Below are positions 1-64,000 of a DNA stretch of 64,000 bases, piece after piece. The stretch comes from Heterodontus francisci (lineage: Eukaryota), in the NCBI RefSeq assembly GCF_036365525.1, contig NC_090375.1, positions 31,739,282 through 31,803,281 of the forward strand, read 5' to 3'. Both the position numbers and the translations under genes were made by a program. The notes beneath the pieces were generated by a model, which worked only from the letters and a program-made list of their open reading frames with translations, was not told the DNA's origin and did not search any database. Numbering within the stretch: the first letter of the stretch is position 1; every line of letters starts with the position of its first letter.

Positions 1-89
1 TCACCTTCTCTAATCTGAATTGCTGAAACAGCGTGTGGCCTGTGCGCCATTGGGAAAGAGTCATTACATGCATAAACAGGGGTCCATTT

Positions 90-497
90 AAAAGACTTGC
101 ATGAATATAGCACCTTTCACAACCTCAGGATTTTCCAAAGTACTTAACAGTCAATGAAGTACTTTCGAAATGCAGGAAACAGAGCAGCCAATTTGCACGC
201 AGCAAGATCCCACAGACAACAACGTCATAATGACTAGATAACCTGTTTTTTAGCGTTATTGGTTGAGGAATAAATGTGGGCCAGGACACCAGAGAGAACT
301 CTCCTGCTCTTCTTCAAATACTGCCACGGAATCTGTTATGACCTGAGAGGGCAGACAGGGCCTCGGTTTACTGTCTCATCCAAAAGATGGTACCTCTGAC
401 AGTGCAGCACTGTCACAGTACTGCAGTGGAGTGGTAGCCCAGATTATGTGCTTAACTCCTGCATTGTGGTTTGAATCCACAGCTTTCTGACTGAAAG
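90..497 (-). mobile_element. DeuSINE (SacSINE1/AmnSINE1-like) copy
   Basis: Reverse complement of the Deu-like core (GAAGAAGAGCAGGAGAGTTCTCTCTGGTGTCCTGGCCCACATTTATTCCTCAACCAA); homologous to 38390-38825, 41455-41835 and 11864-12209. Confidence 0.75.
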
Positions 498-944
498 TTA
501 TGTTTTGCGTTGTTTCACATTTACATTTGCATCAATAGCTGTCAGAGGAAATCTTTTCCATGTAATAAAGCCCACTTAGCAATATGTTCCGTTAAGATAC
601 CGGAACGCTGTCCCTTGACTTCTCTCACTGACTAGAATTTATGGATTCCTGCCAGAAAACAGTAAAATTAGGTATCATAGCGAAACAGGATTAAGGGTCA
701 GAAATGACAGTAGGATTTAGAATTATTGTGTACTGGAAATGCTGCTTTTGAGAGCATCATCCCCAGCATTTGTAACAGATCAGGAGAACAGGTCACAGTG
801 AAGATATACCAGTCAAAACAAATCTAAAGCAGGCATGAGTAAGGGTTCTGTCTAATCTTTGGAAGAGAATAACCTCTGAGAATAAAAGTTACCAGAAAAC
901 CTTTCCACTGACTGTTAAGCCGCTAAACAAAAAATGTTTCAAAA

Positions 945-1068
945 ATAAAGTACTGGAAATCGGAATTACAAGCGGAAAGTGCTGGAAGCACTCAGCAGCT
1001 CAGGATGAATGTGTGCGGAGAGGAAGACAGGGTTAACGGTTTAGGTTTCATAACCCTTCATCAGCACC
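945..1068 (-). mobile_element. Degenerate Penelope-like terminal fragment with decayed hammerhead core
   Basis: Similar to the left arm of 10380-10609 and 31155-31385; the minus strand reads CTGATGAAGGGTTATGAAACCTAAACCGTTAAC. Confidence 0.55.
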
Positions 1069-1279
1069 CAAAAAATGTTTCAAGTTACATTTCTGGAAGC
1101 AACCAAGTCATTAAAAGGTCAAATCAAGAAGCTATCTTCACAGTTCAAAACAAAACAAAAACATATCCAGTGACAATATAACCATTATCTAATTTGCACC
1201 CAATGAATGAATTCTCCCTTTTTCTTTGTCTGGAAAGTGGCTGGTAATGGATCAGCTGCCTGTTTTACGTTCCTCCTGA

Positions 1280-1455
1280 TTTTCCCACTGCCTCTCTACC
1301 TCTCTTTCCTCCTTTAAAACCTACCACTTTGACCAAAGTTTTGGTTGTCTGTTCCAATATTTTCATGTGTGTTTCAGTGTCAAATTTTGTTTGATAATGA
1401 TCCTGTGAAGTTCCTTAAGAGATTTTACTCTGTATAAATATAAGTTATTGTTGAT
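1280..1455 (+). mobile_element. Old L2-type LINE 3' tail fragment
   Basis: CCTTTAAAACCTACCACTTTGACCAAAG...CTGTGAAG...TATAAATATAAGTTATTGTTG resembles L2 3' ends. Confidence 0.4.
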
Positions 1456-1995
1456 GTAGTTGTTGAAATTTGGTCAGATGTAAAAAGGGCAGCCAATCCT
1501 TCCGGTTTTTGCATCCAGCAGTAAAAGAGAAAATTCACCTCGATATGACCCAAAACAGATATAAATCCTTTTTGCGTGATTAGGCATCTGCACCACTTTT
1601 CTTCTTTCCTTTCCTGAAGCTGCTGGCTTTTGCCGGAATATGAATTGTATTGGTGCTGACAGCTCTCTGGCACTTCACCTAAGAAGGCATTCTTTCTCTT
1701 TAATCCCCACATAGCCAGCAACTAAAGAGGGCACCAGAGCCAAGTCCAACCATGACCTCACTTCACATTGGCCAATGCCCACTGTTTAGCAGCGGCCATT
1801 GGATAGCATTTAGAAACACAGATGTCTTTTGATTTTCCTCCCTCCACTGCCCAGGATTACAGGAACCATCTGAAATTAGCTGACCATAGACTGATCACGG
1901 ATCAAGATTCAAATTCGGAACTTTCTTGTCCCAGTTCCACATCACGTAACATAGTTCGCTACTAAGACGCTCGGACCAAATTGGAACTCTGGAAT

Positions 1996-2334
1996 TAAAG
2001 GCCTGCTCGGGTCTGCAATTGAAACCTGACCCAAGCCCAACAGAACCACATCCGACCCGAGTCCGACCCGGTCCGAGTTCTTTGATTTTTTTTTCCCGCA
2101 CCCAACCCGACCCGACCACCGGAATGATGTTGATTATATTAAAGAGGTTGTGCTCTATCTTGGATGGAATCGCTCACTGCAGACTAGTGCGAAGTCTGGA
2201 TGCACGTTTCCCGCCTAGAGGTCCTGGCTGTCACTGTGTCCGACTCGGCCCGACCCGACTGGAACCCAGAAGAGCGACCCGACCCAACATGAACCCGACA
2301 CGTTGTCGGGTTCGGGTCGGGTAGCCATGCTGTA
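1996..2334. mobile_element. Non-autonomous hAT-type MITE
   Basis: Perfect 8-bp TSD TCTGGAAT (1988-1995 and 2335-2342), imperfect TA.AG termini, many subterminal CCCGA/TCGGG motifs, CpG-rich relative to flanks. Confidence 0.8.
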
Positions 2335-3194
2335 TCTGGAATGGTTAAAAATCCCCACTGAAAAAGCAATGAGAACTCCTTAGAAGAGAGAGTTAAGAGC
2401 AATTCTAAAATCCTGACTCTTCCTCCTAACCTTCATTTGTGGAGTGATTGATATTGTGGTTTGGAATAAGACTACAGGACACTACATTGTAAACATGGTT
2501 TCACTCCATCAAGCCAACTTGGAGCTGTTGGCAAGATATATCTCTCCATTATTGGTTCCACACGTCTTTATCTACTGTGGTATTGTATGGGGTCCAGAAA
2601 AAGGAACTTCAAAAAACAACAAAGAACTTTCTGGAAACCCACAATAACTATTATAAAATCCTATTACTCATTCCAGTCACGACAGTTTTATCCAGAATTG
2701 TATGGAGGATAACTGTTATGTATTACTCCTTGTTCATAGCAGTGTGCAATATTCATGTTCTTTAAAAATGACTGGGGCAGTGTTTCCTGGAAGTGCTGCT
2801 ATAGCTGATGAGATAATAGGGCTCCAGACACGCATAGAAGAAAATGTCTAACTTTTTGGAACATTTAATAAGAGCAGTGAAAATAAATAGATGTATTTAC
2901 TGCCGAGCTGGCATTTCTCTTCATTCACCCTCAACTGGTGCCAAAATAAATGTCTGCTAGTGTTTAAAGTATTTGTCGGTGCACAGTTCTTGGCCATGAG
3001 AAATATTGCTTCATGCACATCAGTGGCAAATACTTCATCAAGCAGTTTGAGAAAGAAATAAAAACACTTGACCAGTGCTGAAATGTAGTTTAGTACTACC
3101 TCAGCTAATAATATACTGTCGCGTATTCAACTCAGTCAAACAGACAAGATAAGTGCCCTCACTCACCTGTCCTGAGATAGCCACATTTCAACAG

Positions 3195-3369
3195 GGGTCA
3201 TTTTGACTTCAGGTGATGGTTTAAAATAGGTGATATTTTATCAGCCGCAACCTATACATCTCTCCCAATTATTATTTCCATTAACTTTAACAGAAACAAA
3301 AATTCGGAGCGATGCACAACAGTGTCTGATCTGATATCACCAACTTTACACGAACGGTCTAAATTACCC
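3195..3369. mobile_element. Ancient palindromic MITE
   Basis: Termini GGGTCATTTTGAC ... GTCTAAATTACCC; similar ends at about 9083-9372, 30690-30765, 53863-53912 and 58818. Confidence 0.45.
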
Positions 3370-3744
3370 AGCAATGCCTTTTGTCAAAGTAAACCAGAGT
3401 CCTTGCTCCTGACCATGAACCAGTGACACCTCCCTGCCAGAAAGCATGTATTAGTGCGGATGTTAGGTTAGGAATGACCCAAGCTTTGTTGTAATGCTTC
3501 AATTCCCATTGCCTGCTGACAACCTGTGTAGATTCACATATAAAGGTGACCACTTGGGTGAGATATTGGATGTGTGCCATCGGTGAAATTGCAATCCAGA
3601 GTCACGACCTTCAGTGAGACATTTCCCCTGTTTGATACTTGTTTTGCAATTGTAAACATGAGTCTGTTTTAACTGGTGAATTTACTCAAAGTTTATTGTT
3701 TGCCAAATGGGCTAGTCATGCTCCGCCTGCAATAGCCTTCCTTT

Positions 3745-4043
3745 TTCATTCATTCACGGGATGTGGGTGTCGCTGGCCAGGCCAGCATTTATTATCCATC
3801 CCTAATTGGCCTTGAAAAGGTGGTGGTGAGCTGCATTCTTGAACCGCTGCAGTCCATGTGGAGTAGGGACACTCACAGTGCTGTTAGGAAGGGAGTTCCA
3901 GGGTTTTGACCCAGTGATAGTGAAGGAACGGTGATATAGTTCCAAGTTAGGATGGTGTGTGGCTTGGAGGGGAACTTGCAGGTGGTGGTGTTCCCATACA
4001 TTTGCTGCCCTGGTCCTTATAGTTGGTGGAGGTCGCGGGTTTG
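3745..4043 (-). mobile_element. CR1-group LINE 'family B' 3' end, left part (split by the CR1 at 4044-8094)
   Basis: Matches 21555-21850 and 61720-62015; continues colinearly at 8095. Confidence 0.85.
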
Positions 4044-4333
4044 TTTTGTTTGCATTGGAGTGCTGACTTGGGTTGCATTAGAGCGTTAAAGTGTAGGTTT
4101 GGTGACTGAGGAAGTTCGGTGAGGAGGGAGCGAGGAGCTCCTTTCATTTCATACCTGTCCTCAGAGTGAGGGGAGCTGAGAGCTTCCAAAGAGCACAGCT
4201 GACTGGTGAGTAAGTCCTGGTGGGTATTTTTCAAAGTGGATTGAATTGGAAGTCATTGTTTTAGCAAGACTTAGTTGATTTATTTTTTTTATTATAATAG
4301 TCTTCTAAAGTTTTAAATTTAAAGGGTTTAGTC

Positions 4334-5249
4334 ATGGCAGGAGAGCTTGAAGCCGTGGTTTGCTCCTCTTGCTGAATGTGAGAATCCGGGAACATTTCCA
4401 GTCCCCGGGACCAGCATGTGTACAGGAAGTGTGTCCAGCTGCAGCTCCTGGAAGCTCGGGTTTCACAGCTGGAACGGCGGCTGGAAACACTGTGGAGCAT
4501 CCGTGAGTCTGAGAGCATTGTGGATAGCACGTATAGAGAGCTGGTCACACCGCAGCTGAAGGGACTTGAGGAAGGAAGGGAATGGGTGACCACCAGGCAG
4601 TCCAAGAGAATCAGGCAGGTAGTTCAGGAGTCCCCTGGAGTCCTGCTTGCAAATTCCATTTTGGAGGCTGATGAGGCTGGATCCTCCAGGGAGTGGCACC
4701 GCAAGCAGCCTGTCTGCACAGGAAGGGGGAAAGAGAGGAAGTGCAATAGTAATAGGGGATTCTATGGTTAGGGGAACAGATAGGCGCTACAGTGGCCGTC
4801 AACGTGACTCCAGGATGGTGTGTTGCTTCCCTGGTGCCAGGGTCCGGGATGTCATTGAACGGCTGCAGGGCATCCTGAAGGGGGAGGGTGATGAGGCAGA
4901 GGTCATGGTACATGTTGGTACCAGTGATATAGGTAGAAAGCGTGATGAGGTCTTGCATCAAGAATTCAGGGAGTTAGGCAGTAGACTAAAAAGCAGGACC
5001 TCTCGGGTTGTAATCTCTGGATTACTCCCAGTGCCACGTGCTAGCGAGTACAGAAATAGGAGAATAGCACAGATGAATGTGTGGCTTAAGAGTTGGTGCA
5101 AGAGGGAGGGTTTTAGATTCCTGGACCACTGGGACCGTTTCTGGGGAAAGTGGCACCTGTACAAGTGGGACAGTCTACATCTGAACCAGAGGGGGCCTAA
5201 CATCCTGGCTGGCGGATTTGCTAGTGCTGTTGGGAGGAGTTTAAACTAA
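4334..5249 (+). pseudogene. CR1 ORF1p: N-terminal Cys/zinc-finger region, coiled coil and SGNH esterase domain
   Basis: MAGELEAVVCSSC*..., QLLEARVSQLERRLETL; SGNH blocks GDSMVRG, PGARVRDV, HVGTSD, DSLHLN; in-frame stops and a frameshift near 4650. Confidence 0.9.
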
Positions 5250-5266
5250 TTTGGCAGGGGGAGGGG

Positions 5267-8003
5267 TTGCAGACTCCTAGCAGAATAGGGACACAGCTAA
5301 ACACAGGAAAGCGAACAAGTCAGAGGGAATACAGCGGAAGTAAGTTTAAAGGGAGTAAGACCAGAATGGAAGGCCTCTACTTTAATGCCAGGAGTATTGC
5401 AGGTAAAACGGATGAGTTAAGGGCAATGATTGACACGTGGAATTGTGATATAGCAGCCATCACGAAGACATGGCTGAGGGATGGGCTGGATTTGCAGCTC
5501 ATTATCCCGGGATATAGAATCTTCAGGCGAGACAGAGGAGGGGGTAAAAGAGGAGGGGGCATTGCAATATTAGTTAACGAGTCAGTTACTGCAGTAAGGA
5601 GAGATGATTTCTTGGAGGGGGCATCAAATGAACTTTGTGGGTAGAGTTTAGGAATAAAAAAGGGACAGCCACATTGCTAGGTGTTTATTATAGACCCCCA
5701 GATTGTCAGCGGGAAATTGAGGAGCAAACAAGGGAGGGTGCAGTGCTGGACCTAATTCTGGGGAATGAGGCCGGACAGGTGATTGATGTGTTGGTGGGGG
5801 TGCATTTTGGTGATAGCGACCACAACATGGTACAATTTAAGCTTGTTATGGAGAAAGAAATAGACAAGTTGCAAAAAAAGGTTTTGGATTGGGGGAGAGC
5901 GAATTTTAGTAAAATAAGGCAGGATCTGGCCAAGGTAGACTGGAAAGAGTTACTTGTCAGGAAATCTACAGAAGAGCAGTGGGGGGCATTCAAAAAGGAA
6001 ATGGGGAGGGTACAGGCCCAACATGTTCCCTCGAGGGTAATAGGTAAGAACAACAAGCCCAGAGGACCATGGATGACCAGAAACATTCAGGGTTCGATGA
6101 GAAGGAAAAGAGAGGCTTTTAGCAAATACAAGGAGAGCAAATCAATGGAAGCATTAGTGGAGTACAGAAAGTGTAGGATGGAGCTTAAGAAAGCAATTAG
6201 GAGAGCAAAGAGGGGATATGAGAAACCTCTGGCTGGTAAAAGTAGGGAAAATCCCAAGATATTCTATAAGTATATCAATGGGAAGAGGATAACCAGGGAA
6301 AGAGTAGGACCCATTAGGGACCAAGGGGGAAATTTGTGGGTGGAGCCAGAGGGGATTGGTAGGGTGTTGAACAAATACTTCACATCTGTCTTCACCCAAG
6401 AGAAAGAGGATGTAGATATGGAACTTAGAGAGAGAGACTGTGAGGTTCTTGAGCAAATTGTCATCGGGAGTGACAAGGTATTGGAGGTTTTGGAAGGCTT
6501 AAAAGCGGACAAATCTCCAGGTCCGCACAATTTGTGTTCCAGGATGCCGTGGGAGGCAAGGGTGGAGATTGCAGGGGCTCTGACCCTAATTTTTAATTCC
6601 TCTCCGGCCACGGGGGAGGTGCCAGAGGACTGGAGAACAGCGAATGTGGTCCCACTATTTAAGAAAGGTTGTAGAGATAAGCCAGGGAACTACAGACCAG
6701 TGAGTCTCATGTCAGTGGTCGGGAAACTATTGGAGAAAATTCTGAAGGTGAGAATCTATCTCCACTTGGAGAGGCAAAATTTGATTCGGAATAGTCAGCA
6801 TGGCTTTGCCAGAGGGAGGTCATGCCTAACAAATTTGATTGACTTTTTTGAGCATGTGACCAGGTGTGTAGATGAGGGTAGTGCAGTTGATGTAGTTTAC
6901 ATGGATTTCAGCAAAGCCTTTGACAAGGTCCCACATGGGAGACTTATCAAGAAAGCAAATGCACATGGGATACAAGGTAACTTGATAAGGTGGATTCAAA
7001 ATTGGCTTAGCTGTAGGAGACAGAGAGTGATGACAGACAGCTGTTTTAGTGACTGGAAGCCAGTGTCCAGTGGCGTACCACAAGGATCTGTGCTGGGTCT
7101 CCTATTGTTTGTCATTTATATAAACGACATAGATGACTATGTGGGGGGTAGGATCAGTAAGTTCGCGGATGACACAAAGATTGGCCGAGTGTTTAACAGT
7201 GAGGTGGAGTGTCTTAGGTTACAGGAAGATATAGACGGGATGGCCAAATGGGCAGAAAAGTGACAGATGGAATTTAACGCTGAAAAGTGTGAGGTGATGC
7301 ACTTTGGAAGGAGTAATGTGACACAGAAGTATTCAATGAAGGGCCTGACACTGGGAAGTTCCGAGGAACAAAGGGACCTTGGCGTGTTTGTCCACAGATC
7401 TCTGAAGGCAGAAGGGCAGGTTAATAGGGTGGTGAAAAAGGCATATGGGACACTTGCCTTTATCAATTGAGGCATAGATTACAAAAGCAGGGAGGTCATG
7501 TTGGAGTTGTACAGAACTTTGGTAAGGCCACAGCTGGAGTACTGTGTGCAATTCTGGTCGCCACATTTTAGGAAGGATGTGATTGCATTGGAGGGGGTGC
7601 AGAGGCGATTCACCAGGATGTTGCCTGGGATGGAACATTTAAGCTATGAAGAGAGGTTGGATAGGCTTAGGTTGTTTTCACTGGAGCAGAGAAGACTGAG
7701 GGGTGACCTGAACGAGGTGTACAAGATTATGAGGGGCATGGACAGGGTGGACAGGGTGGATAGGGAGCAGCTGTTCCCCTTAGTTGAAGGGTCAGTTACG
7801 AGGGGTCACAAGTTTAAGGTGAGGGGCGGGAGGTTTAAGGGGGATTTGAGAAAGAACTTTTTTACCCAGAGGGTGGTGACGGTCTGGAATGCCCTGCCTG
7901 GGAGGGTGGTCGATGCAGGTTGCCTCACATCCTTTAAAAAGTACCTGGATGAGCACTTGGCACGTCATAACATTCAAGGCTATGGGCCAAGTGTTGGCAA
8001 ATG
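5267..8003 (+). pseudogene. CR1 ORF2p (AP endonuclease + reverse transcriptase)
   Basis: YFNARSI, GVYYRPP, LDLIL, SDHN; RT motifs NYRPVSL, QHGF, YMDFSKAFDKVPH, GVPQGSVLG, KFADDTK; frameshift near 5640, stops at 7261 and 7468, internal APE deletion. Confidence 0.95.
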
Positions 8004-8094
8004 GGATCAGGTGGACAGGTCAGGTGTTTTAATGCATTGGTGCAGACTCGATGGGCCAAAGGGCCTCTTCTGCACTGTATTATTCGGTGATTCT

Positions 8095-8250
8095 GTTTGG
8101 AAGGTGCTGTCTAAGGAGCCTTGGTGCGTTTCTGCAGTGCATCTTGTAGATGGTACACACTGCCGCCACTGTGCATCGGTGGTGGAGGGAGTGAATGTTT
8201 GTGGATGTGGTACCAATCAAGTGGGTTGCTTTGTCCTGGATGGTGTCAAA
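8095..8250 (-). mobile_element. Family-B LINE continuation
   Basis: GGAAGGTGCTGTCTAAGGAGCCTTGGTG... is colinear with 62013-62160. Confidence 0.8.
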
Positions 8251-8504
8251 AGGAAAAAGGCAGTTGCAAATATAGTTTGCTAGGCAAACCTTAGCCATAA
8301 GAAGTGAGAAAGGACAACAACTGAAATTGTGCTAGTGATGCAAGCAATAACCCTGGTAAGGCACGCCTTTGTTGAATTACTAATTCATCTGTTGCATATT
8401 TTCAAAAGAAAGGCAGAATCAGATCAAGGATACTCACTAGTTACATTCGAGTTTAATCTGATAAAGCATCTCCATGTTATTGAGGTAGTAAGTTAGAACA
8501 GACA

Positions 8505-8950
8505 TAAGAACATGAGAATGTAAAAAATAGGAGCTGGAGTCGATTATTTGGTCCTTTAAGCCTGCTCCACATTCAACAAGATCATGGCTGATCCTCTACC
8601 TCAATTCCACCTTCCTGCACTATTCCCAAATCCCTTAATTCCCTGGTACCCAAAAATCTATCAACCTCTGTCTTGAATATACTTACGACTGAGTATCACA
8701 GCTCTCTGGGGTGGAGAATTCCAAAGATTCACAACACTCTGAGTGAAGAAATTTCTCCTCCTCTCAGTCCTAAATAGCTGACCCCTTATTCCAGATTTTC
8801 CAGGCAGAGGAAATTCTCTCAGCATCTACCCTTAAGAATTTATATGTTTCAATTAGATCACCTCTCATTCTTTTGAACTTCAGGGAATATAGGCCTAACC
8901 TATACAATCTCTCCGCATAGGACAATCCCCTCATCCCAGAATCCAGTCTC
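8505..8950 (-). mobile_element. CR1 3' fragment
   Basis: GLSYAERLYRLGLYSLKFKRMRGDLIETYK plus 3' UTR. Confidence 0.85.
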
Positions 8951-10379
8951 ATTAATAATGATGGAAGACAAATCTATAACAGCTCAAGTGAAAAGAAAAA
9001 TTTAGAAGAGACAGTTCTCTCAGAGAACCAACTCAGGCAGGATGGGCCAAATGGTCTTCTTTGGTAATGGTAATCTTCTACAAGGGTAAAATTCAACTTC
9101 AGCAGGGTCCGTTAATTGGTGGTAGATCAGTATGGGTCTTCTTTTTGATTAATGAGGCAATTTATTAAGAGAGGAAAAGGAATGCTGCATACACAATCCT
9201 TTATATTTCCCTATGTTTCCTTCATCCTAAAATCATCAAAGTGAGATTATGAATTGTTGCAAGACAGAATTTTCTTTTTGAGGATTACTGTAAAAATTGG
9301 ACAGGGTGTAAACCATGCAGCTGCTCTGATTCAGTCAGTTTCCCGCCAGGCAGGTAGGTTAAAATTTTACCAGAGTCCGAATTGCTCAGTGCAATGAGCC
9401 AGGTGACGTACAATGATCGAACTGCATTTAAAAACAAAGTTGTGACTTTCTTGGCATTGTGACTATGTTACTGGAAAATTATGGTAATTTGTAGACTTCA
9501 CAAGCTGTCAAGACCTTTATTGCTTCATATCCCTCAGACAAATGGACTGTATCAGCACAGTAAAAGAAGAGTATTTTGCATTTAACTGCTTGACCTGAAA
9601 AATGGTTAAGGTACATCACATAATATATAAATGTGAGACGACATTTAAGGAGCGTGAATAAAGAACCCATTTTTTATATTCAATCTCAGCCATGAATAAA
9701 GTGGATAAATTATGTAAGAATAATGTCAATACAACTCCCCTCCCCCACCTCCCAGCCAATAACTGTCATGCTGTGGGTCATGGCTCTCTATAATTTATGT
9801 CAAACATAATATATGCAATTCATTTGCATACGACCTACTCTTTTTGATCCACTATGGGGGCGACTAAGTGCAACCCCAGAGAGCTATCAGAACGAGCAGA
9901 TGTTATCAGCCTATGAAAGAAACGTGATGGATTAATACACACCACAGCGAAACCATCAGACCAGCCCTTTGCCTTCATTTGGAATGCCTCTCTGCTCTTA
10001 ACATCCCTTGTATCAGTAATTAGCAGTGGCAGCATTTCATTTATCCATCAGCTTCCTGATGTGGCACTTTCTACTGTACCGCAGACAATAGACAATTATT
10101 TCGTGAAATCTCTGGTTAAGTCCACCAATTCATTAGTGGGAGTGCTGTTAAGACCACAGGTGGCAAAACTGTATTGGCATTTTCACTGATGGCCTACTAT
10201 CTACTATTACCTTTCTTAATGACATGTTACAGCAGAAAAGGTGCAGCAGTGTCAATATTAATGGCATCAGATAAACCTGGTGCCGAACAGCCAATGACTT
10301 GACAATTGGGTTATGGATTTGCACACTGAAAAAGCCCACTTGTAGCTGCAATGGCCTCTTTAAAGTTGTTTTAATAAAC

Positions 10380-10609
10380 CTCAAAATACAAGAAATGCTG
10401 GAATCACTCAGCAGGTCTGGCAGCATCTGTGGAAAGAGAAGCAGAGTTAACGTTTCGGGTCAGTGACCCTTCTTCGGACCCGAAACGTTAACTCTGCTTC
10501 TCTTTCCACAGATGCTGCCAGACCTGCTGAGTGATTCCAGCATTTCTTGTTTTTGTTTCAGATTTCCAGCATCTGCAGTATTTTGCTTTTACTCAAAATA
10601 CAAGAAATG
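10380..10609. mobile_element. Palindromic Penelope-like short element with hammerhead-type core
   Basis: About 75-bp perfect inverted arms around 10462-10476; flanking 18-bp direct repeat CTCAAAATACAAGAAATG (10380-10397, 10592-10609); minus strand 10452-10477 reads CCGAAGA-A-GGGTC-ACT-GACCC-GAAAC. Confidence 0.75.
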
Positions 10610-10956
10610 GACTTGCATTAGCCAGTACAGAAATTATCTTTAGATTGAAAAAGTAACATTCATGCCTTATATGGAAGAAATAGCCTTCACCCTACATCAG
10701 CTTTGTACATTCAGTCGTGCCTGATGTCAGTTTAAAAATGTCTGCTAAAAGTATGGACATTTCATTTTTAGGTACATTTATGGCTCCCAGTAAGATAATT
10801 AAATATTTGCACATGGATCGCAAGTCAGAAATATCTGTGCTCATTTTTGTCATGCATCGTAGGATATGTTGGAAAGGTAATGACTTACACAAAAATGCAC
10901 TAAAAAGCAAACAGGATGTGAAGGTAGGAAAAAAACTTGTGCATTTGTATTTAAGG

Positions 10957-11016
10957 TGTTAGCCTTGGCTCAGTTCGTAGCACACTTGCCTCTGAGTTGG
11001 AGGTTCATGGGTTTCA
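10957..11016 (+). mobile_element. DeuSINE 5' tRNA-like head (split by CR1)
   Basis: TGTTAGCCTTGGCTCAGT...CACTTGCCTCTGAGT matches the head at 41451-41510; the body resumes at about 11864. Confidence 0.7.
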
Positions 11017-11863
11017 GGATGAGGCTAAGTGAATGGGCAAAAACATGGCAGATGGACTATAATGTGAATAAGTATAAAGTGATTCACTTTGGTAGAAAAA
11101 ACATAAAGGAAGTGTATTTCTTAAATGGTGAGAGGTTGGGGAGTGTTGATCTCCAAAGGGACCTAGGTGCCCTTGTTTATAAGCTAGTTTGTGGCTGCAG
11201 CAAGCAATTAGGAAGGCAAATGGTATGTTGGCCTTCATTGCAAGGGGGTTTGAGTACAGAAGTAAAGATGTCTTGCTGCAATTGTATAAAGCCTTGGTGA
11301 GACGGCACCTGGAGTATTGTGTATAGTTTTGGTCTCCTTATCTAAGGAAGGATATACTTGCCATAAAGCGAGTGCAACGGAGGTTCACCAGTCTAATCCG
11401 TGGGATGGCAGGATTGTCTGATGTCGAGAGATTGCAGAAACTGGGCGTGTATTCTCTAGAGTTTCAAAGAGTGAGAGGCGATCTCATTAAAACTTAGAAA
11501 ATTCTTACAGGACGTGACAGAGTAGATGTGGATAGGATGCCTCCTCTGGCTGGTGAGTCTAGAACCAGGGGACACAGTCTCAGAATAAAGGGGCAGGCTA
11601 TTGAAGATTGAGATGAGGAGGAATTTCTTCACTCAGAGGGTGGTGAGTCTGTGAAATTCTCTGCCCCAGAGGGCTGTGGAAGCTCAATCATTGAGCACGA
11701 TCAAGACAGAAATCAATAGATTTCTGAATACCAATGACATAAAGGGAAATGGGGATAGTGGAGAAAAATGGCGTAGAGGTAGATGATCAGCCATGAACTG
11801 TTTGAACAGCGCAGCAGGCTCAACAGGCCGAATGGCCTACTCCTGCTCCTATTTCCTATGATC
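11017..11863 (+). mobile_element. 5'-truncated CR1 fragment inserted in a DeuSINE
   Basis: RLSEWAKTWQMDYNVNKYKVIHFGRKN...; CR1 3' UTR with CCTAT-like tail. Confidence 0.85.
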
Positions 11864-12209
11864 CTAAGCCCCTCTCCAGAGACTTGAGTACTCAATTCAG
11901 GCTGACGCTCCAGTGCAATACCAAGGGAGCATTGTGTTGTCAGAGGCACCAAGTTAAGTCAAGGTGATGTTTGCCCTCTTGGGTGGATGTAAAAAGTCCT
12001 AAGGTGCTATTGGAAAAAGGGCAGCAGAGTTTTTTCATTGTCTTGGCCAATATTTATTCTTCAACCAACAACACTGCAAAATAATTCTGTTGGCTCTCGC
12101 AATGATGTTTGTGGGACTTTGCCGTGCGTAAATTGGTTGCCACATTACCCTAACAAAAGTGAGCCTAAAGCATTTTGAGATACCCTGAAGATGTGAAAAG
12201 GCACAGAGT
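11864..12209 (+). mobile_element. DeuSINE body; its extreme tail resumes at 15192-15218
   Basis: GTCTTGGCCAATATTTATTCTTCAACCAAC core; GTGAAAAGGCAC...|...AAGTGCAAGTCATTTCTTTC. Confidence 0.7.
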
Positions 12210-15191
12210 GGGCTGGATGTAACGTTCACGTCGCGGCTTCTGGTGGCGGACCCGGAAGTAGGCACTGTCGCTGCTCATCACATGTGCGGCTGGCCCACCA
12301 TAATCACACAGTGGGTGGCCAATTTTCATAATGGAGGCCAATTACGTGACAGGAGTGGGATTTGAGGTGCCGAATATGATTCTGCAGCAGGTTCTGGTGC
12401 CATATTTAAAGCCCTGCCAGCCCTGCTTTCATTGCTGCCTTAGACTCATTGGTTATTTGCTGCTGAGACTGGTGCTGGAGCGACTCCTGGAACCACCACC
12501 ACTCTGTCAAGGAAACTGCAGTATGGTTCAGGCATGACACTAGTTGGCCCCACGGTTTAGCGATATCTCCCTGGAGATTCTCCTCCAGGCTGCAAGGGAA
12601 AGGCAGGAAGTCATCTTCCCGAGCGATGGCAAAAAGAGGTCCTCCCACCTGACCAAGTAAGATGGAGATCGCAGAGGAGGTAAGCGGCCGTGATGTCACA
12701 GCCCTCCTCTGAACATGGGTCCAGTGCAGGAAGAGAGTCAATGACCTTGTTCTGTCTGCCAAAGTGAGTGCTACATACCACTCTCTCCTTTGTGGCTTGC
12801 GTGTGGCTTCATGAGGGGCAGCGCAACATGGGGAGGGAGGTACCACAAAGGCATTGGCAAAGGGGGTTAAGCATCACCACATCCTGCCAGATGTATGGTG
12901 GTATCTCAGGCGCAGGCCACCCTTTGTCACAGATCACCCCCATTACCACCCCTCCTCACAGACTGGTGGAGGAATTGCAGACACACTGCCTCGCTCAGCA
13001 GCTGAGAATGAAGCACTGGAGTTGACAGGGACCCAGAATGGCCACTCAATAGCAGATTATGGGACTGGAGTCTCTGCGCAAGAGAGTGAGGATAGTCTTC
13101 AATTGACATTCAAACACACTTCTGGAGATTCACATCACACATGGATTACATGATAAGATCTGCACAGCCTAACCCACACCTGTTTGTGTTCTCTAATGCA
13201 GGTCGATGCCCGCTGGAGACTCCATCAGAAGGGGGACAGCCATCAACCTCTGAGGATGAGCAGTCAGAGGCTACACCATCCCATGACTCTCCTGCATCTT
13301 CCACCAGCGCAGATACTTTCACCTTGGTGGGTTTGCGCTTGGCAGTAGAATCAGTGTCACAAACTGGTCACAGCATCACACACATCTGAGCAGCTGACTG
13401 AGGCTGAGACAGCCGAGGTCTCTGACAGTCGGAGGACTGTGGCAGGCCAGGCCCATGCTGAGCCCCAGGCTGATGACGCGCCTCTGGTGTTGACAGCGCA
13501 GGGCATGCTGGAATTGTGCAGAGAGGTAAGGCAACATCTGGTGGAGATGCCGGAGGCCATGCGCAGCCTTGAGTGGACGATGGAGGAGTCCATTCATGCC
13601 ATGACTGCTGACATGTCTCAGGCACATGAGGCATGGCTTCCTCCATCGAGAGGTTGGCGACACTCATCGAGAGACAAATCCCACAAATGCACGCAGACCT
13701 GCACATCATCGCAGAGTGGTCATCGTCCGCTCATGGCTGCGCATGGCCTCCGGCATCTCCGCCAGATGTTGCCTTACCCCTCTGCGCAATTCCAGCATGC
13801 CCTGCGCTGTCAACACCAGAGGCTCATCATCAGACCTCTTCTTGCCATCGCACCTGGAGTCTTCTCCAATTCCTCATCCTTCACTGATAAGCAGGGAGGT
13901 TCAAGTGGGCCTTGAAAAGGAGGAGGAGTGACTGACCTCCACAGCTGGAGGCTCCCCTCAGGGTGCTCTGAATGTGGACAACAATTCCTCAGCCCTTCCG
14001 TCAGTGAGCCCAGTGCAGGAAACCCTCAGGCAGCCAGGGCCCTCCAGGCCTCATGCAGCCAGAGGACACCAGCTGAAGTTATACTAGGCTAAGAGGCAGC
14101 CTGATCAGCAGCCTGCCTCCAGTCCAGCACAGGGGTCACACATCAACAATGAAGAAAACCACTTGGAAACACTTGGGGTTTCACAGGTGTTTAAAATTTA
14201 CCTTTTATTTCCTGTTATAAAGTTTTTTTGCTTTTGAAGTTAGCATTCATTGTGGAAAATGCTAATTTCTTCATGCCTTAATTGTGAGCTGCTGACTTGA
14301 CCCTTCTCCCATCGTGGGCTGACAGTGTAGGCACAGCCCTCCTTTGGTAAGTGCATCTGATGTGCCAGACTGCGTCGTTAAGCTGGACTCTGGGCACAAA
14401 CCCAAATTGAAAGGAAGCGACAGACTGAATGGTTTTAGGTAATTTTGTATTGCTTTCACTCTGAGAGGCAAGCATGGTGGCTGGAAGTGGGTAAATATGA
14501 GACTGTCTCTTGCCTCCTGTGCCTCCCTCTGTCGGAGTTGCTGCATCACGCCACGGGGCTCCATAAAGACAGGGTGTATGAGACGCATGCCAGGTGATCA
14601 GTAGGCCTCAAGAGCACTGTCCTTGCAGAAACAAAGTCCCCTGGCACCTTTGCCTTTGCTACTGCCCTCGGCTTATGTGCTGATAGCCCTCAGTGCTCAT
14701 GCTTGCTGATAGCCAACCCTCTCATCCAGCAGTATGGTCATCGAACCTGTGCCGACCACCCGAGACCAAGCCCATCTGTGCAGACTTCACAGCACTGCAG
14801 GCCGATATGGCCTCTGCTCACCCCTCTTCTCCTATCCAGTGCTGAATATGTCTGCTTTCCTGTCACGGCACTGAGGCCTTGCTTCGGTTCTGCCATCTTT
14901 CAACAGTGGGGGATCCGAAGGCTGGTGAGGACCGCTCGTCATCAACTTAATTCCAAGTCCCCCATTGAATCACTTTCAATTAAATACAAATGTATTAATA
15001 CTAACTGTTCTACAATTCAAATGGCAGTCACGTCATGTCGGGGTGGCAATGCTGCCTTGGAGCTTTCCCGGCACCGACTAAATCCGGAACCAACATCACA
15101 TCATCAGATTTCTGGGTGGACGCATCCATTGCAATTCTCCGGCCCTCCATTCATCCATTCCCGCTCCAAACTGCCTCACTAAGACTAGCTC
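12210..15191. mobile_element. PIF/Harbinger transposon, transposase-deleted derivative
   Basis: 3-bp TSD AGT (12207-12209, 15192-15194), GGGCTGGAT terminus, colinear in inverse orientation with 46011-50653. Confidence 0.85.
12523..14150 (+). pseudogene. Harbinger Myb/SANT-like DNA-binding protein gene (spliced, decayed)
   Basis: APRFSDISLEILLQAARERQEVIFP...MEIAEEVS...TWVQCRKRVNDL followed by a GTGAGT donor at 12764; acceptor TAATGCAG near 13201; stop codons; 3' end approximate. Confidence 0.75.
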
Positions 15192-15834
15192 AGTAAGTGC
15201 AAGTCATTTCTTTCTTTGATTCTTGTCATTCTGCTGTGATTGAACAACTTGTCTGGCACTTCAGGAAGACATATGTGTGCTCAAAAATATCTTACAAGAA
15301 TTAAAGCAGGGGGATGGCGCTCATCTTTTTATCAGTATTATTGTGAATATAACATTTTATTTCTGACAGTTGCTATTACTGGAATAGGGTCCATGTATTG
15401 CCATCTCTTTTATTGTCACTTGATGCTCACTATCATGTCTTTTGAAAAGCTCCAGCTCCTAACAATAGATTCTCATTGTCTGCTGATCTGATGATGCCAC
15501 CTATTTTCTTATCAACTCGTGCCAACTGCCACTGTTTTCCACCAAAACCTTCACGCACACGGACATTTCCCTATCAGTTCCTCGGTGCTTCGATATTTTC
15601 ACGTCAAAGACCAAGGTGAAACAGCTGAAGAAAGGGCGACAATTCTTCACACTATTACTGCTGATTATTATGATAAGTGTACAGATCATACAATCGATAC
15701 AACTAGCATGAGAGTTTTGAGCTTTTGTGCTTTGCTTTGTCTATGTGCAGTGTGCTCAAATACAATCCTTCATGCTCTTTGTCATTCAGCGCACTTGTAG
15801 TGTAGGAGTCAGTCAGAGTTCTCCCTCCAAATGG

Positions 15835-16175
15835 GCAGTAGATTATAGACTCCAATACATGTCGTGAATAATTGGATAACTTTAGTTTTTCTAGACCTCA
15901 TAAATATAAAATAGCCACTAATAAGTTCAATGAGGAATTCGGGAGGAAAGTGGTTAGAATATGAAACTCGCTCCCCACAAGAAATAGGTGGGCCAAATAG
16001 CTTAGATGCATTTAATGGGAATCTAGATAAGCACATAAGGGAGAAAGGAATAGAAGTATATGCTAATAGAGTTAAATTAAGAGGTGGAGGAGGCTCATGT
16101 GGAGCAGAAACAATGGAATAGACCAGTTTGGCCGAATGACCTGTTTGTATGCTGTAGGTTCTATGTAATTCTATG
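15835..16175 (+). mobile_element. Old CR1 3' fragment
   Basis: LDAFNGNLDKHIREKGIE and GGCCGAATGACCTG 3' UTR motif. Confidence 0.6.
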
Positions 16176-16414
16176 AATTAAAATAAAGTTACACTTCATG
16201 GCAGCACGACTATAATGGGTTCTCTATCTAACACAAGGAAGTCCTTTTATATTTAACTCTTTCCTATGATGTTTCACTATGTTAGGGGTTCACTGATAAA
16301 ACATTCCTGATTGACAAATTAATGACATTGAAATAGAGGATTCAGTAAATTCACTCCAACTATCATCAGTTCAACATTCATTCAAAGACTAATTCCAAGA
16401 TCTCTGAAAGACAA

Positions 16415-16760
16415 GATGGTTCAGAGGATTAGACACAGGCCTTTTTGCTATAAGATCTGGGCTCAAATCCAGCATCAACAGATAGAAGAGTCCTACAAGG
16501 AGTTTGGAGAGTCCCAGTCTACTTCCTATTGAGTGCGCACAGCACAAAACTGCCCTTACATGTTACGAAATGAGACAGGCCATGGGGTGGCTGATGTGAG
16601 AAATACAACAATGTCAATGTTGGCAGTAAGGCAACAGATTGAGGGTGAAGATTGCTGTTGAGTAAAGGAGATGGAGGGTTTAATCTACATCTGATCATGT
16701 TATACTTGATACTGACATTACCTGACGAGATGGCAAGTGTTTCATTCCTCAGCATGAAGA
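16415..16760 (+). mobile_element. Ancient LF-SINE-like relic
   Basis: TGGTTCAGAGGATTAG...GGCCTTTT...CTGGGCTCAAATCCAGC head; similar to 41325-41400. Confidence 0.35.
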
Positions 16761-16789
16761 TCCATCACTGTGGTGTTTTTTAAAATATA

Positions 16790-18885
16790 TTCTTTCAGAG
16801 GATGTGGGCATCACTTTCAAGGCCAGCATTTATTGCCCATTCCTAATTGCCCTTGGGAAGGTGGTGGTGAGCTGCCTTCTTGAACTACGAACATACGAAC
16901 ATACGAATTAGGAGCAGGAGTAGGCCATTCGGCCCCTCTAGCCTGCTCCGCTATTCAATAAGATCATGGCTGATCTGTATGTGTCTCGAATTCCATGCTC
17001 CTATCTACCCTCAATAACATTTGATTCCCTTGCCTCACAAGAATCTATCTACCTCCACCTTAAAAATATTCAATGACCCCACCTCCACCACTTTCTGAGG
17101 CAGAGAGTTCCAAAGGTGCACAACCCTGAGAGAAAAAATTCTCCTCATCTCTGTCCTAAAAGGGTGACCCATAATTTTAAAATAGTGCCCCCTAGTTCTG
17201 GACTCACCCACAAGAGGAAGCATCCTTTCCACATCCACCTTGTCAAGACCATTCAGGATCTTATAAACTTCAATCAAGTCTCCCCTCACTCTTCTAAACT
17301 CCATTGAAAACAAGCCCAGTCTGTCCAACCTTTCCTCATAAGACAACCCACTCATTCCAGGCATCAATCTAGTAAACCTCCTCTGAACAGCCTCCAATGC
17401 ATTTGCATCCATTCTGTAATGAAACCAAAACTGCACACAGTATTTGAGATGTGGTGTCACCAATGCCCTGTATAACTGAAGCATAACATCCTTACTTTTA
17501 TTTTCAATTCCTCTCATGATAAAGGATAGCATTCCATTAGCTTTCTTTATTACTTGCTGTACCTGCATACTAGCTTTTTGTGACTCATTCACTAGAACAC
17601 TGAGATCCCTCTGCACCTCGGAATTCTGCAGTCGTTCTCCATTTAAATAATACTCTGCTTTTTTATTCTTCCTGCCAAAGTGAACAATTTCACATTTTCC
17701 CACATTATACTCCATCTGTCGGATTTTTGCCCACTCACTCAACCTATCCACAGTGATCTGCAACCTCCTTATGTCCTCTCCACAACATACTTTCCACCTA
17801 TCTTTGTGTCATCTGCAAATGTAGCTACCATGCCATTGCCGCCCTCATCAAAGTCATTGATATGAATTGTAAAAAGTTGAGGCCCCAGCACAGACGCCTG
17901 TGGGACTCCACTTGTCACATCCTGACAATCAGAAAAGGACCCATTTATGCATACTCTCTGTTTTCTGTCAGCCAACCAATCTTCTATCCATGCTAATATG
18001 TTACCCCCTACACCATGAGCTCCTACTTTGCTCAGTAACCTTTTATGTGGCACCTTATCAAATGCCTTCTGGAAATCCAAGTACAGTATGTCAACAGGCT
18101 CCCCTTTATCCACAGCACATGTTATTCCTCCAAAAGGACTCCAATAAATTGGTTAAGCATGATTTCCCTTTCACAAAACCATGCTGACTATTCCCGATTA
18201 CCTTGCGTTCTTCTAAGTGCCCAGCTATAGCCTCCTTAATGATCGATTCTAACACCTTCCCCACGACAGACATCAATTTAACTGGCCTATAGTTACTGGT
18301 TTTCTGCCCGTTGGTCCACCCCCCCCCCCCCCCCCCCCACCTTCTTGAATAGAGGGATTATATTTGCTTCTTTCCAGTCTGATGGAACCTTTCCAGAATC
18401 TAGCGAATTTTGAAAAATGAACACCAACTCCTGCAGCCATGTGGTGTAGGTACACCCACAGTGCTGTTAGGGAGGAAGTTCCAGGATTTTGACACAGCGA
18501 CAGTGAAGGAATGGCAATATAGTTCCAAGTCAGGATGATGTGTGACTTGGAGGGGAATTTGCAGGTTGCGGTGTTCCCATCCGTTTGCTGCCCTTGTCCT
18601 TCTAGCTGGTAGAGGTCGTGGATTTGGAAGGGGCTGTCGAAGGAGCCTGCGAGTTGCTGCGATGCAAATGTCGATGGCACATACAGCGGACGCGGTGCAC
18701 CAATGGTGGAGGGAGTGAATGTTGAAGGCGTTGAATGGAGTGCCAATTAAGCACGCTGCATTGTCCTGGATGGTGTCAAGGTTCTAGAGTGCTGTTGGAG
18801 CTGCAGCCATTCAGGAGAGTGGAGAGTATTCCATCACACTCCTGACTTGTGCCTTGTAGATAGTGGAAAAGGCTTTGGGGAGACT
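16790..18885 (-). mobile_element. Family-B LINE 3' fragment interrupted by CR1 (own sequence 16790-16886 and about 18430-18885)
   Basis: GCTGCCTTCTTGAAC | CTGCAGCCATGTGGTGTAGGTAC is colinear across the insertion. Confidence 0.8.
16887..18420 (-). mobile_element. 5'-truncated CR1 (RT C-terminal half)
   Basis: YLDFQKAFDKVPH, GVPQASVLGP, FADDTK; (ACATACGA)n tail. Confidence 0.9.
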
Positions 18886-18894
18886 ACCAAGCCT

Positions 18895-19115
18895 CAGAGG
18901 ACAGTCAAGAGTCAACCACATTGCTGTGGGTCTGGAGTCACATGTAGGCCAGACCAGGTAAGGACGGCAAATTTCCTTCCTGAAAGAACATTAGTGAACC
19001 AGATGGGTTTTTACAATAATCCAGTAGTTTCGTGGTCACCATTACTGATGGTTGCTTTTTACTCCAGATTTATTTATTAACTGAATTTTAAATTCCCCAA
19101 TGTGCTGTGGTGGGA
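18895..19115 (-). mobile_element. tRNA-SINE fragment (family-B-tailed SINE)
   Basis: AGAGTCAACCACATTGCTGTGGGTCTGGAGTCACATGTAGGCCAGACCAGGTAAGG core shared with 19130-19495, 36315-36495 and 60980-61370. Confidence 0.75.
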
Positions 19116-19129
19116 CTTTTTTTTAGTAT

Positions 19130-19495
19130 TCTTTCATGGGATGTGTGCGTCACTGGCAAGGCCAGCATTTGTTGTCCATCCCTAATTGCTCTTGACAACT
19201 GAGTGACTTGCTAAGCCATTTCAGAGGGCAGTTAAGAGTCAACCACATTGCTGTAGGTTCAAAGTCACATGTAGGCCAGATCAGGTAAGGACAGCAGATT
19301 TCCTTCCCTAATTAGTGAACCAGATGGGTTTTTACAACAATCGATGATAGTTTCATGGCACCATTACTGAGACTAGTTTTTAATTCCAGATTTTTACTAA
19401 CTAATTGAATTTAAATTTCACCCGCTGCCATGGTAGGATTTGAGGCCGTGTCCCCAGGGCATTAGCCTGGGCCTCTGGATTACTAGTTCTGTGAC
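19130..19495 (-). mobile_element. tRNA-derived SINE with family-B LINE 3' tail
   Basis: Tail is of the same type as the family-B end; the head matches 60980-61070. Confidence 0.8.
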
Positions 19496-19889
19496 TCACC
19501 TGACCATGCACTGATGTTAATCCTCAGTTAAAACCAGCTGAATATTTGCAGTATGACCACTTACACTAGAGTAATGAGAATTCCTGACTTCACAGCTCAC
19601 AGCTACACCAAGACCAAGCACTGGGATTTCTCCAGTTGGAGGTAAATCATTCCTCGTTGCATATATGTGAAAGATTTAAATCTGCAACTATTACATCAGC
19701 AGGACCCAATATTTTTGGTGAGGCACTTGTTACAGCCACGTGAGGAGGCATCACAGTTGTCCCTCTTGCCCTTCCTCTTATTTGACCGCAATGGGGTTTA
19801 TTCATGGCCCTTTTTTATTTTTAGTTATATTTTTTATTTTTACTTTTTTTTTGTTTCATCATTTTTTACCATGTGCCTGTTTTTTAATG

Positions 19890-20255
19890 TTTGTGCTTTT
19901 GGCTAGGGCTATTCATTATTCTGTCATTTAACACCCTCTCTGCACTAACACTTTGTCTTTCACCATATCATTAGTACACTGTCTTTGCCTTTGCCCCATG
20001 ACCTACTTGTCAGTTAATCTCTCTGGCCCTCTGTCCTATCAACATCTTCCCTTTTGTTCTCTTTTCCCCACCCACACTTTATTTGCTTAAAACCTATTAC
20101 ATTTCTAATCTTTGCCAGTTCCAATGAAAGGTCACTGATCTGAAACGTTAACTCTGCTTCTCTCGCCACAGATGCTGCCAGACTTGTTGAGTATTTCCAT
20201 CACTTTCTGTTTTTATTTCAGATTTCCAGCATCCGCAGTATTTTGCTTTTATTTT
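19890..20255 (+). mobile_element. Penelope-like 3'/pseudo-LTR fragment with decayed hammerhead
   Basis: AGTT-CCAATGA-A-AGGTC-ACT-GATCT-GAAAC-GTT-AACT at 20117-20153, followed by the same right arm and tail as 10480-10590. Confidence 0.65.
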
Positions 20256-21439
20256 ATTATTCCTTTTTAAACAGTGGATGTGCTTACCACCTCTTGAGTT
20301 CCATGATTTTGGTGGTCATAAGTGGTACATTAGCACAGCCCATTGGTCCTATAATATGCTGCACCACAAGCTTGCTAAGTTATGGGTGTATCCCCTGTGT
20401 TGAGTTCCCAAGTTCAACCCGCCTGTTGCCTGTATCAAGATTGCTAGCCAAGAAAGATAAAGAAAAGCTCGAAGACAATTCAGGCTGAACAGTGGAAGAG
20501 GCCAGCGAGCTGACTGGGAATAGATTGCCGAGCCTGGTCAGATCTAAACAAGGGAAAGAAATAAAAGTTGTCCAAAGAAACACAAAAGTAACTCACAGAA
20601 AATGTCACCAGTCAATCAGCCTTCTCAGATGAAGGAACCATTCTGACCTTGTTCTTAAAATATCAGGAGAGCTGAATTAAAGAAGTGCCATTCTTCTTTC
20701 AGAGGTATTATACAAAGTGGGCTTGTCTGAAAAGCAGAGCTTTTACCTTTGCATCTTCCTATTCAATTTATGGCTAGCACACAGGAAATGGCAATCAGGG
20801 GCTGTGCTTTTACTCCCAGCATCAGCATAGATTGCTCAGGAAAAATTCAGCCTTATCTATTAGTAAAATATTCACCAATAAATACAAGATATCTCATTTC
20901 CCCTTATTTTCCTTCATAAAATATTTTAAGAGATTTTGTTATTGAAAAGAGTTTGCTACAAGTACCTGACCTTGAGAAAATGCTCAATGAGCTGAATCTG
21001 TAAAGCAAACATTAATTTTATGAAGTCTTCTCCCCCACCCCCCCCCCCATTCATGGATGGAGTGGGGCCCTTTTCTGTGTTGAATATTTGAGCATCTTAG
21101 TCTGTCCTCCTACATATAACTATCAGTGCCGTTCCCAAACAGGTCTTTTATGTGAACTTAGCGTTTTACCTGTATTCTGGGACACTCTTTTGTTGTTTGT
21201 ACAGTTAGTTTGGTCTGCTAGGAGCTTTTATTGTCCGTTAAAGTGTAGTGGGGGTGGGAAGGAATTGGTATCACTTATAATATGAAATTGCCTCAAATTT
21301 CAGATTTTTAAAAAAACAAACCTGCTATGTGCAGTCAAAGAAAAGAAAATGGTCCTTTACAGTGCCACCATTCAGCAAGTTTTATAGAGGTGACTCAAGT
21401 AATAAATGACATAGATTAAGACAAAGGGGAAGAGGAAAC

Positions 21440-21530
21440 ATTCACTCTGTTGCTTTCTCCACAGATGCTGAGTATTTTCTGCATTTTCTGTTTTTATTTC
21501 AGATTCCACGTATCTGTAGTATTTTGCTTT
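21440..21530 (+). mobile_element. Penelope-like tail fragment
   Basis: CTCCACAGATGCTG...TTTCAGATTCC...GTATTTTGCTTT. Confidence 0.55.
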
Positions 21531-21554
21531 CGTGCAAGACCAACTTATTTTTTC

Positions 21555-22905
21555 ACTCGTTCATGGGATATGGGCGTCGCTGGCCAGGCCAGCATTTATT
21601 GCCCATCCCTAATTGCCCTCAAGAAGGTGGTGGTGAGCTGCCTTCTTGAACCGCTGCAGTCCGTGTGGGGTAGGTACATATACAGTGCTGTTAAGAAGGG
21701 AGTTCCAGGATTTTGACCCAGCGACAATGAAGGAACAGTGATATAGTTCCACATCAGGATAGTGTGTGACTTGGAGGGGAACTTGCACAGGGTGGTGTTC
21801 CCATGCATCGGCTGCCCTTGTCCTTCTAGGTGGTAGAGGTCAGGGGTTTGGAAGGCATTGCCTGAGTAGACTTGGTATGTTGCTGCAGTGCATTTTGTAG
21901 ATGGAGAGTTGGAGCTGCACCCATCCAGGCAAGAGGAGAGTATTCCATCACATTCCTGACTTGTGCCTTATAGATGGTGGACAGGCTTTGGGGAGTCAGG
22001 GGGTGAGTTACTTGCCGCAGGATTCCTAGCCTCTGCTATGCTCTTGCGGCCACGGTATTTATATGGCTACTCCAGTTCAGTTTCTGGTCATTGGTAACCC
22101 CGAGGATGTTGATAGTGGGGGATTCAGCGATCATAAGGCCATTGAATGTCAAGGGGAGATGGTTAGATTCTCCCTTATTTGCGTAGTCATTGCCTGGCAC
22201 TTGTGTGGTGCGAATGTTACTTGCCACTTATCAGCCCAACCTGGATATTGTCCAGGTCTTGCTGCATTTCTATGCAGACTGCTTCAGTATCTGAGGAGTC
22301 ATGAATGGAAGAATGAACATTGTGCAATCATCAGCGAACATCCCCACTTCTGATCTTATAATTGAAGGAAGGTCATTGATGAAGCAGCTGAAGATGGTTG
22401 GGCCTAGGTCACTACCCTGAGGAACTTCTGCAGTGATGTCCTGGAGCTGAGATGATTGACCTCCAACAACCACAACCATCTTCCTTTGTGCTAGATATGA
22501 CTCCAACCAGTGGAGAGTTTTCCCCCTGATTCCCATTGACTCCAGTTTTGCTAGCACTCCTTGATGCCATACTCGGTCAAATGCTGCCCTGATGTCAAGG
22601 GCAGTCACTCTCACCTCACCTCGAGTTCAGTTCTTTTGTTCATGTTTGAACCAGGGCTGTAATGAGGTCAGGAGCGGAGTGGCCCTGGCGGAACCCAAAC
22701 TGAGCGTCTCTGAGCAGCTTATTGCTGAGCAAGTGCCACTTGATAGCACTGTCGACGACCCTTCCATCACTTTGCTGATGATTGAGAGTAGACTGATAGG
22801 GCAGTAATTGACTGGATTGGATTTGTCCTGCTTTTTGTGGACAGGACATACCTGGCAATGTGGAAAATTGCCCAGGTTGATGCCAGTGTTGTAGTTGTAC
22901 TGGAA
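21555..22905 (-). mobile_element. CR1-group LINE family B, RT and 3' end
   Basis: NYCPISLLSIISKVME, QFGFRQGHS, ALDIRAAFDRVWH, VPQGSDLGP, MFADDCT. Confidence 0.9.
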
Positions 22906-22910
22906 CAGAG

Positions 22911-23532
22911 AGGCTGAGATTTGACATGGAGCTGGTGGCCCCACCCACCAGCTGGAAGGTCGGGGGGGTGGGGGGTGGGGTTGTTGGTGAGCCCTCCTCC
23001 GCCGATCCTGGAAGCCACGACCATATTTTACATACCTCAGTCGTGGCTTCTGCTCCTCGACTGCAGGATGTCCTGCAGCAGTTCCCAGAGCAGCAGCCAT
23101 CGAGGAGGCCCTCAGTGCAGATAGGTGGGGTCGGGGATTGCCAGGGCAAAACAGCCAGGCCCCGATGAGGAAGGGGGCGGGGGGGGGCTGGTGTCGCAAC
23201 TGAGGGAAAGGGCAGTCTTCCGGGGGCGGCACTTGCAGATGAGGGACCCACTGAGGCGGCAGGTTTTTACTGGGCGGCCTTGCCAGGTGACAAAGTGCCC
23301 ATCCTCTGTTAGTAAAATACCAGCAGCAGTGGGAAGAGGCCATAATTGGCCATTAATTAGCCACTTAACGGTCTTAATTGACCCAAGGGCGGGCGCACCG
23401 CCCACCACCTCCCCCGGCAATGTAAAATACCAGTGGAGGCGGTAGGCGACAGGCACGGCAACCCCACCATCCCACCCAATTGTACACCCCCTGCCTCCCA
23501 GCCTGCTCCCAGGGGGATGTAAAATTCTGGCC
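22911..23532. mobile_element. GC-rich Harbinger-like MITE
   Basis: Right terminus GTAAAATTCTGGCC, left AGGCTGAGATTTGAC; subterminal TTAATT palindromes shared with 38840-39582 and 40059-40790. Confidence 0.65.
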
Positions 23533-24299
23533 ATAGTTATGAAGCTGTGAAACCTTACAGCTAGTCAGTGATCGAAGCTGAGACAATGTCAACATGTAAA
23601 AGAGAGGTGGTTGAAGAAAAGAAGGGTTATGAGTCAAGGAAGACACATTGGTTTCGGACTACTGCTGTGTGAGGAGGAAACATCGACATTGACCGGTTCC
23701 GTCCATTTCGATATTCTAATTTCTATGTAATACCAAGTGAGCAATGCTATTCAGAGTTGGGATTCGTTGCTTTGGAAGGAAGAGAGGAGTTTTATCCTTT
23801 TTGAGAATGATTTTGACTGTTGACGGTACTTTGTTGGTTTGTAACTGTTTCAGGGTTCATTGGTTTAATTGTGTATTTGGTTCAAAGTGTTTTGATGTGG
23901 TTGTGTGGATTGTTTTTGTTAAAAAGCACCCTGACCCAATTATTCTCAGAAAGCTGAGGCTCTACCAGTTCTCAGAAGATAACCAAGTTTGGAATTTTTT
24001 CTGCTAGTCGCTTTTGTGAATTAAAAATATAACCTACTAATATAATAAAAACAATTTGTGCGCTTGCAGATCATGTTAACCACATGACAATTCCTGAGAC
24101 ACACTTTATAAAACTTCTTTGTCACTCAAAGGCATTTTTTTCTCAAATTTCTTTATTTGCATAAAACAGCATGTTAGTTAAATTGGCTATCCCACACGTT
24201 GGTTCACTGCAATATAGCACGTTAGGTTCGTTCTGTTGGCAGTTTTAAATGATTGCTGCGTACAGCCAGTACTGTACATTAGCTGCAAGCATTAGCAAG

Positions 24300-25680
24300 G
24301 GGCCCTATATCGCGAGTGGCTCACGCTACATAAAGGCAACCTGTACCTCTTAAAGGGTTGGTGCATTGTGGCTGCAGGAAAAAAACAGGAAAAGTATGAA
24401 ATTTGAATCTCTGCCGTAATGCTTTGAGGAGTAGCTGAACATGTGAGAGAGTATGCACCGAGGTTTTCTGACAATGCACAGGAGGTCTTGGTGCAAAACA
24501 TGGAGAGAAGGAGAGACATCTTGTGCCCTCATGGAAGCAGGAGGCCCACCAGACATAGGCTCGGGAGGAAGAAGTACCAGCGGACGTCAACGCCAGGAAT
24601 GTTGCTCCAACAACATGCATGCAGTGCAGGAGGAAGTTTGACTGATCACACACGAGTTGTCAAAGTCGGTGAGTTCATCTTCAAATAGCATATCCTACCA
24701 CTGTCCCACGAGCCTCGTCCACTGCTCAATTCACTGCACATCTATCGCCCAGCTACCAATAATCTCTATTAATCAGTACTCTGCCCTAAAGTTCATATGC
24801 TTTATCTCACCCTCACACACTTAGCACTTTCACAAGCCTCAGCCCCACATTTCACAGCTCGCACACACTGGCAGCTATTCGACCATGAGAGCCGTGTCAC
24901 CCAAACATTATGCAGAACACTCACTGACACACTTCCCTCTTTCTTGCTGCAGGTGATGCGTAACAGCAGGATAGAATTGGAGGAGGATAAGTGCGGCTTC
25001 ATGTTTTGACCCCCATGGAGGAGACGGTGCTAGCCATCATGGGAAGGGGAATTCCTGAGGCCACGGCCACTAGTGGGCTAGAAGGATTGATGATGAGATT
25101 GTCTGCATACCTAATCTTCCTTCTCTCTTCCCACCTCTCCTTCATCTCACAATCTTTTCTGACTCACAAGCTGCAGATAGTGACAGCACACACTTCTTAG
25201 CTTCTCCACTCCCCCCACCACAACCCAACCCTTGTGCCTTTTTCATTTCAGGTACCCAAAAACAGGAACTTTTCCAGTCAGAGGAGGTAGGGAAAAAAGA
25301 AAGTGAAGATGAAGAGACACCGTCACTCGCAGAGACTGACACTGCGCTTGTTTTAGAGGCTAGGATAGAGGAGGGATTGGCATATGGTTAGCCACTAGGC
25401 ACAAATAAAAAGGAGCCAGGGTAATGGGAAAGGATAGCACAGGTGCCAGCATGCCAGAGGGCACATCATCAGTTCTGCTGCAGTGGAATCTAATGAAGAC
25501 GTTGATGGGCCAGGCTACAGGACAGGGATGATGGGTGTACACAATCAACTGCTCGGTGCATTAGAAAGCCTGTTAGAAAGACTGCTCTCAATGTCAAGGA
25601 GCATGAAGGAATCCAGCACCAACTTGGCACTGATTTTGCACAGATCTTGGAGCCAATGAGCTGCACTATGGATGTCATGT
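24300..25680 (+). pseudogene. Second-family Harbinger Myb/SANT-like gene relic (3 exon-like blocks)
   Basis: APRFSDNAQEVLVQNMERRRDILCP...QCRRKF; donor GGTGAG near 24669; acceptors TTGCTGCAG (near 24951) and TTCATTTCAG (near 25251); LTPMEETVLAIMG; boundaries approximate. Confidence 0.65.
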
Positions 25681-26354
25681 CTGCATATATGTAAATCTCT
25701 GTGTTACACTGGCCTTTTGGCCCAAATTTCATATTTACAGAATGGCAACACATCACCCAAACAGATGGGAATTTTGCAGCCAGCAAGTAACAAGCAGGAA
25801 TGAAAATCAAACATGAAGTTCATAAAAAGCTATAAAATCAAAAATGGGCAGTCAGTAATAGAATTAAAAAAGATGAACCAATTACATCACAGGTTGCCCA
25901 TTAAACAGAGGGTTTATTGCGACGTGTATCACATTAAAAACACCAAGAGAAGATGTTTAAACAATATTATTTTCTGTGTTTGAAATTCTTGGAATTGTAT
26001 TTTCCTCTATTTGCCTCTCTCAGAATCTCCAACTGGAGTTCCCAATCATGCTCAGCAGGAGAGACTCACCAGATTGAAGACTATAGCCTAGAAATTTGTA
26101 CCCCCTCCATCACCCCCAGAAAACAGTTACCCAGGGACACAGGGAGTGATCCCATGCCTGTATGGATAGGCCCAAGGCATTTGGGGATGCACCTCATTAA
26201 GATCAATTCAGCAAGCTGTGTAGACCCAGCGCATGTCCCAGACAGCTTGCTGGCGAAAAGCACACAAATATCATCCCACCGGTACAACATCCCTCACAGA
26301 AGATGTTAAAGCAGGGGGATCGATTGAGTTTAGAAAGAGGGTGATTGGACAACT

Positions 26355-28850
26355 ATAGCTGGGAAGTGGAAGTTGGGTGGGGGGGTAGTGGTGGCTGGGA
26401 GGGGTTAGTGGTGATTGAGAGGAGGGGCAGTGGTTGCGGGGGGGTGCAGTGGTAGCTGGGAGGGGGTCAGTGGTGGCTGGGAGGGGGTCAGTGGTGGCTG
26501 GGAGGGGGTCAGTGGTGGCTGGGAGGGGGGGAAGTGGAGGCTGGGAGGGGGGGAAGTGGAGGCTGGGAGGGGGGGAAGTGGAGGCTGGGAGGGGGGGAAG
26601 TGGAGGCTGGGAGGGGGGGAAGTGGTGGCTGGGAGGGGGGGAAGTGGTGGCTGGGAGGGGGGGAAGTGGTGACTGGGAGGGGGGAAGTGGTGGCTGGGAG
26701 GGGGGAAGTGGTGGCTGGGAGGGGGTGCAGTGGTGGCTGGGAGGGGGTGCAGTGGTGGCTGGGAGGGGGTGCAGTGGTGGCTGGGAGGGGATGCAGTGGT
26801 GGCTGGGAGGGGATGCAGTGGTGGCTGGGAGGGGATGCAGTGGTGGCTGGGAGGGGGTGCAGTGGTGGCTGGGAGGGGGTGCAGTGGTGGCTGGGAGGGG
26901 GTGCAGTGGTGGCTGGCAGGGGGTGCAGTGGTGGCTGGGAGGGGGTGCAGTGGTGGCTGGGAGGGGTGACAGTGGTGGCTGGGAGGGGTGACAGTGGTGG
27001 CTGGGAGGGGTGACAGTGGTGGCTGGGAGGGGGGACAGTGGTGGCTGGGAGGGGGGACAGTGGTGGCTGGGAGGGGAGGAAGTGGTGGCTGGGAGGGGGG
27101 GATGTGGTGACTGGGAGGGGGGGATGTGGTGACTGGGAGGGGGGGATGTGGTGACTGGGATGGGGGGGTCAATGGTGACTGGGAGGGGGGGAAGTGGTGA
27201 CTGGGAGGGGGGGAAGTGGGGGCTGGGAGGGGGGGAAGTGGTGGCTGGGAGGGGGTGAAGTGGTGGCTGGGAGGGGGTCAGTGGTGGCTGGGAGGGGGTC
27301 AGTGGTGGCTGGGAGGGGGTCAGTGGTGGCTGGGAGGGGGGGAAGTGGTGGCTGGGAGGGGGTCAGTGGTGGCTGGGAGGGGGTCAGTGGTGGCTGGGAG
27401 GGGGTCAGTGGTGGCTGGGAGGGGGTCAGTGGTGGCTGGGAGGGTGGGAAGTGGTGGCTGGGAGGGTGGGAAGTGGTGGCTGGGAGGGGGGGAAGTGGTG
27501 GCTGGGAGGGGGGGAAGTGGTGGCTGGGAGGGGGGGAAGTGGTGGCTGGGAGGGGGGGAAGTGGTGGCTGGGAGGGGGGGAAGTGGTGGCTGGGTGGGGG
27601 GGAAGTGGTGGCTGGGAGGGGGGGGAAGTGGTGGCTGGGAGGGGGGGAAGTGGTGGCTGGGAGGGGGGGAAGTGGTGGCTGGGAGGGGGGGAAGTGGTGG
27701 CTGGGAGGGGGGGAAGTGGTGGCTGGGAGGGGGTGCAGTGGTGGCTGGGAGGGGGTGCAGTGGTGGCTGGGAGGGGGGGAAGTGGTGGCTGGGAGGGGGG
27801 GAAGTGGTGGCTGGGAGGGGTGACAGTGGTGGCTGGGAGGGGTGACAGTGGTGGCTGGGAGGGGAGGAAGTGGTAGCTGGGAGGGGAGGAAGTGGTAGCT
27901 GGGAGGGGGGGGAGGAAGTGGTAGCTGGGAGGGGGTGGAGGAAGTGGTAGCTGGGAGGGGGGGGGGAGGAAGTGGTAGCTGGGAGGGGGGGGGGAGGAAG
28001 TGGTAGCTGGGAGGGGGGGGGGGAAGTGGTGACTGGGAGGGGGGGGGAAGTGGTGACTGGGAGGGGGGGAAGTGGGGGCTGGGATGGGGGGTCAATGGTG
28101 ACTGGGAGGGGGGGGAAGTGGTGGCTGGGATGAGGGGAAGTGGTGGCTGGGATGAGGGAAAGTGGTGGCTGGGAGGGGGTCAGTGGTGGCTGGGAGGGGG
28201 TCAGTGGTGGCTGGGAGTGGGGGGAAGTGGTGGCTGGGAGTGGGGGGAAGTGGTGGCTGGGAGTGGGGGGAAGTGGTGGCTGGGAGTGGGGGGAAGTGGT
28301 GGCTGGGAGTGGGGGGAAGTGGTGGCTGGGAGTGGGGGGAAGTGGTGGCTGGGAGTGGGGGGAAGTGGTGGCTGGGAGTGGGGGGAAGTGGTGGCTGGGA
28401 GTGGGGGGAAGTGGTGGCTGGGAGGGGGGGGAAGTGGTGGCTGGGAGGGGGGGAAGTGGTGGCTGGGAGGGGGTCAGTGGTGGCTGGGAGGGGGTCAGTG
28501 GTGGCTGGGAGGGGGTCAGTGGTGGCTGGGAGGGGGTCAGTGGTGGCTGGGTGGGGGGCAGTGGTGGCTGGGAGGGGGGCAGTGGTGGCTGGGAGGGGGG
28601 CAGTGGTGGCTGGGAGGGGGGCAGTGGTGGCTGGGAGGGGGGGCAGTGGTGCTGGGAGGAGGGGCAGTGGTGACTGGGAGAGGGGGCAGTGGTGACTGGG
28701 AGAGGGGGCAGTGGTGGCTGGGAGGGGGACAGTGGTGGCTGGGAGGGGGACAGTGGTGGCTGGGAGGGGGACAGTGGTGGCTGAGAGGGGGTTTATTGGT
28801 GGCTGGGAAGGGGGGAATAACATTAGCGTGGTGGCTGGGAAGTGAGTAAC
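26355..28850. repeat. G-rich minisatellite, unit about 21-25 bp (AGTGGTGGCTGGGAGGGGG[variable])
   Basis: About 100 tandem units with blocks of variants; the Pro- and Gly-rich ORFs are artefacts. Confidence 0.95.
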
Positions 28851-28879
28851 ACGAGGTGGGAGGAGGTCAGCAGTGTTTT

Positions 28880-29120
28880 CCCATCTGCCAGTGAAACAAT
28901 CGAAGATGCACATGAGGGCCTATACAATAGGCACATGCCAGGACTGCTCTCGGGAGTTCTCCCAATTGACTGGCGTAACTTCACTGGAAGACTGGAGGAA
29001 ACCAAAGGACTACAGCAGTTCAAGAAGGCAGCTCACCACCACCTTCACCAGGGCAATTAGGGATGGACAATAAATGCTGGCCTAGCCAGTGATGCCAACA
29101 TCTCATGAATAAATTTTTTA
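28880..29120 (+). mobile_element. Family-B-type LINE 3' tail
   Basis: GCAGTTCAAGAAGGCAGCTCACCACCACCTT...GGGCAATTAGGGATGG. Confidence 0.6.
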
Positions 29121-31154
29121 AAACCCTGGATTGATGCATTTCTGGAATTACTGTTAAACCTCTGTTGAGGTTATGGCATTTGATGATGCAAACCCCGAAT
29201 TTACCAGCAACAATACTTACTTGAGAACAGAAGAGGGTCCTATCATTGCAGCCCTGGCTTATGGTAACGCATGGATGTATATGGGTGTTATTAGCATATC
29301 CTAAACCGTAAGCCCCTCAGACCACTTACAGCATGACCAGCATCGATCTACCTGAGAGGATATCCAAGCCTAACTTCTAACATCCAAGAAAACTCAGTGC
29401 CCACGAGAGATGGGAGAAAAATCACAAAAAATAAATAAAAGTTGAACTCAACATTTTAATATGTTCAGTACCCACGGAATTTATCACTTGCCTTTGCACA
29501 TCAATATAACTCTCACGTGAAAGAAGTTATTAGGATTTTAGTGTAATCCCTGTAGGATATGATTCTGTGTATGTAGTGAACTTCCCCTGAAGCCCAATAG
29601 GTTTTATTATTTAATAATCTGAAAATATCCCAAGCATTGCAGCCCTGTCGTTCCCTTTGTGTCCTGCACTGTCAGATACTTGTCACAACCTCACAGCTCT
29701 GAATTATTTATTTCCCAATCTTTATGCAGGTCCCTTAGCTGCAAGGATTTTAGCTGTTTGATGTTATATCTCCTCAAGTGACTAAAGACGATACAAACCA
29801 GCCAATGGTTTAACTGTGCTATCCCAGTTCTATTAGTGGCAAAGACCTGCCCATTCAAACTGCTAAGTAAATCCTCTAAGTGCCGAGAGACAATTCAGGC
29901 ATGAAAGCAACTGTTAAAAACTTGACAACATCCAAACTGCTCCCATTTAATCCAGCTCCCAAGGTGCAGAATAATTATAAGTAAACATATGCCTTCATTA
30001 TTTACTTTGCTGATCTCTAATACCCAATCTCTCACACACAAAATAATTGCCAACCAAGGATTAAATGCAATCACTGTTGGATTTTATGCATTTCAAAATA
30101 GAAAAATGTATTCGCTATGGAGATTGTTACATATATTGCCTTTCCTTTCCATTTCTTCACACACAGAATTTCGCTCAACTGAAATTTTGTGTGACATATA
30201 AGCGGAGTGTATAGTAGTTTAAAAAAAAGCAATGACCCTTCTAGAGATTTTCTTAACATATTACCTACAATATTAGCCCGGCTAAATAGAAACACTGGGA
30301 AATACAAGAGCTGCAGGTGTTCCCGTGATCAATGGGAATGCAAACCTAGTCTCGAAAACATGGAGAGGGAGATTTACCCAAAGCTACAGCATCCAATATC
30401 AAATCATCACTTAAAGCTACAGGGTTCCTTTTCCAATATATGTACATACTAATTTCGATCAATTTTCTACATTTATAGTTAATTAATAAGTGATCTTGTT
30501 GATTCAAAAAAAAGATATCCATAAGTCAATTCTTGCAATAGAATTGAAACAACCTTTAGCAGAAAATAGGGGTAATTATGACTTTGGGTGATAGCATAAA
30601 ATGTGCAATATTGGATCAGCTGCCCATAATACATCTCTGGCATTCCCCTCCCCCAACCCCTCACCCAGCAGCACCCCCCACCCCGACTCCCCCGTCACCC
30701 CACTTTTATTTCCACTGATCTGATATTGCTATTTTACAATATTGCCCAATGTCAAAATTACCCCAAATATACTTTTGTTGTAAACAGTGTGATTAGTGTT
30801 ACCTTTTTTTTTTAAGATAGATTGATGGTGCATATCCCAAATCTGATGGTCTATAAAAACGCACCAAACCATCACTGTATGAATTTAAGATTCAAAAACT
30901 TTAAAATAACATTTGACAAATTCATTTGCAGCTCAAAAGGTAGTACACATTGTGAAGGGTCAGTTCTGCTTGTCATTAATTTAGCTATTTACAGCCAATT
31001 AGGTTGATGTAACTGCTTCCAGTCTTGATACCAGTGTAGGATCCCTGCCTATTTCCTGAATCCCTTTTTATCCCCCAGGTAGCAGCACCTTTCATATGCT
31101 TGCTTCAGGTCACACATTGCTGAGGCTGTTTGAAGGCACCACATATTTGTGTTA

Positions 31155-31385
31155 TAAAAACAGAAAGTGCTGGAAATACTCAGCCGGTCTGGCAGTATCT
31201 GTGGAGAGAGAAACAGAGTTAATGTTTCAGGTCTGTGACCTTTCATCAGAACAAGTGATGAAAGGTCACAGACCTGAAACGTCGACTCTGTTTCTCTCTC
31301 CACAGATGCTGCCAGACCTGCTGAGTATTTCCAGCATTTTCTGTTTTTATTTCAGATTTCCAGCATCTGCAGTATTTTGCTTTTA
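31155..31385. mobile_element. Palindromic Penelope-like short element with two inverted hammerhead cores
   Basis: Arms of about 95 bp; minus 31224-31249 CTGATGAAAGGTCACAGACCTGAAAC, plus 31255-31283 GTGATGAAAGGTCACAGACCTGAAACGTC; degenerate flanking repeat CACAT(A)TTTRTGTT. Confidence 0.75.
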
Positions 31386-31659
31386 CACATTTATGTTTAT
31401 TTTTTTCCCGACCTTAGGAAATAGTTTGATGGATGATCCTCAGTGAGGGCTGCATGAGGGTCAGCATACTGACAGCACTTCAAACGTTCTCAATTTCACA
31501 CACCATTCAGCTACTGTTTTCTTGGAAAGGGGTACTCTGGTTAGTCCATTCCTATTTATTGTGCTTTCTTTTTTCTCCTTTTATTTTAAACCAATGTTCT
31601 TCTTACCCTCACCGTTAACTCTACCCTCCACACCACCCCACCATGCCCCCACCCTCCCT

Positions 31660-32310
31660 AGCCGTTGTCTCAGGCTTAGTGCCCTGTTTGACCCCGAGCT
31701 AAGCTTGCATTTCCACAGACTTACCATCATAAAGATAGTCTACTTCCATTGCTGTAATGTCACCCTATCTCAACCCAGCTGTCCAAAACTCTCATTCCTG
31801 TCGTCGTAATTCCCAGCTCCAATCATTCCAATGCTCTCCTGCTGGCTCCCATTCTCCAGGCACGGTAAACTTAAGTTCTTTTGAAACTCTGCTGTCCGTA
31901 TCCTATCCTGCACCAGTCCCGTTCACCAATTACCCCTGTCCTCGCTGGCCTTCATTGGCTTGTGATCCCCTGATACCTCAAATTTAAAATTCCTACCCTT
32001 AAGCTTAAACCATTGCAGGGCCTCACCCTTCCTCATCTCTGTAACTTCCTCCAGCCCTTGTTAATTGTATAGCAATCGAATATTTAATTGGGTATTAACT
32101 GGGGCGTCACTTGTGCTCCCTACATATTGGAGCAGACTGAAACTGTGGTTGTTGGGCTTGGGGATGCATATTTGTAACATGTATCTCTGTAAATAAAAGC
32201 ATATAAATTGTGTAAAGGTTCGGCTCCAGTTCTTTCGTTCACTACCTGGCTTTCTGGAGTAAAACAGCCCTATAGACCCCACTAAACTCTCCACTCCCCT
32301 CACTCTGTGC
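31660..32310 (+). mobile_element. Old L2 LINE 3' fragment (interrupted by solo LTR)
   Basis: Degenerate L2 C-terminal coding: TTGACCCCGAGCTAAGC, ITPVLAGLHWL-like segment, AATTTAAAATT. Confidence 0.6.
32059..32266 (+). mobile_element. Short solo LTR (208 bp)
   Basis: TGTT...AACA termini, 5-bp TSD GCCCT, internal AATAAA; related to 52348-52572. Confidence 0.8.
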
Positions 32311-32505
32311 TGCCTGATATTGTGGAGCCCCAGAGGCAGTGGACTATCTCAGAGCGTTCGGTTTGTGACTGGCGGCCCACCAACCTCGACGGAAATGTGA
32401 CCCAGTCCTACTCAGCTGGCCAAACACATTGGGGGAAAATCCACCCCATCATTTTTAAAAGGTAGCCCAGTGTAACATTAACATTTCTCTTGTTATGGCA
32501 ATAAT

Positions 32506-32860
32506 GGGGCGGCACAGTGGCGCAGTGGTTAGCACCGCAGCCTCACAGCTCCAGGGACCCGGGTTCGATTCTGGGTACTGCCTGTGCGGAGTTTGCAAGT
32601 TCTCCCTGTGTCTGCGTGGGTTTCCTCCGGGTGCTCCGGTTTCCTCCCACATGCCAAAGACTTGCAGGTTGATAGGTTAATTGGCCATTATAAATTGCCC
32701 CTAGTATAGGTAGGTGGTAGGGAAATATATAGGGACAGGTGGGGATGTGATAGGAATATGGGATTAGTGTAGGATTAGTATAAATGGGTGGTTGATGGTC
32801 GGCACAGAATCGCTGGGCCGAAGGGCCTGTTTCAGTGCTGTATCTCTAAACAAACTAAAC
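32506..32860 (+). mobile_element. HE1-type V-SINE
   Basis: A box TGGCGCAGTGG, B box GGTTCGATTC, V domain GTCTGCGTGGGTTTCCTCCGGGTGCTCCGGTTTCCTCCCAC, CR1-like tail and (CTAAA)n. Confidence 0.9.
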
Positions 32861-33289
32861 AATAACAATGATCCAAAGTACTCTCCACCACAAACCCCAC
32901 CCACTAACAATTGGAACTGTTGGAATACAGGAGCTGAACTTCAACCCCTAGCTTTTTTCAAACGGAGTAGTACCAGATGAAACTGCTGCAAAGGGTTTAA
33001 ATGTAGTATGATGGCGGGAAATAAATCAATGGCTTTTCTTTTTAAAGAAGTGATCTTAAGAACCACATTGATGACCCCTGAGAGGTCAAGCTGAGTCACT
33101 TTTGTGCGCCAGCTTGTTTGCAGCATGACACCATTTTGTGTCACAATACAAGCATGCTGCTGCATTAAAGTCAGCGGAGGATGTTATTGGTCTGACAGCA
33201 AATTGAGGGCACCACAGGAGAACGATTTCCACTGGCATCAGATTAAGGTAGTTTGTGGCAATCATATTCACCAGTACAGACAATGGTGG

Positions 33290-33642
33290 GGGCAGCACAG
33301 TGGCGCAGTGGTTAGCACCGCAGCCTCACAGCTCCAGGGACCCGGGTTCGATTCCGGGTACTGCCTGTGTGGAGTTTGCAAGTTCTCCCTGTGTCTGCGT
33401 GGGTTTCCTCCGGGTGCTCCGGTTTCCTCCCACAAGCCAAAAGACTTGCAGGATGGTAGGTAAATTGGCCATTATAAATTGTCACTAGTATAGGTAGGTG
33501 GTAGGGAAATATAGGGACAGGTGGGGATGTTTGGTAGGAATGTGGGATTAGTGTAGGATTAGTATAAATGGGTGGTTGATGGTCGGCACAGACTCGGTGG
33601 GCTGAAGGGCCTGTTTCAGTGCTGTATCTCTAATCTAATCTA
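33290..33642 (+). mobile_element. HE1-type V-SINE
   Basis: Near-identical to 32506-32860; (CTAAT)n tail. Confidence 0.9.
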
Positions 33643-35074
33643 ACAGTTGGTTTGCCAGCAGCTGCATTCTTGAAATGTAAAAGCGCCTTTACAAATGATG
33701 CCTCCCAGAATTCACAAGATATCTAACTCTCTCATGTAGGAAAGAGGGGAAGACTAACAGAGATTGGCAAGGCCACTGGTTTGTGATTTTTGTGATAAGC
33801 TATGGAATCGCAGAGTGCAATCCCCAAGACACTGGTAAAAATCTCGAAAAATCTTATAATCCCATATAATAAAAATGGAATTTGACTCAGTCATCATAAA
33901 CCCTGACTATAAATAGACAATCCCGAAAACACTGGCAAGTATCCTAGCGTTCCCTTCATAAAAACAAAACATAGCTTATCCAGTCACAATAAACCAGTGA
34001 CCCTCATCACTGGGACTCAAGGTGAAGGGTTTCCAATGCTGAAACGTAGCTTTTGGCTCCTTCTTTCTTCTTCAGGGCCCTCCAGCCAAAATATAATGTA
34101 AATTCATTGAATGAACCAAGTGCTAATGCATTAATGACTGGCGACTGGCAGTGACACTGAGGCAGGCAGATGTAGTTTGACATTAATGGAGAGATTTGCC
34201 TGTGGTCATGCGCCAGGGAAAAAAAATAGAGCCACCTGCCTCTTGCCTTCAACCTGGTAATCAGATGTCAGACAAGATTAATTAGCAGCCTGCAGTTTTT
34301 CTGTTTTCCATTGATAGGTAAGATGCATCTCCATAATGTGCGAAAATATTAATGCTGGTTGCAAATTAGGTCGACATTGAGGGAAGCATTTCTTTATTGC
34401 TGGTGCTAGCTGCACTCTGCTTGCTTGTGCAATTTCTTTCTACAAAAATGCTCTACCGTTTTGAATACACTGACAAGGGAAGTACTGAAAGCACTTAATT
34501 GCTCTTTGTGTCAAACTTTGGCTTTCTGCCACAACAGCACAAAATATATTGGAACTTTTAGGACACCCCTTCAGGCTCCCGATGGCCTGATCAATAAGTG
34601 CTCTCCCTGCGTCCCGACCCACAGTGCCCCCACCCTCCCACCCCTCAACCCCGCACCCCACTCCAGTGTAAACACTAAACAATATTCAGCTATGATTTCT
34701 GGTCTAGGTTGAGTTCGCTAGCATCATCTCGAGTATCAGATGGGGGTTAAGGTGGCCCAGAATAGCTGGAGTGGGGCATCTCGTGGTAAGCATCACCCAT
34801 CTGATAGTATTACTTTTACACCATAAATTGCTGGAAATGTGAATTGATAATGGTACTGCTCAGAACAGTGGAGCATCTGGGATCTCATGAAAATCATGCA
34901 CTACAATCTATCTGATTAACCAAGGAAACTTAAGGATAGAGAAAGAAACAGAGCAAAGGAAAAAGAAGAAAATAGGGTGACTAAGAGTTCAATTAGATAG
35001 AGAAAAAGAAATAAAGACCGGGAAAGGAAGAGAGTGAATTGAGAGTGAAAAAAGAGGGACAGGAGTGAAAACTA

Positions 35075-35645
35075 AGAAGGCTGGGCATTTTGCAGTGAGT
35101 AACTCACATCCTGACTCCCCAAAGACTCTCCACCATCTACAAGACATAAGTCAGGAGTGTGATGGAATACTCTCCACTTGCCTGGATGGGTGCAGCTCCA
35201 ACAACACCCAAGAAGCTCGACACCATCCAGGACAAAGCAGCCTGCTTGATCAGCACCCCGTTCACTACCTAAAACATTCACTCCCTCCACCATCAGTGTA
35301 CAGTGGCTGCAGTATGTACCGTCTACAAGATGCACTGCAGCAACTTGCCAAGGCTCCACAGACAGCACCTTCCAAACCCACGACCTCTACCATCTAGAAG
35401 GACAAGGGCAATAGATGCATGGGAACATCACCTCCAAGCCACACACCATCCTGACTTGGAACTATATCACCGTTCCTTCACTGTCGCTGGGTCAAAATCT
35501 GGGAATTCCTTACCTAACAGCACTATCTACACGGACTGCAGCGGTTCAAGAAGGTGGCTCATCACCACCTTCTCAAAGGCAATTAAGGATGGACAATAAA
35601 TGCTGGCCTTGCCAGCGACACTCATATCCCAAGAATGAATAAAAA
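35075..35645 (+). mobile_element. Family-B LINE 3' fragment
   Basis: Reverse-complement match to 61720-62300. Confidence 0.85.
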
Positions 35646-36314
35646 ATGAAATTACATTTTCAAAACTTCGAGGAACAAGTTCCCTTTAAACTGCACAGCT
35701 ACCCGGAAGTTACTGCATAGGTTGCACACAAGTCGTCCCCTTTAAGATACCGCACATGTGTTGCCATGCCAAAAGATTTAAAGATACTGCACACCTAAAT
35801 GTATAGACCATGCAAAACACACACAAAAAAATAGCGGGGACGTTGGGTAATACTTGTGGGAATGAGGCACCACAATTTAATTGTTCCGTTTCTGAGCCTC
35901 TAAGGTTCAGTGTCATAACAGATCATTAATCATCCCAGTTACAGGGTCTTTTTGACATGAATTGCCAGTCCTAAATGGCTGCGGCGAGATTAGTTCTCGT
36001 CAACCGTGTAAATCCAACAAATTCATGACACACAATGGGGAGGCTTGCAACGCAATGTTCATTAATTCTGTTTAGGTAAGGCTAATGACAGAGCAGCACA
36101 AATCTCCCAAAAATTTGTGGAGAATCGGAATGCATGGCTTACCTATTCTTTGTTACAATTTCCTTTTTTTTTAAACACACTAATAATGGCAGGCAGCTTG
36201 AATTTGCCATTATTTTCCTAGCAATTTTTGAGCCAATGGGTCTTAGTGTTTAGGTTGAGGAGGAGAAAAGCAGCTGGGATCTCCACTCCCATCTGGTTCC
36301 CTAATGTCATTTAG

Positions 36315-36497
36315 GGCAGGGAATCTGTTATCCTTACCTGGTCTGGCCTACATGTGACTCTAGACCCACAGCAATGTGGTTGACTCTTAACTGCCTCTGA
36401 AATGGCCTAGCAAGCCACTCAGTTCAAGGGCAATTAGGGATAGGCAACAAATGCTGGTCTTGCCAGTATCGCCCACATCCCATGCAAGAATAAAAAA
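36315..36497 (+). mobile_element. Family-B-tailed SINE 3' fragment
   Basis: CCTTACCTGGTCTGGCCTACATGTGACTC...GGGCAATTAGGGAT. Confidence 0.75.
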
Positions 36498-37446
36498 CTC
36501 CTGATTGCTATTCTGACCCTTGCTTAAAGATTCATGTTTATGGATTGGGCCAGGCTGCCTGGCCATCTCTCGTCACTGTCAAATCATCTGACAGCACCCA
36601 GTACTGAGGCATGGATATGAGGAGTGGCCATTTGAACAAGGTGCCAGAAGGATACTGATACCATTGGATCTTCCTCCACTGAGAGTCAAGAAATGAGGGG
36701 AGGGGCAGGAAGGGAAGAAAATTGGAATAAAATGCCCCAATTTCCCTTAAGAGTGAAACGTGTGCACAGTGTGGCGAGTAGCATGAGTTGGTGTGCCTGA
36801 ACTGTCCCAGCAATACGAGAGCAGGTGTCCCAGGAACCACTATGCACCTGCTCTGGTCAGTACATAACTATGAGGTCACCCAATATGTAGCAAGCTCACC
36901 ATCTGTACACAAACTGAACTAGGCTTAATATGGCCCTTACAATCAAGGGGGCCTCACCATAACAAGTCTGACACCAAGCACCCATCAGTATGACCAATGG
37001 GACTGTTTTGGATACAATTGTGGAACCAAAGCCCCACAAGGACTCTGGACCATTCAGGTCAGAGGTGTGATCAGGAAATCGGCAATGTTGGAATAGATTG
37101 ACTATGTCATAGTTCCTGGAAGGTTGCCTGAATGCAACTTTTTCTGGCCAAACCTTAACCTATCCTAGTTCAAATTTTCAGCATACAGTTTTTCTTTTTA
37201 TCACAAAACTCTGCATTGCTTCTACTGCACATACAACTTTAACAAAAGTACGATTAACTTTCAACTTTTCCTTACACATTGGTACCAGTTTTCAATGTTA
37301 GTAATGAAAGTTCTTGATTTGTCAATGTTCAGAATGAAAGAGTTGAATGCAGAATGGATAGGAAGGTTCTCCCATCAATGGTCACACTCCTTAGTGCAAA
37401 TAACCTGACATTCAGGAAACAGTTGGCAATGTAGATCCAGGAACAG

Positions 37447-38040
37447 TGGCCTCGATATTAACCCTCCCTAACAATGGGTGGCAGAGTCAAGACAGGGTGG
37501 TTACAAATTTAAAAATCATAATACACCCTCAACTTGCCCATTGTCATCTTCACCGCAGTGGGTTTTGTGTCTTTGCAAGTGGCCCACCGACACTTCATTA
37601 ACATATTTAAATCAGGCTCCCATGGTGCAGGTTTCCAAAGGCTTAGGAAACTGAGCATTCCTTGTGGACCAGGAGGAGCAGGAGTGTTATTCTAGCCCTT
37701 CAAAGAAGCCTTCAGCCTCCCCTCTGCTGATCACGGTCTTTTTCTCTGTCCCCCACCCCCCTCCCCGCCCCCCACTCCAATCTCCGACCTCCCTTCAAGT
37801 TCCAATCTCTCACTCACTTCCCCATTCCAATTGCTGGGGTCAGTCCCAAAGTGTCCCTAGCTGTGACCTCCTGCTGCTTGTTTCCCTGCCCGGCAGCCTT
37901 GTCAATTTAGCTGGGAAACAGAAGAAAAGAATTATAACGAGGTTTATCGTTAAATTTGGCAGGACCTCCACATCCCCGTCTTTTCTGCTTTTCCCCACAT
38001 TCCCCCGCTCCCTCCCTGCCTCTCTGTAAATATTAGGCCC
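37447..38040. mobile_element. Old MITE with GGGC-type TIRs
   Basis: TGGCCTCGATATTAAC ... GTAAATATTAGGCCC; no clear TSD. Confidence 0.45.
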
Positions 38041-38389
38041 TGTAGGTCTACAAAGCTTGTCGTAGTAATAATCTCTCATACTATAGTAAACACGAGAGCC
38101 AGTTCAGTGGGTTTGCACACTAACCAGGCTAGGCCACAGGTGAATTTGTATCACCAGCATTGTCCCAGATTGAAGCATTGTAAGGGTCCCCACAGATTCG
38201 CAAAGAATGCTTATCATTCAGTATTACTAGAATCACTTCTTCACGTGTAGACAGGAGGACTTACTCGTGATGCTGGAAATTCTGCAGCCTGTGCAAAGGA
38301 TGCATGTCTGTCTATCCTATCCAAATAGGGATATTTTCGAAGGCCCACCCTCCAAATTGGTCTATCACAGGGTAACACGATGAAGCAAA

Positions 38390-38825
38390 GAAAGATTTGC
38401 ATGTAAATAGCACTTCTCATGACCTCCAGGCACCTCAAAGGGCTTTACAGAAAATGAAGCACTTTTGAAGTTAGTCACTGTTGTAATTTAGAAAATGCGG
38501 CAGTTAATTTGCACACAGCAAGCTCCCACAAACAGCAATGTGCTTATGACCCGATAATCTGTTTTTGTGATGTTGATTGAAGAATAAATATTGGCCAGAG
38601 ACACTGGAGATAACTCTCCTGCTCTTCTTCAAAATAACACCATGGGATTTTTACCTGAGAGGACAGTTGGTGACTTGGTTTAAGGTCTCATTCAAAAGAC
38701 AGGACTGCCAATACTGCCTCATTACTGCAATAAAGTGTCAGCCTTGATTTTTGTGTTCAAGTCCTGGAGTGGCACTTGAACCCAGAACCTTGTGACTCAG
38801 AGGCAAAAACACTACCAACTGGGCC
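38390..38825 (-). mobile_element. DeuSINE copy
   Basis: Colinear with 90-497. Confidence 0.75.
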
Positions 38826-38839
38826 ACAGTTCACACAAG

Positions 38840-39582
38840 GGCCAGAATTTTATGCCACCCCAGCGAGCCAGATGGTGGTGGGGTGGTGGCGTGAAATTGA
38901 GCGGGAGGTTCCAGGAGGCCTTCCCGACCCGCTCCCGCCTCCGCCCCATTTTATGTGGGCCGGGGGGGGGGCGAGGAACGGGCCGACCATCCCAGGCCAA
39001 TCAAGGCCCTTAAGTGACCACTTAATGGCCACATAAGGGCCTTCGCCCACTTCCATGGGGATTTTACCCGTGGCAAGTGGGCATCCGGGAGATGTGAAAG
39101 GCCGCCCAGTGAAAGCTGGTGGCCTCTCAGCACCCCATTGGGTGGGCCCTGACAAATGGGCACAGGGTGCCCGATTGTGGGCCACCCCCGCTTCCCCAAC
39201 CATCCCCAGGACCCGAGACGCCACCCCCCCCACCCCCAAAACAACCACCCTTGCCTCGCCAGAACATGACTAATTTCCCTGGCAAGGCAAGCCAAACATA
39301 CCTGCACTCCTGGCTCCATGTCCTTGGCTGAGCTGCAGTCCCAGCAGTGGCCTCTGCTCCCAGTGGGACTGCTGGGACAAAGAGATGCCAACCTGATGAC
39401 TGGTCGGCAGCTCAATGAGGCGCGACTTCCCCACTCAAGCGGGTGGAAGTCCCGCCTCAGACCAATTAAAGGCCGGGGACCTGTAAAATGTGGGACGGAT
39501 CCCCCAGCTGGGCAGAAGCGGGTTCACCACCGACTTTTATGGCGAAAGCCAGCTCCCGTCCACCCAGCGTAAAATCCAGCCC
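38840..39582. mobile_element. Harbinger-like MITE
   Basis: TIRs GGCCAGAATTTTATGC / GGGCTGGATTTTACGC and 3-bp TSD AAG. Confidence 0.8.
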
Positions 39583-40058
39583 AAGGTTAAAAAAAGGTCA
39601 GTACTGTTATAGAAGGTGCTAGTGAAATAGTATTACTAAATGAAAAAAATCAAGAAAAAGAAAAAGGGACAATGTTCCTAGAAAACTGGAGTTCAGATTG
39701 AGTGGCATCATGTACTTGGATACAAAAAGCAAAATAAGAACCAATTCAACCATCCAAAGCAAATAGGCCTACATTCAGTCCCTGGTCTGCTCTGAGTTTG
39801 TTGCTGTCAGCTGGAGTGTTGGTGGTGGATGGGCAAGTGGCAACATCAGTCACCCCAGGCTGGTAAGGAGAACAGAAAGATCAGCCTGGATTTTTGCTTT
39901 CTGATTGTCTGTTAGAAAGGATGCATATTTGCATGTTGGGCAAGAACAGGATCTGGTTTGTCTGCGATGCTTCCAATAGTTGAATAGTGGCCACAATTCA
40001 AGTGTCTAGACACACACATGCAAAATGGCCATGGGTGTAAACACTAATAAGACATCAT

Positions 40059-40790
40059 GGCCAGGTATTTATCCTGGCGACGGAGGTCTCGACATCTGGA
40101 AAAAGCAAAAACCCCGCGTTGCCTCTTCTGTGGGAGGCCCACCAAATCTAGTGTCAATTAGGCACTTAAGTGGACAGTGGCGGGCCTTCCATGGGTTCAT
40201 GGACCCCGCCCTCTGAGAGCTGCCAGCCAATCAGAGGCCAGCAGCTCTTTAACTGAGTAGCACTACTGCAGAGATGGTGGCTGCTGTCGGTGGAGCATCT
40301 ACCTGAGGCCCAGAGGGGTGCTGGACCCAGGCCACAGGTAGGTCAGGCGGGAGGGGTCAGAGGGCTGGGGGGTGTAGTGGGGTCATTAGTAAGGGCAAGG
40401 GGGTAGCTCTCAGCAGACCCCCCCCCCCTTCCCAATGCCGGGTCTCTCATTCAGGCAATAAGTGCCTTTTAATGAGGGACATCCCTCCAGCCCCCCGGAG
40501 CCCGAAAGCCGCCTGTACGGTTTTTTGTGCTGTGCTTCCCATGCAGCGATAGGGCCGCCCATCGCATGGCTAATTGCACCCGGGATGAGGCCCTTAATTG
40601 GGCATTAATTGCCCAGTTAAGGGTCTGAATTGGCGGCAGGGCAGGAAAGCTGTTCACAGGCCTTCCTGCCCCGGACTTAATTTTTGGGGAGGTGGGAAGA
40701 TGGCGGAGTCCCACCCCACCACGATCCCACCCGATTGTATGCTCTCCCTGCCTCCAAACCCACCACGTGGGATAGCATAAAACTGCCCCC
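40059..40790. mobile_element. Harbinger-like MITE
   Basis: GGCCAGGTATTTAT ... GCATAAAACTGCCCC; shared palindromic GCCCTTAATTGGGCATTAATTGCCCAGTTAAGGG motif. Confidence 0.6.
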
Positions 40791-41450
40791 CACGCACCCC
40801 CCCCCCCCCCCCCCACCGTCCCACGAAATCGTACCCCAGCATGAGTAAGAGATTTCAGAGGAGGGATGAATCCTGAAAGAACAAAGATCATTCTAAACCT
40901 GTCGCGATGATGGTGCACTGCCTTTAGCAATGGCTTCCATGCAATGGTTACTGATAGACAGGAATAGTATGCTTTCCTTGACATCACAGATGACAGACAT
41001 CACTCAAGAATCTGATAACACACGATCCCAATCAATTGGGATTCATGCAATGATTTATTTACAAAGAAGTTAAATATAGACTAGAATCTGGCTGGTGGGG
41101 AGTCGGGGGGGGGTTGCGTGGGTGGGGGGGGGGGCGTTGTTATTACAAGACTGTAACACAATCTAATGCAGTCATAAACCACAAGAGTAATGTTCAAGCA
41201 GTTAACTAAGTCATCAGATCACTTCCTGATTGTGTTATAGCTCAGTCCCTGCCAGATGTTTCATACAAAAACAACTGTGTTCTTTTGTAAACGTTTTAAA
41301 AATCATGCTGGTAAACTAGACAATGGCCTTTCACCTCAGGGACCTCAGCATGAATGCAGCCCAGGCTGATAGAATGAAAGTCTCTTCCATCTGCTGCGGT
41401 AAGTAGCCTATTAAAATTAGTACTAGCAGGCTTAATCCAATTAACACAGA

Positions 41451-41835
41451 TGTTAGCCATGGCTCAGTGTAACACACTTGCCTCCGAGTCAAAAGGTTGT
41501 GGATTCATGTCCCCCTTCGGGATGAAAGTGCAAAAATCTAGGCTGACCCTCCAGTAAAATACGAAGGGAGTGCTGCATTGTCAGAGATGCTGTCTTTTTG
41601 GATGAGATGTTAAACCAAGGCTCTGACTGCCCTTTCAGGTGGATGTAAAAGATCCTGTGGCACTATTTCGAAGAAGAGTAGGGATATTCTTCCTAGTGTC
41701 CTGGCCAATATTTATCCCTCAACCAACATAATTAAAAACAGACCATCACATTGCTGGTTGTGGGAGGTTACTGTATTGCAATTGGCTGCTGCATAACCTA
41801 CAGTGACTTCAAAAGTACTTCATTGGCTGTAAAAG
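41451..41835 (+). mobile_element. DeuSINE copy
   Basis: tRNA-like head plus GATCCTGTGGCACTATTTCGAAGAAGAG...GTGTCCTGGCCAATATTTATCCCTCAACCAAC. Confidence 0.8.
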
Positions 41836-43547
41836 CCCTGACATTGGGAGTCTGGCACAAAACCTTCCACTAATAAACTAATTTGTTCTAATGTGGAAAT
41901 ATTGCTCAGAAAGGCTACTGTGGGAAATGGGAAAATGTCACACTTGGCACAGTACTATAATGGGCTCTCTAATAATACTGGGCTGTCTGAGACATATTTT
42001 TGGACCAAAAGTGTAAGGAGCTTTGCTTTGCATCTAACCTGACCTGAGCCTGCTTGATGCTATGAATGGGTGTTTGATGTAGAATATGTTCTGTTCCTCG
42101 GTATTAAGATTCTGAGTACAAAGTTCACAGACAAAACAATCACATTGGAACTTTATATGGCTGCATTTCAATTGATGCATTCGTCAATCAAATCTCTGCT
42201 GGCTGGAACTAGCACAGTTTCTTCACACTGTTCCTGTCCTGCAGTTGAATATTTCTCATTTTTTTCCCCTGTTAACCATGAGAGCCTGCCCTGGGGTTGG
42301 AGGTACATTTGATATTTTAAGGGATTCTTTTGCAAGGAAAAGTTCATGAGGGAGAGTTTACTTATTCACAGGAATCTTACAACCGGCCTAACATTCCATG
42401 CCAATGAGCTCCATATACGCCCACATTATTTTTGATAGGATTATGTTTGTAGGTCAAATAGCACAAAATATTTATAGTGTGAAAATAAGTAATTTTGTGA
42501 TCATATTAAAAATCCATTGAAACTTGTCGCTAAGGTCATCAAATAAATCTTGCATACTTCCACACAAAGTGCTTCACAGAATGATAATGTTACACAAAAG
42601 TAATATGTTAAACTAGGCAAATTAATTCAATTAAACTTTAGTCCTGACAGGCACCATTAGTCAGTGAGTAAATGCATGGCCACTCTGGTACTGATCAGGA
42701 AGTTCCTGGGTCCAGTCGCAAGTCTGTTCTGTGGTAGCTGATCCCCAATCGGTGGGTAGCAGAGGGCAGTACAATTGCTCTCAGTACCCATGATCGAGAG
42801 AAGAGAATAAATTAGCCATTCTTCATCACTATCCAATAAACGCCTGCTGAGACAGAATCAGGATTAGCTGTAATGCCCTCCACAGTCAAACAGCCTGCCA
42901 ACAATCATACCTCAATGTGTGTCAGGCTGAATCGCACAGCACAGAAGGAGGCCATTCAGCCCATTGTGCTCGTGCTGACTATTTGAAAGAGCTTTCCAAT
43001 TAGTCCCACTCCCCTGCTCTTTCTCCATAGCCTTGCAAACCTTTCCTTTTTAAGTTTATATCCAGGGAGGAAGGGTGAACATTTTAAAAGGAAAGAAACA
43101 CCAGTCATGTTGCTCCCAGAAAATGAAACATAAATTACGTATCAATAAATGTCAGTCCATTTTCCTTTTTAAAACACCAATTGGTAAAAACACGAAATAT
43201 TTAACATAGCTTGGGTTCTTTTTCATACTTTCGAACACAGGTGTCTTTGTCAGCAGGGCCTGTTGAGCTCAGATACAGACTGCTTTCCAAAAGCTTGCAG
43301 TGCGGATTGCCAGAATAATATTAGGCCACAGTCTGCACAGTGCATTATTGATAAGGAGCCTTAATCTCATACTGTGCTGCCAGGCTTCTTCTCACCCTTT
43401 ATAGATCTTGGATATACCTGGCAATTTAACTCTTCTCCTATTCAACAAGTAGGTGCATATGGTCAGAATGACACATGGTGAGACACACTCTTTACTGCCT
43501 GGATAGAAGGGCAATTGGCTCTGGGCAGCCAATCCTGCCCTTCTGTG

Positions 43548-44139
43548 TAGGATCCCCAACTCTTGTTGGCCGTGTTCCGTGAGGTTTCATCACATGCACT
43601 CCCTCCTCCACTGCCCCACCCTCACACTCCTGCTGTAGGCCATCTCACATGTCCATCCTCACAGTGCCCCGCCTTCCCACACCAGTTGGAAAGCAGACGG
43701 ACTCTCCATTAGCCAACTGGATCATTCTTGACAGTCAAATTGTCTTTATTCCCATCTCTATCATTTTTATTACTGGTAGACTACATGTGGCATAGGGGGA
43801 TAACCAATGACATAGGGGGATATGAGGATAGTGTGGGAAAAAAGTGGATGATCAGCCATGAGAATTTTGAATGGTGGGGCAGGCTCGATGGGCTGAATGG
43901 CCTCCTCCTGCTCCTATGTTCCTATGTAAACTAAATTGTTAAAACAAAATGAAATAAAAATCACAACTTATTTCCAACCCCACCATGCAACCACCACCGC
44001 CCCCCCCACCCCCACCTGACCGCCCCCCCCCCCCCCCCCAGCCCCAATGAGTTTTTTCTTGGGTTTCTCCCAGCAGTGTGTAGGAAATTAATCATTAATT
44101 CCTAGAGGGTCCAGGACAATCCTGGAGGTTGGCAGCCTT
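43548..44139. mobile_element. Degenerate TAGGGTTGCCAAC-type (hAT-like) MITE containing a CR1 tail (about 43790-43928)
   Basis: Shares ATTCTTGACAGTCAAA and terminal segments with 51960-52330. Confidence 0.5.
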
Positions 44140-44237
44140 TGATTTCCTCATTTTCCCACTGCTGATCCAAGACATGCTAAGGCCATTAGTAATGCCTCTA
44201 TTGACACTGCTGCACAGATCAGGTACTAACACAGTAC

Positions 44238-45150
44238 ACACAGGACACCAATCCTGACTTGCAGTACCACACTGGACACCAATCCTGACTTGCAGTACCA
44301 CACAGGACACCAATCCTGACTTGCAGTACCACACTGGACACCAATCCTGACTTGCAGTACCACACTGGACACCAATCCTGACTTGCAGTACCACACAGGA
44401 CACCAATCCTGACTTGCAGTACCACACTGGACACCAATCCTGACTTGCAGTACCACACTGGACACCAATCCTGACTTGCAGTACCACACTGGACACCAAT
44501 CCTGACTTGCAGTACCACACTGGACACCAATCCTGACTTGCAGTACCACACTGGACACCAATCCTGACTTGCAGTACCACACTGGACACCAATCCTGACT
44601 TGTAGTACCACACAGGGACACCAATCCTGACTTGTAGTACCACACAGGGACACCAATCCTGACTTGTAGTACCACACAGGGACACCAATCCTGACTTGTA
44701 GTACCACACTGGACACCAATCCTGACTTGCAGTACCACACTGGACACCAATCCTGACTTGCAGTACCACACAGGACACCAATCCTGACTTGCAGTACCAC
44801 ACAGGACACCAATCCTGACTTGCAGTACCACACAGGGACACCAATCCTGACTTGCAGTACCACACAGGGACACCAATCCTGACTTGCAGTACCACACAGG
44901 GACACCAATCCTGACTTGTAGTACCACACAGGGACACCAATCCTGACTTGTAGTACCACACTGGACACCAATCCTGACTTGCAGTACCACACTGGACACC
45001 AATCCTGACTTGCAGTACCACACTGGACACCAATCCTGACTTGCAGTACCACACTGGACACCAATCCTGACTTGCAGTACCACACTGGACACCAATCCTG
45101 ACTTGCAGTACCACACTGGACACCAATCCTGACTTGCAGTACCACACTGG
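44238..45150. repeat. Minisatellite, 31/33/34-bp unit GGACACCAATCCTGACTTGCAGTACCACACT
   Basis: About 28 near-identical tandem units with no spacers. Confidence 0.95.
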
Positions 45151-45779
45151 ATGAACAACACATTTGCCAGTTGAACCATCCGGGAAACAACATTTTTTTC
45201 AAACAAGGATAAAATGCCAAGCAAGGTGCTAAGGAAGGATCAACCCTGATTATGTCTCTATACACCCCACCCTCTCCTTCATACTGTGAAAAACACTTTC
45301 GAAGACACTTCATGCCCCTTCAAATAGAATACTCTTATCACGCACAAAGGTATGTCTATCCTCAAAAATGGTGTATTTGAAAACATCCTGTTTTCACAAA
45401 GATGGTTCTAAATATTGCTTGTGGTTTTTTTTTGCTTTCCATTTACACATTTACTGGGAAATGCAATCACTCTTCTAGTTCTCCGCCAGTGAAATGTTTA
45501 AATATTGACAGAACTCTATTGTTTACCAGTGCAGAAGAGGATGTGCAAGCACAACATCTGTCCTGATAACAGCACCACGTGTGAGTCATATCACATCATT
45601 GTTGTACCAACAAACCTGAACATGTAAGTGTAAATATACTTTACTCTGCACCCAGTTTGAAAATAATTCCTAATGTTGCATTTCAATAGATCAGTCATGC
45701 CACAGTTTCTGCTAATCTAAGACAGGCTTTGTATAAATGCAAACAGTGTATTGTAATTTAGGTGTGCAGTAACAGATCT

Positions 45780-46010
45780 TTAGGCAAATTTTGTGACGCC
45801 AAACACCAGCATATCAACCTAGAAACCCTCCTTCAATGTCCGACTCATTAGGACATGGTTGCATTCCTCTCCAAACATTCTCAGAGCATCTAGAATGGTC
45901 TCTTTTTTATGTCCACCCATGACTTCCAGAGTCTCCCCAAGACCCATCCTTGGCTCCTTTCTCTTCCTTATCATCATTCTGCCCCTCAGTAGTATCCTGC
46001 ATTGATATAG
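45780..46010 (+). mobile_element. Old L2 RT fragment (continues 50654-51320)
   Basis: Degenerate GVPQGSILGPLLFLIY-like sequence before the Harbinger; YADD-like and L2 C-terminal sequence after it. Confidence 0.55.
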
Positions 46011-46226
46011 TGGCAGAATTTAGTGTGGCTGTTTAGAGCGGGAATGGAAGTGCGAGGCACCGGAGAATCACATCAGAAGCGTCCGCCTGGAAATCCGGCA
46101 TCGTGACATCAGTTCCGGATTTAGTCAGTGACGGGAAAGCACCAAGGCGGCATCACCGCCCCAAAGCGAAGGAAAAATAACTTAAATTGTAGAACACTTA
46201 CTTTTAGTATATTAGCATCAAATCCA

Positions 46227-46900
46227 CTCGGGTGGGAGTGCCGGCTGAGCGGGGCCTCGGGTGGGAGTGCCGGCTGAGCGGGGCCTCGGGTGGGAGTGCC
46301 GGCTGAGCGGGGCCTCGGGTGGGAGTGCCGGCTGAGCGGGGCCTCGGGTGGGAGTGCCGGCTGAGCGGGGCCTCGGGTGGGAGTGCCGGCTGAGCGGGGC
46401 CTCGGGTGGGAGTGCCGGCTGAGCGGGGCCTCGGGTGGGAGTGCCGGCTGAGCGGGGCCTCGGGTGGGAGTGCCGGCTGAGCGGGGCCTCGGGTGGGAGT
46501 GCCGGCTGAGCAGGGTCTCGGGTGGGTGTGCCGGCTGAGCAGAGTCTCGGATGGGTGTGCCGGCTGAGCAGGGTCTCGGATGGGAGTGCTGGCCGAGCAG
46601 GGTCTCCGGTGGGAGTGCCGGCCGAGCAGGGTCTCCGGTGGGAGTGCCGGCCGAGCAGGGTCTCGGGTAGAAGTGCCGGCTGAGCAGAGTCTCGGGTGGG
46701 AGTGCCGGCCGAGCAGGGTCTCGGGTAGAAGTGCCGGCTGAGCAGGGTCTCGGGTGGGAGTGCCGGCTATGCAGGGTCTCGGGTGGGAGTGCCGGCTGAG
46801 CAGGGCCTCGGGTAGAAGTGTCGACTGAGCAGGGTCTCGGGTGGGAGTGCCGGCTGGGCAGGGTCTCGGGTGGGAGTGCCGGCTGGGCAGGGTCTCGGGT
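46227..46900. repeat. 29-bp GC-rich minisatellite inside the Harbinger
   Basis: About 23 units of CTCGGGTGGGAGTGCCGGCTGAGCGGGGC; homogeneous on the left, diverged on the right. Confidence 0.95.
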
Positions 46901-47122
46901 GGTCAGCAATTGGGGCTTGCGTTTGGATGGCTGTAACGGGTGACCAAACTGTTGAGTGAGATGTTTGGCTGCCCATGCTGCTGGATTAGAGAGTCGGCTA
47001 TCAGTAAGGGTGGGCACTGAGAGCCATCAGGGAGTCTGCCAGGAGAAATGGCAAAGGGATAGCTGCCAAGGCAGGGTCGTCTCTGCATTGACAGTACTCT
47101 GGAGGCCCACTGATCACCTGCA

Positions 47123-48320
47123 ATGAGTCTCATATACCCTGTCTCTGTGGACCCTCGTGGCGTGATACAGTGCCTCGAACAGAGGGAGGGACAGGTGGCA
47201 GCTTAGCCTGCCCGTGAAGCTCCACAATGAGAGCAGCAGTAGCCGGCCATGCCAAGAAGGGCCCACCTGCGCCAGAGAGTGTACTGGCCTCACCTCAGCA
47301 ACTTCCAAATGTTCCAGGGGCATTGTCAGCAAAGACTGCACCTCTCCAGGGGGCTGTCACCAACTTATGTGCCATACTGCAGGACGAGTTGTAATCTATG
47401 GGATTTGATGTTCACCCTGTGCCAGTAGCCCTGAAGATCACCATGGCAATCACCTTTTATGGGTCTAGATCATTCCAAGGATCCACCAGAGACATGTGCG
47501 TGGTCTCTCAGGTGGCTGCTCACTGCTGCATAAAGGAGGTAACCAATGCCCTGTTCAAGAGGACCGGGGACTATGTGCATTACCAGACCAACCCTGGCAG
47601 TCAGGCAGAGAGTTCCATCGGATTTTGGGCCATCGTTGGATTCCCCAGGTGCAAGGTGTGATAGATTGCACGCATGTGGCTATCCAAGCTCCTACGGACC
47701 AGCCAGCCGCCTTCATCAGCCAGAAGGGCTTCCATTCCATCAACGTTCGACTGATCTGCGACCACTGAAAGTGTTTCCTGCAGGTGTGTGCCTGCTTCCT
47801 AGGAAGCAGCCAAGATGCCTCCAGACTTCAACAATCCCAGGTGCCACTGCTTTTCAGGCCCTCCACTTGCCTTCAGGGATGCATTCTCAGGGACAAAGGC
47901 TACCCATTGAAGACTTGGCTACTGACGCCTGTGAGGAACCCTCACACTGCAGCAGAGGAGAGGTACAACACTTGCCACGGCTCCACTTGAGCGACCATTG
48001 AGCAGGCCATTGGGCTGCTGAAGATGAGATTCTGGTGCCTGCATTGATCCAATGGAGCCCTGCAGTTTTCCCCAGCGAGGGTCTCGCGTATCATGGTGGT
48101 CTGCTGGATTCTGCACAATCTAGCAGTGCAGAGTGGGGAGGCCTTGCATGACGAGGATATGACTGAACGACACACCTCCACTGACAAAGAGGATGTGGAG
48201 GATGGAGATGAGCAGGCAGCACTAGATGTTGAAGCCCTTGCACCGGAGGCCAGGCAGATTGAGCAACGGACCAAGGAGGCAAGAGACAATCTCATACTTA
48301 CGCACTTCCAGCCCCCATGA
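47123..48320 (+). pseudogene. Harbinger DDE transposase (HARBI1-like family)
   Basis: GFP, VQGVIDCTHVAIQAP, KGFHSINVRLICDH, GSSQDA, DKGYPLKTWLLTP, EERYN, TIEQAIGLLKMRF, VVCWILHNLA; frameshifts and stops. Confidence 0.9.
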
Positions 48321-48619
48321 TGGCCACAGCTTAAAAAGAATAAAGACTTAGCTCAATGTATGCAGTCTGTCGCTTCCCTTCTATTTGTGTTCTGAACCAT
48401 GCACTATGGCCCATGGGACAGCCTATTCAAATGAAGGATATGCCTATATTGGCATCCACTAAAGGGGGAGGGTGAAGTCAGGAGCTCACAATTAATGCAT
48501 GAAAGAATAATCACTTTTACACAATGAAGGTTAATTGATAGAACACAAAAACTTTATATGATGCAGCACATGTCAAATTTCAGACACCCAAGTGTCTCTC
48601 GGTGGTTTTCTTTATACAT

Positions 48620-50308
48620 TTGCGAGTGATTCTACAAGGTGTGAACCCAGTGCCAGCAGTTGGACTGGAGGCAGGCTGCTGATCAGGCTCCCCTTGGCCT
48701 GGGATGACTTTGGCGGCTGTCCTTTGGCTGCCTGAGGCCTGGAGACCCCAGCTGCCTGAGGGTTTCGCCTGGCTACTGGAGGAGGGGTTCAGGAACTGGT
48801 GTCCACACTCGGAGCGCCCTGAGGAAAGCCCCCAGCTCTGGAGGTCAGCCTCTCCTCCTCTCTTTCAAGGCTCACTGAACCTCCCTGTTGACTAGAGAAA
48901 GACGAAGAATTGGAGAAGACTCCAGACACCTGGTCCTTCTCTCGCCTTGCCGCTGCTGCCTTGAGCTCATGGCCAAGGTGGGTACAGGTCTGCACACATT
49001 TGTGGGATCTGGCTCTCCATGAGGGTTGCCAACCACTTAATGGCGGAAACAGGAGCTCACATGCCTGTGACATGGCAGCACATGGCATGGATGGACTCCT
49101 CCAACTTCCGTTCATGGCTGCGCATTGCCTCTGGCATCTCCGCCAGATGTTGCCTTACCTCTCCCTGCAACTCCAACATGCCCTGTGCTGTCTACAGCAT
49201 AAGCTCATCATCAGCCTGGGGCTCAGCATGGGCCTGGCCACCCACAGTCCTCCGACTGTCAGAGGCCTCGGCTGTCTCAGCCTCAGCCAGCTGCACGAGA
49301 CCATGTGCAGTGCTCTCATCAACTTGTGACCCTGGTTCTACAGCCGAGCAGAAACCCACCAAGGTGTAAGTATCTGTGCTGGTGGAAGGTGCAGGAGAAT
49401 CGTGGGATGGTGCTTCCTCTGACTGCGGATCCTCCTCAGAGGTGGAATTATGTCCCCCTTCTGTTGGAGTCTCCTGCTGATGCCAACCTACATGAGAGAA
49501 CACAATCACGTGTGGGTTTGGCTGTGCAAATCTTGTCATGCCAACCATGATGTGGATCTCCAGAAGTATCCTGTATGTCGAAGGAAGGCAATCCACACTC
49601 TCTGGTGCAAAGACTCCTTTTTCTCCATTGATATGGAGCAGCTGCCCTGGGTTCCCACCAATTCTAGTGCCTCCTCCTCTGCTGTGGAGAGAGGCCAAAG
49701 ATCTGGGATGTGTCCACCACTCTGCAATGTCTCCCTCCCATTATGGGCCCTTTTGTCCTGCAAGTTGAAAGAGGAAGATAGTCAATCTTCACAGAGAAAT
49801 CAACATGACAGTTCTTCTAGTGTCAGCCCTTCCTCCCCTACTGGGGTATCCAATATAGCTCATGCTCCTGTCCGCAGTCAGGGGAGTTAATGGGGGTGAT
49901 ATGTGAACCATGGTGGCCTGTGGCCGAGATGCAGCAAAGTATCTTCAGGATGAGGTGATTCCTAACCCTCCCTGCTGTTACTGTTGCAGTGCCTCCCACC
50001 CCATGTCTTGTTTCCTTCTGCACAACCACTTGCAATCACTGAAAAAGAGAGACGTATGAAGCATTCACCTTAGCAGAACGCAGGAGGTCATGGACCCTCT
50101 CGCGGCACTGGACCCATGTGCAGCGGGTGATCCCAGAGCTGCTGATCTCCTCAGCTATCTCCATCTAGGCTTGCTTGGTCAATCAGGAGAACCGCTTCTT
50201 GCCATCGTTGGGGAAGAGGACCTCCCACCTTTCCTTTGCAGCCTGGAGGAGAATCCCGAGGGAGGCATTACTAAACAGTGGGGCCACCCTGTGTGTTTCC
50301 TCTGCCAT
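48620..50308 (-). pseudogene. Harbinger Myb/SANT-like gene (spliced, decayed)
   Basis: MAEETHRVAPLFSNASLGIL...TWVQCRERVHDLLRSAK|GTGAAT; exon 2 after TTGCAG reads DKRAHNGRETLQSGG...LSTAEEEALELVG; 3' end approximate. Confidence 0.8.
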
Positions 50309-50427
50309 CCTGTGGGGTCTGCTTTGGAGGATGGGGGGGGGGGTCCAGAGTCACTGCAACACCGGTCTCAGTTGTGAGGAGCTAGCAGCATATGAGTCCA
50401 AGGCAGCAATGCAAACAGGGCTGGCAG

Positions 50428-50442
50428 GGCTTTAAATATGGC
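50428..50442 (-). promoter_or_regulatory. Putative TATA element of the Harbinger Myb gene
   Basis: CATATTTAAAGCCCTGCCAGCCC about 120 bp upstream of the ATG, conserved in the other copy at 12401-12423. Confidence 0.35.
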
Positions 50443-50653
50443 GTCAGCACCTGCTCCTCAGTCAGCTGATGCTGTGTTTGGAGTCTCGCATCCTGCCCCC
50501 GCTGTGAGATTGGCCGGGCTCCGCGATTCCATTATGCAAAGCGGCCACCCGCCACATGATCACGGAGGGCCAGCTGCCCACATGACGAGCGGGAACAGCA
50601 CCCACTTCTGGGTCCGCTGCTGGGACCCACGATGGGCTCACTAAATTCAGCCC

Positions 50654-51320
50654 ACACATACAGATGGCAACAAGCTCTACTCTCAATCGGCTCAATCTTC
50701 CATCACAAACTCTCTAGGCACAGTCTCAGAGAGAATCACTCTTTCCCAAGCTGAGTTTCAAAACCTAAATTGTCTCTATTGCTAACATGACTTATTTCCA
50801 CATTTATAATATCACCCACCTTATCTCCACCACCACATTCTTCCACCACCTCTAGACTTGACTACTCCAATACTCTCTTTACTGGCCACCTAACTGCCAC
50901 CCTCCATAAACTCCAGCTTCTGTAAAACTCTAATGCTCGCGTCTTATCCCATACCAAGTTCTTCTTGCCGACCCCCAGGTCCTCAGAGACCTACATCTCC
51001 TAAAGCCTCAAATTGAAAATCCTCAAGTTTAAATCTGTCCATTGCCTTGGCCCTCTCTTATCTCCTCCAGTGTTATATTCTTCCCACTCTCCCTCCGAAA
51101 CCTCCATTCCCGACTCCGGCCCATTGTGCATCCTCCTCCCTTTTCCCCAAGTTCTAGTGGCAAGTCCTTTATCCTCCAGTGTGCTACTTTCTGAAACTCC
51201 CTCCTTAAACATCTTTACCTCTCACCGGTCCTTTAAGAACCTCCCTCTCCTCCTTTAAAAATCTCTTCAAAAATCATTGCTTCAATAAGCTCTAATCTCT
51301 CCCTTCCTATCTCCTTTCTT
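50654..51320 (+). mobile_element. Old L2 fragment, continuation
   Basis: SRLDYSNTL-like TCTAGACTTGACTACTCCAATACTCTC, KLQLL, pyrimidine-rich L2 3' region. Confidence 0.6.
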
Positions 51321-51959
51321 TCTGCCTACCTGTGAAGTACCAATTCTGTTTGTACCACATTATAAATTAGAGTTTTTCTCAAACATGATAAAGCAGCATG
51401 TAAATACAAGTTTAAAAAAAGTTGTTGTGCAGATTGCAGCATGCTTCTACTGATATCACTATTAGCCTTTTTATGCTCACAGTTCAAAATGACATTAAAA
51501 AAAAATCTGAATTGAAGTAAATGGAATGGAAAATTGAGCGAGATGTACGACAGCCAGTGATCCTTTCTGAATGTGGAACTCACTACAGCAAGCAGAATAG
51601 CAGAGATGCATTGAAGACGAAGCTAGGTAAGGACATGAGGGAGAAAGGAATAGAAGGATATATTGATAGGGTTAGATGAAGAGGGGTGGGAGGAGATCAA
51701 CTGAGCTGAATGCCCTGTTTCTGTTTTGTAAATTCTAAAGAATGCAATGTAATATCTCTCATTTTACTGACGTTACAAGATCCCCTTGATATCTCTGTGC
51801 TTCTATTCTTTATAAGGGCGATTCCATAATCTCATTCTGCCAGAGAAGAGGCCAGATGCACAGTGAATATACCTCAGAATATAGCTACCAGATTAGAGCC
51901 TAGGTTCTATAATCCATGCTCCGTGCTAATGTGGCTCCCTGCTGGGAGTGTGGGATCCC

Positions 51960-52330
51960 TAGGGTTCCCAACTCTGCTCGGACGAATCCCCGAGGATTTC
52001 GTCACATAACCTGCTGCCTCCAACTGCTCCGCCCCCACAATCCTGCCATTGGTCACCCGGCATGTCCATCCGCATGGTGCGCCGTCTTCCTAAGCCAATC
52101 AGAAAATGATCAGACTCTTCAGTGCCCGATTGGATGATTCTTGACAGTCAAACAGCCTTTATTCCCTCATGCCCAATATTTTTATATATGTTATTATCAA
52201 AAGCATTCAAAGCTAATTTTCTAAAGCGCAATTTAAATTTTTTTTTATTGCCCCAATAATCTTTCTCCTGGGTTGCTCTCAGCAGCGTCCTGGAGATTAG
52301 TTGTTCATTCCTGGAAGGTCCACAACCCTC
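51960..52330. mobile_element. TAGGGTT-terminated (hAT-like) MITE
   Basis: TAGGGTTCCCAAC ... CACAACCCT; homologous to 43548-44139. Confidence 0.5.
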
Positions 52331-52347
52331 AGAACCCCATCCCCACT

Positions 52348-52572
52348 TGTTAATCTGAATTGTGTATCAATTGTTTGATTATATGCAGGTGGAGGGTGTT
52401 AATTGGGATCTTACTTGAGCACTTATAAGCAGATACTCACTGAGACTGGTGGAGAGTTTTGACTGAGGAGTTGTATGTTTGTAATCGTTTTACTCTGTAC
52501 AATAAATGTGAAACTGAGTAAAGATAGGCTCCAGCATTATCCCTCCATAACAAGCTTTCTGGAGTTTTAACA
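52348..52572 (+). mobile_element. Short solo LTR (225 bp)
   Basis: TGTT...AACA, 5-bp TSD CCACT, TATAA and AATAAA. Confidence 0.8.
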
Positions 52573-53169
52573 CCACTCACTTCAAAACCAACTTGAAAAA
52601 CAAATTAAAATTAAATAAATGAGATACACTCAACTCTGTTATAATGCACTGGAACGCTTAAAGATTTACAATTGTTGAGAGTTTTTTTACCCTCTAGGTG
52701 GGAGCTAAAAAAGCCCACCTGTTAAAGGCCATCACTACTGTATGAGGATTAGGGTTAGGGTTATAGTTAGGGAAAGAGCACTGGCATAGCATTTCAACAG
52801 TGTTTCTAAACAGAAGGCAGCACTGAGATGATTTGCAATTTGGTGATTCAACTTGCTTTGGATCGTGTTAGCACTTTGTAACAGCAGCAGCAAGACACTT
52901 GCACAGGAGTTAACGGCTCTCTTCAAAACAATTTCTTGCTATAGACATGTCGCCCTTACAAAGGCATCTGAGTTTTCTAGGCGAAGGAAGACTTCTGAAG
53001 CACAGTCAGACCATCGATGGATTTCTGACTTTGAGGAGCTCTGGAGCAAAGAGCAAGGGTAAGAGGTGGGGGTAAACAAACTGCAGCTTCCCAACAGTGA
53101 CCCCCAACTGTGCAGGCAAAGAATTTGGGATAGCTTCATAAAAATAGAGAAAGGGAAGCAGAATGGTCT

Positions 53170-53578
53170 TACGAGGAAAGGCTGAGGGACTTGAGGTTGT
53201 TTTCGTTAGAGAGGAGGAGTAGGAGAGGTGACTTAATAGAGACATACAAGATAATCAGAGGGTTAGATAGGGTGGATAGTGAGAGTCTTTTTCCTCGGAT
53301 GATGATGGCAAAAATGAGGGGACATAGCTTTAAGTTGAGGGGTGATAGATATAGGACAGATGTTAGAGATAGTTTCTTTACTCAGAGAGTAGCAGGGGCG
53401 TGGAACGCCCTGCCTGCAACAGTAGTAGACTCGCCAACTTTAAGGGCATTTAAGTGGTCATTGGATAGACATATGGATGAAAATGGAATACTGTAGGTCA
53501 GATGGTTTCAAAGGTCGGCGCAACATCGAGGGCCGAAGGGCCTGTACTGCGCTGTTATGTTCTATGTTCTACGTTCTA
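53170..53578 (+). mobile_element. CR1 3' fragment
   Basis: LFSLERRSRRGDLIETYKIIRGLDRVD; (GTTCTAT)n tail. Confidence 0.9.
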
Positions 53579-55221
53579 TAATGGTGAGCAAGTCAATTCC
53601 CTCCGCTCCTGGTTATATAGTGAGGGAGCGAAAAAAACTATTTTGTGACAACATTGTAGATTCAACAACAATCTAATCTAATCAAAGAGAAAAGGCTGGA
53701 TTATAAACAACAGACTGAAGGATTAAGAGGATTAATTTAACAGGAAATCAATCTTAATAGAATGACAACAGGAATGCGACTTTGTGTCTTTTTTTTATTA
53801 GCACTGCCCTGTGCCAGGGTGGATGCTTGGAGTTCTGGTGGACCAAGCTGAAACAGGACAGAGGGTCAGTTTTAACTGGACGGAAAAGATTCCATCTAAA
53901 ATATTTCACCCATTACAAAGGCCGGTAAGTTTCCATTGCTGACAACGTAAAGGAATGTGGAGGGGTGCAAAATGAATGACTGACCCACTGCCCTCCTATT
54001 TGCAGCCTGAGGAGAACAGTTAAAATGGGCCTGAAGTCACTGAGTCTCATTGTGACTATGCTGCTGCCTGGAGGAGGCGCAGAAGCACAGGTCAAAGCCA
54101 TCCAGTTTGACCATGAGCACTGTCTCTGTTGGCACAAGTGCTTTGTGGTGGCATCAGTGACATATCTGAACATAATGGCACTGTTAGAAAATTCAGAAGA
54201 ATAACACTTACACTTACTATATTCTCGTTTATCACAGACTCACAGAATTGTTACAGTGCAGAAGGAGGCCATTCGGCCCATCATGTCCACACTGGCTCTC
54301 TGAAAGAGCAATTCCCTCAGTTCCATTCCCCTGCCTTCTCCCCATAACCCTGCACATTCTTCCTTTTCATATAATTCCCTTTTGAATGCTTCAATTGAAC
54401 CTGCCTCCACCACGTTCTCAGGCAGCGCATTCCAGACCTTAACCACTAGCTGCGTGAAAATGTTTTTCCTCATGTCACTTTTGCTTCTCTTACCAAATAC
54501 TTTAAATCTGTGGCCTCTCGTTTGTGATCCTTTCATGAGTGGGAACAGTTTCTCTCTATCTACTCTATCCAGACCCCTCATGATTTTGAATACCTCTATC
54601 AAATCACCTCTCAGCTTTCTCTTCTCCAAGAAAAACAGTCCTAACTTCTCCAATCTATCTTCATAACTGAAGTTCCTCATCCCTGGAACCATTCTTGTGA
54701 ATATCTTTTGTACTCTCTCCAATTCCCTCGAGTCTTTCCTAAAGTATGGCGCCCAGAATTGGATGCAATACTCCAGCTGAGGACGAACTAGTGTCTTATA
54801 CAAGTTCAACATAACTTCCTTGCTCTTGTATTCTCTGCCCCTATTAATAAAGCCCAGGATACTGTATGCTTAGTTAACCGCTTTCTCAACCTGTCCTGCC
54901 ACCATCAGTGACTTATGCACATATACACCCAGGTCCCTCTGCTCCTGCACCCCCTTTAGAATTGTACCCTTTATTCTATATTGTCTGTCCATGTTCTTCC
55001 TACCAAAATGAATCACCTCACATTTCTCTGCATTGAACTTCATCTGCCACCTATCTGCCCATTCCACCAACTTGTCTATGTCCTTTTGAAGTTCTACACT
55101 ATCCTTCTCACAGTTCACAATGCTTCCTAGTTTCGTATTTATATTTATTTAGAGATACAGCACTGAAACAGGCTCTTCGGCCCACCGAGTCTGTGCCGAC
55201 CATCAACCACCCATTTATACT

Positions 55222-57370
55222 TCTTTTTTCTTTTGGGCCTCCTTATCTCGAGAGACAATGGATACGCGCCTGGAGGTGGTCAGTGGTTTGTGAAGCAGCG
55301 CCTGGAGTGGCTATAAAGGCCAATTCTGGAGTGACAGGCTCTTCCACAGGTGCTGCAGAGAAATTTGTTTGTTGGGGCTGTTGCACAGTTGGCTCTCCCC
55401 TTGCGCCTCTGTCTTTTTTCCTGCCAACTACTAAGTCTCTTCGACTCGCCACAATTTAGCCCTGTCTTTATGGCTGCCCGCCAGCTCTGGCGAATGCTGG
55501 CAACTGACTCCCACGACTTGTGATCAATGTCACACGATTTCATGTCGCGTTTGCAGACGTCTTTATAACGGAGACATGGACGGCCGGTGGGTCTGATACC
55601 AGTGGCGAGCTCGCTGTACAATGTGTCTTTGGGGATCCTGCCATCTTCCATGCGGCTCACATGGCCAAGCCATCTCAAGCGCCGCTGACTCAGTAGTGTG
55701 TATAAGCTGGGGGTGTTGGCCGCTTCAAGGACTTCTGTGTTGGAGATATAGTCCTGCCACCTGATGCCAAGTATTCTCCGAAGGCAGCGAAGATGGAATG
55801 AATTGAGACGTCGCTCTTGGCTGGCATACGTTGTCCAGGCCTCGCTGCCGTAGAGCAAGGTACTGAGGACACAGGCCTGATACACTCGGACTTTTGTGTT
55901 CCGTGTCAGTGCGCCATTTTCCCACACTCTCTTGGCCAGTCTGAACATAGCAGTGGAAGCCTTACCCACGCGCTTGTTGATTTCTGCATCTAGAGACAGG
56001 TTACTGGTGATAGTTGAGCCTAGGTAGGTGAACTCTTGAACCACTTCCAGAGCGTGGTCGCCAATATTGATGGATGGAGCATTTCTGACATCCTGCCCCA
56101 TGATGTTCGTTTTCTTGAGGCTGATGGTTAGGCCAAATTCATTGCAGGCAGACGCAAACCTGTCGATGAGACTCTGCAGGCATTCTTCAGTGTGAGATGT
56201 TAAAGCAGCATCGTCAGCAAAGAGGAGTTCTCTGATGAGGACTTTCCGTACTTTGGACTTCGCTCTTAGACGGGCAAGGTTGAACAACCTGCCCCCTGAT
56301 CTTGTGTGGAGGAAAATTCCTTCTTCAGAGGATTTGAACGCATGTGAAAGCAGCAGGGAGAAGAAAATCCCAAAAAGTGTGGGTGCGAGAACACAGCCCT
56401 GTTTCACACCACTCAGGATAGGAAAGGGCTCTGATGAGGAGCCACCATGTTGAATTGTGCCTTTCATATTGTCATGGAATGAGGTGATGATACTTAGTAG
56501 CTTTGGTGGACATCCGATCTTTTCTAGTAGTCTGAAGAGACCACGTCTGCTGACGAGGTCAAAGGCTTTGGTGAGATCAATGAAAGCAATGTAGAGGGGC
56601 ATCTGTTGTTCACGGCATTTCTCCTGTATCTGACGAAGGGAGAACAGCATGTCAATAGTCGATCTCTCTGCACGAAAGCCACACTGTGCCTCAGGGTAGA
56701 CGCGCTCGGCCAGCTTCTGGAGCCTGTTCAGAGCGACTCGAGCAAAGACTTTCCCCACTATGCTGAGCAGGGAGATTCCACGGTAGTTGTTGCAGTCACC
56801 GCGGTCACCTTTGTTTTTATAGAGGGTGATGATGTTGGCATCGCGCATGTCCTGGGGTACTGCTCCCTCGTCCCAGCACAGGCATAGCAGTTCATGTAGT
56901 GCTGAGAGTATAGCAGGCTTGGCACTCTTGATTATTTCAGGGGTAATGCTGTCCTTCCCAGGGGCTTTTCCGCTGGCTAGGGAATCAATGGCATCACTGA
57001 GTTCCGATTTGGTTGGCTGTATGTCCAGCTCATCCATGACTGGTAGAGGCTGGGCTGCATTGAGGGCAGTCTCAGTGACAGCATTCTCCCTGGAGTACAG
57101 TTCTAGGTAGTGCTCAACCCAGCGGTCCATCTGTTTGCGTTGGTCAGTGATTATGTCCCCCGATTTAGATTTGAGGGGGGTGATCTTCTTGATGGTTGGC
57201 CCAAGAGCTCTCTTCATGCCATCATACATTCCTCTGATGTTTCCGGTGTCTGAGGCCAGCTGAATATGACTGCATAGGTGTTGCCAGTAGTCGTTTGCGC
57301 AACGCCTAGCTGTTCTTTGTGCAGTACTTCTGGCTGCTTTAAGTGCTGCGGATGTTAAATCGCTGGGGGC
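55222..57370 (-). mobile_element. 5'-truncated RTE-clade LINE, young
   Basis: 8-bp TSD TTTATACT (55214-55221, 57371-57378); short 3' UTR with A-rich tail. Confidence 0.9.
55280..57370 (-). CDS. RTE reverse transcriptase, 5'-truncated but uninterrupted (696 codons)
   Basis: NYRGISLLS, QCGFR, FIDLTKAFD, GVKQGCVLAPTLF, LLFADD, LLYGSEAW, LRWLGHVSRM, C-terminal CxxC..H..C knuckle; the frame is open from the truncation point. Confidence 0.9.
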   Translation of the reverse strand, partial: APSDLTSAALKAARSTAQRTARRCANDYWQHLCSHIQLASDTGNIRGMYDGMKRALGPTIKKITPLKSKSGDIITDQRKQMDRWVEHYLELYSRENAVTETALNAAQPLPVMDELDIQPTKSELSDAIDSLASGKAPGKDSITPEIIKSAKPAILSALHELLCLCWDEGAVPQDMRDANIITLYKNKGDRGDCNNYRGISLLSIVGKVFARVALNRLQKLAERVYPEAQCGFRAERSTIDMLFSLRQIQEKCREQQMPLYIAFIDLTKAFDLVSRRGLFRLLEKIGCPPKLLSIITSFHDNMKGTIQHGGSSSEPFPILSGVKQGCVLAPTLFGIFFSLLLSHAFKSSEEGIFLHTRSGGRLFNLARLRAKSKVRKVLIRELLFADDAALTSHTEECLQSLIDRFASACNEFGLTISLKKTNIMGQDVRNAPSINIGDHALEVVQEFTYLGSTITSNLSLDAEINKRVGKASTAMFRLAKRVWENGALTRNTKVRVYQACVLSTLLYGSEAWTTYASQERRLNSFHLRCLRRILGIRWQDYISNTEVLEAANTPSLYTLLSQRRLRWLGHVSRMEDGRIPKDTLYSELATGIRPTGRPCLRYKDVCKRDMKSCDIDHKSWESVASIRQSWRAAIKTGLNCGESKRLSSWQEKRQRRKGRANCATAPTNKFLCSTCGRACHSRIGLYSHSRRCFTNH

Positions 57371-58949
57371 TTTATACTAATCCTACATTAATCCCATATT
57401 CCTACCACATCCCCACCTTCCCTCAATTCCCCTACCACCTACCTACACTAGGAGCAATTTACAATGGCCAATTTACCTATCAACCTGCAAATCTTTGGCT
57501 GTGGGAGGAAACCAGAGCACCCGGCGGAAACCCACGCAGTCACAGGGAGAACTTGCAAACTCCGCACAGGCAGTACCCAGAATTGAACCCGGGTCACTGG
57601 AGCTGTGAGGCTGCATATATCGGAAAAGCAAGGGTCCCAACACTAATCCCCGGGGAACTCCATTACAAACCTTCCTCCAGCCCGAAAACCATCCATTAGC
57701 CACTATTCTTTGTTTCCTGTCACTCAGATAATTTCATATCCATGTTGCTACCGTCCCTTTTATTCCATGAGCTACAAGTTTGCTCACAAGTCTGTTGTGT
57801 GGCACTGTATCAAATGCCTTTTGAAAGTCCATGTACACCACATCAACAGCATTGCCCTCATCAATCCTCTATGTTACCCCCTCAAAAAACTCCAGCAAGT
57901 TTGTTAAACATGATTTTCCCTTAAGAAATCCATGCTGGCTTTCCTTAATTAACTTTCATGTGACCATGTGACTTGATTTTGGCCCGAATTATCTTTTCTA
58001 GAAATTTTCCCACCACCAAAGTTAAGCTGACTGGCCTGTAGTTGCTGGGCTTATGTTTACACCCTTTTTTGAACAAGGGTGTAATGTTTGCAATTCTCCA
58101 GTCCTCTGGCACCATCCCTGAGTCTAAGGAAGACTGAAAAATTATGGCCAGTGCCTTAGCGATTTCCTCCCTCAGTATCCTTGGATGCATGTCATCTGGT
58201 CCTGGTGCTTTATCCACTTTAAGTTTAGACAGCCTATCTAATACTTCCTTTTTATCAATTTTAAGCCCCTCTAGTGTCTGACTTACCTCCTCTTTCAACA
58301 TTGCCTGGGTTGCATCTTCTTCCTTGGTAAAGACAGATGCAAAGCATTCACTTAATACCTTACCTACGGCCTCTGCCTCCATGTTTAAATCCCCTTTCTG
58401 GTCTCTAATCAGCCCCACTCCTCCTTTTACCACCCTTTTACTCTTTATATGCCTATGGAAAACTTTTGGATTACCTTTAATGTTAGCTGCCAGTCTCCTC
58501 TCATGCTGTCTCTTTGCTTCTCTTATTTGCTTTTTCACTTCCCCTCTGGACCTTCTATATTTTGCCTGGTTCTCAATAGTATTTTATACCTGGCATCTAT
58601 TAGATGATAAATGGAATCTTACCAAACTGACCTGTTTAAATGACGAATTAAATAGCAGAATTGCGAAGATAAGAATTAAAGAATTAACATGCAGCTCTGG
58701 TGACCATTGAGGATGGACTGCAAAATAATCAATTTAACCAAAATTGTCCTGATTATCAAGTGTTACCTGACAAACACATTCCATAGAATTTAAGTTTTGG
58801 TTTAAGGAAGAAAGTTTTGGGGTGAAATTCGACTTCGACAAAGACACAAAATGGGCTGTAGCGGATTGACCACGTCCATTAAAACTATTAGAAATCAATG
58901 GAAAGTAAATCAAGCAAGGAATATAATGGGCAGATACAAGAGTAATCTT

Positions 58950-59895
58950 CGAAAGGAAATTACACAGTATTTACAGCACAGAAATAGGACATTTCGCTGG
59001 TGTTTATGCTTCACTCGAGCCTCCTTCCACTCTATTTACTTCATCCAACGCTATCAACATATCCTTTACAGCCTTCTGCCTCATGTACTTAACTAGCTCC
59101 CCCTTAAATGTGATTTTTGCCTCAACCACACCATTTGGTAGCCAATTCCACATTCTCAACACTCTCTGGGGAAAGAAGATTCTCCTAAATTTCTTACTGG
59201 ATTTATTAGTGACTATCGTATATTTATGGCCCCTACTAGGAAAGATGTGAGGGTCCTTGAGAGGGTGCAGAGGAGATTTACCAGAATAGTTCCAGGGAGG
59301 GAGGATTTTACCTGCAAGGTTAGGTTGGAAAAGCTGGGATTGTTCTTCCTGGAGCAAAGGAGATTGAGGGGAGATTTGATAGAGGTGCACAAGATTGTGA
59401 CACGCTTAGATAAGGTAGGAAAGGAAAAACTGTTCCCATTAACTGATTGTACAAGAGCTAGGGAATGAAGAAATGAAGGTTTTGGGCTCAGATGCAGGGG
59501 GAATGTGAGGAAGAACATTTTTACACAGCGAGTGGTAGTGACCTGGAACTCACTGCCCACGAGCGGGGTGGAAGCAGAGACAATCAGTGATTTCAAACCG
59601 AAATTGCAGAAATAAACATGCAGGGCTACGGGGATCGAGCGTGGGAGTGGGACTGACTGGATTGGTCCACAGAGAGCTGGCACGGACCCGATGGGCCGAA
59701 TGGACTCCTTCTATGCTGTATATGACTCTATGACTCTAGCTTTGCACTTTCCCACAAGTGGAAACATCTTCTCTATGCCTACCTGATCAAACCACTTTGT
59801 AATTTTAAAGACTTCCATTAGATCACCTCTAAATCTTCTATTTGTTTTTCAAGAGAAAAGAGCTCCAGTCTGCTCAGTCTTTCCTGATAGTCATA
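58950..59895 (-). mobile_element. Old CR1 3' fragment interrupted at 59236-59737
   Basis: RGHKYTIVTNKS...FFPQRVLRMWNWLP; resumes near 59740. Confidence 0.7.
59236..59737 (+). mobile_element. CR1 3' fragment
   Basis: LERVQRRFTRIVPG...LEQRRLRGDLIEV; (TATGACTC)n tail. Confidence 0.85.
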
Positions 59896-60979
59896 ACCTG
59901 TGTAGTGAGTGTACTGCAGTATATATCAGTGTCTTAAGGACAATGGAGATTTTTTGGGGGGAGGGAGGTGAGAAAGAGAATAAACTGATAGGATATGACA
60001 CTCTGATCAGAGGATTCTCCTGGAAATGTAAGTCGTAATAACTTTGCTAATGCCATATAAAATAACAATTTTATAGAATCAGCCAACCACACAGAAGAGA
60101 TCAAACAATGACATTGGTGCACATTAGTGACATTATTTCACACCTTTGAATTAGAAAAGAAAATGACAATGCTCCTTTAACAAAAGCCTCCAGGCAGGCA
60201 ATATTTTAGAAAGCTATAATTGGTTGTGTTGCTATCTTACTGGGTACTGCATGGAAATAACTGAAACTGAATATACTATTAGGTAAAGAATGGGCATCTA
60301 GCCCAGACTGATAGGATGAAAATCTTTTATCTCTCTCTACTAACTATAACGATCGCTTGTGAAGTGAGTTTGTGAAGTCTCAACCCAGCTGCTAGTAGCT
60401 CTGAACCTACAGCACCATACTGCCCTGGATTCCACACCAATTGACACAAAATTTTCAATCTCACACAGAAAAAAACAAAGATAGCTTGTGTAAGAAAATG
60501 GGAAAATTCATACTGGTGTAGTCAGGGCACGCTTCTGAAGTTGGGGTTAAGGCGTTTTGTTAGCTTCAAAATAAAGTCATTTTGACTCTGCTGCTCTGTT
60601 GAGGTGAGAACATATGCAAAATTATTCCACTCCATAGCACTGAAATCCATTACTGGATCAGCTCAACATTCACCAGTATCAATTATTTAACTTAATATTA
60701 TTAATAGTCGTTTGGTAGTACAGAACTTGAGTATTGCTGAAAATAGAGACATTTTGTCAAAGCTTTGCATCTTGCACTCATCAGGACAGTGCGCAAGAAT
60801 AGCAATGTAAGGGAAACAACAAGTTCATACTGTATGAGAAGAGTGCTGGTTGGTTGGCAAGTGGACTCTGATTGGTAGAGGCATTGCCATGGAGAATGCA
60901 CCAGTTTATGGTGATTGATAGTTTACTGCCAAGCTTTGTTTGAAATTTAAACCAGGCTGCTTGACTCTGATTGGTCAAG

Positions 60980-61372
60980 GCATTGTGGTAATGGCACTGC
61001 ACTGGTAATCCAGAGACCCAGACTAATGCCCTCGGGACACAGGTTCCAATCCCACCATGGCAGCTTGTGGAATTTAAATTCAATTAATTAATTTTTAAAA
61101 ATCTCAAATTGAAAGCTAGTCTCAGTAATGGTGCCATGAAATTATCATCAATTGTCGTCAAAACCCATCCAGTTCTCTAATGTCCTTTATGGAAGAAAAT
61201 CTGCCATCCTTACCTGGTCTGAGCTACATGTGACTCTAGACCCACAGCAATGTGGTTGACTCTTAACAGCCCTCTGAAATGGTCTAGCAAGCAAGTTGTC
61301 AAGTTCAATTAGGGATAGCCACAAATGCTGGCATCCCAGCAATGCCCACGTTCCATGAAAGAATAAAAAAAA
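60980..61372 (+). mobile_element. tRNA-derived SINE with family-B tail
   Basis: A-box-like TGTGGTAATGG, B-box GGTTCCAATCC, core and tail as in 19130-19495. Confidence 0.8.
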
Positions 61373-61717
61373 CTCTGGTGACTCAAGGCCACTGAGACAC
61401 CAGGAAGCTGATTTAGTTCGCCAAGTGGTAAATCCAGAATTTTAACTTATTTCAGAATGCTTCCCATAACAAGCAAAACAACAACAATGTTACAATATTC
61501 ACTTAGACAGAAGGTACCTTCAAGTGCCCATCCAATTCAACCTCTGGCTCCTCCCCTGACCACGGGTTGACTGGTAGTGCTGCCAATAAAACTGGCTAAC
61601 AATTCATAAAGAGTGGATTTGTGAAAAACCAACCCCCTCATACCTTCCCATTACTTTTTCTAGTCAACTTCTTCTCTGAATCTGACTGGATCTATCATAA
61701 AGATATGTGTTTTTTAA

Positions 61718-62380
61718 ATTAATTCCTGGGATGTGGGCATCTCTGGCTAGGCCAGCATTTAGTGCCCATCCCTAATTGCCCTTGAGAAGGTGGTGGTGAG
61801 CTGCCTTCTTGAGCCGTTGCAGTCCTTAGGGTGTAGGTACACACACAGTGCTGTTAGGGAGGGAGTTCCAGGATTTTGACCCAGCAACAGTGAAGGAACT
61901 GTGATATAGTTCCAAGTCAGGATAGTGTGTGACTTGGAGGGGAACTTGCAGGTGGTGGTGTTCCCATGTATCAGTTGCCCTTGTCCTCCTAGGTGGTAGA
62001 GGTCGCAGGTTTGGAAGGTGCTGTCAAAGGAGCCTTGGTGAGTTATTGCAGTGCATGTTGTAGATGGTACACATTGCTGCAACTCTGCATTGGTGGTGAA
62101 GGGAGTGAATGTTTGTAGATGGGGTGCCAATCAAGCGGGCTGCTTTGTCCTGGATGGTGTCGAGCTTCTTGAGTGTTGTTGGAGCTACACCCATCCAGGC
62201 AAGTGGAGAGTATTCTATCACACTCCTGATTTGTGCCTTGTAGATGGTGAACAGGCTTTGGGGAGTCAGGAGGTGAGTTACTCATCGCAGGATTCCTAGC
62301 CTCTGACCTGCTCTTGTAGCCACGATAATTATATGGCTACTCCAGTTCAATTTTTGGTCAATGGTAACCCGCAGGATGTT
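61718..62380 (-). mobile_element. Family-B LINE 3' fragment
   Basis: NILRVTIDQKLNWSSHI, EYSPLAWMG; colinear with 21555-22110. Confidence 0.85.
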
Positions 62381-62779
62381 GTTCCATCTCTGTTTCCCTA
62401 TTCCACAAATATGTGTTATTCTCTTTTGCTCTCTTCCTAGACAGAAAGTTGGCAATTTGACCTCTGACTCCTCCTCTGACCAGGGGTTGACTGGTAGTGC
62501 TGCCAATAAAACTGGCTTAGAGTTCACAAGGAATGGATTTGTGAAAAAACAACCTCCTCATACCCTCCCATCCCTCGAAAAACATTTTCTCAATGGCTCC
62601 AGTTATCTTCTTTGTTAAGATATCAGAAAGCATGCTGGACATTTGAGAATAACCCCTAAAATTCAGAATCTTTATCAAGATTTGATTATAGCTTAACCCA
62701 ATCCCTCCGAGGTCAAGTAGTCAGATATCGCAAAACATTACCATGATTCAATATAAAAGCAAAAATACTGCACAAAGGA

Positions 62780-63430
62780 GGCCATTCAGCCCACGGTGCC
62801 TGTATTAGCTCCGTTGGAACAATCCAAAAGTAAACAAATTAACCTGCCCTTTCCCCATAGCCCTGCATCTTCCTCTGCTTCTAATATTTATTCACTTTTC
62901 CCTTAAAAGATTCAATGGCCTCTGCCTTGACTGCTATCTGTGGCAAAACACTCCATACTCCAACATACCTTTGATAATCCCTCAACACTGAATTCCTAAA
63001 CAGAGGGATTAAGGTTTTCTCTATTCAACCTATCAAAATTTTGCATAATTTTAAAAACCTTGATCAAATCTCCTCTTAACCTTCTATTTCCCAGTGGAAA
63101 TTGTACCAGAATCTCAAGTCTTTCTCACAACTATAGTTTTTTAATCTCTGCTAACAACCTAATGAGTCTACACTATGTACTCTCTAAGGCATTAATGTTC
63201 TTTCTATAATGGGGTACTTAAAACTGCCTACAATACTCTAGCAGTGGCTAATCATTGATTTGTACAATTTGATCAATGCATCTTTACTCTTGTACTTTAT
63301 GTTCTGACATATAAAACCCGAAATGCTATTGATGATTTTTTTTTTTATATAGCTTTGAATTTACCTCCAATCGCACCTTCAGGAAATTATGCATTTGAGT
63401 CCCCATCTTTCTCTGTTCATCCACAGTTCT
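62780..63430 (-). mobile_element. Highly decayed CR1 3' fragment
   Basis: GGAGGCCATTCAGCCC tail; ATCAAATCTCCTCTTAACCTTCT (RLRGDLI on the minus strand). Confidence 0.6.
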
Positions 63431-64000
63431 CAATACCGTCTCATTGAGTGCATACTTCAAATAGGTCGAAAGTGTGCCACGCATATTAGTAACACATTAA
63501 TAAGAAATGCTTTTGCCCACTATCTTTTAAATATATGAGCTTATTTTTAACATGCTAAAATCCAGAAGAACCTGCTACTGGTAACACACAGCACAAATTG
63601 AACCCAAAAACATGCACAAACTAGTTTATAAGCCAGCAAACCACACTGCTGCCAGACAGCTGCGCAGTAGTACTACAGTGACTGCCTTGTGGTAGTTATC
63701 CTGCAAGCCAAATGCCACAATAAGGAATAAAATCTACTGTCCTATACCAGACTGCCAAATCAGCCTCAGGTCCTGCCGGCAAAATTGGTAAGAAAACAAA
63801 TATGCAGTTAAAATTAATTAGTATATATCAATCATAGCTAAAAGCTATATTTCAATTTCGATATTTAGATAATATTTTCAGGCCACTTTGCGCTGCGTGT
63901 GTGTTCATAATTAATGACATTGATTGAACTCCTAAATTAGATTACACCCTCATAATCATTCATTACATTTTTCTATCATGGAAACTTAAATAATAATCTT

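What the first reader, a model, noticed from the sequence alone, without database searches (positions are those of the whole stretch)
31155..31385. Back-to-back hammerhead ribozyme cores in a palindromic mobile element (best candidate system)
Seen: the minus strand has GTT-CTGATGA-A-AGGTC-ACA-GACCT-GAAAC-ATT-AAC and the plus strand has GTGATGA-A-AGGTC-ACA-GACCT-GAAAC-GTC, so either transcription direction contains a core. Across copies, stem II covaries: AGGTC/GACCT here, GGGTC/GACCC at 10452-10477, and AGGTC/GATCT with a wobble at 20129-20141. Known: CUGANGA-stem II-GAAA-stem III-NUH is the hammerhead consensus, and Penelope-like elements carry minimal versions in their pseudo-LTRs. Inference: five related pieces in 64 kb point to a very abundant ribozyme-bearing non-autonomous retroelement (retrozyme-like) that could also form long dsRNA hairpins. 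Every copy here has at least one core or stem defect, so activity is unproven.
Basis: partly seen in the sequence, partly recalled or inferred. Interest (0 to 1): 0.7.

Follow-up and report, generated by a model that had tools for sequence, protein, structure and literature searches.

The report
Head-to-head stump of Penelope retrotransposon
This small mirror-image DNA element is two back-to-back end fragments of a very abundant Penelope-like jumping gene, likely joined during one insertion; both self-cutting RNA motifs are mutated and predicted to be locked inside the hairpin, and the layout is already described for this class.

Summary
The palindrome and both hammerhead-like cores are real. 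They are the 3' end (pseudo-LTR with a minimal hammerhead) of an autonomous Penelope-like retrotransposon, not a separate retrozyme: longer genomic copies run on into RT, a CX4CxxC linker and a GIY-YIG endonuclease, and one holds an open 916-aa ORF. About 59 insertions per Mb were found in 1.53 Mb sampled. 16 of 90 are head-to-head pairs with different centres, 15 of 16 carry the ~31-nt tail on one arm only, and most sit in target duplications. Each palindrome is therefore an independent insertion of a published shape (PMC3846280, PMC8557442). Here the left core lost G16.2, the right lost C3 and stem I, and stem II has pairing probability 0.0 in the hairpin on both strands. Stem II covariation is one pair between subfamilies. 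Side result: copy 5' ends pile up at the first bases of stem I, in an Initiator-like motif behind a TATA-like box, not at the cut site, so the RNA likely starts there. The scan reported this family, layout and idea before on other DNA of this genome.

The parts
31141..31153 (+). Left copy of a 13-bp target-site duplication (2 mismatches to the right copy)
   Evidence: score 7, reached by 9 of 306 mismatched-flank controls
31154..31252 (-). Left arm: inverted, tail-less 3' end of the Penelope-like element; its 5' end is at the second base of hammerhead stem I
31217..31252 (-). Minimal hammerhead motif of the left arm; core CUGAUGA and stem II intact, G16.2 changed to A (CpG-type change) so the self-complementary ACGU of helix III is lost
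31253..31255 (.). 3-nt non-element spacer at the head-to-head joint; supplies the G that stands where C3 of the right core should be
31256..31385 (+). Right arm: 3' end of the element with tail, truncated at U4 of the core
31256..31287 (+). Truncated hammerhead motif of the right arm; C3 and the 5' strand of stem I missing, A1.1 changed to G
31351..31385 (+). One-sided extension (Penelope 'tail'); in tandem copies it runs on into the 5' region of the ORF
31385..31397 (+). Right copy of the target-site duplication
10384..10591 (.). Second, independent head-to-head insertion of a younger subfamily (C4 core, G-C at 10.1-11.1), with a different centre
   Evidence: 97-98% to the full-length copy L281
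19808..20251 (+). Longer 5'-truncated solo copy: ~310 nt of 3' UTR plus motif (G5 changed to A) plus tail
21435..21530 (+). Decayed solo fragment with a 12-nt deletion
951..1068 (-). Old, ~72-74% identical solo copy

Best explanation
The element is two head-to-head 3'-end fragments of an abundant Neptune-type Penelope-like retrotransposon, likely written into a staggered double nick in one insertion event, and its two hammerhead motifs are mutated passengers predicted to be inactive. Shown: identity of the arms with the end of an RT + GIY-YIG element, the one-sided tail, the flanking duplication, variable centres across copies, and the core mutations. Inferred: the element's endonuclease nicks both target strands about 13 nt apart. 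Each nick primes reverse transcription at one of two fixed internal sites of the element RNA about 31 nt apart, one giving the tailed arm and one the tail-less arm. Both cDNAs end after 100-135 nt, likely because they run off an RNA whose 5' end is the first base of stem I. The two cDNA ends are then joined by repair, here with 3 filler bases. The copy has since decayed neutrally (arms 6% apart). A read-through transcript in either direction would fold into a ~95-bp duplex that leaves no ribozyme.
For: Upstream continuity into a GIY-YIG/RT ORF. Linker CX2-5CxxC followed by the endonuclease CxxC in one frame in 26 of 29 loci. Full-length copy L281 has a 916-aa ORF with DKG, YIDD, CX4CxxC and IGET motifs and a motif-bearing repeat at each end. 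In 9 of 30 loci a full pseudo-LTR plus tail runs straight into the ORF 5' region, i.e. partial tandems. In 153 evenly spaced 10-kb stretches: 106 arms, 90 insertions, 16 head-to-head pairs, 0 tail-to-tail; tail on exactly one arm in 15 of 16 (p 2.6e-4 against 0.5). Flank duplication score >=7 in 14 of 18 pairs against 9 of 306 controls. Arm starts in pairs range from profile position 232 to 487. Near-full-length L062 and L063 show the same inverted, tail-on-one-end layout with arms of ~975 and ~400 nt. The tail sits on the longer arm in some pairs and the shorter in others, which a tail-first fold-back does not predict. Stem II pair probability is 0.0 in the full palindrome against 0.85-0.90 in single arms. 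Literature: same layout (PMC3846280, PMC8557442); both strands cut and extended, two internal RT start sites equal the tail, hammerhead cleavage not needed for insertion (PMC11167929).
Against: No biochemical or raw-read data for this family. Pfam hits were below curated cut-offs (RVT_1 26.2 vs 29.6 bits; GIY-YIG 16.7 and 19.7 vs 22.6). The duplication of this copy has 2 mismatches in 13 and only reaches score 7. Solo short copies show duplications less often (score >=8 in 10 of 47 against 34 of 2162 controls). One of 16 pairs (L073) has tails on both arms and no duplication. Two of the 16 pairs (L216) are duplicates of each other, so independent pairs number 15. PMC11167929 saw no strand difference in RT start site in vitro, so the coupling of the two sites within one event is my inference.
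Confidence: 0.88

Rival explanations
1. A non-autonomous, retrozyme-like palindromic element amplifies as a unit, and its hammerheads process its RNA from either strand.
For: Short 100-135-nt copies dominate and share a fairly fixed 5' end, so they behave like a SINE-length class. About 58,000 exact motif matches exist. A 2026 preprint derives animal retrozymes from PLE pseudo-LTRs (parts 1-2 read).
Against: Centres differ among 16 sampled pairs and among the pairs. Only 1 adjacent same-strand pair among 106 arms. The cores lie on opposite strands, so they cannot dimerise in one RNA and are masked. Copies rarely start at the cut site.
Confidence: 0.04
2. One cDNA is made and its 3' end folds back (for example on the stem I or stem II complementarity) and primes the second arm, so that a single primer makes both arms.
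For: Some joints show microhomology at stem I (L164, AGTT) or stem II. Self-priming is the reading proposed in PMC3846280. Both arms generally look to be of the same subfamily (by eye).
Against: Here the tail-less arm reaches further 5' than the tailed arm, as in L071, L136, L217, L222 and L062; non-element spacers occur (this copy, L002, L024, L029, L217); arms are no more alike than the best copy elsewhere in 14 pairs compared. This rival changes only the joining step, not the identity of the element.
Confidence: 0.2
3. The palindrome has been kept by the host as a dsRNA, small-RNA or silencing signal.
For: It folds into a very stable ~95-bp hairpin; family sequence is abundant in RNA-type contigs.
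Against: The arms differ at 6 of 95 positions, about what two neutrally decaying copies of this subfamily show (mean 6.4% from the group majority); arms in 14 pairs are not homogenised. No locus-specific expression was tested.
Confidence: 0.04

Closest known systems
Inverted, 5'-truncated pseudo-LTR insertions with one-sided tail and TSD in endonuclease-bearing Penelope-like elements (Pen2a_Av, PMC3846280; general scheme in PMC8557442; passages read)
   Same: Head-to-head inverted copy, ~31-35-nt tail on one end only, flanking duplication, high 5' truncation, partial tandems.
   Different: Here no ORF sequence is left between the arms; duplications seen were about 8-16 bp against 8-10 bp in Adineta; roughly 3.5e5 insertions estimated per genome.
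Minimal hammerhead (min-HHR) of metazoan Penelope-like elements (PMC4209133; parts 1-2 of 4 read)
   Same: CUGANGA, one extra base after A9, stem II, GAAAC-GUH with self-complementary 15.2-16.2 and no loop III, short stem I; mostly solo copies of truncated elements.
   Different: Stem II is 5 bp; older subfamilies have A10.1-U11.1 instead of the conserved G-C; the youngest, most numerous subfamily has C at position 4.
Poseidon element PAc of Anolis carolinensis (PMC11167929; parts 1-2 of 4 read)
   Same: Hammerhead at the pseudo-LTR/ORF junction, two 3' end positions defining the tail, few copies beginning at the cut site.
   Different: This element has the CX2-5CxxC linker of Neptune/Nematis; the long ORF starts ~175 nt after stem I rather than in stem II.
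Non-LTR retrozymes (preprint 10.64898/2026.07.22.740005, parts 1-2 of 5 read; PMC7229834, search listing only)
   Same: Non-coding, type I hammerhead-bearing, derived from PLE pseudo-LTRs.
   Different: Retrozymes are head-to-tail tandem repeats with a hammerhead in each unit; this is a head-to-head pair with defective cores.

Membership tests
Endonuclease-bearing Penelope-like element | Single ORF with RT and C-terminal GIY-YIG endonuclease | tested here: met
   916-aa ORF in L281 with DKG, YIDD, IGET; Pfam RVT_1 and GIY-YIG hits, both below curated cut-off
Endonuclease-bearing Penelope-like element | Pseudo-LTRs from partial tandems, direct or inverted | tested here: met
Endonuclease-bearing Penelope-like element | 30-40-bp tail, often at one end only | tested here: met
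   3' ends peak at profile 500-509 (33 of 106) and 530-534 (50 of 106); one tail in 15 of 16 pairs
Endonuclease-bearing Penelope-like element | Target-site duplication | tested here: met
   14 of 18 pairs vs 9 of 306 controls; this copy 13 bp with 2 mismatches
Neptune/Nematis clades | CX2-5CxxC linker between RT and endonuclease | tested here: met
   26 of 29 loci and L281; feature as defined in PMC8557442
Neptune clade proper | RT phylogeny groups with Neptune rather than Nematis | not tested
   No named reference RTs were held; 'Neptune-type' rests on the linker motif
Minimal hammerhead of PLEs (family motif) | Core boxes, extra base after A9, stem II, palindromic 15.2-16.2, stem I | tested here: met
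   18 of 106 sampled arms intact if C4 is allowed, 1 of 106 with strict U4
Minimal hammerhead of PLEs (family motif) | G10.1-C11.1 pair | tested here: inconclusive
   G-C 27, A-U 21, G.U 11, A.C 0, other or gap 4 of 63; this copy's subfamily has A-U
Minimal hammerhead of PLEs (this copy) | Intact core able to fold | tested here: not met
   G16.2A in the left arm; C3 and stem I lost in the right; stem II probability 0.0 in the palindrome
Minimal hammerhead of PLEs (family motif) | Self-cleavage as dimer or with protein | not testable with these tools
   needs an in vitro assay
Non-LTR retrozyme | Head-to-tail tandem units each with a type I hammerhead | tested here: not met
   This locus is head-to-head; 1 adjacent same-strand pair among 106 arms
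Non-LTR retrozyme | Circular RNA intermediates | not testable with these tools
   Only contigs were available

The most novel reading that the evidence does not exclude
The element's RNA starts on the first base of the hammerhead's stem I, under a TATA box and Initiator. Its protein primes from both target strands at two fixed internal sites, so hundreds of thousands of 'solo ribozyme' copies and one-tailed palindromes are run-off (strong-stop-like) cDNAs that can also jump templates to build pseudo-LTRs. The most successful recent subfamily did this with a weakened U4C core, so the ribozyme acts mainly as a 5' structural element rather than a cutter.
Probability: 0.45. Interest if true: 0.4.

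Novelty: new member of a known kind. Interest (0 to 1): 0.17.

Why it matters
The locus itself is an ordinary dead insertion. The family is a large natural record of how Penelope-like elements insert, a mechanism that is still only partly solved. If the RNA starts at stem I and two start sites are paired across the two target strands, that would explain in one model the solo minimal hammerheads, the one-sided tail and the inverted pseudo-LTRs. It can be tested directly by 5' end mapping and the published in vitro assay.

Tried and rejected
Rfam scan: no hammerhead model matched at E<=1; miRNA-family hits were below gathering score and reflect the hairpin. Copies starting at the cut site as a sign of in vivo cleavage: rejected. 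Junction mapping gave 3 of 106 arms at position 433 (one alignment artefact at a deletion, one stem I microhomology, one split by another element) and a cluster at 429-431; 3 of 4 of the latter that I inspected had the 5' half of the motif 0.6-0.9 kb upstream across an inserted inverted-repeat element. Splicing into the AG just before the core as cause of the 5' hotspot: considered, because the upstream tract resembles an acceptor and PMC4209133 places the Drosophila intron end at helix I. Many junctions retain the AG and share no foreign exon, and no GT-AG joint landing there was among the 15 best-supported joints shown for 4 runs (26 more not shown). It is disfavoured, not excluded. RNA evidence: the four runs laid were contigs from related or unnamed organisms (three only guessed to be RNA); depth peaks over the pseudo-LTR but cannot show start, strand or level, so it was not used as support. 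Arm homogenisation: none seen in 14 pairs. I ran 7 paper searches; none listed a paper on this family in this host, but Repbase/Dfam, subscription papers and supplements were not seen, so the family may already be named. Flanking genes of the window were not annotated.

Full report
Observation. The sequence at 31154-31385 is a near-perfect inverted repeat: left arm 31154-31252 on the minus strand, a 3-nt spacer, right arm 31256-31385. The arms match at 93.7% over 95 nt, and the right arm runs 35 nt further. The region folds at -175.6 kcal/mol, z -27.3. Rfam has no matching hammerhead model at E<=1. A 13-bp duplication with 2 mismatches flanks the unit.

What it belongs to. The window lies in a 6.0-Gb genome; earlier scan notes call the host a shark, which I did not test. 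Of 30 loci fetched with the right arm, 9 extend upstream into a pyrimidine-rich 3' UTR by eye, and L004, L006 and L015 extend further into a GIY-YIG coding region. Loci fetched with that region show RT motifs. The CX2-5CxxC linker, which PMC8557442 gives as the mark of the Neptune and Nematis clades (passages), precedes the endonuclease in one frame in 26 of 29 loci. Pfam RVT_1 and GIY-YIG hits were below cut-off. In 9 of 30 loci fetched with the ORF's 5' part, a full pseudo-LTR plus tail continues directly into the ORF. One copy, L281, has an open 916-aa ORF with the motif at both ends. The arms are therefore the 3' end of an autonomous Penelope-like element.

Abundance and layout. I sampled 154 evenly spaced 10-kb stretches, one of them all N, so 1.53 Mb was read. 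After dropping short antisense self-hits of stem II, 106 arms remained, in 90 insertions, or 59 per Mb. That extrapolates to roughly 3.5e5 insertions per genome (standard error about 12%). Exact patterns give 18,469 motifs with U4 and 39,688 with C4, reversed controls 0. Sixteen insertions are head-to-head pairs, none is tail-to-tail, and 1 adjacent same-strand pair was seen. The 3' ends are bimodal, about 31 nt apart, and 15 of 16 pairs have the tail on exactly one arm while 36 of 74 solos have it. Arm starts within pairs range from profile position 232 to 487, with overlaps or spacers. Flank duplications reached score 7 in 14 of 18 pairs (the 16 plus the window's two) against 9 of 306 controls, and score 9 in 9 of 18 against 4 of 306. 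Two pairs are duplicates of each other and two matches lie off the boundary. Solo short copies gave weaker support, 10 of 47 against 34 of 2162 at score 8. Long copies L062 and L063 show the same layout with long arms. The layout is that of Pen2a_Av (PMC3846280, passages) and of the general scheme in PMC8557442.

The ribozyme. The family motif matches the minimal hammerhead of PMC4209133 (parts 1-2 read): extra base after A9, no loop III, self-complementary ACGU. That paper found no cleavage of monomers and low cleavage of dimers. Covariation is confined to pair 10.1-11.1: G-C 27, A-U 21, G.U 11, A.C 0 among 63 sampled arms. Genome-wide with U4, A-U has 5,581 matches and A.C 115. This reflects one or two changes between subfamilies through a G.U state, not many independent events. 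Groups with A-U are older (6-7% from their majority) than the C4/G-C group (3%). U4C lowers activity in vitro but occurs in an infectious viroid (PMC3088659, passage). In this copy the left core has G16.2A; the right has lost C3 and the 5' strand of stem I and has A1.1G. On both strands the antisense arm comes first, and stem II pairing probability drops from 0.85-0.90 to 0.0. The cores are on opposite strands and cannot form the dimer in cis.

Why the centre sits on the ribozyme. Of 69 sampled arms that reach position 405, 30 start in 390-405, against 2.2 expected from the upstream truncation rate. Exact junction mapping placed 22 at 394-405, around the A that opens stem I. Starts at the predicted cut site are rare and mostly explained otherwise. 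In 44 long copies that A lies in a YYANWYY Initiator-like motif in 38, with TATAA about 29 nt upstream in 25 and a TATA-like word in 36. These copies are related by descent and no chance control was run; the consensus motifs are recalled. L281 starts at stem I, and its 3' repeat joins the 3' UTR directly to that same A at a joint with no GT donor, as a run-off cDNA that jumped templates would. A start site within the pseudo-LTR is known for Penelope, where the promoter is described as internal and TATA-less (PMC2377424, passages), and TATA/Inr-like motifs were noted in Pen2a_Av. PMC11167929 (parts 1-2) shows both strands cut and extended, two internal RT start sites that define the tail, and no need for hammerhead cleavage. 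Together these make run-off from two fixed sites on both strands the likeliest route; this step is inferred. RNA contigs could not test it.

Verdict. A real feature, an ordinary product of a known class. I reached this reading before consulting earlier scan notes (note, look-up). Those unchecked notes describe the same family, layout, start-site idea and inserted elements at other loci of this genome, so the scan has seen this before. Supplements and repeat databases were not seen and may already name the family.

Noticed in passing
L128 ~3970-4830, L165 (two sites), L149, L217: Short inverted-repeat elements (termini of the GGGCTG...CAGCCC type) are inserted at the GTTAAC of the hammerhead's cleavage triplet; 3 of 4 inspected had the 5' half of the motif upstream of the insert.
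   Followed up: partly
L281 (reverse) 198-3357: Full-length copy with an open 916-aa ORF and a 10-bp flanking duplication; it starts at stem I, and its 3' repeat skips about 245 nt of UTR and resumes exactly at the A of stem I.
   Followed up: partly
genome-wide patterns: The youngest subfamily has a U4C hammerhead core and outnumbers U4 matches about 2 to 1 (39,688 vs 18,469).
   Followed up: partly
window 31284-31385 and L259 ~945-1085: Downstream of the motif lie three strong splice-acceptor-like tracts and a short open frame starting at an ATG, ahead of the long ORF's ATG in full-length copies. No matching splicing was seen in contigs.
   Followed up: partly
L252-L256, L258, L270, L272: Near-identical (97-99.9%) tandem-context copies of the element, flanks included, on many small unplaced contigs; they may sit in a larger satellite or segmental repeat.
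   Followed up: no
window 10384-10610: The duplicated target of this palindrome resembles the element's own A-rich end over about 15 nt, suggesting homology-assisted priming.
   Followed up: no
window ~26360-28800, ~44100-45200, ~46080-47020: Three minisatellite arrays with 22-, 31- and 29-bp periods; the first is extremely G-rich.
   Followed up: no
window 13470-13833: Another inverted repeat, 113-nt arms at 94% with a 138-nt loop, not hit by the searches for this family.
   Followed up: no
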